A DNA stretch of 64,000 nucleotides, taken from positions 9,300,001 to 9,364,000 of the forward strand of contig NC_092346.1 in the NCBI RefSeq assembly GCF_963676685.1, read 5' to 3'. The notes under the pieces are model-generated. The model saw nothing but the letters and a program-made list of their open reading frames with translations. It had not been told where the DNA came from and made no database searches. The first letter of the stretch is position 1. Every line of letters begins with the position of its first letter. Positions 1 to 64,000 of the stretch are shown in pieces. This stretch comes from Mytilus edulis (lineage: Eukaryota). The position numbers and the translations under genes were made by a program.

Positions 1-44
1 TGCAAATAAATTGAATGCATGCTGTGAGACCAACACCTCTCCCA

Positions 45-160
45 GTTCTAAACTACAGTCCATTCCCGTGATAACGTTCCACAAAATACGGTGAACGATA
101 TTAAGGTTCTAATCTACAGTCCTTTTCCGTGATAACGTCCCACAATACGGTGAACAATAT
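45..160. repeat. Two-copy ~61-bp direct repeat
   Basis: gttcta(a)..ctacagtcc...ccgtgataacgt..cacaa..tacggtgaac occurs twice. Confidence 0.7.
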
Positions 161-283
161 AAAAGTATCTACAAAGTGGGGTATACCTGGCTGTTTAACA
201 GGAGTATAATAATGGGGCTCTAGTGCGACCTGTTTTAAAATGATAAAATGAAAAATAAATATTTGATTTGTGACAGTTCTTAA

Positions 284-315
284 TTAATGAAGGAAGTAGT
301 ATTGTATCATTTGAT
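284..315 (-). CDS. Uncharacterised gene, last coding exon (HQMIQYYFLH*)
   Basis: Acceptor ttttatttag at 316-317, phase 1, TAA stop. Confidence 0.6.
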
Positions 316-3300
316 CTAAATAAAAAATATATATATGCAAAATAAAAAAAAATGCGCAAAATAGAAAAAAATGAACAAATACATATAAACTCACAGCAAC
401 TACTAATAGGTTCATCGAAGTTAAAATTATTTTTATATATTTGTTTTGTGTGTATTCAAATTTATTCAAATTCTACCAGCAAGTCAGGGAAAGCAAGAAA
501 TAAAATAAAACAAAATACTGTCCTTCGCGCAATTTTTCAACGATGATCAACATATTGTTTTCATATAATTTGATCCATCAAACATTAAATCAGTATAGAA
601 GGTTTTCATTTTGAATCTAAAGATAATTTGATACAAATGCATGACAAAATGACCATAATGCCTTGAAACCCTATAAACAAGTGGGTTTTAAAGAAGAAAA
701 AACTAACTTCGATTACCTTCAAATACTGTGCATGTTGTTTGTACAACTCATATATTTAAATATACACATTTGTACTCTATGTTGTAAACTGGGTAATACA
801 TATATTGTAAATGACATTTATGTTAATTAAATGACAATTGTTCGAGGATATTGCTCTCCCAATCAAAATGTTGGATTCAAAGGAAGAGAAATCATTCCCG
901 CCTTCGCCTACGAAAGTTCGTTAAATCTGACCTCCAGAACAAGTAAGGTCAATTTGACTTTCAAAACAAGTAGCCGTTCAATCTGACCTTGTGAACAAGT
1001 GGCCGTCCAATCTGACCTTGAGAACAAAAAACGGTTCCGTTTAATCTGACCTTGAGAACAAGTAGCCATTCAAGCTGACATTGAGAACAAGTTGCAGTTC
1101 AATCTGACCTTGAGAAACAAGTGGCCAACAATCTGAGCCAACAATACCATATTTATATATTCCGATAATGGTATTTCATTTGTTATTTTTTTTATGTATT
1201 TATTTTAAACTTCAATAGAAGTCATCAATCCGTGTTTAAAATGAATAAAACCCCGTTCGACAAGCACTTTGATAACAAAATACAGATTAACGCAACGAAG
1301 GCGAGAACAATTTCTCAAACAAATTACTCATTGTAGTTGGTAAGTTATAGGGTATTATTATGAGTTATAAAACACAACTTGTTTGTTAAAAAAACTTACG
1401 ATCCATTGGCTTATTTTGCTCTTGATACCAATATTTAAATCCATTTTTGGCATGATCGTAGTAAGTAGAATTGTATTTTGGTTTCCGTTTCGTGGCGGAT
1501 GGAGCTCTGTACATTGTCCTTGGATTAGCCATGCTATTTGAAAAACTTATTTTTTGAGCTGGTTGTCTCTTTGGTAACATAAAATTGTTGTCTACCTGTT
1601 TTACTGTACCTGGAAAACAATGTTTATGAAATATTAGTACAGAAAACAATAATAGTGTTAGTGTATACAAGGTTAAAAGACATGTCGTATCTTTTTTCTA
1701 TCGAAGTTTTGGGCCTTTGAAGAAGGTCATATTTTAAGAGTGGCGATATATATCATAAAGTATCATACATAATAATCAAAAAGGTACGCTTGACTAACTT
1801 TGACAGAAATTAACGATCTTTGATTTAAAAAAATATTGCTGATAACTGGCAATATTGCTACCATTTTTTTAATGTTTAGTAGGGTAAATGATGTACTGTG
1901 TTTGATTTTTAAAATGTGATTACCTTCTACAAAAGACATATGCGATCCTGTGTTTGCAAAACAAGAAGTTATATGACGCCATCTGCCACCAGCTCGTCCC
2001 ATTCGGTTAAGATTCCTAAAACGGAGGTACAGTTTTCAATAATTAAGCATTTTTTTATTATACACCAACATACATATATTTTTATCAAGTACTATTTGCG
2101 TTACGAAAAATTGTGACTTTTGATCTATACATGTCCAGTTTTAGTTCAACTATATAGCTTGACAAGCCGGCGCTATAAACAAAATAAATTAGTCCGTATA
2201 CATGTACATCCACAGTATAAAAGATAACGGCAATATAAGATACCATTTTGTTTATGTTGGATGTCACACATATTCGTCAAAATACACGGTTGAAAAAACG
2301 GTAGTCAACACTTTTTTTTATTCGTGCGTCAATAAGGAGCGTTTTGCCAACGAAAAGCGCCGTCTGGTGTACAAAATTACAAGCCTAGTATCGTCGATGA
2401 GGGTTTTTTTATGGCAAGCCGTTCTCGTCAAAACTATGTTTAAACCATTTTTCGAGAAATTTACACACTGAGAATTACAAAAAAACACACTGAGATTTAA
2501 AAACTTCAAAACACACACTGAGAATTAAAAATTACACACTGAGATTTCATAAAGACGCACTGAGATTACAAAAATGAAAAACACACACTGAGAATTGAAA
2601 ATTACACACTGAGAATTGAAAATTACACACTGAGAATTGAAAATAACACACTGAGATTTCAAAAAGACACACTGAGAATAAATAAACTGAAAAACACACA
2701 CTGAGAATTGTTAATTACACACTGAGATTTCAAAAATACACACCGAGATTAATATGCAAATTACTAATGAATATTCATGAGATGAATAATTCAACAGATT
2801 AATATCTTGATCTCAAAAACTCTTGTCATCATAGTGAAATGCGATTCCTTCAACCAATTAACATTCGTAATAAATTTCATGACTTAACATCGCTCATATT
2901 CACAAGTTTGTTGCCTATAATTCATATCATTACTACCAGTGTATCGGGACTTGTAACATAAATTGGATTTTTTCCTTTGATGTTTTTATGAAATAATTTG
3001 CTTAAAAAGTGTGGTGAGGGAAAACCATGGTATATTATATGCAAATTTATGTTGTACCATACTTTGCTAAAAATATGCAACTCGACTAGAATCCAAAGGA
3101 AAAAAGGCGGAGCTTCAGCCATGGTATAACATATTCATTTTGATGTTATTCCATGGCTGAAGCTCCACCTTTTTTTTTTAAATGCATCCGCCTCTAAAAT
3201 ATTTAGGAAACTGTAAAACGTACTAAAAGGTCAAGATCTTCATTTGTTTTCATTTTATAAGAAAAAGCAATAAATTATGTGTACCACATTTCAAGAAACC

Positions 3301-6300
3301 CTTTTCAAACTACATAGTATTGTTACGAATTCCCTTAATTTTGGAAACAATTACTGAATGTTTCTTTTTTCAGTTTTGAAAAAAATAAAATGTAACACTA
3401 TCATTTCCTTTGCGAAAATTCAATTTAAATTCGATTTAAAAAGGGGGGTACCTATACAAAAAGGAATAAATATCGGCTACAAATATCTGTGAAAAAACAT
3501 GATTAGGGGACGTACACTATCTACGCCCCTGGATCCGCCACTGTTAAAATATTATTTTTATCATTTAAATTGTGTTTTAATAAATAATCTAATAAAATAA
3601 CGGAAGAGAAGCATTTTTCATTTAGATAAAAATTCTGTAAAATATGATTAATTTGTATGATACATTGAAAAAAAAAAAAAATTCTTACCGTCATTAGAAT
3701 AATTATTTAATCCTTGTCGCTGGAATCCGACATTTGTGTTTACCTCAGTCTGATGACATTATGAAATTACCTGCGCCTACAATCATACACGGGGCGCAAA
3801 ACTAAAAACAAATCAGGGAAAATCCGACATTTTCATTACTTTCTGCAAATTCAGGGGTTCTATTACATGAAGTACACAGACGATCATACACGCAGCGCAA
3901 AAGTGACTTGCGCGAGCTTCCATTTCATTGGATAAAACTGTAACGTGATCAATTTCCAATATTAGTTGAAGGTCTTGAAGCTGTCAATCATTTTATTTAT
4001 ATTACAAATTTTATATACCATGTGTCTTACTCATTAACATATTTAAACAAACTCATCCTTCGGATTCGTTTGTTTAAATATGTTAACTCGTAAAAACCAT
4101 GGTATATATAGTACTTAAAACCGTTTTAGCATGGGTCCCTTTTAAAAAGTCTTCCAACTGTTACCCTGATTTCGCAAGTTAATCTTTTATATTTTTGTTA
4201 CGTTTATATTCTATTATAGACACTTGAGTAAAAACTTCACTGCATTATTTGTTTTTCAGTGCAAATTGTTCCAAGTTTTCTTATAATTTTAATATAAAGT
4301 TTTCACCATTTGGTATAAATATTTTGTAATAAGAATAAGCGGGTATTTTTCTTGTCCTTGTATTTCTAAAGTTTTTTATGAATAATTTGGAACCAAATCG
4401 AAGGACTAACGAGTTCTGTCCCTTAGTTGCTTTAAGCTTGTAATAGATTCAGATTAAGTATGCTAATTAGATATGTGCGCATAAAAAGTGCGCACAAATC
4501 TCAGTGTGTCATTTTAAATTCTCAGTGTGTAATTTCAAATTCTCAGTGTGTGTTTTCAATTTATTTATTCTCAGTGTGTCTTTTTGAAATCTCAGTGTGT
4601 TATTTTCAATTCTCAGTGTGTAATTTTCAATTCTCAGTGTGTAATTTTCAATTCTCAGTGTGTAATTTTCAATTCTCAGTGTGTGTTTTTCATTTTTGTA
4701 ATCTCAGTGCGTCGTTATGAAATCTCAGTGTGTAATTTTTAATTCTCAGTGTGTAATTTTTAATTCTCAGTGTGTAATTTTTAATTCTCAGTGTGTAATT
4801 TTTAATTCTCAGTGTGTGTTTTGAAGTTTTTAAATCTCAGTGTGTTTTTTTGTAATTCTCAGTGTGTAAATTTCTCGAAAAATGGTTTAAACATAGTTTT
4901 GACGAGAACGGCTTGCCATAGTTTTTTTTAACAATTAATCCATTACTTATAATTAATCCATTTTTTATAGACAATATGGTATGTCTCTCATGGAAAATTA
5001 TCAAATACCACAATTATTTATAATAATGAAAAACAATAGAATCATTACATGTCTGGACTTTGAGATCTGTGAAACAGCCGATTGTAATACTGTCTTGTGA
5101 TTGGATCTAGTGGTTCCTCCGTCCTGGCAGGCATTGTCATCTCTCTCTGTAGTCTCATTGGGGGTGGGGACGAATACCGGAAGTCGTTATTATATCCTAA
5201 TCTGGATTCTGTCTGTAATATAAATATTCAAAGTTTATATATGTACGCGAGTAAATTAAAGCAGAATTTGGTGGCAGTGAATGACACAGCGACCAAGGGG
5301 AACCAGTATACCGAAAAATACATTTCAGGTCACCATAATACACACTTAACAACACTTAACGCTTAACGAGTACTTAACACCATATGACATAAAAGAAAAT
5401 AGTCCTTGCACTGCAAACGAGTTAGGCTATGTGTTATGTTTGACAATGAGACAACTATTCATTGTATTCAACAGAGTACAGAGACTATGAACAAACCCAA
5501 TATCGTAAAGAAACATATACAAATAGTAGAACAGCTCGAGATAACAAAAGGTGAAGCAATACAAATCAGAAAACAAACGACCTTATTTAAAGTAAATAAA
5601 TAACTCATACTCACTTATTTGAAGTGAAAACTCTAATCGTCAAGTCAGACAGGGTCGGATGTGCAAATTGATGTTGAAATTCAATATACATTTTTGTACA
5701 TCGGATTGAGCATTGCCCCAGTGGTTTCGACAATTTTAAGACAATTGTGAATTTCATTTTGTTTTTCGAAGTTTTTACATGTATTGTCCATTATTAAAAC
5801 TAACCATCATCAAGTGTAATAGGTGCACATCAGAAGCTAAAACTATTTTGCAACTACCATTTAAATTCACTGTCTGTATTAAATGTTGTATTTGTGTTTG
5901 CTTGACCCATATGGGTGTATTTTGCAAATAAAATTATTATTATTATTTAAAAGTCGTTTACATAGGTAGTTCACATATAAAGTTACATGTCCTTGTTTTT
6001 ATGAAATAACACCAAAAAAATGTTAAAAGGCAAATGGCCCTGCACTAGCTGCTAAAGCAAAAATCTTGTACGATCAATCATATAGACGTGTTGATATTAA
6101 AAATTCCTGCATATATACGTGTTATAGATCGTTATGAATGTTTAATGAGTAATATCAATTAAAAGTGATAAGACAGCAACCAAACAACACGAAATAAAAC
6201 TTAGATATGAAGTTAAACTTGAAAAAAATGGTGAAAGGGCTTGGATTTGTTTGAAAGAGATCTACAATAAAGTTTTGATAATGCGTTATAGAGCCATAGC

Positions 6301-9300
6301 TTTAGTCTTTGGCATAAAACTACAAAGAAATTCTTTAATCGTTCTCTAAGACAAAGCTCAAATTGTAGATCTAATTAAAACGCAATGGTATTTAACTGAA
6401 TCAAGCTCTCATCACGGCAGGAACGTCCAATAACAGAAAGTAATTATCCGGTATACAAATCAAAATATAGCTTAATGTCCCATTCGGGCAGAAAATGATA
6501 CGCAAACAAGTGTACAAATCTAAATAGCTTAAGATTTATACATATTTCACTGCATAATATGCATTTTTAAAAGTTTTAACTGTAATAGATTGGTATCTTT
6601 GTAATGGCTAAAATAGGCATTCATTGCTTTTCCAATGCAGGTGCTAAGTATAGTGAAACCACAACCTAAGATGACTGATAAAAGATGATTTTTAGAGAAG
6701 ACGTTTTCATCAGAACAGAGTGGGTAGAAATTGAAACAATACCATGAATTCACAGTTCTATATCTCCTTTTTTTATATATAGATTGCAATAATTAATATC
6801 TGTCTTTCTTGCGTGGGCTTTTTCAAAAATGAAAATAAAGTATAATTGACTCATGTTTTTTAAAGCTGCAAATTAAAGTCCACACATTATGCCACTAAAT
6901 ACCAAAAATTCACAAGACACATACCTGATCTTGATAATCCTGAAATAAGACATATTTCCATAGAAAACATACACACATATATAGCTCTTCATCTTTTTAA
7001 TAAGCTTTCGATTTTCAAAAAATTTGGTCTCGAGCATCACTGAAGAGATATTGATTGTCAACATGCGCAACAGGTCTGAAAAGCTAATTTTATAACATAG
7101 ACATTCCAACTTTAACCAAAATAGTAAATACATAGATATGTTTATTACACGAACGATAAAATTGAGAATGGAAATTAATGGGGAATGTATCAAAGGGACA
7201 ACAACCCGACGATGTACAGTCTCAAGATCGAGAAATCATGACACATTTTTTTAAGGATGTTCGCTTCTCTGTTAAAAAATAACAAGCTTTTTAAAAGACT
7301 GTTATGAATTGATAGTATATAAATAAATAAACTAAAAAAGTAGAAAAAATGGAGATTCCGTGTGCTCGTTTTCGAGATATAAGCCATTGAAAATTTGGCG
7401 GGAAACAATTCTCTCTAGATTTTTCATATATTTAACATAGGCACCTTATCTGTTTCAAAAACTATGAAAAATAACAAGAATTCTATAAAATTTTGAAATA
7501 TGGCTTTTCAAACTTTATGTAATAAAATTATGAAAAGAAAAGTAGGGATTAGTGGGCAATTTCCGAAAATCTGGCAAAAAATCAAAAAATGGAGTAGCAA
7601 ACATCTTTAAATCAAACATTCAGTAACTTTTTAAACGTTAATTCAATCATAAAATAATTGTATTACCTGTGTTGCGTTGTTAATCCTTGACCCCGGTCTC
7701 CCTGGGGTAACACGACCGGGGGTATAAGCACCATATCTGCCTGTAGGGTTTGGAGGGGGTGACGGACAATTGACATCTCCATACGGATCATCTTCATATA
7801 CATCAGATGGATATCTGTAAACAAATATTTTGAATTTCATTAGTCTGTATATTTGATGCTATGCAATTTTATATCCGCGTAAGTATTTTATTGATGCAGT
7901 TGTTTTGATAAGTGCAACTACCACAGGCTAGTTCAGAACTATAAATCCGCCAATTTTTAACCTTTTCATCCTGAAAGAGTATTATTCTAGCTACTTCTAA
8001 ATTTGTAAGAAAATTACTATTATAAAAGTCTCCAGACTGGACTTACAACGTCAACTATGGGCATGCCCTCCGCCGCAAGAAAGCTCTAATGGCCCCGACG
8101 GTAGACAGGTCGGGAATATATATTCCAATGTTATTTCAACATAGAGAACCAAACATCTGACATGAAACTATTAATGTAATAAAATATGTCGTTACAAGGA
8201 GGAACACTAACGAAATTTCCGAAAAGAACATTTGATATACAAATATGCGGAAGGAAGGAAACATGTTCTGAAAATGATAACCACTTCCCTTTTTATCACA
8301 GCCAGTTGTCGAAAAAAAAACTCCCTCAAGTGTAAGCGGTTTTTTTTTTTTTGGTAAGAAGTTAAACACTACCTGAATGTACCAGTCGTTTGGTAGGTTA
8401 CAGAACTAGCCCTGTGGATCGGGTCATATTCCATCATCTCTATCAGATATCAGAAATGTTAGTACTTTTGATATATATCCCCTTGTCAATATCAGTTCTG
8501 TATAGCATGTCTGATTACTTATTTATACTGATAGCTTGTTGATTATTAGGTTCTGTAATACGGCATACACCAGGGGAATAACTATTTTATCGTCACCTAT
8601 ATATGATAATGTCTGGATTTTATGTTATTTAAGACAAAAATCATTATTGGTTAATTATGGTCCTAAACAAAATTGTCCATGGAGCAACTTTATGAGCTAC
8701 ATACATCTTTTAATAGTGCATTTGAATGAGGCTATCGGTAACAACTTGAACTTACGGCCATCTCTCTCTCTCTTGTGACCTGATTCAGCGACGATTTTTC
8801 CGAATACCAAAATATCAAGTGTTTCTCACTTGACAACTCGCAGTTTGGATTTTTAATATACATTTTTAGAATAATTTAAGTGATGACAGACCAGGTGATC
8901 ATTCCACAAGAGGGTCACACAAACTGTAATCGTTTAATAAGGCCAAATTAAAATTTTTTTAAAACAGAGCCACACAAACGTATTCTTAGAGTGTTGAATA
9001 TAAAGAGTTGGACAAGGTTTGTTCGTTGGACAAGGTCACACCAAGTCTTTTAATTTTCAATGAGGTCACAATATATCTGGTTCCTTGTTGTTTGTGCTGG
9101 TTTGGTTTTTTTGTGGTGGAAAGGGGGGTCATAACATACCACATGGTTCCCAATTATGATAACAATGTATTACTAGTTTGTTCTTTAAAGTTTCGAAGAA
9201 GATCTCGGCCATCTTATTTCTTGTTCTCTTGACAGGGACCATCTTATTTAATTCCTTGTTTTGTTAAGTATGACTATTGCACTTTGGAGAACACTCTACA

Positions 9301-12300
9301 ATCCGACTCTTTAATAAACTCTGATCTTTGCATATAATCACTGCTTTCAATATTACCCCTCATTCTAAATATAACCGTGACTTTAACCAATGTGGGACAC
9401 ATACAAAGCTTTCATTCCATGTTTGTACCCAAAATAAATCGTCCCCCTTTTTTTAACAAAACAGCTAGAAAAGATATTGTTGTTGCCTAAATGTAAATAA
9501 ACAATATTTAAGGTATTTATTTTTATGAATTTATCACACAGCCCCCTATAAATTTATGTTGGAGATTAAATCTTTAAGAGTATTTACATAGTAGGAACCC
9601 TGTGTTTTTGTACTTTAAATTTATCATTTACACATATCATTGTCGCATTCTTTAAAATTTTGGAACAATAATTACAAAAGATATGGTATTGTCACTGTTG
9701 TAAGATTGTACAAATAGAACACAGATAACCCGCAATGACATAATAGTCGGGTGTCCATTAATACGGATTAATTTTCAATGATGTTTGTACAGTTGGTAGG
9801 CACGAGCACAAAAGATCGATTTTCCATGTTATATCTAAGGACAGAAGGTCGGCTACCTAACCGACAGTCAGTCATATAGATTTAATAAATCTGTCAACAC
9901 CTACTTCCAAATTCGGAATTAATCCAAATACAGAATGTGAAATTCGGTCTGTGTTTTTACCAAGTCATACAAAAGCCTCGCGATCGACTCTGCATAGTTT
10001 CATTGCGTCCTAAGCGTTGCCGATACAAGCATTAACTGCTAGTAGTCTGTTGTTATTTATGCATTATTGTCATTTTGTTTATTTTCTTTGGTTACATCTT
10101 CTGACATCAGACTCTGACTTCTCAAGAATTGAATTTTAAATGTGCGTATTGTTATGCATTTAGTTTTCTACATTGGCTAGAGGTATGGGGGAGGGTTGAG
10201 ATCTCACAAACATGTTTATTGCCTAAATTACCCATGATTATATTTGAAATTGTTTTCAGAGGCACGGTCCCTACAGTGCTTGTTAACATTAATAAACATT
10301 ACAGTTTTAATATGCTACAATTCAAACACCATATGTATGATTATTTATGGCGCTGCATATTGTTCAACTTTCTTAATTGAGTCTCAAGTGTTGCTGTGAC
10401 AGTGTGCAATATTATCAGAGGCATGGTCCCTACATGTTAACATTAATTAACATGGCAGTTTTAATATTCTACAATTTTAACACCAAATGTCTTTTATTTA
10501 TGGCGTTGCTTAGGGAATATGGATAATTATAGCGTATCAAAGTCTGAACCTATGTTAGATCTTTAACTCGAGGCATGCAATTAAATTAAAACTATTATAA
10601 ACTTTTAGACGAACTTTAATATACACTATTGAAATAATTTAAAATGAGTAATAAAACTAATTGTTTGATTTATCACACAGGTGTTTTTATTAAAGAAATA
10701 TATAAACCACTTTTTGATTTGTTATACTGAAATAAAAGGAGCTGTTGGGTATAGTTCAATGAGAGAACAATCTTAGTAAAAATAGGCGCCGAGAGCTAGG
10801 GTCACCTAAGGTTTTCAATAAAACACAAGAGCGAATATAGCTAAGGTGTAACACAAGTAAATCGTCCCGAATTGAATCAAAAAATATGTATAGATCTCTA
10901 TTTCATTTCTTATACCGAAATAAAAGGAAATGTGGGGTAAAGTTCAATGAGAGAACAGCCTAAGGAAAAAAATTAGGGATCAAGAGTTAGGGCAACCTTT
11001 AGTCTTCAATAAAACACGGGAGTGTACAAAATATGCTATTAAAGCTGAAAATCTCTCCGAATTGATAAATAAAAATTGAACAGAAACAATCAATTAAATA
11101 TCTGCTGCCGACACCCAATTGTGCAAATAATGAAAAGCCGTAAGATATGACATACGAACACTTCTAAGGAGTTTCATGACGCATATTAAATAACAAAGTA
11201 AAAATCTACATATGTGCACTGACTTCTATTTGACTCTTATTACTTAAGCTTTCAAATGTACTATATATGAACCGTGATTTGGTTTGTACTGCATATATGT
11301 CAATGTGCGTGCGGCCATTTCGATTCCGCTTTTTGTATTGTATCATATCTGTAATAGGCATTTTTATATAGCATTGCGACCGCCGTTGCCAGTTTAACGT
11401 TCTAATCTGATTCCACTAAACGAGCCATATGATTGCTCCTGCTTCAAACCTTTTTGGACAGTGCATTGATTGCCATCTGTGTAGCAGACGGCTGAAACGA
11501 ACATTACAAAAACGTTATTCCTCGAGTTCAAACAAATATTTAATATATTGCATGCTTTAAATTGGGGGGAAAAACGAATTCACAAACCATTGTGTAAATA
11601 TTTAATGTAAAAATTGATATTTTTGTCTGTTATAAAATTGATCTGTAGAACGTGAACATGGATAATAGACTTGTCCAATCAATTTAACACGTCATCAGAA
11701 ACAAAATGTTGAATAATATTTTATTTGAAGTGTTTACATAGCGCTTAAAATGCATACAATAAACGTAAATTTTACTTTCATACATATAAACTGTACTAGA
11801 AAAGTGTTTATAAAGGGTTTTTTTCTTTCTCAAGTATATTGAATACTTCCAATCCATTAACTCTATACAGTCTGATAAGTGTTTATTCAAAAACATTTCT
11901 TTTTTAATTATATAAATTAAAATTGCTTTGAAAACTTTAAACTCTATCAAGTGTTGAATAGTAAAAAAGTTTATTTTTTGACTTGTAATAGCTGTACCAT
12001 GAAAAGTATAGGTGAAATATATTGTATAATATCACATGAACTTAAATTAGTTTTATATATCTTTGATCTTTTCCGAATGTAGCATGAAAGTGGATTATTT
12101 TCTGGGTTACGATTCTTTCAATCATTTCTTGAATCTTTCAGATAGTCATAATAATGCAGATTTCTGCACGTTACAAATATTGGAAACGATATTGAATATA
12201 TGAAGGTGAATATATGCGAACATACATTACATTGTAGGAAAGATTTTTATAGCAACAGACCAAGTACGTTCATGCAGTTGCCATGAACAATTATTAAATA

Positions 12301-15300
12301 AAGTATTGTTTTACAAGTGTTATTCGTTTGCAATACTTATAAAACTGCGTATAAGTTTGTCGATCCAGCTTTTTTCAAAAGGGGTGTTCCCAGGATACAA
12401 TGGGGGTTCAAACCATATTTCTCCATTCAAATGCGTTGATCGTCCCAAAAAGGGGGATTCCAACCAACGGAACGCCCTCCCCCTGGATACACCATTGGAC
12501 AATTGTATAGTACGTTCTACTTTCTTTAATCAAATTATTGAGATCAAGAAAGATGAATCTTGTATTAGTACAATGAGTCTAAGCCGGCGACTTGTAAATA
12601 TAGTTACGACCAATTGACTGTCTATTTTCTGCATGATAATCCTAACAAATACATCAGATTCACATACTGTATACAATTTAATCATTCAGCCAGAAAGATT
12701 CCTTAAACCAAGAAGTCCCTATACCTCGAACCCCTACACCATACACATGATCACACCGCTTTACCACATGCCACGTAATAACTATCTCGTACTGCTATCA
12801 ATTCATTTCCCCGTACTGCTATCAATTCGTTTCCCCGTACGACCAAATATTAGTTTTACTTTCTATACAAAACAAGAAAATGACAACAAGTAAGCACAAG
12901 TTTTGTTTTAAGAATAGACTTCGTATGATTTTTACGAGGTTAGGTTTTCTTTTAGTTTTACTGATTCAGAAACTTAGGAGGACCACGTCCCAATCCCACA
13001 CCACCTTAAACCCCTTCAAACTGTGACATATTTTCCAAGGGAAGCTCTGTTAGGAAGAACAAACATCTGTTGACACTCCTATCCGAAACCTCGCCCCATA
13101 TACAAAGTTATCACTTGTACTTCTACCAAAAAGAACATTCCACATACCAAATCATTATCTCGTACTCCTACACAAAACCTCACCAATATACCAAGCCATC
13201 GGCTTGTACTTCTACCAAAAACGCTCTCCCATGAACCGAGTCAATATATCTAAGACTAACCCTATCATACCCCTGAGATACTATGTGTTATAGTAGTCTC
13301 CGCATTCCGTTCAATAGTGCTTCTATTTTGTTCTTTAGATGCCGTACATTGCATGTTCCACATATAAAAAGTGCACTAACTATGTATATGATATATATAG
13401 GATAGAAAAAATTATGATCTTGCAACAGTAAATCGAACTTACATATCATAGCCTCTCATTTCATATGAAGTATATGGTCGTCGAATTTGTCCTGCCATCT
13501 TGTTAAAAGTTCTGTGTTGTCAAATGCGAGTTTAATTTCAATTAATATCCAATGTTTTCAATCGATCTTCACGCTTCGACGTTTATCATTTGTCCAGTGA
13601 AAGTTTTCTTCTTATATCATAAATATACCTTTTATTGTTGTAGATTTTTAGTTGAATTTATCAACACAATTTAAACCTCCCAGATTATTCATAGTTCTCT
13701 ATACTATCAAGTAGAAATATACGATTATTTGGGCCAGTTTATTAATTTTAGGGGGCTTTGAGACCGGATAAAAGTTACTAGGACAATGATTAAAGCGAAG
13801 AAGAATATCTTATTGATATATTGGTGTTTATTTTATTAATAAACGACAAACTACCGGAAAAATTGACAAATTTAAATTTAATTTTTGGTTCAATTTAGTA
13901 AATATTAATCTTGAATACAACTCCATTTTACCTTAGATTAAATTTCAATAGATCTTAACTACCGTTATTGAAAGGTATTCAAGCGGGTATTACAAAAGCT
14001 ATAGCTTAAACCTTTTTACGGATTAATCTCCGACCGTTCCTCTTGCTTTTAATTAGGTGCAACATGCATATGCACCACGCACACATGAAAAAGAGATTAT
14101 TTTTTTATTACAAGGGATTATAATATTAAGTCGATTTGTCTGGTGGTCCTTTACGTAGACTCAGATTAAACAACAGTACAAAGAAGGTGGAATGCACACA
14201 TGCAAGCACCCGATTACATTAAAAACTTGAAATTGAATTATGAAACAACTTTTATGGAACCAATTAACCAATATTCTGTCAAATATGGTTTCCTCATTTA
14301 TTTTCGAAAATTGGTCTCCTTGTTCTATAATCATATATTCTTAGTTTGAGTACATGACGGGTGCCACAGTGTGGAGCAGGATTTTTTCATCATTCCTGAA
14401 CCCTTGAGATCAACCCCGTTTTTTAAGGGGGTATGGTTTGTGTTTTTTCAGTCTTTCCTTTTCTATGTTGTGTTATTGTATTGTTGTCTGTCTGTTTGTC
14501 GTGTTTCTTGTTGACCATAGTATTGTCATATAAAAAAGAAGATGTGGTATGATTGCCAATGAGACAACTATCCACAAAAGACCAAAATGACACAGACATT
14601 AACAACTATAGGTCACCGTACGGCCTTCAACAATGAGCAAAGCCCATATCGCACAGTCAGCTATAATAGGCCCCGATGAGACAATGTAAAACAATTCAAA
14701 CAAGAAAACTAACGGCCTTATTTATGTAAATAAATGAACGAAACACAAATATGTAACACATAAACAAACGACAACCACTGAATTACAGGCTCCTGACAGT
14801 TTGTTTTTGACTATCCCTTTCGTATCTTTCGACTTTTGCGTAAAATGAGAAACTATAACACCAAACACCTTATTCCCATAATTGGGGTCGAGACTGGCTA
14901 TGCATTTTCTACGTGTTCCGCTTAGTCGACACACAATTAATACCTTTTTGATGTTTTATAACATTAAATCGTGGGCTTAAAGAGCATTTGACTGGTAAAA
15001 AACAGCCATAAGAATCATTGTTTTTGGTATAACAGCTTCATAAAGTATTTATCGTTTGTCCGGCTATCTTCTCTTTTTAAAAGTTTTTGAGCAACATCTG
15101 CATACCCTTCCGGAGCACGTTAGATTGCCCCTAGTTTTTTTAGTGTTCGTGTTGCTTAGTTTTTAGTTTTCTATGTTGTTTCTTATGTATTATAATATTT
15201 GTCTGTTTGTCTTTATCTTTTTTATCCCTGGCGTTGTCAGTTTATTTTATATCTATGAGTTTGAATGTCCCTTTGGTATCTTTCGCTCCTATTTTCTTTT

Positions 15301-17384
15301 AAACTATTTTGTAGAATGTATCTACATAAAAAAGTATGCATATCCACAGGATTCGAGTATTCTTCAAATATTCTTAAAATGCCCGGTATTCTGGATTATG
15401 TAACATTTTGGTACTAGCTGCTTATAGAGACCATGGTTTGTCCGGCTATCTCCTGCTACATAGTTTTAGTCATAACTTTGATATTTTGTATAGGAGGTTT
15501 CTACACATATATAAAAGATGTGGGCATCTTCACAGGATTTTTTATTTTTATTTTATACTCTGAAAAGCTAGATATTTGAACTTAGTAACTTTTTTATGTC
15601 TTAAGGTGGTATGGGTGTCTTCCTCCATCTTGGATTGTTAAAAACAGAGAACCAAAGGTCCAGCTTTTCTATTAAGTTAGCAAAATTTGATGCAGAAATG
15701 CAGATATTTTATGTGAATTTTCATTTAAAAGAACCAATTTATAAGAATATAACTTATTAATATTGATATATTTGCAAATAATAAATATTTTTGGTTGTTT
15801 GAAAGAAAGAAAAAAATGGGCATTTTAAGGGGAGGTAACTCTAAAACAGTGCATTTTCTGAAGGATTCTACATGGAATTTTCCTATTTTGTATTTTAGCC
15901 GGAAAAAACGTACGGTGACCCTATCTTTTCTTTTGATATTCTCAAAGCATTGTATGAAAGCTATCTTTTCCTTAAGTATTTAACAATTCTATCATTTTGT
16001 TTAGTTTCTAATCACAAAATTGTGTTTTTTCCTGTATAATCCATACAAAATGTTTCATTTTGTCACGCCCTGTAGCTTGAGAAAATGCACGGTGACCTAT
16101 CATTTTTATTACATTTTTCAACATATATCAATAGATACTACATTTTGGTAAAGTATGAACAAATTCTATCATTTTTATTTTAGACTCCCATACCACCTTA
16201 AAAGTCAGAAAGGGGGATGTTAGATATTCACAAATCGATATTTGGACGTCATTTCCCCCCTTTTTGGAAATTTTGAAAATTGAAAATAATCATGAAAAAA
16301 AGAAAATGTTCTTTTTATCTTCTTTGAACAAGTCAGAACCTTCCGTGACGGTCATTTACAATATAAAGCTTGGCCTACTAATGAAATTATTTTAAATCTT
16401 ATAATCACCTTACAATTGTAATTTCCTAAATCTCACTAAAGTTGCATTTATGAGACATATCAGTTCACCTGCATTGATTTTAATTTCCTTGCAAAAATGT
16501 GTTTAACTTTGAACGAAGTAGATAGTATCGAAGGTTGTTGTTGGACAATATCAACAAAACCGCAACCCAACATCAGAACATAACCAAACGATCGCCATAC
16601 CTTATTGTATCTATGATTGGCAAGTGCTTGCTGTAAACATTGTTGTATAACGGCGCTATAATGTCCCCGAGACTGAGTAGAAAAATAGTCAGAGGATATC
16701 AAAGGGAGACCAACATAATCGTGACACAAACACAAAAAGATTATAAACATGAGTTACAAAACTAATCTACAAAACACTACAGAATAAACTAAAGACTACA
16801 TAAGCATCGGAAGCGACAGCAAGCATATCCTGTTTCAAACGTCAGTTGATAATTATACACAGTTAATATAGAGATGACAGAAGACATGATATAAGAACAA
16901 AAAAGTCATTTCTAGCATCTATAGAGGTCAACACAGGGTCTTCAATACCTATATACTTTCATATAACTTTTATTGGTATGTTTTACAGAGACAATTAATT
17001 GCCTGTGCTTCAGTAATAGGCATGTGTATATAAACAATATATCGAGCTCTAAATCGTTCAGTATAAAAAAAAACGCTGTCTCTTGTGTTTACATATTTGA
17101 TATGTCATCAATACCAAATGGCCCAAATGACATTTGCACACAAATACTGCAAAGACGGCCACTTAAGAAATCCAGGACTTAGGACATGTCATGGACATAT
17201 GACTCAGTTAAACTAGTTTTCGAGATGACAGTCAGTTTGTTAGTTAGACGAATTGTTGAGTTCAGCGGACAATCTCCTAATTTCTACATTTAACAAAAAA
17301 ACAGATTCGCAAATATGTTTTAACTTACCTTGACCATTTCATTGTTTCCATCAACCTTTGCATTCGATTTTTTCCCCTCCCCAT
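284..17384 (-). CDS. Spliced gene, uncharacterised ~233-aa Pro/Arg/Tyr-rich protein; join(17329..17384,7667..7814,5049..5212,1924..2015,1400..1609,284..315)
   Basis: Six exons with GT-AG boundaries and matching phases (2,0,2,1,1) give one 702-nt ORF: MGRGKNRMQRLMETMKWSR-YPSDVYEDDPYG...RINNATQ-TESRLGY...RSQSPDM-NLNRMGRAGGRW...SFVEG-TVKQVDNN...QNKPMDH-QMIQYYFLH*. Parts match ORF-track entries 7643-7840, 1763-2002, 1386-1670 and 284-469. No family recognised. Confidence 0.75.
925..1137. repeat. Intronic minisatellite, ~29-31-bp unit, ~7 copies
   Basis: Unit approximately caatctgaccttgagaacaagtagccgtt. Confidence 0.85.
1400..1609 (-). CDS. Uncharacterised gene, exon 5
   Basis: ttttccag acceptor, GTAAGT donor, open frame. 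Confidence 0.8.
1924..2015 (-). CDS. Uncharacterised gene, exon 4
   Basis: ccgttttag acceptor, AG|GTAATC donor; bridges phase 2 to phase 1. Confidence 0.75.
2410..4920. mobile_element. Non-autonomous foldback-type DNA transposon with long modular TIRs
   Basis: Terminal tatggcaagccgttctcgtcaaaactatgtttaaaccatttttcgagaaattt is exactly inverted at the 4920 end; arms (2410-~2750, ~4497-4920) are arrays of a ~21-bp cacactgagaattgaaaatta unit; both flanks read gtttttt (possible TSD); no transposase ORF. Confidence 0.85.
5049..5212 (-). CDS. Uncharacterised gene, exon 3
   Basis: tattacag acceptor, GTAATG donor, GC-richer open frame TESRLGYNNDFRYSSPPPMRLQRE... Confidence 0.75.
7255..7606. mobile_element. 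MITE with TTAA TSD (Kolobok-like)
   Basis: ttaa|ggatgttcgct ... agcaaacatct|ttaa. Confidence 0.6.
7667..7814 (-). CDS. Uncharacterised gene, exon 2
   Basis: tgtttacag acceptor, CAG|GTAATA donor, Pro-rich open frame. Confidence 0.8.
8373..8437 (-). CDS. Uncharacterised gene, candidate alternative first exon 1c (MMEYDPIHRASSVTYQTTGTFR)
   Basis: ATG-initiated open frame ending CAG|GTAGTG in phase 2, compatible with exon 2. Confidence 0.45.
10250..11075. repeat. Two pairs of degenerate direct repeats (~160 bp and ~190 bp)
   Basis: cagaggca(c/t)ggtccctaca...atttatggcg twice; gaaataaaagga...gttcaatgagagaaca...ttcaataaaacac...cccgaattga twice. Confidence 0.6.
13443..13498 (-). CDS. Uncharacterised gene, alternative first exon 1b (MAGQIRRPYTSYEMRGYDI)
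   Basis: aagATGG Kozak context, GTAAGT donor, phase 2 compatible with exon 2. Confidence 0.65.
14528..14797 (+). mobile_element. Dispersed non-autonomous repeat (class uncertain, possibly Helentron-associated)
   Basis: aagaagatgtggtatgattgccaatgagacaact head; related pieces at ~44255-44298 (-) and ~26478-26505 (-). Confidence 0.5.
15605..16197. mobile_element. Kolobok-like MITE, copy 1
   Basis: TTAA TSD, TIR ggtggtatggg(t/a)gtc; highly similar copy at 53375-53966. Confidence 0.85.
17329..17384 (-). CDS. Uncharacterised gene, alternative first exon 1a (MGRGKNRMQRLMETMKWSR)
   Basis: gtcATGG start, AAG|GTAAGT donor, phase 2. Confidence 0.65.
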
Positions 17385-17879
17385 GACTATAGCACATTTC
17401 TCTAAAACCGACTGTTACCACCAACAAGGCTAGTTAAAATACTGGCGATGACAACTGGATAAAAGGATTGTTCTTTTTATCTTATATCTTGCACACATTA
17501 ATTACAAAATACTTAAATGAACAAGTGTTAATAAACGGTTAAAGGGATTAATTTGAATCGGATATGCATGGAGTGCTTAATTTTATTGATCATTTCCCAA
17601 ATGCAGAACTTGGCTCAAGAAGTAGATTAGTAACTTTGGAATCGATGTGCATATAAAGCCGCACCAGTTTTCGGTTCATAAGATTTGTTGCACTAATTTT
17701 TGGATCAAACAAAGTCTTGATAAAGAAATGTTACCCCAATCTAATCCCAACCGATCGCTCGTCGCTCCTGTTCACGCGACATATCAGAAAACAGTAGCGA
17801 TGAGGGTTTTTAATTATGTTGTGTTTCCCCGTATGTGAAAAGTTTCATTGAATCTAAACGGACAGCACGGCTTATTTCT

Positions 17880-18225
17880 AATAAAATTGAGAATAGAAAT
17901 GGGGAATATGTCAATGAGCAGACAACAGCCGAAGGCCAGCAATGGGTATTCAACGCATCGAGAAAATCCCACACCCGTAGGTGGTTCTCAACTGGCCTCT
18001 AAATAAATGTGTACGTATTAGTTCAGTGAAAGTGGACGTCACACTAAACCCCAAAACATATAAATAAACTAAAATTAAAAAACCATACAAGACTTACATG
18101 ACTTATACAAAACCCAGACTTGGGACAGACGCAAAAATTCGGCGGTGTTTAAAATGTTTGTGAGATCTCGTGATATAACTCTACTAGTCAATGTAGAATA
18201 AAAAAACACATATAGCAATAAACAT
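17880..18225 (+). mobile_element. Dispersed repeat with ataaaattgagaat(g/a)gaaatggggaat head
   Basis: Same head at 7156, 57055 and 25131(-); the 57055-57260 copy is an insertion absent from paralogous duplicates. Confidence 0.6.
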
Positions 18226-18299
18226 ATAACGAAATTATGAACTTTATATAAAGATAGCGATTTTGATATGTTGACATATTTTGAGGACAGTATCGTTAT

Positions 18300-19005
18300 C
18301 AAGCCCATGGGGAACGAGATAGTGGACCAGTTAGCAAAAGATGCAGCACAGCTAGGAGGCCTCAAATCTAAATGACCAGTACAACGTCATAACAATGTCT
18401 GGTGTGAAAAGTGCAGTGAAGATGTCAACCAAACTAAAATGGCAAAGTAGATGGACTAGAAGTGAAACTGGGAGACAACTACACGAATTAGTTCCTATTG
18501 TAGGCAAGACTCATCAACTTGATAACCCGAACCCATATATTGCGGGAGAATAATGTCTGAATTCAGAACCGCCTACAATAGGCTAAATAAATATCACCGG
18601 ATGATCAGATAGGCCAATCCCTCACGCCATACTGTGAATGTGGTGAAGAGGAAAACACTGAACATTATTTAACTGTCCGATATACCACCAGGAAAGAGAA
18701 GAAATGGAAAGACAACAGGAAATACTAAACATCAAAATAGATCTTCAAACTCTATTAGCACTAGCAAATAAGGAGACATACAAAAGAACAGCAGATATTA
18801 TTGAAGAGTATGTAAAAAGTTCTGAGGGCGACATAAAGATTCATTTATCCCTGAAACCCCCCGATCCTGCGTCTAAAAAAAATAACAAATACACTACCGT
18901 GTGAAAATACTAACCGAGAAATTTAGTACCAGGATGAAATAATCCAGCGCAAAGAGTTGTGTCATAGTATTGACCTTTGGATCAGGACAACTGAAGTCGA
19001 CGAAA
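18300..19005 (+). mobile_element. 5'-truncated, decayed non-LTR retrotransposon (I/Nimb-like) 3' end
   Basis: RNase H C-terminal motif GNEIVDQLAKDAA, then KWQSRWTRSETGRQLHELVP and zinc knuckle PYCECGEEE..EHY..CPIYHQER, with frameshifts. Confidence 0.7.
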
Positions 19006-19245
19006 CATTTTTTCCTTTTTCTTTTCCAAAAAATATATATTGTTTAATTGCTGCATCATTACTATTAGTATACTAGTTGTATATGGGCCGTTGTCAATTA
19101 TTGTAATTGAGTTTGTGCCAATAAAATATTTGTATTTGTATTTGTATAAAAATATATCATCTGATATTTTAATACAAATTTATTGGGTAATTTTGAACAT
19201 TTAATTTTTATAAAGTTGACAAAATATTTATAGCATAGTATGATA

Positions 19246-19365
19246 TAGCTGCGGAACCGTAACTCTTATAGTCCTTTTTTTTTTTTTTTTACTTTTCGGA
19301 CCATCTATGGTCCGCAAATAGTCAAAAAATAACATAAGGACCTAAGAGCTACGGTTCCGCAGCTA
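19246..19365. mobile_element. 120-bp MITE with TAG termini and 9-bp TSD (Academ-like)
   Basis: TIR tagctgcggaaccgta / tacggttccgcagcta; flanks agtatgata / agtatgaca. Confidence 0.75.
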
Positions 19366-19532
19366 AGTATGACAAGCGTACACTATGATTCCTTGACCTT
19401 TCAAAACCGAATAAAATCTGTAAAAAAAAATTATAAACCTCCTCGAATTCCGTGGCAAAAAACTTGCTTACTTCCAGTTTTGTTCCGAGTTTTAGAAAAT
19501 GAAGTATTATCTCCCCTTGTACAACAAAATTT

Positions 19533-19540
19533 GCGGGAAA
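19533..19540 (+). promoter_or_regulatory. Candidate E2F site in NAA40 proximal promoter
   Basis: GCGGGAAA (TTTCCCGC) ~55 bp upstream of the ATG; motif match only. Confidence 0.4.
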
Positions 19541-19592
19541 TCACAGTGCCAGTTGACAAACTTAAACTAATAACACGCTTAAACAGTTAAAA

Positions 19593-19598
19593 ATGGGT
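19593..19598 (+). CDS. NAA40: NAA40 exon 1 (MG)
   Basis: aaaATGGGT|GTAAGT. Confidence 0.85.
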
Positions 19599-22500
19599 GT
19601 AAGTTTAATAATCAATATCGTTTCAAAGCTTTTGAGATGAAATAATGTTGACCTCGTTGTAAACAGTACATTCTTCTTCCTTGTATAACTAGAATGTGTG
19701 GACATCAGGCCAAAATGAAACAAAAAATAATTTCTCATTGATACATCGTATCTTTGGGCTGGGACTAATACTATTATGCTTGTAATGTTGTCCCAGGTTT
19801 AATGTTCCCTTCTTAAAAATAGGTCAGGAATAACCACCGATTGATGTATGACATATATTGGTATAGACCAATTGACGGGTATGAAAAAAATGATTAAAAC
19901 TAAAAGCTAGAGATACTCAATTTTAAAGTGCAATTTAACGTTGAAAATACATGTCATGTACATGTATGCAAGTTCTTAAAAACAATAAATTAAAAGTGCA
20001 TGTTATTATTTAAAAGGTAGCTAACTCTATTATGCCATATCTTCTAATTTAAAAGGAAAACTGCAATATGGGAACTTAGTTCTGGCAAGTTATAAAATGA
20101 AATAACAGGAATAGGGAATGTTCACTTAGATTAGGCAATGGAAAAACTAATGTAGGGGGTGCTTTTATTTTGTAGCTGAGTTTATCAATGTCATGAATGT
20201 TAAGATTTTTTTCAGAGAAAATCAGATAAGTCAAAAGAAAAGAAGAAACAGAGAAAAGAGGTAACTTTTTCTTATGTGTATCAGTAAATTCAATGCAGTA
20301 TCGGGATCGTTCACCCTGATTACATGTTTTGCCCTAGGTTCGTTTGCACTGAGTTTGTTCGCCCTGGTAATCCGTTTGCCCTGGGTTCGTTCCACTATTT
20401 AATATTTATGATATGTATATGTTACATTAATGAAAGAAATATATATTTATATATATTAAAATTTTTTATTGCTGATTAGGTATGATTTGAAATCTTTGAT
20501 ATCACTGATTGGTATATGAATAATATTATTGAGGACTAGTAAATTTAAATATTTACTGTCCAGTGGACTAGTACCCTCAAAAGTTTTTGGTGCAGACTGT
20601 GAATTGCCTTTGATGGATTAATAATGAAAATAACATTTTTCTCAAATAAAATAGTCAGCTTGGATGGGTTAAAACACTGATGTACAAATTGTTAGGCATG
20701 AACTTATAACCTAGTAGCAGCTAGCTGTAGACAACATAATACATCGTAAATATTCGGCGAAATTGTAGACAGACTTCAACAGATTTAATTTAATACACAC
20801 AACACAACACTATACTAAAAAATAAAAATCGTAAATATTCGGCGAAATTGTAGACTGACTTCAACATATTCAATTAAATACACACAACACAACACTATAA
20901 TAAAAAATAAAAATCAGGGCGAACGGTCTCAGGGTGAAACGGAACTAGGGCGAACAGTAACTAGGGCGAACCGAAATCAGGGCGGACGGACCCGGATTCA
21001 TTCAATGCTTACCATGCTTTATTGCTTATTATTACTTTTATACATAGATAGGAAATAGTTTTGTTTTTTGAATTCATATGAAAAATTCTGAAATCACGGA
21101 TAATGCATATATATAGATTTTCAAAACAATAAATTAAAAGTGCATGTTATTATTTAAAAGGTAGCTAACTCTATATATAGCTATTATACCATATCTTCTA
21201 ATTTAAAAGGAAAACTGCAATATGGGTGCTGAAGGAGCCACAATACAATTTTTTGAAATGAAAGTGAATCATCTGTATTATATAGTAATGTTTTTTAGTG
21301 TTTTATTTTCCTGTAATATAATGATTTTCTTTTAGGAATCAGCAAAAATGGTGGTGTCAAGGGCAAAAGTTGATAAAGCAAATAAAGTAAGTAGCATAGA
21401 TAATAATACAGAATTTTGAAAATCTTGAATATAGTGAATTTATTAGAAATCTGAATTTATTTACCATTCATTTATATAATCGATAGGAAATTTAGGATCC
21501 ATTATTGAAGACTGCATGTTTGGGTCAAATGCTTACTTTCTTCTATGATTTGATCCTTGAAATATGAGAATGTAAAACATTAGGCTGGAAACCCCTTTTT
21601 ATGTTTTTTTTTAGATAGTGTGCCCAATTTTAAGTTACCAGGTATATTGTGTAGGTGTAAAAAAAGAAGTAAAATCACAAAAATACTGAACTCAGGAAAA
21701 TCCAATCGGAAAGTCCATAATCACATGGCAAAATAAAATGAAAAAATGTGTAGGTGTCAAATTACCTTTTATCATCATGATCATGTTCTCTTTCACTGTT
21801 CATGATATGTGAAATCATAAATCATACACACATAAAGATTGTCTTATTAATTGGTAAATAAAACAAAAAGCAATATGGGATGAGAAATTGCAGTGATCAG
21901 TGGAATAATAAATTATGATTATTTTATATACATCATTATCTCCAAAGCTCTGAATAAATGGTAGGAAATCTACAAATACAAAAGTGTTCAATCAGAAACA
22001 CAGATAATTCTATTTGATCACATATCATGAATGCAAAATATATGTGTTGATCTAATTGGTGAATTTTTCTCGATAAGATATATATATCATATGTCATGTA
22101 TGTAGGAAAACGGCATAACTCAAGGTAAATGCAAATAATATGCACCAAGTTAAGAAAAGAATTTATCAGTTGTTTAACTTTATATCTTGTAGTAGTTCTT
22201 ATTTTCATAAAATTGTTTTTATATATAATTTTTTTCTAATATAGGTGCCAGACCCTATGGATTTTGTGAAACCATTCAGAAAATTTGACAGAAATGGGTA
22301 AATTAATTAATTTAAAAGATTTGTATTATTTCTTTAGAAGACATTAATTTTTGCATCCCATTTATTAAATTAAGCCACCAAAATTTTATTTCTTATTTCT
22401 GTTGTACTATTTATATAGTTTCAGCCTCATTTTAATGTCTTATTCCACTTCATAGTTTTGCCAAACAACCTGTTGTCTTTACTTTGATCTCAATTTGCTT

Positions 22501-25500
22501 TTTTATTTCTTTTGCATAACTCAAAAATTTAAAGAAGGAATATTGCATACATTATATTCTACTCATACATTTGCCAAGAAAAATGAAACCGGCTACTTGA
22601 ACAATTTAAAAAAAAAAAGCCAGATCTAATATACAATTGTTTACCTGCATGTACCGGTATACCAAACTAACATAAGACATGTAGATAGATATACAAAAAA
22701 ACACAGACAGTGATATTGTTTGCCTTAAATTACTGGAGAATAAAGGCTTTTTCCCCTGGAGAAAAATCCCAATTTAAAAAAAAAATGGCTTAAAATTATT
22801 CCCAAAAAAACTTTTTTTCCCAAACAGTGCAGTCAAGTATTAATTGTGAATACAAACTGAAAAACACTCATTTAAACATTTTTAATGCCTAAAAATGGCT
22901 ATATATACAGATTTGAGGGTCTATTTATGTATCATCACTGACAATAAGGGCTCTTATTTCAAATGAGGGTTTACCTCTTGAAAGGGGATCTGCAATTTGA
23001 AGTTCCAGTCAAATTCATGGTTTATTATAAATTTCCCAATTTGATACAAATGACGCATATTTTCCCAATAAAAAAGGATAGAGGTAGTTTTGAAAAAAGC
23101 CAACAATATCACTGACAGAACTCTAAATTCTAATTGAAACCATTGTCTTTGATATTAAAAATAGTAAAATTTTGCGAGTGTTCCATAGAAACTTGTATAA
23201 TACATGTATGGCACAATTGTTTGTATTCAGTATGAGGAATAAAATAAATACTGGGTGTTCATCTGTCCTTTCATTCCTGTATATACAGTTGAAAGTAAAA
23301 TTTCTAATAGTATTCTAGTCTGTGCCAAACTGTTTTAGGGTTTGTCTGACCGAAAGAGAAATTTGTATTTTTCTACTATATATTTAACCAAAATATCTTC
23401 AAATTTCTGTCTGTTTGAACGAGTTTTTGTCTGACATTTTGTCAGTCAGACAGAAATTGGGATACACTGGTATTCTATTTTTTTCTGAATAAATGAACAG
23501 ATTTTCCTGCAAATTGCTTTTGAAACAAAACTTAAAAGGCATAAAGGTTTTAATAATATTTGCTTTGAATGGTATAGTTTTAGGAATACTAAGAATAACC
23601 TTAATGTACAGTCAAATCTGTCTATGCCAAATGGAAGTATTTGGCTTATCTTAGATTCAACTCATCCGAGTTTGAGACAACTTGCTTCCACTTTAGTCAT
23701 GGTAGTGGTCATTTATTAATTTTATTCTTTTATTTTCAGATTGAGCTTGACCATTGAGTTTAAACGTATAACAGATATGAGTGAAGAAGAAATACAATGG
23801 GCATTTGATCTAACAAAGAAAAATATGCAAACATTGTAAGTTATTAATAGAACATCGTAAACTACAGATCAGGTAGATTTTGTCATGTCTATTTTCCTGC
23901 CAAAGACTGACCAAACAAATTTAACTACAGTTTGAAAAAAAAAATATTGATTATGAAGCTTAAATCATTTAATTCATTGCCAACACTTGGTTTCCATCAT
24001 ATTACATATTTAGAAAGCAAATCGTTTGATTAAGTTTACAACAATCATCTTCAGGGTATCTACTTCAATTTTTTTGTGAAAACACAACTTAACCAGCAAA
24101 CATTTCCACTGTTGGAAAATAAATAGAACATAGGAGTAGCTGTGTTAGGCTTTTGTTTGAAATCTAATTAGTGTTAAAATTATCAGTAAGTATAACCATT
24201 GTTAAAATTATCAGTAAGTCACGATCTATATACCATTTTTTAGAAAACAATCAGGCAAATCCATGTTTAAGTTGTTATCCCTGAAATGTAAATATTTAGC
24301 AAATTTGATAGTTATTTACAATTGTCTAGAAACTGTCTGTGCTAGATGAGAAATGTATATTGCAGGAAACGTGAGCATGAAAAAATCTTGACATAGGTCA
24401 ATATGTCCCAAATGTAAGGAGTTATAAATATGGGGAAAAAATGTAAAATAACAAAAATACTGAACTATGCAGAAAATTCAAAAGGGAAAGTCCGTAATAT
24501 AATGGCAAAATCAAAAGCTCAAACTCATCAATCAAATAGATAACAACTGTCATTAGAAGAATTCTCTGTCTTGAAAGAATTAAAGTGCATTTCTAACAGC
24601 TAATCTGAAGTTGTACTTACTTTACAGATATGAAGAAAGTGAATGGGGATGGAAAGATAAGGACAAGAGAGAAGAAATGACGGAAGACAAAGCACTGTAT
24701 CTGATAGCAAGAGATACTAATAGTAAACCTGTAGCATTTACACATTTTAGATTTGATATAGAAATTGATGAAGAAGTTCTATATTGGTAAGAGCAAATCA
24801 GGGATGGGGTTAATTCGTAATCGGTTGTTATTGATTACATTTTTTTTTCAGTAATTGACAGTAATCTGTAACAGAAGACATTTTTGATTTCATGTAATTG
24901 TAAAATAATTTATGGCAGTAAAAACTATGATGTAATCATCAATTACTTTTCTCAGCTAATACTGTTAGTTTATGTTTTTATATGACTGTCTTAGAGGTGA
25001 TACATTATATATAATGTGGTTTGTATACAGGATTTTCTTGCTGTGGACTCATTGTTGGCCATTGGCTGTTTTCTGCTCTTTGGTCGGGTTGTAGTCTCTT
25101 TGACACATTCCCCATTTCCATTCTCAGTTTTATGAGTGTCAACACTTCATACAATAACTCAAAATTGCTGAAACCAATTCTTGAGATATTCATTAACACA
25201 ATATCAGGATTGATGGAAGAAAGATCTCTTTCAAATTTTGTCATACTATCATTATTGTTGTTGGACTCTGCACATAGCAAAATGGACATTTGCACAAATG
25301 TTGTACAAATAAATCAAATGAGTTTGATACTTTAACCTGAAATTTAATTCCAGGCTACAACGCAATCTCTCTTTAAAGTTAGGTGGTAGGTCAGCAACAT
25401 AAAACAATTCTAATTTATTTTTTCAGCTTTCTTAAGTCCTGTTGTATCTACTGTGAATTCCAATTATCGTGGATTGAGGAAAACTTGCATGTTCATGGAT

Positions 25501-27769
25501 ACTTAATTTCGTAGTTTTGCAAAAGTCTGCATACAAGCCTATAGAAAATGTGTTACATTTCTTGCTTGAGTAAGCTAACTTCAGCTTTGCAATGAGGTTC
25601 TTTCTGCATGGGACAGATAAAAAATGTTCACTTGACTCCAATCTTCTTTACCGATTGTCAGTTTTACTAACGAAGTTTAGGTACTCCGGCTTCCACCAAT
25701 TTGAACTGACAGCACAATAGTGATCAAAGTGGTGTTAAACACCAATCAATCAGTCATGTTATCAAACAAAACCTTTTGTAAAATATTTCCTGTGTTGTTG
25801 AAATCACAACGTCCTAAATGGTTGGCTCCTAAATGGTTCATGGCATATGACTTGTGTGGATAAACAATGGAGGGTTTTGCATGCATGTCAATTTGTCATT
25901 AACATACCGGTGGACATTAATATAGTATGAATGGTAAAAAATACTTAATTATCTGTTGTTGAGCAGGGTTTTGTCAAGAAGTATCAATTGTTTTTCTGAA
26001 CTAGCACATTTCTTTTTTTTCTCTAAGGAGCATGCACATGTTTATACATGATATACTAATAATTGAATCTTTCATGTTTTTAGCTACGAAATCCAAGTTA
26101 TAGATGATGTCAGAAGAAAAGGCATAGGGAAATTTATTGTACAGATATTAGAATTAATGGCATATCAGTAAGTATATCTATCCTGATGTGACAAAGAAAC
26201 CAAGAGCTGTTTGTTAAATCAAGCATCAAGAAATATTTGTTTTCAAAATTGCCAAAAATTTCCTCTTAAGTAAATTTCCAAGAGTTGTCTCCCTTTAAAT
26301 AAGGTTGATATTGAGAAAGTCATTTTATGTTTTTGTTACTTCCAGGCTTTCAGTTAAAAAGTAACAAATACAAACTATATCAAAACATAAGAAGAAAACT
26401 ATTATAGAATTATTATGGGATAGACATGTCTATTGCTGTAAATAATATGTTTACATTTACATGTCTTCAGCTCTATTTGGCACTCATACCACATCTTCCT
26501 ATATCTAAATACATCTTTTGTTCACTTTGAATTGCAATACAGGGCATTGTATACTGTTTATGAATTGGTATAGGCAGTGTTATCACTTTAAACCATAAAA
26601 TATTTTAAGGATTGTTAAATATTATCTCTATTTTGTAAGTTGGCTATTACCTTATTTTGTGAGACAGCTATCTATATCTAGCTTCTCAAGAATTCAGAAC
26701 ATTTTTCTCAGTCAAGTAGGACAACTCAATAATACCATTAGCTATACATGTCATTGACATTGCCTTGAAAAAGAGCAATACATAGACGATGGTCTTTTGA
26801 CTGGAAGAATTTTTTGGCTGCATCACATCTGTAGGCTATCATTGTTCAATGAGATTATTGTAGTGAAACTCTCCCTCTGGTTTTAAAAAACATACATAAT
26901 CAATAATTACCAGTTAAATCTGGCTCCTGTTAATTTCTAAGATACATTACCATATATTGTAATTTCTTATTCTTATTTTTTCAGCACAGAGATGGCAAAA
27001 GTGATGTTAACAACATTTAAACATAACAAAGTGGCTCAGGGTTTCTTTAAAAACACAATGAAGTAAGTCAACAACGTTCAAACATAACAAAGTGGCTCAG
27101 GGTTTCTTTAAAAACACAATGAAGTAAGTTAACAACATTTAAACTTTATAACAAAGTGGCTCAGGGTTTCTTTAAAAACACAATGAAGTAAGTTAACAAC
27201 CTTTACACATGACAAATGGGCTTATTTAACATGTCAAAGTAGGTCAGTATTTCTTAAGACATTTCAACATGACAAAATGGCTGAGGGTTTTGTTTAAAAA
27301 CACAATGAAGTAAGTAAACAACCTTTAAAGATTTTTTTTTTAACTGTTATAGGAAATGTAACATATCAAAATTTAGAAAGCAACTTTTAAGTTTTGTGAA
27401 AACGCTATCCCACTTAAATTTTCATAATAAAGAAAACATTGAAAAACTTTCTGAATCGACAGTATTGGGTTATGATTTTACATGTTACAGGTTCATTACA
27501 AAACCATTCATCTTTATGCATATATTGTGTTTGAATTTTACAGGTACATAAAAAAAAATCATCTTTATTAATATATTGTGTTTGAATTTTACAGGTATGT
27601 CATAGATGAAATCTCACCTGAAGATCCATTATTTGAGGAGGGCTATCATTATGAAATACTCAGTAAACCAATCAAACAAAAGCCAAATAAGACAGGTGAT
27701 GCCAGTAACAGCCAATCAAATAAAGCTGTTGTAGAACCAATGCAGACGTCACCTGTCAAAGCATCGTAG
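19593..27769 (+). CDS. NAA40: N-alpha-acetyltransferase 40 (NatD), 248 aa; join(19593..19598,20216..20260,21336..21386,22245..22297,23740..23835,24628..24786,26084..26167,26985..27062,27595..27769)
   Basis: Spliced protein [18 protein letters not shown]...FRKFDRNGL...[40 protein letters not shown]...[25 protein letters not shown]...RRKGIGKF...[10 protein letters not shown]...YEILSK matches NAA40; GNAT RxxGxG motif; all introns GT-AG with consistent phases. Confidence 0.97.
20216..20260 (+). CDS. NAA40: NAA40 exon 2
   Basis: [15 protein letters not shown], tttcag/GTAACT. Confidence 0.9.
20297..20999. mobile_element. Non-autonomous DNA transposon with 9-bp TSD (Mutator-like) in NAA40 intron 2
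   Basis: TSD attcaatgc at 20288-20296 and 21000-21008; imperfect TIRs with inverted subterminal gttcgccct repeats; internal ~85-bp tandem duplication. Confidence 0.75.
21336..21386 (+). CDS. NAA40: NAA40 exon 3
   Basis: [17 protein letters not shown], ttttag/GTAAGT. Confidence 0.9.
22245..22297 (+). CDS. NAA40: NAA40 exon 4
   Basis: [18 protein letters not shown]. Confidence 0.9.
22708..23114. mobile_element. MITE in NAA40 intron 4
   Basis: TIR cagtgatattgtt / aacaatatcactg, flanked by acaga on both sides. Confidence 0.6.
23740..23835 (+). CDS. NAA40: NAA40 exon 5
   Basis: [31 protein letters not shown]. Confidence 0.95.
24628..24786 (+). CDS. NAA40: NAA40 exon 6
   Basis: [17 protein letters not shown]...[15 protein letters not shown]. 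Confidence 0.95.
26084..26167 (+). CDS. NAA40: NAA40 exon 7
   Basis: [27 protein letters not shown], acetyl-CoA binding motif. Confidence 0.95.
26985..27062 (+). CDS. NAA40: NAA40 exon 8
   Basis: [26 protein letters not shown]. Confidence 0.93.
27006..27330 (+). repeat. ~61-bp tandem repeat of the NAA40 exon 8 3' half plus its donor site
   Basis: gttaacaacatttaaacataacaaagtggctcagggtttctttaaaaacacaatgaagtaa x3 plus decayed copies. Confidence 0.9.
27595..27769 (+). CDS. NAA40: NAA40 exon 9
   Basis: [11 protein letters not shown]...YEILSK...KAS*. Confidence 0.92.
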
Positions 27770-27936
27770 CAGACGCTTGAAGATCTTATCTGATTGGACA
27801 AGAACTTGAATGAATATTCGTTCCATAGACAAAATTCACTCAATATTTAACATCTATAGATGGTTGTGATATTCCGCATACATTGAGATACAATTTTGTA
27901 AGAGCAGTGTATTTCATTGATCATGTACATTTCAAA

Positions 27937-27942
27937 AATAAA
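27937..27942 (+). terminator. Candidate NAA40 polyadenylation signal
   Basis: AATAAA ~170 nt after the stop; another at 28147. Confidence 0.45.
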
Positions 27943-29077
27943 ATTGTTACATTTTCATGATGATTTGAAAGAGAATAGGTCAATACGTCAATCACACCTC
28001 CTGTTTCCTAATTGCACCATATGCTCAGTTTAAGTTACAATGGTTATCTATATGTGTTGTATACAGTCACTTTACCTTGTACATGTCCATCTTTCACGAC
28101 TTAATTTTCTTTTATCATTGGATGTGTTACTTTTGTGTGTTATGTTAATAAACTGTAATCAGCAATAATGTTAAGCAGAGCTACAAATAAGTCAACATGA
28201 CCAAAATTGTTAATTGACTCCTTAAGTAGTTCTTGCCCTTTATAGTAAATTTTTAACCATTTTTCACAAGTTTTTGTCATCCTTTGCTGAAATCGTCTCC
28301 TGAAACTATATAGACAAATTATATCAAACTTGGTCACAATCATCATTATGATATCATTATAGTATTTAGTTTCAAAACAAAATGTGTCCAATGACCAGGT
28401 CGGCCAACCAACATGGCCGACATACCTTAAAATAGAACAAAGGGGTTAAATGCAGTTTTTGGCTTATATCTCTGAAACTAAAGCATTTAAAGCAAATCTG
28501 ACCTGGGTAAAATGTTCATCAGGTTAAGATCTATCTGCCATGAAAATGACCCTGCCATCCAACTAGCAATACCCTACGAGTTATATATAAATTATACTGG
28601 AACAAAATGCTTACTTAATCTTTAACTTGTCATGATGTAAACTTTATAACAAATATCTAGTCAACAGCATTGTGTATTGCACAAACTAAAAAAAAACGGG
28701 GTAAAAATATTTTTTTCCGGAGGAGGTCAATTCGCATCAGCAAAGTGTTTTGCACAAAAGCAAAAAAATAATATAAAATTATAACCAATTTGCAGTTCTT
28801 TGACTACAGTTATTCTATGCCAGAAACCTATTATGTGTCAAAATGTTAATTACAATCCAAATTCAGACCTGTATCAAGCGTAAATATTGTGTCCATTTTG
28901 ACCCCAACTTTTCAGGATTAGACATCTGCGGTCGTATCTAGCTGCGCTCAGCGAAGCAATTTATTTTTTCATCTGAATTTCTTACTTATCAGCAATAGAA
29001 TAAATTTATTTGGTATATGAGTTCCCCGCAAGGTTTACATGTCCGTCATTTGGCTTTTTTAGCTTTTTGGAATTCAA

Positions 29078-29200
29078 GCGTCACTGATGAGTCCTTTGTA
29101 AACAAACAAACGTCTGGTGTAAATATTTATCAAAGGTACCAGGATTATAATTTAGTACGCCAGCCGCGCGATTCGTCTACATAAGACTCATCAGTGACGC
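29078..29200. ncRNA. Inverted pair of decayed hammerhead motifs (+ 29078-29120, - 29157-29200)
   Basis: gcgtca-ctgatga-gtc on both strands; GAAA/GUC core mutated. Confidence 0.6.
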
Positions 29201-30597
29201 TCATATCAAAATATTTATAAAGCCAAACAAGTACAAAGTTGAAGAGCATTGAGGATCCAAAATTCCAAAATACAAAATGTAATCTTTGTATCTATGCTTA
29301 GTTTATTATCATACAATTGACCCCGACTTCAATAGTAGATATTTTAAATAGTTTAGTTTGTTTCTTAGATGCTATAAAAGAGAGAGAAAAGATACCAACT
29401 CATAAAGTCGGAAATTAAACGACAAAGCCATGGCTAAAACAAAAGACAAAATAACAAGTATACAAAACAACATTTATGCAATTACTCAACTATATTCGGT
29501 GTATCAAATGATTGTATGGTATATAGGTTTGTTTCACAGGCTTTATTAGAATTTGACCTCCTAGTCCTGGATCATCAATTAATGTTAATTCTATGGAATG
29601 TATTTTTAACACTTTCAACATACAACCAATCATAGTCGGTAAAACAGGCCAGACATTTCAGCATGTCCACTATTGTTATCTGTCAATCCATTCGATATGA
29701 AATGATTTTGATCATGTTGATATTATTGGTGCGTTATGACATTTTCGGCCAGTGTCGTGTAGATGTTATCTCCAAAATAGCCATTTCATAGATTATGCTT
29801 TTTAATATATTTTTCGTGCATTACATTTTGTTTCTGTGAGTCATGGTTGTCATTACTGCGGATGCATAACGTCAGGGTACACAAGTTGTACCTATATAAA
29901 AAAAAAAAAGCAGTTTTCCTACAGACAAAACAATTTGTATTTTTATAATATGATACTATGCACGTCTTTCAACATAGGTAAATATATTTAGATATACACA
30001 AAACGTTCAGTATCTATATACAGATTAAGTGTTTACTGAAAAAGTCAAATGTACGGAAAAGTCGCCATGCGACGCCATCAAAACGTCATCTTTTTACAAT
30101 TAGCATATAAATTATGTTACAAGCATCCACTTTTAAACCATGAAGAGTTAGCATAAACTAATATCCAATTGAACATTATATTTGAGGAAAGTAAACAAAG
30201 ATCTGTAATTCGTCTTTTGATAAGCATGGATGCAATTTGGGTACTCCTCCTTAAGAATCATTGATCGTTTGGGGGTCACTTCAGACCAATTTTTCAATGA
30301 TTCAATATGGATTCAATATTAAATTGAGGGAACTATATAGTGAATGTTTATATATCTACAAAATAAACAAGTAAAGGAAACTTTTGTCTGGATCATAAAT
30401 AAATGTAAGTTACACAACTGTCAAAATAGGTGCAATGTGGGTACCCTCATATTAGAAATCATTTTAAATTAAGGAATGTATCTCCCTCATGCAAAGCTCT
30501 GATTCCTTTCACTAATTTGGCTTTACTTTTTGGACCTTTTGGATTATTGCTCTTCATATTTTATATAAGCTTTGGATTTCAAATATTTTGGCCACGA

Positions 30598-30641
30598 GCA
30601 TCACTGAAGAGACATGTATTGTCGAAATGCGCATCTGGTGC
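30598..30641 (+). ncRNA. Type I hammerhead ribozyme, copy 1 (cleavage 3' of C30635)
   Basis: Stem I GCAUCA/UGGUGC, core CUGAAGA, stem II GACA-UGUAU-UGUC, GAAA, palindromic stem III AUGCGCAU, AUC cleavage triplet. Confidence 0.9.
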
Positions 30642-30947
30642 AAGAACATTGGTACCGTTAATTTTATTACTACCACTGGGTCGATGCCTCTGCTGGTGGA
30701 CTATTAGTCCCCGAGGGTATCACCAGCCCAGTAGCCAGTACTTCGGTACTGGCATGAAAATACGGATTGTTTGTTTTATTTAAATTTGCTGTTACAAAAT
30801 ATTAGAAATCATTTTAAATTAAGGAATGTATCTCCCTCATGCAAAGCTCTGATTCCTTTCACTAATTTGGCTTTACTTTTTGGACCTTTTGGATTATTGC
30901 TCTTCATATTTTATATAAGCTTTGGATTTCAAATATTTTGGCCACGA

Positions 30948-30991
30948 GCATCACTGAAGAGACATGTATTGTCGAAATGCGCATCTGGTGC
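30948..30991 (+). ncRNA. Type I hammerhead ribozyme, copy 2 (cleavage 3' of C30985)
   Basis: Identical to copy 1, +350. Confidence 0.9.
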
Positions 30992-31297
30992 AAGAAAATT
31001 GGTACCGTTAATTTTATTACTACCACTGGGTCGATGCCTCTGCTGGTGGACTATTAGTCCCCGAGGGTATCACCAGCCCAGTAGCCAGTACTTCGGTACT
31101 GGCATGAAAATACGGATTGTTTGTTTTATTTAAATTTGCTGTTACAAAATATTAGAAATCATTTTAAATTAAGGAATGTATCTCCCTCATGCAAAGCTCT
31201 GATTCCTTTCACTAATTTGGCTTTACTTTTTGGACCTTTTGGATTATTGCTCTTCATATTTTATATAAGCTTTGGATTTCAAATATTTTGGCCACGA

Positions 31298-31341
31298 GCA
31301 TCACTGAAGAGACATGTATTGTCGAAATGCGCATCTGGTGC
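31298..31341 (+). ncRNA. Type I hammerhead ribozyme, copy 3 (cleavage 3' of C31335)
   Basis: Identical to copy 1, +700. Confidence 0.9.
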
Positions 31342-32107
31342 AAGAAAATTGGTACCGTTAATTTTATTACATAGCAAGAGATGCTTAAATTGTAAACGTA
31401 CACAGTCATGCTATTTTTAAAGGTTCTTTGCCTGTACCAAGTCAGGAATATGACAGTTCTTGTCCATTCGTTTTTGATGCGTTTTGTTATTTGATTTTGC
31501 CATGTGATTATGGACTTTCCCAATTGATCTTCCTCTAAGTTCAGTATTTTTGTGATTTTACTTTTTATTTCCTGAGATTTGATCTTGATCTGTCCATAAT
31601 TGATTGGTAAGCTTCAAACATTGGTAAAATTCTGTTGATTTAATCTATTAATGCAAAATATATAGATCCGTTTTACATTCTGAAAACATTATTGGTGTGA
31701 AAATATTTCTTATTCTGTGAATGAAGATGTACATCAACCAGTTATAACAAAAGATCTATGATCTAAAGGTCAATTCATGGTCTTTAAAAAAAAACAATTA
31801 TACGATACGTCAATCATAGACTTGCCCAAAGTTTTTAAGTTGATTGAAATGACACTTTATAAGATAGTTGTTCAGTTGTAGCTTTAAACTAAACCAAACA
31901 AAAATGCATTAATACATGTATAAAAATAGAATATGATAATATTGTAAGTAAATTATGAATTTGTATTCATGTTTTGGTTACAAGCTTAAGTTTGTGCTTG
32001 GGAATAATCAAAAACAGAATCCAGAGAAAAGAATTGTGTATATTGTGACTTTGTCAGTTTTGATCCTGTATTTGTATGTACTAGAGTAAAGCTATTTACC
32101 ATATACC

Positions 32108-32251
32108 CAGTGTATCCCAAACTCTCAAAAAAATTTAATCGTAAGGTCAGACAGAAGTTTTTAGATTTTTTACTAGAATATATAGTTGAAAAGATCGAAT
32201 TTCTTTTTCGGTCAGATAAACCGTTACGCTAAAGCAGTGTTGCACAGACTG
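32108..32251. mobile_element. hAT-like MITE downstream of the TRIM-like stop (also 47438-47598, 57766-57927; inverted relative ~23317-23469)
   Basis: cagtgt...agactg termini, 8-bp TSD catatacc; empty site in pseudogene flank ~42310. Confidence 0.75.
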
Positions 32252-32335
32252 CATATACCTGTAGTGTCAATGTAACTAAGTGTTCAAGTAATGAATGAAC
32301 TGAAGTGTTCATGTGAATGTCAACTTCTATAATTA

Positions 32336-34114
32336 TTAAATGGTTTCATTTTGAATACACAAATTACTACAATCACTGTTGCCGAATCCTGAAACCTGAA
32401 CTGTATATAGTTTGGCCTCATCAGACCCACTTTTGTATGTACCACAACCTATGTATAATGTTCCTGTATTGTCAAAGTCTAAAGAGAATGGTAACTGAAT
32501 ACCTAACTGATCCTTAGTGTACAGGTAATAAACACACTGTCCATAATAAGTGTCAATGATATGAATTATGTGATGGGTACTATCTGCAACTATAATATTG
32601 TCTGATTTTGTAGCCATTAAATCTTTAGGCGTGAATGTTCGTTGTTTGTTGATGTGTTGATCACTATATACCCATCTTATTCCATTGGTTTTATTTAATG
32701 CAACTATTCTACCATCGTAGTCTGCATTGAGACGATCTAGGACATAACAGTTATTGTCATTGTCTGAAGTTATTCTTGCAGCAGCTGTTAAGATAGATTG
32801 CCCATTATTGTCTAAATGGTACATTTTTTCTTTCCTTCCATTCATATCCATCACAATGACCTGTCTAGGACCATTGACTGGAAATGGTTCTCCATTTTCT
32901 CTAACCCCTACCATGATTTGGTTATCTTTGGTTACATGAACAGCTAAGGTTAGAAGAGAAGCAACGCTGAATATAGACCGTTTAATTTCTCCAGTAGCCT
33001 TAGAAAGTATTTGCAGAGCATCTGTCTTTGAAGATATCAGTAAATCCCCTGTCGGTAATAAAGCCATGCTATATGCAAATGCTTTTTGTTTCTTAAGGAT
33101 CTGTACCGATTCTGAGCCTTTCTTTAGTTGTATCTTCCTTAATTTATTAGTCTTAGTGTGGTTTATCCACATAGTTCCATCTTCACAGCAAACTAAATTT
33201 TCTACAGTTGTGAATTTAGTTTTAAACTGCTGTAGCACATGGAATTCGAATTTGTACTGTTCCTTATCTCCAAGCTCAGTCAATACTCCATGTTGTGATA
33301 ACAAAATTGGTTGTTTTCCTGGTACATATTGTGGCAATCCCTTAATCCTAGTGTTCACTGGTGCTACTCTCTGTTTACTATCTGCTCTTAGTTCTCTTTC
33401 CCGTTTGAATATGTTGAATACCTCAGTTGCATTGTTTTGTTTTAGGGTGTGACCTAGGCTCTCTCTACGAATTTCTAAATCTTTTTTCAACTTCTTTGAT
33501 CTATTTTCTTCATTTTGTACTGATTTCTTTAGAAACTCCCTTCGTTGATCAAGTTTCATCAAAAGATTATGTGTATGCATTTCAACTTCATTCTTTAAAA
33601 CTCTTTCCCTGTTCAGAATTTTCTGCTTCTCTGATTCATATAATGATTCTTCAGAGGTTTTCCTAATATCCAGTTTAGATAATCCTTTCTCAATTTGTAA
33701 AATGTTTTCTTCAACTTCAGTATGAAAGTTATTGACAGCTTCCAATGTCAACTCATACTCTTTAGCTAATCCTATCATGTCGTGGGTGTTATGGGCTTGA
33801 AGAAAACATAAAGGACAGATAATTTCCTCACATGTCTTGCAAAACTGGCAACAGTTTTGTCCATTATGAACACTACATGGAATATTAATTATGTCTGGTT
33901 GATCATTGACTTCTTGTTGATATGTAGTTATGTCTTTAATGTCTATGATTATATGCTGGTCGGTAGATTTCACTTTCTGATGAAGTTGTTGACATTTTGT
34001 ACACAAGAGAAAGTCACACTGTAAACATTTCCATTTTATCTCATTAGATTCCTCACACATCTGGCAGAGCATAGGAGCTTGTCCACTTTGAAGAGAATTT
34101 GATAATGCCATCAT
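32336..34114 (-). CDS. RING-less TRIM-like protein A (B-box1, B-box2, coiled coil, NHL-type beta-propeller), 592 aa
   Basis: CQMC..CLQC..CTKC..H..H and CSVH..CQFCKTC..CPLC..HNTH zinc ligands; E/K/L-rich heptads; repeats such as PKDLMATKSDNIIVAD and PFSLDFDNTGTLYIG; 5'UTR acceptor ttcccag at 34152. Confidence 0.92.
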   Translation of the reverse strand: MMALSNSLQSGQAPMLCQMCEESNEIKWKCLQCDFLLCTKCQQLHQKVKSTDQHIIIDIKDITTYQQEVNDQPDIINIPCSVHNGQNCCQFCKTCEEIICPLCFLQAHNTHDMIGLAKEYELTLEAVNNFHTEVEENILQIEKGLSKLDIRKTSEESLYESEKQKILNRERVLKNEVEMHTHNLLMKLDQRREFLKKSVQNEENRSKKLKKDLEIRRESLGHTLKQNNATEVFNIFKRERELRADSKQRVAPVNTRIKGLPQYVPGKQPILLSQHGVLTELGDKEQYKFEFHVLQQFKTKFTTVENLVCCEDGTMWINHTKTNKLRKIQLKKGSESVQILKKQKAFAYSMALLPTGDLLISSKTDALQILSKATGEIKRSIFSVASLLTLAVHVTKDNQIMVGVRENGEPFPVNGPRQVIVMDMNGRKEKMYHLDNNGQSILTAAARITSDNDNNCYVLDRLNADYDGRIVALNKTNGIRWVYSDQHINKQRTFTPKDLMATKSDNIIVADSTHHIIHIIDTYYGQCVYYLYTKDQLGIQLPFSLDFDNTGTLYIGCGTYKSGSDEAKLYTVQVSGFGNSDCSNLCIQNETI

Positions 34115-34563
34115 GGGAATCTACGTTTAGAACATTTTGTTCACATTATACCTGGGAAATTCTATCTCACATAATTATTCAAGACTATTAATAGTAACAT
34201 CGTCATTATTTAATATACTTTGTGTTTATGTTATATAGCGAGACGACGTCACTAATGGTGTTATTTGCAAATAGAATATGTTTAAACTAAAATTTAAAAA
34301 GCAGATAGTATACCATGCCTTTAAATAAAGTAATCTTTTATACCTATAACATGCTAACATATCGATGACAATGGATTAAAATTTGAGGACTCTACTGTGT
34401 AAATAGGGTACTATTATACATATGTTATATATATAGACAGTCATGACTTCTTTTGTTACTACATACTATTTTCGTCGTGTATTAATTTTTACAAATTTTG
34501 CAGTAGTAAATACAAGTGAAGACAAATGCAACTTGAATGGATGTAGTAACCTTTTGATAATTT

Positions 34564-34856
34564 TCATCGGAATATACAACTACTATATATAGCTAGTATA
34601 CACGGTTTACCTGGTTGCCCTTTACATAACCTCATGTAAACTGTGGAACTGTTAAAAAGACCAGTGATCCATACAGAAAATCGATTTCTTTCCTGTTTGG
34701 ATAAATTGAAGATTTCAATTCTATGTTTGACTGAGGCTCTCTCTCTCTCTCTCTGCGATTTACTTAATCTGTTTTGATCTTCTGAGATCTTTTTCTTCAT
34801 CTTGCATTGATTTCTTTAGAAAATCCCTTCATTGGTCAAGTTCTATTAAAAGACTT
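34564..34856 (-). pseudogene. Relic of a TRIM-like coiled-coil segment (also ~49828-50123, ~60241-60503)
   Basis: ttgatttctttagaaaatcccttcattggtcaagttctattaaaaga aligns to 33520-33567 of the intact gene. Confidence 0.55.
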
Positions 34857-36277
34857 ATGAAACAACGAAACAGACATTAACAGCACTTATATATGAATAA
34901 GACGATGTAGTGTGGCTGCAAATGAGACAAATCTTCTCTGTTATATTCGTGTGTTATGGTAAAGATAATCAATTACCCCTTTATTTATTAGATTTTAAGT
35001 TTGGTTCAACAAAATCTATACGATATAATTTTTTTTATTTGGTTTACAGTTTGATTCAGAAGAAACACCGACATAGCTAGATAATACAATTATTTATCTA
35101 ATTACTACCACAATTTCATATTAATAAGTATTGTAATTTTTATTGTTATTGATAAATTGAATATCAGTGAAAGAAATCTAATCTTAACATGCTTAAATCA
35201 ATCCTAATTTTATCTTATTTTTGGGAAATATTTTTACAAATTAAAATCTGACGTCACTTTGTGCGTTGAGGCTTTGGCTAACTCGGCTGTGTATTTTTAT
35301 GTGATGTATTATGTTGTTTTATGTAATGTGTCTGTTTTTATTCTGTAGTTAGTCACCACTTCAGTTTTATCATGTATATCTATTATATAGTCATAAAATT
35401 TACTGCCACAAAATCAGGTCCAACCCACCATTTTTTCTTTAAATGTCCTGTACCAAGTTAGGAAAATGGCCATTGTTATATTATAGTTCGTTTCTGTGTG
35501 TGTTACATTTTGATGTTGTGTTTCTGTTGTGTCATAGTTCTCTTATATTTGATGCGTTTCTCTCAGTTTTAGTTTGTAACTCGGATTTGTTTTTTCTGTA
35601 TCGATTTATGAGTTTCGAACAGCGGTATACTACTGTTGCCTTTATTTATCAATCAAAGTCACAATGTTAAAATGTAAAAAGTAAACTAGTAGACAAAAAA
35701 AGAAATTAATAGTTAAATGTTGATATGAAAAAAATTAATTTACAAGAATGTCTATCTTCAAAGATAAAGAAGTTAAACGGTCTATACCCTTTATTTCCTA
35801 TTATTCATTCAAAAAGATAGAACCTTTCAATATATCTGCTTTATTAGCTTTCCTATAGACACAAACCACCTTTGTTTTGTTATTCATGTATTTGTTGTGT
35901 TTGTGTGTTTATTTAGTAAAAATCCTATTGTTTGGATTTTAAACGAATAAATAAAAAACTGTAAACAGAATTTATAGCGTAAATTTCGTTGATCCAGACT
36001 AAAATCTATCAAATGTACTGGATGATCAATTATCTTTACCATAACACACGAATACAACAGAAAAAAATAATAAGATGTATAACTACAAACGTTAAGACAT
36101 TCGACAAAATTGACAATAACTAACATAACACCAAAACTAAATCAATGAATTTGAGATGGAAAAGTACCATGCCACGCCTAATAGCAATGCGAGTTCACAC
36201 TCAGCAAAACAGTCACAATCGGGAATAAGTCACGTTCGATAATAAAAAGATGAGACGACGTAATGACAAATCACAAT

Positions 36278-36580
36278 CTAACAGGTGGTAAAAATGTCCA
36301 TAGTTAATTTGGACAAAGACACATCGTATGGATCAACCAATTCGTGATGATGTCCATTAAATTTACGGAGTGTCATTTTTATTCTGTCCTCCTCATAACT
36401 TTGTTGGAGCAGTTTCTGCGTTAGGAGCACACTCCTGTATATGAAGTCCGTATAGTGTAAACATGCACGAGAATAACGTATCACTTGAGATATGTAAACA
36501 CCATACGAAGGGGCAGAGGGTATGTTAATTGACTGCTGAGAAATGGGAATTTGATAATTGGGAAGTTGAAATCGTCTTAT
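36278..36580 (-). mobile_element. Penelope-like element RT C-terminal fragment
   Basis: DDFNFPIIKFPFLS and NIPSAPSYGVYISQVIRYSRAC. Confidence 0.8.
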
Positions 36581-36895
36581 TCTTATTCTGTTTAATAAAA
36601 AAAATGTGTGACCTCTCCTATCAACCAAGATGGTCGTTGCCATATGAAAAATGGAACCCCCCTCCTAAATTTGAACCCAAGGTCAAAATCCCAAAATTAA
36701 AAATTACCCCAGTACGTGTCCATTGACACAATTGAACCCCTTGTATTTCTTTAAAAAGTAAAATCACAAAAATGCTAAACCCCGAGGAAAATTCAAAACG
36801 GAAAGTTGTATTTGGCAAAACTTTTAGGAATTTTGGTCCTCAATGCTCTTCAACTTCGTCCTTTATTTTTGCATTTAGATTTTTTTGGGATTCGA

Positions 36896-36939
36896 GCGTC
36901 ACTGATGAGTCATTTGTAGACGAAACGCGCGTCTGGTGT
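36896..36939 (+). ncRNA. Type I hammerhead ribozyme with intact core (CUGAUGA family)
   Basis: GCGUCA-CUGAUGA-GUC(AUUUGUA)GAC-GAAA-CGCGCG-UC-UGGUGU; GUC cleavage 3' of 36933. Confidence 0.8.
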
Positions 36940-38224
36940 AGATACAAATTTAGTCCTGGTATCTATGATGAGTTTATTCCTAATCAAATGGCAAATTCAA
37001 AAGCTCAACACATCAAACGAATTTTATAACAACTGTCATGTTCCTGACTTGGTACAAGCATTTTCTTTTGTAGAAAATGGTGGATTGAACCTGGTTATAA
37101 AGCCAGCTAAACCTCTAACTTGTATGAAAATTACATCGAATTCCATCATATTGACAGCGATGCGTGAACAAAACAAACGAATGTTGAATTTACATTAGGA
37201 TAAACATTATGACTAAATAAATTAGTTCCAATTGCTATGAAACTGGAACCCTGAGGTCTATAATAGGAGCTTCTATTTTCCATTGCTTGGTAAACTATTT
37301 TTGAAAATATTATTGAACATATTTTATTCCTACCAACTACCAATTACTTATTAACGCATTATAGTTATACATGATTAACAATTTGAAAATCTGAGGTCTA
37401 TAGTTTAACGTTCCATGCCTGAGTAAAAGAACTATGTTTAATTTCTACCAAGTATTTATAACTATTTAAAAAAAAACACTTTCAAACATGTATTATCCCC
37501 ACCAAGTACTTAATAATGCAGTCATAGAAACATTGCATACTTGTTGAAGTTGTTCATTATTATGGAATTTTTAACGCGAGTCTGGCGTATTAAACATGTT
37601 AAACTATTTCCAGAAATAGAATTTAGTAAAATCATTTCATCAACTTCTTCAAGATAGTATCTTCTACACTAAGTTACAGTTTTTTTTCAATTTTCTCATA
37701 AACTTCTCTCTAATCCCAATTTAAAAAAAACATCATGCTAGTGAAAAGGTTGAAAACTCTGAGTTTGGTTTTTTTTCTGAGTAAAGACATCATTTTGATA
37801 TGTATACTTTGTCTGCCCTACAAAATCTAGTTGGTCATTTTAGAGGAAAACAATGGGAGTTCTTGCTGGTTTAACATGTGTTTGGAAATGTTACTCCCAT
37901 TGATGGATGACTGTCAACTGACACAGAATGATCATTGTATCAGTTGCATCTAATTTATGAACTGAATTTAAAGAATATACAATCACAGTATATTACGATA
38001 ACCTGGAGAAAATATTTCTCCACTGATGGTTAATTTTCACAAGACGAAACACGCGTCTGGCGCAAATACAAAATCTCAATCCTGGTATCTATGATGAGTT
38101 TATTTACTTACAGAACACCACAACAGAAGGCTTTATATCCTTGAACCAGTTATTTGTCTATGCAATCCACCAGTTACTGTCTTGGTGATACTTAGTCCAT
38201 TGTTTAGTGGAGGTCATGACGAAG

Positions 38225-38612
38225 GAGAATGGATGGCTGATTAACGTGTCGTGGCAAATTAAATGTATATTCAGAATTAGTACATGCTGATGTATTATGA
38301 AAATAGACCCTGGTTTGTAGTAGACCGACACCATGAGCAGAATTACTAGTATTTAAAATGCTAGTTGACAACGTATACAAGAGTAAGAGCAGACACTGAT
38401 CTGCTCTGAGTCAGAATAGTATGTCTAGGTAGACTGACTTATCTTCCTGCTCTGAGTCAGAATAGTATGTCTAGGTAGAGTGACTTATCTTCCTGCAAAA
38501 TAAGTCACTCTACCTAGACATACTATTCTGACTCAGAGCAGATCAGTGTCTGTTCTTACTCTTGTATGCAGCGTGCTTAGCAGAGAAGCAACAAATACCA
38601 GTTTCAAGTCTT
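38225..38612 (-). mobile_element. Decayed mollusc SINE fragment with internal foldback rearrangement
   Basis: Minus strand tggtatttgttgcttctctgctaagcacgctgcatacaagagtaagaacag resembles, from memory, a conserved mollusc SINE central domain. Confidence 0.55.
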
Positions 38613-39359
38613 CTCACTTATAATGTATAATAAGAGTAAGTAAAAGGGAAAACTATATTTAGTATATGGGTTCCTTGCAAGATAGATTTATATGTCCGTC
38701 AGATATAGTGCAATTGACCCGGACACCAATTTTAGATATTCATGGTTTGGTCTGTTTCTTGGATGCGTTTAAAGAGAGACGAAAGATACCTAAGGGGCAT
38801 TTAAACTAATAAATTCGAGAGAGAAAAAAACTGACTACGCCAAGGCCAAAATATAAAAGGACCAAAAAACAAGCATCAGTATACAAAACAACATACACGC
38901 AATAGGTCAATTATATTTGATGTATCGAATGATTGTATAGGTCTGTCTTGCAGGGATTATTAGAACTTGATCTCATTGTCATGGATCCTTAATAAATGTT
39001 AAGTTTCGGGAATTTTTGTAGTTATTTCAGGTTTAGAGTTTCAACAACAAAAAAATAAGCTTAGTCAGTAAAGCAGGCGAGACATTTCAGCGTGTGCGCT
39101 TTTGTTATCTATAATTCCATATGATATGAAATGATTTTAATGAAATTATTTGCCAGTAGTATGGAGATGTTAAATCTGAAATAACCATTTCAAAGATATT
39201 GCTTTTTAATACATTTCTCATGCATAACATTTTGTTCCTGAAGTTCATGTCCCGAGATGCATGCATAGCAAAAGAAACTTTTTTCCATTCTAAACTTATT
39301 TATTACTTTGTAGACGCACACAGTCCTGTTCATTTTTTGTAAGATTTTGTCTTGATCAG

Positions 39360-41855
39360 ACTTCAACCACAATGCAAGCGACATTTTTAACGAGCATTTA
39401 AATAACCCTGACCATTAAATTGTTTCTATGTAATTTCGCATTATCGAAAAAAATATACCACAGGACTAACAATCCTCATCTTACAACGCCTCTCCGTAGA
39501 CGAAAAAAATGAGGACTACGTGACTCGACAATTGGGAACTGCGAAACCATATGATGGTATAGGTATTCTATCTAGTCCTTCATGAAGTTCGGTGAGTGTG
39601 AACTCAACTCCTTGACGTAGACGCAGTTATGGCCATCGTCATTCTACATCAATAACTCTATCTTGCTGTCATTTATACAAAAGCCGGTAGGTATTCATCA
39701 CATTCGCACGAAACTTTATTCATTACTCATTTCAAAACTTCGTTCGCTGTTCAAATTATGTTTGGAAACCACTGTTTTAAACCATCATTTAAACCAATGC
39801 AAATTACAGCTATCATTTCGGATATTGCAAGTCACAGACTTTCAAACCAGTTCGCATTAAAAAGAGAAAAAAGAGAAAAGAACTTTTCTTAAACTTCTTT
39901 GCAAACAAATGGCGTCAACCCCTGTACAATATCATTCATGATAAATTTGATTAATCGAAAATTCCTGACTATTTTAAAGATCAGTCTACTAACCATTTCT
40001 TAAACCTATGCCAAACCAATTGCGACTATTTTTTTAATTACAAACACGTTTTGCAGGATCTCAATATAGACGACTTCAAGTCTAAACCTCCTGATTGCAC
40101 CGGTGCTAGTTCCCAACTCATAATTATAATCCGGCTGCCCACGTTATTACTAGTAACGTCAACATTGTCAATGACACTTCACTGCGAAATGTGTTATCCA
40201 AAGGTCCAAAATATCGTAAGCGTGAACCGAAATCCATCGATTGGAAACACAATTTCAAAATACCGATGGATTCAGGCGAGGATCATGCCACACAATGGAC
40301 AAAACGCAAAAAAGAAGACGTAGATACTCTTTCTGAATGAATTAATGCGGTTAATACAAATCAGAATTAAGAAACTGAATGGGTCTCTTACTGAAATCAA
40401 TTTTATCAGCAATCAAAACGGGCTGCAAAGTTTTGTGAAACTGCCAATTCTAGAGGCGGCGTGAATCAGATATGGATCCTAAAAAATTCAAAATACCTTT
40501 TAGAGTACATACAATCTAAGATTCTCTCATCTTGCAATAGTATTAACTAATTTATTGATTGATTGATTTTTGGTGTTTTAACGCCACTTTTAAGCACCGC
40601 ATTTAGGCTATTTCGTGGCGGCCAGTTTTTATTGGTGGTAGAAGCCAAAATGACCGTAGAATACCACCGACCTTCGATGGGAAAACTGACAATCCTAGTC
40701 AATTAAGATTGGAGTCGAGTGCAACCGCACGAGCGGGGTTCGAACTCACAACCTCAGTGTTGACTGGCTAGTGATTACAGTAGTGATTACAGTAGTAACT
40801 ACTTAGAACACTCGGACACTGAGGCCCCTTAACTTATTTGACTATTGACAAATTGAAAGAATTGGTATTGCTTTGTTTCATAAAAAAGAATGGCCAACGT
40901 AGATACAGGTATCTTGAATTAGGGAGGGATAAATTCTACTTCTTGATTGATAACATATGTGTTACATTTGGAGGACGTGTTTTTCAACAAACTATCGGCA
41001 TTCCTATGGAAACAAATTGTGCCCCTCTTCTTGCCGATTTGTTCCTTTATTCTTTTGAGGCTAACGCCATACAGGATCTTCTCAAGGAAGAAAGATAAGA
41101 AGTTAGCAATATCTTTTAACTTTACTTTCCGCTGTCTAATTGATGTTCTCTCACTAGATAACTGAACGCGTCTATCCCATAGAACTAGAGATAAAAGATA
41201 CAGCAAATACAATTAAGTCTGACTCGCATCTTGACTTACATCTAGAAATTGACAATGAGGGTCGATTGAAAACAAAACTTTACGACAAAAGAGATGATTT
41301 CAGCTTCCCAATTGTGAACTTTCCATTTTTATGTAGCAACATTCCAGAAGCGCCTGCATACGGAGTATATATTTCCCAATTGATACGATATTTCCAGGCT
41401 TGTATTTCCTATCATGATTTTGCTTGATAGAGGGTTGTTGTTTTAACAAAAAGTTCCAAATGGCGATGTTGAAATCATCCCTTCGTATCACGAGTTGGTT
41501 GACCGTTATGGAATACTCGTTACACAGATGATATCAAATATGTTCCCTCTGTCGTAACTACAATCCCGTACCCTTTTCACGAATGTGAACTACCAAATTA
41601 GACTAGTTACCGGGTTTGTTATAACAAGAGAAACATGACGAGTGCCACACGTAAAGCAGAATCTGCTTACTCCTCTGGAGCATATGAGTTTACCTCCTCT
41701 TGGTGGGGTTCGTGTTGCTTAGTCTTTAGTTTTCTATGTTGTATCGTTTGTACTATTGTTTGTCTGTTTGTCTGTTCCTTTTTTACCCTGGCTTTTTCAA
41801 TTTATTTCTTATCTTTGAGTTTGAATGTCCCTCTGTGATCTTTCGCCTCTCTTTA
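39360..41855 (+). mobile_element. Decayed Penelope-like retroelement with GIY-YIG upstream of RT (Naiad-type)
   Basis: EHLNNPDH..FRIIEK..R..EDY.TRQLGTAKPY (GIY-YIG C-half) precedes KGPKYR, GIPMETNCAPLLADLFLYSFE, HLDLHLEIDNEGRLKTKLYDKRDDFSFPIVNFPFLCSNIPEAPAYGVYISQLIRY; many stops and frameshifts. Confidence 0.85.
40554..40828 (-). mobile_element. Full-length tRNA-derived SINE nested in the Penelope-like element
   Basis: Head ggggcctcagtgtccgagtg (A box-like), gagttcgaacc (B box), (caat)n tail, ~11-bp TSD ttaact(a/t)attt; 3' fragment at ~25655-25752 (+). Confidence 0.85.
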
Positions 41856-42459
41856 AATGCAAAATATTCAGATCCATTTTAATTTCTGATAACATTATTG
41901 GTATGTAGCAATTCCTAAATAACAATTCAGATTTCTAAGAAAAGGGAGATATAAAATTTACATCAACATGATATAACAAAAGAATAAAGATCTAAATGTC
42001 AATTCAAGGTCTTTAAAAATAAGTTTACAATAAGTCAATCACAGACTTGCCCAAAGTCTTTGAATTTTTTTCTTAGATTTAAATGACACTTTATAAGTTC
42101 TATCTTTGATAGTTGTTTAGTTGTGGCTTTAAAATAAACCTAACAAAAATTTATAATTATAAAGCTTGGTGTATAATAATTAATATTGTAAGTAAAACAT
42201 GAATACAAGTGAGTAATCAAAATCCAGACACAAAAATGGTATATATATCAACTTTGTCCGTTTTGATTCTGTATTTGTATGTACTGCACATGTTACAGTA
42301 AGACTCTATGTTATATACCTGTAATGTCAGTGTCTACAGTGTAAGGTAACTTAATGTGCAATTAGTGAATATACTGTCTTTAAGTGTCCATGCGAATGTC
42401 AGCCTCTGTTTTCAGCATTGTTTTATTTTTGATATAGATGAATTACCAAAATCACAGTT

Positions 42460-43650
42460 TCAGAATCCTGAATCCTGAACTGTATATATTTTGGCCTCGT
42501 CAGGTTCACTTTTGTATCTACTACATCCTATGTACAATGTACCTTTATTGTCTATGTCTACAGAGTATGATAACTCAATACCTAACTGATCTTTAGTGTT
42601 CAGGTAATGAATGCACTATCCTGAAGTGTATAGGATATGAATCAGGTGATTGCCAGAATATGTTACTATAATATTGTCTGATTTTGTAGCCACTAAATCT
42701 GTAGGCTTGAATGTTTGTTTTTTGTTGATACGTTGATGACTATTATATACCCATTTCATTCCTTTGGTTTTGTTTAATGCCACTATCCTTCCAAGAAAAT
42801 CTGCAATGAGACGATCTAAAACATAAAAGTTATTGTCATTGTCTGAAGTTATTCTTGCAGGAACTGTAAAGATAGATCTCCTGTTATTGTCTACATGGTA
42901 CACTTTTTTCTCTCCTTCCATTTATATCCATTGCAATGACATGTCTAGGACCCTTGACTGGAAATGGTTCTCCTCTTTCTCTTACCCCTACTATGATTTG
43001 GTTAGCTTTGGTTATATGAACAGCTATGGTTTGTAGAGGTGAAAAGCTGTATGCTGACTTTTATTTCTCCAGTTGTATGTGAAAGTATTTGCAGAACAGG
43101 TTCCTTTAAAGATATCAGTAAATCCCCTGTCGGTAATAAAGCCATGTTAAAGGAATTTGCTTTGAGTTTCATAATGACCTATACCGGTACTGATCCTTTG
43201 TTTAGTTGTATCTTCTGTAATGTTTCAGCAAAAAAATGGTTTATCCAAAGTGTTCCATCTTCACAGCAGACTAAATTTTCTACAATTATTGTTAAATTAG
43301 TTTTAAATTGCTGTAGTGCTTGAAATTCAAATTTTTTCTGGTGAATATCTCCAAGCTCAAACAATTGTCCATGCTGTGATATCAAAAGTTGTTTTTTTCC
43401 TGGTACATATTGTGGTTATCCCATAAACTTAGTGTTAAATGATCTCTCTACGATTTTCGAAATCTTTTTTTATCTTCTGTGTTTGGATTCCTTCAGCGTG
43501 CAATGATTTCTTAAGGCATTCCCTTTGTTTATCAAGACCAGTCAAAAGATTCTGTGTATGCTTTTCAACTTCATTTTTTAAATCTCTGTCCTGTTTCAGA
43601 ACTTTTTGTCTCTCTGTTTCATTTTTTGATTCTTCAGACGAGTTCGTGTT
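42460..43650 (-). pseudogene. TRIM-like pseudogene, coiled coil plus NHL half
   Basis: Homologous peptides in ORFs 42616-42921 and 43179-43385; in-frame TAG at 42616, frameshifts, internal deletion, B-boxes missing. Confidence 0.88.
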
Positions 43651-45417
43651 TTTTCTTAATTATTATTGTTGATGTAAATGTCCTTTGGTTTTGTGAGTCT
43701 TTGTTTACTCCTTGGTTTTGATTGTTATTGTCTTATATTAGAGAGTTCAAAATGACTAAACCAACACCATCCCCACCTTCCCTCCCCCCCCCCCCAAAAA
43801 AAAAGTAAACAAACATATCAAACAAAATCTAAACAATGTTGAATTGTGACATTTATGAGGTAGCTATTTATTTTAAGGGAGTATATCATATTCTTTGTTA
43901 AAATAATATTCTTTTTTGTTGAACATGTTGAAGTTTAATTCCAAATATTAATGTTACATTAGCTGCATGCCTCATACATGCTCATACAATTTACTCAACT
44001 TCTCAACTTACTGTCATGCCGGTGTCATTTTACATTTACCTCTTTTATACTGTCATTGATAAACAAGTTTTCAAAATTGCAACTAATGCTCAGTTCAAGT
44101 TACAGCGGTCAACTTCATGTGTTTTATACAATCACTATACATTGTACACATCCATCTTTCATGACTCAATTTCCTTGATCATTGGTTGTGTTAAATTTGT
44201 GTGATATGTGTGGTAAGACCTATAATGGTTTACTTTTATAAATTGTGACTTGGATGGAGAGTTGTCTCATAGGCACTCATTCCACATCTTTCTATATCTA
44301 AGACCTTGATAGAGGTTTTCAGTATAGAATTAGGCCTAATCATGTGAGTCATTGCAGCATGTGAATTTGTGGTTTATATATATGTTGTGTATAAATTATA
44401 ATGTGTACACAATTTTGTATTAGTTATCAGTGTTTAATGAACTACTTCACAACACATATGGATGATACAAGCACACAGTCTTTTGTTTCGAATATTTCTG
44501 TCACATTTCTAGAACTACACGATGAAGTCTCATACTGAGCATTGATACAAAAAACATCTTAAGAACACAAAAAAGACTTTTTTTTATGGATATGATATTG
44601 GTGTAGGGAGAAAAATAAAAATAGAATTTTAACCATTTTCAGGTGTTCCTTTTTTCCAGTTTGAGGACATGGAGTATAGGACTGATTTGAAGTTGAAGTA
44701 TACAAGTGTGAACTTAAGACATTCAGCAGATATTTTTTTAGAAAAAGGATGTTTAAGGGTCTTAAATATGTTTTTTACCCCCCTAAAAAAAACCACTCCC
44801 TTCTGACAGTTGTGTCATAGCGCAACAAAGGAACAATTCAATCTGTATACAATGGCCAGACTCATCAGATAAGTACTACAATTAAAACAAACATAAAATA
44901 ATCTACTCAGTGAAAATAGGGTCCGTGTTTGGTGTGTGAATTCATCATAAATGTATAGGTTATTGTCAACAGAATTGACTTTTAAATACAAGTAATATAG
45001 ATATAGCTTGTCTAATGATGTTACTTTTGGAAGCTTTTTGTCTTGCCATCAACAATTCGCAAAATGCGCAACATACGGATTATTTTCAACAGCAGTGTAA
45101 ATTATTTGTATGAAGCTTTATAGTTCAGAATACATGGACGTTTCATAATGTGTATACAGATGTCTTATGCTACTCAGTTTCCATCTACTATATGTTCATT
45201 GCCCTTGACATAATGTTCATGGTAAAGCGACTGTTTAAAAAGCATAGCTTTTTTTAATGGGAATTTCTTACTTTTATTAGTTATTGAATAAATTTATTTG
45301 GCATATGAGTTCCTCGCAAGGTTTAAATGTCCGTCATTTGGCTTCTTTAACTTTTTGTGATTCGAACGTCACCGATGAGTCATTTTTAAACAAACAAACG
45401 TCTGGCGTAAATATCTG

Positions 45418-45556
45418 GGTCGCGTTCAATATCGTAGCTGCTACATAGTGCTACGTAGATTTTGACTATTAAATGTGTAGTATATACTAGCTGCTACATA
45501 GATACGGATAGCAGCGAAGTAGCCGCGACGTAGCTGCTACGATATTGAACTCAACC
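45418..45556. mobile_element. PIF/Harbinger-like MITE
   Basis: TIR ggtcgcgttcaatatcgtagc / gctacgatattgaactcaacc, 3-bp CTG TSD, absent from copies A and C. Confidence 0.75.
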
Positions 45557-45785
45557 CTGGTATATATGACCAGTTAATTATCATACAATTGACCCTGACC
45601 TCAATATTAGGTATTCACAATTTGGTTTCTTTTTTGGATGCTATGAAAGAGAGATGAAAGATACCAAAGGGGCATTTAAACTTATAAAGTCGGAAATAAA
45701 CCGACAAAGATATGGCTAAAAAAATAAGACTAAATGCAAAAAATCAATATGCGAAACAACATTCATGCAATAGGTCAACTATATT

Positions 45786-45931
45786 CGGTCTCACTAATTA
45801 GCGACAATAAGACTATTTAGCGACAAGAAAACATATTTTTTGAGTCTTCTTGTCACTTCTTGTCGATAAATTATTTTTCTTGACGCTTCTTGTTGCTTCT
45901 TTACGCTTCTGGTCTCTAATTGGTGAAACCC
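45786..45931. mobile_element. MITE with 8-9-bp TSD
   Basis: TIR ggt(c/t)tcac(t/c)aattag; TSD actatatt(c); empty site in copy A at ~29489. Confidence 0.75.
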
Positions 45932-47719
45932 ACTATATTCGGTGTATCAAATGATTGTACGGTATATAGGTTTGTTCCATAGGCTTTATTAGAAATTGAC
46001 CTCCTAGACCTGGATCATGAAATAATGTTAATGTTATGGAATGGTTTTTTTTAGACTTTCAACAGACAATCAATCATAGTCAGCATGTCCACTATTGTTA
46101 TCTGTCAATCCATTAGATATGAAATGATTTTGATCATGTTGATATTATTGGTGCGTGTGCAGCTAGAAATTTTTATGAAATTTTCGGCCAGTGTCGTGTA
46201 GATGTTATTTCCAAAATAGCAATTTCATAAATTTTGCTTTTTAATATATCTTTCATGCATTACATTTTGTTTCTGTGAGTCATGGTTGTCATTGCTGAGG
46301 ATGCATAACGTCAGGGTACCCAAATTGTACCTATTTAGCAAAATAAGCAGTTTTCCTACAGACAAAACAATTTGTATTTTTATGATTTGATACTATCTTT
46401 CAACATAGGTAAATATATTTAGATATACACAAAACGTTCACAGTATCTATCTACAGATGAAGTGTTTACTGAAAAAGTAAAATGTGATCTTTTTAAAATA
46501 AGCAAATAAATTATATTACAAGCATCCACTTCTTAAAACATGAAGAGTTAGCATGGACTAATATCCAATTGAACATTATATTCGAGGAAAGTAAACAAAA
46601 GATCTGTAATTTTTTTGATAAGCATGAATGCAATTTGATTACTCCTCATTTTAGAATCATTGATCGTTTCAATGATTCGATATGAAGGATTAAAAATTTA
46701 ATTGGTGGGACGATATAGTGCATATTGATACATCTACAAAATAAACAAATAAAGGAAACTTTTGCCTGGAGCATAAATAAACGTAAGTAGTACAGTCAAA
46801 ATAGGTGCAATTTGGGTACCCTCACGTAATATAACAAGAAATGCTTACTTTATAAACATACACAGCCATGCTATTTTTAAAGGTTCTTTTTATTTTCTTG
46901 AGATTTACAATTGATCTTGATCTGTCTTCATAACTGATTTGTAAGCTTCAAATATTGTTTAAATTCTGTTGATTCAATCTATTAATGCAAAATATATAGA
47001 TCCGTTTTACATTCTGATAACATTATTGGTGTGAAAATATTTTATTATGTGAATGAAGATGTACACCAACCAGTTATAACAGAAGAATAATGATCTAAAG
47101 GTCAATTCATGGTCTTTAACAAAACAATTATACGATACGTCAATCACAGACTTGCCCAAAGTTTTTAAGTTGATTCAAATGACACTTTATAAGATAGTTG
47201 TTCAGTTGTGGCTTTAAAATAAACCAAACAAAAATGTATTAATATATGTATAAAAATAGTATATGATAATATTGTAAGTAAATTATGAATTTGTATTCAT
47301 GTTTTAGTTACAAGCTTAAGCTTGTGCTTGGGAATAATCAAAAACAGAATCCAGTGAAATGAATGGTATATATTTTGACTTTGTCAGTTTTGATCTTGTA
47401 TTTGTATGAACTACAGTAAAGCGATTTACCATATACCCTGTGTATCCAAAATTCTGTCTGACCGACAAAATGTCACACAATTTAATCGTACGGTCAGAGA
47501 GAAGTTTTTATATTTTTTATTAGAATATATAGTAGAAAAGATCAAATTTCTTTTTCACTCCGATAAACCGTTACGCTAAAGCAGTTTGGCACAGACTGCA
47601 TACACCTGTAATGTCAATGTAATTAAGTTTTCAAGTAATGAATAAACTGAAGTTTTCATGTGAATGTCAACTTCTATAATTATTAAATGATTTCATTTTG
47701 AATACACAAATTACTACAA

Positions 47720-49462
47720 TCACCATATGCCGAATCCTGAAACCTGAACTGTATATAGTTTGGCCTCATTAGATTCATTGTTGTATATACCACACCCTAT
47801 GTATAATGTTCCTGTATTGTCAAATTCTAAAGAGAACGGTAACTGAATACCTAACTGATCCTTAGTGTACAGGTAATACAAACACTGTCCATAATAAGTG
47901 TCAATGATATGAATTATGTTATTGGTACTATCTGCAACTATAATATTGTCTGATTTTGTAGCAATTAAATCTTTAGGCGTGAATGTTCGTTGTTTGTTGA
48001 TGTGTTGATCACTATATACCCATCTTATTCCATTGGTTTTATTTAATGCAACTATTCTACCTTCGTAGTCTGCATTGAGACGATCTAGAACATAACAGTT
48101 ATTGTCATTGTCTGAAGTTATTCTTGCAGCAGCTGTAAAGATAGATTGCCCATTATTGTCTAAATGGTACACCTTTTCTTTCCTTCCAATCATATCCAAC
48201 ACAATGACCTGTCTAGGACCATTGGCTGGAAATGGTTCTCCATTTTCTCTAACCCCTACTATGATTTGGTTAGCTTTGGTTACATGAACAGCTAAGGTAA
48301 GAAGAGGTGCAAAGCTGAATATAGACCGTTTAATTTCTCCAGTAGCTTTAGAAAGTATTTGAAGAGCATCTGTCTTTGAAGATATCAGTAAATCCCCTGT
48401 CGGTAATAAAGCCATGCTAAATGCAAATGCTTTTAGTTTCTTAAGGATCTGTACCGGTTCTGATCCTTTCTTTAGTTGTATCTTCCGTAATTTATTAGTC
48501 ACACTGTTGTTTATCCACATAGTTCCATCTTCACAGCAAACTAAATTTTCTACAACTATGAATTTAGTTTTAAACTGCTGTAGCACTTGGAATTTAAATT
48601 TGTACTGTTCCTTATCTCCAAGCTCAGTCAATACTCCGTGTTGTGACATCAAAATTTGTTGTTTTCCTGGTACATATTGTGGCAATCCCTTAATCCTAGT
48701 GTTCACTGGTGCTATTCTCTGTTTACTGTCTGCTCTTAATTCTCTTTCCTGTTTGAATATGTTGAAAACTTCAGTTGCATTGTTTTGTTTTAGGGTGTGA
48801 TCTAGGCTCTCTCTCCGAATTTCTAAATCTTTTTTTAACTTCTTTGATCTATTTTCTTCATTTTGTACTGATTTCTTAAAATACTCCCTCCGGTGATCAA
48901 GTTTCATCAAAAGATTCTGTGTATGCATTTCAATTTCATTCTTTAAAGTTCTTTCCCTGTTCAGAATTTTCTGCTTCTCTGATTCATATAATGATTCTTC
49001 AGAGGTTTTCCTAATATCGAGTTTAGATAATCCTTTCTCAATTTGTAAAATGTTTTCTTCCACTTCCGTACGAAAGTTATTGACAGCTTCCAATGTCAAC
49101 TCATACTCTTTAGCTAATCCTATCATGTCGTGGGTGTTATGGGCTTGAAGAAAACATAAAGAACAGATAATTTCCTCACATGTCTTGCAAAACTGGCAAC
49201 AGTTTTGTCCATTATGAACACTACATGGAGTATTAATTATGTCTGGTTGATCATTGACGTCGTGTTGATATGTAGTTATGTCTTTAATGTCTATAATTAT
49301 ATGCTGGTCGGTAGATTTCACCTTCTGATGAAGTTGTTGACATTTTGTACACAAGAGAAAGTCACACTGTAAACATTTCCATTTGATCTCATTAGATTCC
49401 TCACACATCTGGCAGAGCATAGGAACTTGTCCACTCTGTAGAGAATTTGATAATGCCATCAT
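47720..49462 (-). CDS. RING-less TRIM-like protein B (B-box/B-box/coiled coil/NHL), 580 aa
   Basis: Intact ORF, highly similar to protein A with the same domain motifs. Confidence 0.92.
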   Translation of the reverse strand: MMALSNSLQSGQVPMLCQMCEESNEIKWKCLQCDFLLCTKCQQLHQKVKSTDQHIIIDIKDITTYQHDVNDQPDIINTPCSVHNGQNCCQFCKTCEEIICSLCFLQAHNTHDMIGLAKEYELTLEAVNNFRTEVEENILQIEKGLSKLDIRKTSEESLYESEKQKILNRERTLKNEIEMHTQNLLMKLDHRREYFKKSVQNEENRSKKLKKDLEIRRESLDHTLKQNNATEVFNIFKQERELRADSKQRIAPVNTRIKGLPQYVPGKQQILMSQHGVLTELGDKEQYKFKFQVLQQFKTKFIVVENLVCCEDGTMWINNSVTNKLRKIQLKKGSEPVQILKKLKAFAFSMALLPTGDLLISSKTDALQILSKATGEIKRSIFSFAPLLTLAVHVTKANQIIVGVRENGEPFPANGPRQVIVLDMIGRKEKVYHLDNNGQSIFTAAARITSDNDNNCYVLDRLNADYEGRIVALNKTNGIRWVYSDQHINKQRTFTPKDLIATKSDNIIVADSTNNIIHIIDTYYGQCLYYLYTKDQLGIQLPFSLEFDNTGTLYIGCGIYNNESNEAKLYTVQVSGFGIW

Positions 49463-51482
49463 GTGAATCTACGTTTAGAACATGTTGTTCACATTATACC
49501 TGGGAAATACTATCTCACATAATTATTCAAGACTATTAATAGTAACATCGTCATTATATAATATACTTTGTGTTTATGTTATATATCACTAATGGTGATT
49601 TAAAAACCTGATACAATGCATTTAAATAGATTAATCTTTTATACCTATAACATACTAACAGATCGATGACAATGAATTCAAATTTGAGGGGATACTGTTT
49701 AGACAGTCATTACCTCTTTTGTTACTACATACTATTTTCGTGGTGTATTTATTTTTACAAATTTTGCAGTTGTAAATTTACGTGAAGACAAATGCAGCTT
49801 GAATGGATGTAGTAACCTTTTGATAATTTTCATCGGAATTTACAGCTACTAGTATACACGTTGTACCTGGTTGCCCTTTACACAACCTCATGTAAACGGT
49901 GGTAGTGTTAAAAGACTAGTGATCCATACAAACAATCGATTTCTTTCCTTTTTGGATAAATTGAAGATTTCAATTGTATCTTTTACTGAGATTCTTTCTC
50001 TCTCTCTGCGATTTACTAAATCTGTTTTGATCTTCTGTGATCTTTTTTCTTCATCTTGCACTGATTTCTTATGAAAATATTTTCTTTAGAAAATCCCTTC
50101 ATTGGTCAAGTTCTATCAAAAGACTGATGAAACAACGAAACAGACATTAACAGCACTTATATATGAATAAGACGATGTAGTATGACTGCTAATGAGACAA
50201 ATCTTCTCTGTTATATTCGTGTGTTATGGTAAAGACAATCAATCACCCCCTTTATTTATTAGATTTTAAGTTTGGTTCAACGAAATCTATACGATATATT
50301 TGGTTAACAGTTTGATTCAGAAGAAACACCGACATAGCTAGATAATACAATTAATTATCTAATTACTACCACAATTTCATATTAATAAGTATTGTAATTT
50401 TCATTATTATTGATAAATGGAATATCAGTGAAACAAATCTAATTTTAACATACTTAAATCAATCCTAATTCTATCTTATTTTTGGGAAATATTTTTACAA
50501 ATTAAAATGTGTCGTCACTTTGTATGTTTTTTTTTAGAATTTCAAATGTGATGTCACTTTGTGCGTTGAGGCTTTGGCTAACTCGGCTGTATATTTTTAT
50601 GTGCTGTATGGATTGTTTTATGTAATGTGTCTGTTTCATCATGTATATCTATTATACAGTCATTTTTTTTAAAGAAATTTACTGTTTGCAAAAGTATGAA
50701 TTATTCTAAATAATAAGGATGTTCTTATCCCAGGCAGACAACCCTGGCCGTATTGGGCACACTATTTTGGAACTTTTGGTCCTCAGCGCTCTTAAATTTT
50801 GTACTGGTTTTGGCTTTCGAACTTTTTTCATCCGAGGGTCATTACTTAGTCTTGTGTGGACGAAACGCACGTCTGGCGTATTCAATTTTAAAACTAGTAC
50901 CTTTTGTTCGCTATTATTCGTGTGTTTTTTGTCCTATATGTTCTCTCATTTATTTATATTGTAGTCTTGTCATGTAATGTTGTAATTTTAATGTTCTATT
51001 TAACATTGCCATACAAGCGGGAGATTTGGCATGCCACAAATCCTGGTTCAACCAACCATTTTTTCTTGAAATGTCCTGTACCAAGTTAGGAAAATGGCCA
51101 TTGTTATATTATAGTTCGTTTATGTGTGTGTTACATTTTAATGTTGTGTTTCTGTTGTGTCGTTGTTCTCCTCTTATATTTGATGCGTTTCCCTCAGTTT
51201 TAGTTTGTAACAAGGATTTGGTTTTTTCTCTATCGATTTATGAGTTTCGAACAGCGGTATACTACTGTCAAAGTCACAATGTTAAAATGTAAAAAGTAAA
51301 CTAGTAGACAAAAAATTAAATTAATAGTCAAATGTTGATGAATTATCAAGAATGCCTATCTTCAAAGATAAAGAAGTTAAACGGACTATACCCTTTATTT
51401 CCTATTATTCATTCAAAAAGGAAAAACCTTTCCATATGTCTGCTTTATTAACTTTCCTATAGACACAAACCACCTCCTTTAT

Positions 51483-52162
51483 TTGCATTGTTCCGACTAA
51501 GGGAATAACTTGAACTCTCTTTTCGATTTTCTAAATCTTTTTTTATCTTCTCCGACCTGTTTTTGTTATTCTGAACTGATGTCATTAGAAGATCCCTTCA
51601 GTGATCATGTTTAGTCAAAAGATTATGTGTATGCTTTTCAACTTCATTCTTTAAAACTCTTTCCCGTTTCAGAATTTTTGGCCTCTCTGTTTCATATTTT
51701 GATATTTAAGATGATTCCTTTAAATCCAGTCTAGATAATACCTTCTCGGTTTATTAAATGGTTTCTTCAACTTCAGAATGAAAATTTTTGATAGCTTTCA
51801 ATGTATCCTTCTATCCTTCATCTAATTTTGTCATTTTATGTTTGTCATGAGTTTTAAGAATACATAAAGCGCAGATCACTTCTTCACATGTCTGGCAAAA
51901 CAGGCAACAGTTTTGTCCTTTATGAACACTACATGGAATATTATTTATGTCTGGTTGATCATTGACTTCTTGTACAAATGTCCTTTATGCCTATGCTGGT
52001 ATGAAGGTCTGTAGATTTCACTTTCTTGTGAAGTTTTTGAAAATTTGTACACACGAGAAAGTCACACTGTATACATTCCCATTTGATTTCATTAGATTCC
52101 TCACACATCTGACAGAGCATTGGAATTGGTCCCCTCTGAAGAGAATTTGATAATGCCATCAT
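51483..52162 (-). pseudogene. TRIM-like pseudogene, B-box plus coiled-coil half
   Basis: MMALSNSLQRGPIPMLCQMCEESNEIKWECIQCDF; frameshift near 51980, stops, truncated at the copy B boundary. Confidence 0.88.
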
Positions 52163-52737
52163 GTAGATCTAAGTCTAGAAATTTTGACTTTTTGTCCTCA
52201 TTATAACTGGAAAATACCATCGGACATGATTGTTCAAGTATTTACAGTACAGTATCATTTGAAAACCTGATACCAGTCCTATCAATAAAATAATCTTTTA
52301 TATACAATATACAAACAGGGAACAATAAGTGAAAATTTGAGGACCACTTTGTAAAACAGGATATTACTACTCAGACATGTCCTTTTGTTTATATCCTGTG
52401 ATAAATCTATCATCCTGAGGTTACATTTTTCTCACACGGACGACTTTCCAGTAAAAGATATTAGTTACTGATAGTCTAATACACACATGTATTATACTCC
52501 TAGGCAAATCTGTTGGGAGTTTTATTCCACTTATAATATTTGATTGACAGTACTTGTAGAGATTTTTTTTGCTCTTCCTTTTTCCTTATATACATCGTTT
52601 TATATGGCTATTTTTTATTTCCCCAAACCTTTCTGAAAAGGGGAACAAACAAAACACTTTTCCCTAGTGAGAAACGTGTCAATAAACAGCAGACATCATC
52701 TTCTAGGAAAATCAACCTTTAAAAATGGTTGTCATTG

Positions 52738-53260
52738 TTAGCTCACCTGAGAGGTCAAGTGAGCTTTCTCATCGCTTGGCGTCCGTCGTCCGTTTACTTT
52801 TCCAAAAATTTTCTCTGAAACCAGTGGGATAAATGGCCACCATAGCTAAAAATAGAACAAAGGGGGTAAATGCAGTTTTTGGCTTGTATTTCTGAAACTA
52901 AAGCATTAAGAGTAAAATTTTACATTGGATTAAAATGTTCATCAGGTTTAGATCTATCTGCCTGAAAGTTTTTGTCATCTTTTACCAAAATCTTCTCCTC
53001 TATATAGACATATTTAACCAAACTTGGCCACAATCATCATTGGTGTAACTACTCTATAAAATGTGTACAACGATTCCGCCTGCCAACCAACATGGCCACC
53101 GTGGCCAAAAATAGAACATAGGGGGTAAATGCAGTTGTTGGCTCATATTTTGACATGGGGTAAACATGTTCATCAGGTTTATATCCATCAATAAAATTTT
53201 CAGACAAATCACACAACCTGTTGCTGGGTTGCTTCTCCTAGTAATTTTAAGGAAATTTTG
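52738..53260 (+). mobile_element. Dispersed repeat with internal tandem subunits (relatives ~28150-28560 and ~54350-54760)
   Basis: ttagctcacctg head; repeated aaaatagaaca..ggggtaaatgcagttt.tggct block. Confidence 0.55.
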
Positions 53261-53374
53261 CTGTTTTTATACTACTGCAAAAAAATTTTGCGGTCTTGTA
53301 TTTGTATCACGTTGTTGTCGTTTGCCTTGTCCGAAGACATGTGGTTTCCGGACAATAACTTAAGCAGGAGTTAA

Positions 53375-53966
53375 GGTGGTATGGGTGTCTTCCTCCATCT
53401 TGGATTGTAAAAAACAGAGAACCAAAGGTCCATATTTTCTATCAAGTTAGCAAAATGGGATGCAGGAATGCAGATATTTAATGTGATTTTCATTTAAAAG
53501 AACCAATTTATAAGAATATAACTTACAAATATTAATATTTTTGCAAATGTTGATTAGTTTTGGTTGTTTTTAATTTTTTTTAAAATTGGCATTTCAAGGG
53601 GAGGTAACTCTAAAACAATGCATTTTCTGAAGGATTCTACATGAAATTTTCCTATTTTGTATTTTAGCCGGAAAAAACGTACTGTGACCCTATCTTTTCT
53701 TTTGATATTCTCAAAGCATTGTCTGAAAGCTATCTTTTCCTTAAGTATTTAACAATTCTATCATTTTGTTTAGTTTCTAATCACAAAATGGTGTTTTTTC
53801 CTGTATAATCCATACAAAATGTGTTATTTTGTCACGTCCTGTAGCTTGAGAAAATGCACGGTGACCTATCATTTTTATTATATTTTTTAACATATATCAA
53901 TAGATACTACGTTTTGGCAAAGTATGAACAAATTCTATCATTTTTATTTTAGACTCCCATACCACC
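53375..53966. mobile_element. Kolobok-like MITE, copy 2
   Basis: TTAA TSD, same TIR and body as 15605-16197. Confidence 0.85.
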
Positions 53967-55084
53967 TTAATAGAAATTTATTAAAATTTAAACACAAGGT
54001 TTATAACCACAAAAGGAAGGTTGGGATTGATTTTTGGGGTTATGGTCTCAACAGCCTAAGAATAAGGGGCCAAAAAGGACACAAAATAAGCATTTTTCTA
54101 GTTTCAAGACAATAACTTGTGAAACTGTATGAATCTCTGAATTTATACCACAAATCCTTACCACAAAGAGATATCAGGAACCTATTATGTGTCAAATATT
54201 TTATTACAATCCAAATTCTAACCTGTATCAAGCGCGAATATTGTGTTCATTTTTGCCCAAACTGTTCATGGTTGGAACTCTGCGGATTGTATCCAGCTGC
54301 GCTCAGCGAAGCACTTTATTGTTATTATCTTGAATGTTATTATAGATAAAGATAAACTGTAATCAGCAATAATGTTAAGCACAGTAAAATCTACAAATAA
54401 GTCAACATGACCAAAATTGTCCCCTTAAGCAGTTATTGCCCTTTATAGTCAATTTTAAACCATTTTTCACAAGTTTTTGTCATCTTTTACTGAAATCTTC
54501 TCCTGAAACTATATAGGAAAATTATCCCAAACTTGGCCACAATCATCATTATGATATCATTATAGTATTTAGTTTTAAAACAAAATGTGTCCAATGACCA
54601 GGCCAGCCAACTAACATTGCCGGCATAGCTTAAAATAGAACAAAGGGGTTAAATGCAGTTTTTGGCTTATATTTCTGAAACTAACGCATTTAAAGCAAAT
54701 CTGACCTGGGTAAAATGTTTATCAGGTTAAGATCTATCTGCCTTGAAAATAACCCTGCCATCCAACCAGCAATACCCTACGAGTTATATATAAATTATAC
54801 TAGAATAAAATGCTTACTTAATCTTTAACTTGTCATGAGGTAAACTTTATAACAAATATCTAGTCGACAGCATTATGTATTGCACAAACTAAAAAAAAAA
54901 CGGGTTAAAAATATATTTTTTTGGGGGGAAATTCATTTCGCATCAGCAAAGTGTTTTGCACAAAAGCAAAAAAAAATAATATAAAATTATAACCAATTTG
55001 CAGTTCTTTGACTACAGTTATTCTGTGTCAGAAACCTATTATGTGTCAAAATGTTAATTACAATCCAAATTCAGACCTGTATCA

Positions 55085-55380
55085 AAAAAAAGTAAAATCA
55101 CAAAAATACTGAATAAAATATAATCACATGGCAATTTCAAATAACAAAACGCATCAAAAACGAATGGACAAGAACTGTCATATTCCTGACTTGGTACAGG
55201 CATTTTCAAATGTAGAAAATGGTGGATTTTACCTGGTTTTATAGCGCTAACTCTCTCACTTTGATGACAGTCTCATCAAATTCCGTTATATTTGCATTGA
55301 TGTGTTAACTAAATAGACACAGTAACAGTAAATAAGTAGTCAAAATATGGGTACATCAGTCATCATTGTATAACAATTTT
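55085..55380 (+). mobile_element. Dispersed repeat with aaaaagtaaaatcacaaaaatactgaa head, inserted in copy C
   Basis: Absent at the matching site in copy A (~28875); relatives at 21663, 24443, 31432-31567 (-), 36754. Confidence 0.6.
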
Positions 55381-55586
55381 TACAAACGTAACTATTGTGT
55401 CCATTTTGACCCCAACTTTTCAGGGTTGGACATCTGCGGTCGTATCTAGTTGCGTTCAGCGAAGTAATTTATTTTTTCATCTGAATTTCTTACTAATCAG
55501 CAATAGAATAAATTTATTTGGTATATGAGTTCCTCGCAAGGTTTACATGTCCGTCATTTGGCCTTTTTAGCTTTTATTGGATTCGA

Positions 55587-55709
55587 GCGTCACTGATGAG
55601 TCTTTTGTGAACAAACAAACGTCTGGCGTAAATATTTATCAAAGGTACCAGGATTATAATTTAGTACGCCAGACGCGCGTTTCTTCTACATAAGACTCAT
55701 CAGTGACGC
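55587..55709. ncRNA. Inverted pair of hammerhead motifs; minus-strand copy 55666-55709 nearly intact
   Basis: Minus strand GCGUCA-CUGAUGA-GUCUUAUGUAGAA-GAAA-CGCGCG-UC-UGGCGU; only the stem II closing pair is mismatched. Confidence 0.65.
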
Positions 55710-58073
55710 TCATATCAAAATGGTTATAAAGCCAAACAAGTACAAAATTGAAGAGCATTCAGGATCCAAATTTCCAAAATACAAAATGTAATCCTTGTAT
55801 CTATGATTAGTTTATTATCATACAATTGACCCTGACTTCAATAGTAGGTATTTTGAATAGTTTGGTTTGTTTCTTAGATGCTATAAAAGAGAGGGGAAAG
55901 ATACGAAAAGGGCATTAAAACTCATAAAGTCGGAAATAAACCGACAAAGCCATGGCTAATAAAAAAAAATAAATAACAAGTATACAAAACAACATTTATG
56001 CAATTGTTCAACTATATTTGGTGTATCAAATGATTGTATGGTATATAGGTTTGTTTCACAGGCTTTATTAGAACTTGACCTCCAAGTCCTGGATCATCAA
56101 TTAATGTTAATTCTATGGAATGCATTTTTAAGACTTTCAACATACAACCAATCATAGTCGGTAAAACAGGCCAGACATTTCAGTATGTCCACTATTGTTA
56201 TCTGTCAATCCATTCGATATGAAATGATTTTGATCATGTTGATATTTTTGGTGAGAGTACAGCTAGAAATTTTTATGACATTTTCGGCCAGTGTCGTACA
56301 GATGTTATATCCAAAATAGCCATTTCATAGATTCTGCTTTTTAATATATTTTTCATGCATTTCATTTTGTTTCTGTGAGTCATGGTTGCAATTGCTGGGG
56401 ATGCATAACGTCAGGGTACACAAGTTGTACCTATTTATAAAATAAAAAGCAGCTTTCCTACAGACAAAACAATTTGTATTTTTATAATATTATACTTTGC
56501 ACGTCTTTCAACATAGGTAAATATATTTAAATATACACAAAACGTTCAGTATCTATCTACAGATTAAGTGTTTACTGAAAAAGTAAAATGTACGGAAAAG
56601 TCGCCTTGCGACGTCATCAAAACGTCATCTTTTTACAATTAGTAAATAAATTATGTTACAAGCATCCACGTCTTAAAACATGAAGAGTTAGTATATACTA
56701 ATATCCAATTGAACATTATATTTAAGGAAAGTAAACAAAGATTGGTAATTCGACTTTTGATAAGCATGGATGCAATGTGTGTACTCCTCATTAAGAATCA
56801 TTGATCACAGACCAATTTGTCAATGATTCGATATGGATTCAATATTGAATTGGTTGAAATATATAGTGAATATTGATATATCTACAAAATAAACAAGTAA
56901 AGGAAACTTTTGTCTGGAGCATAAATAAAATGTAGGTGCAATTTGGGTACCCTCACGTTACATAACAAGAGATGCTTAGATTGTAAACGTACACAGTCAT
57001 GCTATTTTTAAAGGTTCTTTTTATTTCCTGAGATTTGATCTTGATCTGTCTTCATAAAATTGAGAATGGAAATGGGGAATGTGTCAAAGAGACAACAACC
57101 CGACAATAGAAAAAACAACAGCAGAAGGTCACCAACAGGTCTTCAATGTAGCGAGAAATTCCCGCACCCGTAGGCGTCCCTCAGCTGGCCCCTAAACAAA
57201 TATATACTGGTTCAGTGATAATGAACGCCATACTAATTTCCAAATTGTACACAAGAAACTTACTGATTGGTAAGCTTCAAACATTGGTAAAATTCTGTTG
57301 ATTTAATCTATTAATGCAAAATATATAGATCCGTTTTACATTCTGAAAACATTATTGGTGTGAAAATATTTCTTGTTCTGTGAATGAAAATGTACATCAA
57401 CCAGTTATAACAAAAGATCTTTGATCTAAAGGTCAACTCATGGTCTTTAAAAAAAACAATTATATGATACGTCAATCACAGACTTGCCCAAATTTCTTTA
57501 GTTGATTCAAATGACACTTTTTAAGATAGTTGTTCGGTTGTAGCTTTAAAATAAACCAAACAATTATTATTACATGTATAAAAATAGAATATGATAATAA
57601 TGTAGGTAAATTATGAATTTGTTTTCATGTTTTAGTTACAAGCTTAGGTTTGTGTTTGGGAATAATCAAAATCAGAATCCAGAGAAATGAATGGTATATA
57701 TTGTGACTTTGTCAGTTTTGATTCTGTATTTGTATGTACTAGAGTAAAGCTATTTACCATATTCCCTGTGTATCCCAAACTCTATCTGACCGACAAAATG
57801 TCACACAATTTAATCGTAAGGTCAGACAGAAGTTTTTAGATTTTTTTATTAGAATATATAGTTGAAAAGATCGAATTTCTTTTTCACTCCGATAAACCGT
57901 TACGCTAATTCAGTTTTGCACAGACTGCATATACCTGTAATAACAATGTAACTAAGTGTTCAAGTAATGAATGAACTGAAGTGTTCAAGTAATGAATGAA
58001 CTGAAGTGTTCATGTGAATGTCAACTTCTTTAATTATTAAATGATTTCATTTTAAATACACAAATTACTAGAA

Positions 58074-59816
58074 TCACCATATGCCGAATCCTGAAACCTG
58101 TACTGTATATAGTTTGGCCTCAACAGATCCATTTATGAATGTACCACACCCTATGTATAATGTTCCTGTATTGTCAAAGTCTAAAGAGAACGGTAACTGA
58201 ATACCTAACTGATCCTTAGTGTACAGGTAATACAAACACTGTCCATAATAAGTGTCAATGATATGAATTATGTGATGGGTACTATCTGCAACTATAATAT
58301 TGTCTGATTTTGTAGCCACTAAATCTTTAGGCGTGAATGTTCGTTGTATGTTGATGTGTTGATCACTATATACCCATCTTATTCCATTGGTTTTATTTAA
58401 TGCAACTATTCTACCATCGTAGTCTGCATTGAGACGATCTAGAACATAACAGTTATTGTCATTGTCTGAAGTTATTCTTGCAGGAGCTGTAAAGATAGAT
58501 TGCCCATTATTGTCTAAATGGTACACCTTTTCTTTCCTTCCATTCATATCCAACACAATGACCTGTCTAGGACCATTGACTGGAAATGGTTCTCCATTTT
58601 CTCTAACCCCTACTATGATTTGGTTAGCTTTGGTTACATGAACAGCTAAGGTTAGAAGAGGTGCAAAGCTGAATATAGACCGTTTAATTTCTCCAGTAGC
58701 CTTAGAAAGTATTTGCAGAGCATCTGTCTTTGAAGATATCAATAAATCCCCTGTCGGTAATAAAGCCATGCTATATGCAAATGCTTTTAGTTTCTTAAGG
58801 ATCTGTACCGGTTCTGATCCTTTCTTTAATTGTATCTTTCGTAATTTATTAGTCATACTGTTGTTTATCCACATAGTTCCATCTTCACAGCAAACTAAAT
58901 TATTTACAATTATGAATTTAGTTTTAAACTGCTGTAGCACTTGGAAATTAAATTTGTACTGTTCCTTATCTCCAAGCTCAGTCAATACTCCGTGTTGTGA
59001 CATCAAAATTGGTTGTTTTCCTGGTACATATTGTGGCAATCCCTTCATCATACTGTTCGCTGGTGCCATTCTCTGTTTACTGTCTGCTCTTAGTTGTCTT
59101 TCCTGTTTGAATATGTTGAAAACTTCAGTTGCATTGTTTTGTTTTAGGGTGTGATCTAGGCTCTCTCTCCGAATTTCTAAATCTTTTTTTAACTTTTTTG
59201 ATCTATTTTCTTCATTTTGTACTGCTTTCTTAAAATACTCCCTCCGGTGATCAAGTTTCATCAAAAGATTATGTGTATGCATTTCAACTTCATTCTTTAA
59301 AACTCTTTCCCTGTTCAGAATTTTCTGCTTCTCTGATTCATATAATGATTCTTCAGAGGTTTTCCTAATATCTAGTTTAGATAATCCTTTCTCAATTTGT
59401 AAAATGTTTTCTTCAACTTCAGTATGAAAGTTATTGACAGCTTTCAATGTCAACTCATATTCTTTAGCTAATCCTATCATGTCGTGGGTGTTATGGGCTT
59501 GAAGAAAACATAAAGGACAGATAATTTCCTCACATGTCTTGCAAAACTGGCAACAGTTTTGTCCATTATGAGCACTACATGGAATATTAATTATGCCTGG
59601 TTGATCATTGACTTCTTGTTGATATGTAGTTATGTCTTTAATGTCTATAATTATATGCTGGTCGGTAGATTTCACTTTCTGATGAAGTTGTTGACATTTT
59701 GTACACAAGAGAAAGTCACACTGTAAACATTTCCATTTGATCTCATTAGATTCCTCACACATCTGGCAGAGCATAGGAACTTGTCCACTCTGTAGAGAAT
59801 TTGATAATGCCATCAT
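58074..59816 (-). CDS. RING-less TRIM-like protein C (B-box/B-box/coiled coil/NHL), 580 aa
   Basis: Intact ORF paralogous to A and B. Confidence 0.92.
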   Translation of the reverse strand: MMALSNSLQSGQVPMLCQMCEESNEIKWKCLQCDFLLCTKCQQLHQKVKSTDQHIIIDIKDITTYQQEVNDQPGIINIPCSAHNGQNCCQFCKTCEEIICPLCFLQAHNTHDMIGLAKEYELTLKAVNNFHTEVEENILQIEKGLSKLDIRKTSEESLYESEKQKILNRERVLKNEVEMHTHNLLMKLDHRREYFKKAVQNEENRSKKLKKDLEIRRESLDHTLKQNNATEVFNIFKQERQLRADSKQRMAPANSMMKGLPQYVPGKQPILMSQHGVLTELGDKEQYKFNFQVLQQFKTKFIIVNNLVCCEDGTMWINNSMTNKLRKIQLKKGSEPVQILKKLKAFAYSMALLPTGDLLISSKTDALQILSKATGEIKRSIFSFAPLLTLAVHVTKANQIIVGVRENGEPFPVNGPRQVIVLDMNGRKEKVYHLDNNGQSIFTAPARITSDNDNNCYVLDRLNADYDGRIVALNKTNGIRWVYSDQHINIQRTFTPKDLVATKSDNIIVADSTHHIIHIIDTYYGQCLYYLYTKDQLGIQLPFSLDFDNTGTLYIGCGTFINGSVEAKLYTVQVSGFGIW

Positions 59817-61666
59817 GTGAATCTACGTTTACAACATTTTGTTCACATTATACCTGGGAAATACTATCTCACATAATAATTCATTACACGACTATTAATA
59901 GTATCATCGTCATTATATAATATACTTTGTGTTTATGTTATATAGCGAGACGACGTCACTAATGGAGTTATTTGCAAATGAAATATGTTTAAACTAAAAT
60001 TTCAAAACCTGATACCATACCTTTAAATAGAATAATCTTTTATACCTATAGTATACTAACAGATCGATAACAATGAATTCAAATTTGAGGACTCTACTGT
60101 GTAAATATGATAGTATTTAGACAGTCATGATGATGACTTCTTTTGTTTTCGTGGTGTATTTATTTTTTCAAATTTTGCAGTAGTAAATACACGTGAAGAC
60201 AAATGCAGCTTGAATGGATGTATAGTAACCTCTTGATACTTTTCATCGGTTTACCTTTTTGCCCTTTACATAACCTCATGCAAACTGTGGAATGTTAAAA
60301 AGACCAGTGATCCATACAGAAAATCGATTTCTTTCCTGTTTGGATAAATGGAAGATTTCAATTATATCATTGACTGAGGCCCTCTCTCTCTGCGATTTAG
60401 TAAATCTGTTTTGATCTTATGTGATCTTTTTTCTTTCATTAATTTCTTTATAAAAAAAATCATCTTTAGAAAATCCCTTCAGTGATCAATTTCTATCAAA
60501 AGATTGATGAAACAATGAAACAGACATTTACAGCACTTATATATAAATAAGACGGTGTAGTATGACTGCAAATGAGACAAATTTTTGTTGTTATATTCGT
60601 GTGTCATGGTAAATATAATTAATCACCCCTTCATTTATTAGATTTTAGTTTGGTTCAACGAAATCTATACGATATATTTGGTTTACAGTTTGATTCAGGA
60701 GAAACAACGACATAGCTAGATTATACAATCAATTATCTAATTACTACCACAACTTCATATTAATGAGCATTGTAATTTTCATTGTTATTGATGAATGGAA
60801 TATCAGTAGTACAAATCTAATCTTAAATCAATCCTTACTCTTTCTTATTTTTGGGAAATATATTTAGAATTTCGAATGTGACGTCACTTTGTGCGTTTAT
60901 GCGTTGGCTAACTCGGCTGTGTATTTTGATGTGCTGTATTAGGTTGTTTTATGTAATGTTGTTATTCTGTAGTTAGTCACCACTTCAGTTTTATCATGCA
61001 TAGCTATTATATGATCATTTTTTTTTTATATAAAATTATCTGTTTGCAAAAGTATGAATTATTCTAAATAATAAGGATGTTCTTATCCCAGGCAGAAAAC
61101 CCTGGTAGTATTGGGTACAACTTTTTGGAACTTTTGGTCCTCAGTGCTCGTCAACTTTGTTTTGGCCTTCGAACTATTTTCATCCGAGCGTCATAGCCTT
61201 AGGTTAGTCTTGTGTGAACGAAACGCACGTCTGGCGTATTCAATTTTAGATCTGTTGCCTTTTCGTTTGATATTATTCGTGTGTTTTTTTACTGTCCTAT
61301 ATGTTCTCCCATTTATTTGTATTGTAGTCTTGTCATGTAATGTTGTAATTTTAATGTTATATTTAACATTGCAATAAAAGCGGGAGGTTTGGCATGCCAC
61401 AAAATCAGGTTCAACCCACCATTTTTTCTTATTTTATTTTTTAGTATGTAACCCGGATTTGTTTTTTTCTATCGATTACGAGTTTTGAACAGCGGTATAC
61501 TACTGTTGCCTTTATTTATCAATCAAAGTCACAATGTTAAAATGTAAAAAGTAAACAAGTCGACAAAAAAATGAAATTAATAGTCAATATTGATATGAAA
61601 AAAATGAATTTACAAGAATGTCTATCTTTAAAGATAAAAAAGTTAAACGGACTATACTCTTTTTTT

Positions 61667-63768
61667 CCTATTATTCATTCAAAAAGGAAGACCCTTTCCA
61701 TATGTCTGCTTTATTATCTTTCCTTTAGACACAAACCACCTCCTCTAAAGGATTTGTTTGTGTGCTTTTGTGTATTTTCTATCTTTTTCCTTGAATATAT
61801 CCTTTTATGTTATTCATCATTTTTTCCCGTACTTTGTTGTTTGAGAAAAAGGAAACATCAAAACATTTCTCCAATTTAGAACCGTGTCAATAATACGCAG
61901 AAAACTTTCATGCTTTTCTTTGCAAATCACTTTAAAAGTGGTTGTCATTCTTCTTCGTCTGATCAAGCAAGAAGAGCTCACATAAATCATTTTCAGTTAT
62001 GTTGGAATCTTAGCGTCTTAAAGCACTTAAACAATAGAAGGATATGTTATAAAATAACTTAATATGCAGGTCAATTTCTCATAAAAGTATTGCTAGAAAC
62101 TAAAATGGTATGAATAGTATAAATAGTAATTAAGGCATGATGTATATATCAGCAGGGCTTTGGTCAGGAAGAACAATTGTTTTCTCAAATCATCCCATAT
62201 TTATAACTCACATGTTTCATTTTGACGAATGTGACCTTCAGAATTAGACTATTTATCGGGTTTGTATTAATATGAGCAACACAACGGGTGCCACACCTGG
62301 AGCAACATATGCTTACTCTCCCTGAGCACATGAGATCATATCCACTTTTTGGTGGGTTTCATGTTGCTTAGTCTTTAGTTTTCTATGTTGTGTCGTTTGT
62401 ACTATTATTTGTCTGTTTTCCTTTTTTCTTTTTTTGGCCATGACTTTGTCAGTTTATTTATTATCTATCATGTATTTGAATGTCCCTCTGGTATCTTTCA
62501 TCCCTCTTTAAATGCAAAATATACAGATCCATTTTAAATTCTGATAACATTATTAGTATCTAGCAATTCATTATTCTGTGAATGAAGGGAGCTGTAAGAT
62601 GTAAATACATGATATAAAAGAATAAAGATCTAAAATTCTATCAATTCATGGTATTAAAAAAATAATTATACAATATGCCAATCATAGACTTGCCCAACGT
62701 CTTTGAAAATTGTTCGTAGATTTAACTGACACTTTATAAGATCTTCCTTTTATAGTTGTTCAGTTGTGGTTTTAAAATAAACAAACAAAATTGTTATGAA
62801 TATAAAGCTTAGTATATGATAATTAATATTGTAAGTAAAACATGAATACAAGTCAGAAAGTAATTAGAATTAAAATCCAGACACATGAATGGTATATATT
62901 TAACCTTTTCAGTTTTGATCCTGTCTTTGCCAATGATTATACAATTGCACACCAAAATATCATTTACTTATCACTAGTGTTTCCCCATACACTGACCTAA
63001 TCACAAACTTCTACATGAAAACTAAGCAAAAGTTTCAAAGTCAATACACCATCATTAAGGATGTGGGGCCATTTCCATGGAAATGAGATATTCCAATGCT
63101 TATATAATTAGATGTGATAGATGCGTTCAATTATTTAGTGAGAGAACATCTATATAGCGATGAGTAAAGGACATTACTAACTTCTTATCTTTCTACCTAC
63201 GAAGTTCCTGTATAAAGTCAGCCTCATACGAACAGAGGAATAAGTCGGCAAAAAGAGGTGCATATAATTGGTTCCCATGGGAATGCCGATAGTTTGTTGA
63301 AAAACACGTCCTCCAAACATAACACATATGTTGTCAAGAAATGAAGCATCTTGATAAATGTCCGTTTCAGAAATTTTTTTGTTTGAATCAGAGTGATTCT
63401 TTACAAAGTAGGATGTATCCCTCCTTAATACAAAATACGTGTATCTACGTTGGCCATTCTTTTTTTTTATGATCAGACGAAGAAGAATGACAACCACTTT
63501 TAAAGTGATTTGCAAAGAAAAGCATGAAAGTTTTCTGCGTATTATTGACACGGTTCTAAATTGGAGAAATGTTTTGATGTTTCCTTTTTCTCAAACAACA
63601 AAGTACGGGAAAAAATGATGAATAACATAAAAGGATATATTCAAGGAAAAAGATAGAAAATACACAAAAGCACACAAACAAATCCTTTAGAGGAGGTGGT
63701 TTGTGTCTAAAGGAAAGATAATAAAGCAGACATATGGAAAGGGTCTTCCTTTTTGAATGAATAATAGG
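61667..63768. repeat. 299-bp inverted duplication (61667-61965 / 63470-63768)
   Basis: cctattattcattc...cgtctgatca is reverse-complemented at 63470-63768 with no difference seen. Confidence 0.9.
63125..63469 (-). mobile_element. Penelope-like RT fragment
   Basis: KKNGQRRYTY...FGGRVFQQTIGIPMGTN, homologous to 40880-41170. Confidence 0.8.
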
Positions 63769-63789
63769 TTTCTCGCCATATTTTATATA

Positions 63790-64000
63790 CTCATATATCC
63801 CAGTAAACTTAAAATTAAGGATATTACTGATATGAGATGACTGCTTCTTACCTTGATCTTTTCCTCAATATTGACACAGATGGACGACGTAACACGAAAA
63901 TCTATGATAAACGGGACGATTTCAGCTTCCCAATTATCAATTTCCCATTTCTCAGCAGTAACATACCCTCTGCCCCTTCGTATAGTGTTTGCATATCACA
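63790..64000 (+). mobile_element. Penelope-like RT fragment running off the window end
   Basis: ASYLDLFLNIDTDGRRNTKIYDKRDDFSFPIINFPFLSSNIPSAPSY. Confidence 0.8.

Follow-up and report, generated by a model that had tools for sequence, protein, structure and literature searches.

Naiad Penelope-like elements (PLEs) encode a protein with an N-terminal GIY-YIG and a C-terminal reverse transcriptase (RT) domain (Craig et al. 2021, PMC8557442); the available text of that study describes neither an RNA structure at the 5' end nor a sequence link between Naiads and retrozymes. The non-LTR retrozymes of Mytilus galloprovincialis are 350-390-nt tandem repeats with a type I hammerhead that cleaves in vitro, they occur as circles, and PLEs have been proposed as their mobiliser (Cervera and de la Pena 2020, PMC7229834); the main text of the paper, in its available part, mentions neither a second conserved motif nor a fixed end of insertions, and it assigns no PLE clade. 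Retrozymes of vertebrates have terminal sequence in common with PLEs and have been interpreted as their non-autonomous derivatives (Li, Clavereau, Pollet 2026, bioRxiv 10.64898/2026.07.22.740005). This account differs from the present one in being centred on Xenopus, with Naiad figuring only as present in a coral, and its main text, as available, never mentions Mytilus, stem, hairpin or pseudoknot. The Poseidon_Ac PLE protein, according to the available text, begins within its RNA, at nt 111-118 of the ORF, and requires that RNA as far as nt 172; the genomic ends of Poseidon_Ac coincide with these start sites (Frangieh et al. 2024, PMC11167929). The available literature thus proposes PLEs only in general as the enzyme copying animal retrozyme circles, and the choice of template and start site by PLEs is barely known, from one in vitro study.

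Structured cis-acting RNAs read by their own RT for template and start include the R2 3' UTR, the LINE-SINE stem-loop and the template-pseudoknot region of telomerase, whose closest relatives are the PLE reverse transcriptases. The R2 and LINE enzymes start at their RNA's 3' terminus and copy through the signal; the structured domain of telomerase RNA lies 3' of the copied stretch. The stem described below would, by analogy, work alike as a cis-acting RNA read by an RT, but it has no pseudoknot, and the likeness drawn is one of function, not a claim of homology in sequence or fold.

The window (the whole 64,000-nt stretch of DNA that was analysed) contains the following features:

30449..31370, + strand: retrozyme array of family A, 2.6 units of 350 nt (sequence repeats)
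30598..30641, + strand: type I hammerhead, read from sequence, predicted cut after 30635
30661..30674, + strand: U-rich linker in which insertions have their fixed 3' end; putative RT start at ~30667-30670, 4-7 nt before P1
30675..30732, + strand: conserved Naiad leader stem, 58 nt (family comparison, published Naiads)
30675-81/30726-32, + strand: helix P1 (computed fold and covariation)
30682 and 30722-25, + strand: 1x4 internal loop (computed fold)
30683-88/30716-21, + strand: helix P2 (computed fold and covariation)
30690-98 (CTGCTGGTG) and 30709-15 (CCCCGAG), + strand: near-invariant core, its pairs computed
up to 30710, + strand: variable P4 hairpin (computed fold)
30734..30753, + strand: UUCG hairpin P5, GCCAGTAC-TTCG-GTACTGGC, in retrozymes only
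30754..30756, + strand: ATG where the start codon of a Naiad ORF would sit; stop after 9 codons here
30948-30991 and 31298-31341, + strand: further hammerhead copies (read from sequence)
31025..31103, + strand: second, identical copy of stem and UUCG hairpin (91.8 bits; +350 repeat)
31429..31566, + strand: separate fragment of the Naiad N1 3' end, 138 nt (135/138 identical), ending at the usual N1 terminus

The array has the layout of a non-LTR retrozyme, i.e. tandem units of 150-450 bp with a type I hammerhead in each and no protein, and in its 350-nt units and hammerhead type it resembles the retrozymes of M. galloprovincialis as described in the available text. Its 5' end is arbitrary and its 3' end lies 4 nt before the expected third P1; a 20-mer of the unit has 2068 exact copies genome-wide (such counts refer to a 1.37-Gb animal assembly). 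The hammerhead comprises stem I (GCATCA/TGGTGC), a CTGAAGA core, stem II, GAAA and a short stem III, and its predicted cut, read from the sequence, is 39 nt from P1. In one raw RNA run (2235 reads) the unit is transcribed, with a strand bias and with reads reaching across the unit seam, where a circle and tandem read-through look alike. A preliminary description of this DNA had placed an unnamed structured RNA module, a pseudoknot plus a UUCG hairpin, inside the retrozyme, and the strands of its helices are all present (ACTGGG at 30675-80 and CCCAGT at 30727-32, CTGGT at 30693-97 and ACCAG at 30722-26, and the hairpin GGACT-ATT-AGTCC at 30698-30710), as is the recurrence at 31025-31103, displaced by +350.

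At gathering, Rfam reported 0 matches across the window and missed even the window's own hammerhead, which indicates that its sensitivity is limited here; with this reservation, the module yields no match to the known small ribozymes and other RNA families in Rfam (twister, HDV-like, pistol, hatchet and others). At E<=10 there were 0 matches on positions 30560-30800, and the N3 leader (see below) gave only 2 chance-level sRNA matches. ARAGORN found no tRNA cloverleaf, and an origin of the stem from a tRNA or a Pol III B-box was rejected, as the B-box-like word is lost in N2 and in the oyster Naiads.

When the genome was searched with a 35-letter stem pattern, 6,115 exact matches were obtained (control 0), and the stem is common to four hammerhead-retrozyme families, A (that of the window), B, C and D, all of which retain the hammerhead, that of family D being different (723 matches of its own pattern). 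Families A, B and D are 86-93% identical over the 58-nt stem vs 62-67% over the rest of the unit. Hammerhead-less mini-arrays with units of ~130, 201 and 279 nt keep the stem and the tail and little else, and they form a natural deletion series; those at L421 (G000:C2:95560000-95564000), L422 and L440 consist of the Naiad stem, ORF start and 3' tail (279, ~130 and 201 nt, respectively). Family E is a 550-nt retrozyme (890 exact pattern matches; >200 reads in one raw RNA run) with a hammerhead similar to that of A, and its units at 30 loci have 0 stem matches, the matches found there being stray copies of other families. Its insertions end ~370 nt past the cut, mostly at (TA)n (L461-L490, e.g. 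L478:951-1500). The stem is therefore not required by every retrozyme and looks like a handle for one partner clade; the mover of family E is probably another PLE clade, whose signal the sequence just past the family E end may hold.

A search of the genome for GIY-YIG domains led to a frame of 1,053 codons (N1), the first ATG of which follows a diverged copy of the stem, and a search with the N1 endonuclease retrieved two further families, 67% and 61% identical. In all three, N1, N2 and N3, the stem is the 5' UTR just ahead of the ATG, at a distance of 9-15 nt in N2 and N3. The proteins carry, in one ORF, GIY-YIG at residues ~135-270 and RT at ~645-900, i.e. N-terminal and C-terminal, respectively, with Pfam scores under the cut-off for RT in all three and for GIY-YIG in N3; in the control L300 this order is reversed. 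The translation of N1 contains a CxC linker and a DKA motif, that of N3 CxC; the families form partial tandems (pseudo-LTRs) and show 5' truncation, and the 5' end of N1 matches the published start of Naiad_Mgal, which marks the genome as mussel-like. With the domain order of N1-N3 and the CxC and DKA motifs of N1 shared with the published Naiads, we classify N1-N3, at the level of sequence, as Naiad-type Penelope-like families; the stem-bearing members are intact and apparently young, with numerous intact frames of near-identical sequence in N3. PLE loci with a C-terminal endonuclease (L151-L170, L291-L310) have no stem at their 5' ends, and the only stem matches among them are a stray retrozyme copy and Naiad N1. 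The window copy differs from the Naiad leader in lying in a non-coding 350-nt repeat with an added UUCG hairpin, and the ATG at 30754..30756 is, judged from its position, a vestige of that leader.

Beyond this genome, we inspected by eye the first 140-280 nt of each of the 54 Naiad consensus sequences available from the published set (PMC8557442). The canonical core is found at or near the start in 13/54, with <=1 mismatch per helix in P1 and P2, so that the stem is the 5'-terminal sequence of these elements: nine from bivalves (CGi, Sglo, Olur, Tgra, Pmar, Mcor, Mgal, Bpla, Mphi), three from acorn worms and Cmel from a toadfish. A variant of the core occurs in 4/54 (three Acropora and one ctenophore Naiad), and in the other 37/54 no such core was seen within the inspected 140-280 nt, a few of them having loosely similar long stems. 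A metagenome scan with a loose pattern returned 120 chance stretches, in which no stem was found by nhmmer over all 120 or by a covariance model over 80 of them; the cross-species evidence is therefore that of the published Naiad consensuses, read by eye.

The computed fold of the stem is nested, with P1 of 7 bp, a 1x4 internal loop, P2 of 6 bp, bulged core pairs and P4, and such a nested bulged stem was computed in 9/9 representatives of seven families; the twister-like topology suggested in the preliminary description is unsupported. The 79-mer folds at -40.7 kcal/mol (z -4.36; 0/200 shuffles as stable) and the reverse strand folds alike (z -4.52), so that folding energy by itself cannot assign the strand. 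On alignment A2 (8 rows: six retrozyme rows, N2 and N3), P1 and P2 are each 100% paired, with two-sided changes in 3/7 and 4/6 pairs, respectively, and slid controls are 36-46% paired. The covariation score was reached by 0/500 shuffles, a figure that is no probability because the rows are related, and the independent lineages behind it are few (7 in the genome). N1, whose inserted hairpin was misplaced by MAFFT, and family C lie outside the pair counts and were parsed by motif anchoring instead; by this parsing N1 keeps 7/7 P1 and 6/6 P2 pairs, with further changes. P2 had been drawn with seven pairs, GATGCC(T) at 30683-89 with (G)GGTATC at 30715-21: both strands are present and six of the pairs are kept, but the seventh, U30689-G30715, is broken in 3/8 A2 rows. 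The core pairs never vary on A2, and their pairing is a computed prediction. The two-sided changes and G-U intermediates in P1 and P2 indicate a structure at the RNA level; together with the 0 Rfam matches they bear out the idea of a conserved, unnamed RNA module within a hammerhead retrozyme, for which covariation had been the check proposed.

The folding program draws no crossing helices, hence the claimed CUGGU/ACCAG pseudoknot was tested by comparison, and it is not supported. Its pairs are formed in 97.5% of A2 cells and all five are possible in families A-D and N2, which leaves room for a transient contact in retrozymes, but 0/5 show two-sided changes: CTGGT is invariant, and the partner strand reads ACCAG, ATCAG, ATCCG, ATTAA or ATTTA. 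Only 4/5 pairs are left in N3 and 3-4/5 in N1, and among published Naiads (by eye, from the available consensuses) all five are possible in 1/13 and 2/5 in the oyster and pearl-oyster elements. The last pair competes with the always-kept seventh pair of P1; moreover, with 0 bases between the 3' strands of P2 and of the pseudoknot, a stretch of 3-4 nt would need to bridge 11 pairs in a stack. The UUCG hairpin, formerly counted as part of the conserved unit, is missing from the autonomous Naiads N1-N3 and present in retrozymes only, where P5 covaries among families A, B and D and the loop differs from UUCG in family C. It is best read as a later retrozyme addition, probably with a stabilising role.

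Target-primed reverse transcription is usually recognised by precise 3' ends combined with ragged 5' ends. We counted insertion ends by distinct flanks and scored those at -10..-2 from P1, most of which lie at -4 to -7. Ends fall within this interval in 62/69 cases for family A (loci partly picked by tail pattern), 18/21 for family A loci anchored in the hammerhead and not tail-picked, 31/44 for B, 9/15 for D (6/15 scored at -14), 37/41 for N3, 13/14 for N2 and 9/10 for N1; family C, for which the anchor failed, is outside these counts and its ends were judged by eye. The 5' ends of family A insertions are scattered, with no enrichment at the hammerhead cut or the stem as judged by eye. At 31018/31019, one raw RNA run has read junctions with mixed loose ends (159). 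From the precise 3' and ragged 5' ends we infer an RT start just upstream of the stem. Furthermore, 53/54 Naiad-type stem copies run on for 30 to >700 nt into the element's own 3' end (9 of these come from mini-arrays, and in AT-rich DNA the alignments stop imprecisely). The end pattern is the signature one would expect if reverse transcription begins at a set spacing from the stem on an unbroken template. The possibility that the hammerhead sets the insertion start was rejected: the distance from cut to end is ~34-45 nt in families A-D (by eye) vs ~370 nt in E, which has an A-like hammerhead, no stem and another end, and Naiads have no canonical hammerhead at that place.

As the stem is shared with Naiads, covaries, is placed before the AUG and has fixed ends upstream of it, we propose that it is a start handle for the Naiad enzyme: it is likely, though not assured, that the stem serves as a docking and internal-start signal for the Naiad RT and has been kept by retrozymes, which would name Naiads as their mobiliser. 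This agrees with one of the four functions guessed in the preliminary description, an RT-recruitment or priming signal. The Naiad endonuclease-RT would dock on the bulged core, which is near-invariant; the U-rich linker would receive a nicked, AT-rich end of DNA, and the enzyme would begin to copy 4-7 nt upstream of the stem, moving away from it. On a retrozyme circle, which the hammerhead would cut and a host ligase presumably close, the RT would pass the stem on its way round, and the resulting arrays would be precise at their 3' and ragged at their 5' end. In Naiad RNA, a start at this place would first copy the upstream terminal repeat; the layout of partial tandems would arise as copying went on through a template that is tandem, circular or reached by a jump.

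Poseidon_Ac, as far as the available text goes (PMC11167929), offers a parallel in that a PLE RT starts within the RNA near the 5' region of the element and depends on ~55-60 nt located 3' of its start, a stretch about as long as the 58-nt stem. It belongs to another clade with a C-terminal endonuclease, and its start lies inside the ORF, at an AC-rich stem-loop with two sites and no conserved fold defined, whereas the start proposed here is placed upstream of a leader stem that is conserved in several phyla.

A fixed end beside a structure would also fit RNA cleavage at that place followed by efficient template jumping. In another reading, the stem would be an RNA of undescribed type that cleaves, unaided or with the help of a protein, ~5 nt 5' of its own position, the cut making the 3' end for the RT; HDV-like ribozymes cut so at the R2 5' end. 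We regard this as unlikely. The near-invariant core, the fixed 3' ends and the lack of a match to known RNA families are all in line with it, and the stem lies at the exact unit boundary of elements reported, in the available text, to be without canonical hammerheads (PMC8557442). However, a self-cut at -5 should leave many full-length copies starting there, and of the Naiad-type copies only 1/54 begins at the stem, the rest running on. The mussel retrozymes are 350-400-nt circles and a dimer transcript gives the full monomer in vitro (PMC7229834, available text), and a hammerhead is present as well in all four stem-bearing retrozyme families. RNA reads of one raw run cross the site with no accumulation of ends there, a comparison weakened by the equal absence of a pile-up at the hammerhead cut.

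Slightly less probable still is that the stem acts as DNA or in expression, i.e. as an internal promoter, an endonuclease homing site or a Naiad translation leader that retrozymes merely carry. Its position directly before the AUG in N1-N3 and the near-invariance of the core sequence would be accounted for, and the endonuclease of D. virilis Penelope recognises its own terminal 'tail' DNA (cited in the available text of PMC11167929). Against this reading, the two-sided changes and G-U intermediates of P1 and P2 indicate RNA structure, the 86-93% conservation persists in non-coding retrozymes whose ORF stops after few codons, and a promoter or leader leaves the 3' ends fixed just upstream unexplained. 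Finally, a pseudoknot with UUCG hairpin that blocks nucleases or aids ligation, as the preliminary description also envisaged, is very improbable: the 5'-OH end that hammerhead cleavage leaves is indeed 39 nt from the stem, but the stem is also found in Naiads without a canonical hammerhead nearby, and the crossing pairs lack two-sided change, conflict with P1 and are broken in N3, N1 and most of the published Naiads available for comparison.

Returning to the start handle for the Naiad RT, the stem has a fixed spacing to the inferred cDNA start and is kept in non-autonomous derivatives, as befits an RT-recognition RNA. It is a real and conserved cis-acting RNA that has apparently not been described before; in the literature, mainly the openly accessible part, we found no account of the stem and none of a link in sequence between Naiads and mussel retrozymes. 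What is added to the preliminary description is that the stem is the Naiad 5' leader, fixed a few bases past the insertion end. That Naiads share it with >6,000 retrozyme copies in one genome puts a name to the enzyme, delimits the RNA and predicts where the start lies; if the proposal is true, the enzyme that spreads these retrozymes is identified as Naiad, and the fixed ends and partial tandems are accounted for. We speculate, more tentatively, that the 58-nt handle, belonging to one Naiad lineage that extends from comb jellies and corals to fish, could by itself make the Naiad enzyme start a few bases upstream of it on any RNA that is continuous or circular; retrozymes would then be hammerhead circles that carry it, with different retrozyme families carrying handles for different PLE clades.

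Two other structured stretches were noted in the Naiads. About 26-60 nt past the ATG of N3 (L379), N2 (L374) and N1 (L384) there is an H-type pseudoknot with two-sided changes across the three families: ACTGG/CCAGT and TCGGAC/GTCCGA in N3, CTGG/CCAG and TGACAC/GTGTCA in N2 (second-ranked fit) and CCGG/CCGG and GGGAC/GTCCT in N1. Its third loop has 8-9 nt, A-rich in N2 and N3, and is followed by a GGACAC..GTGTCC hairpin; it is visible by eye in several of the published Naiads available and absent from retrozymes. The 3' UTR of N3 (L379, L376) contains a GC-rich multi-hairpin stretch ~130-230 nt before the end, with a by-eye likeness in several available bivalve and acorn-worm Naiads.

Elsewhere in the window there are remnants of further, decayed retrozymes: two family B/C hammerheads in inverted arrangement at 29077-29201, a 3' piece of family C at 36810-36938 that stops at the usual tail, and a family A fragment at 6980-7075. 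The long ORFs of the window are B-box genes with no relation to the stem: three single-exon paralogous ORFs of 582-594 codons on the - strand (32336-34120, 47720-49468 and 58074-59822) encode B-box zinc fingers, with a weak NHL match in one, and form a TRIM-like tandem cluster.
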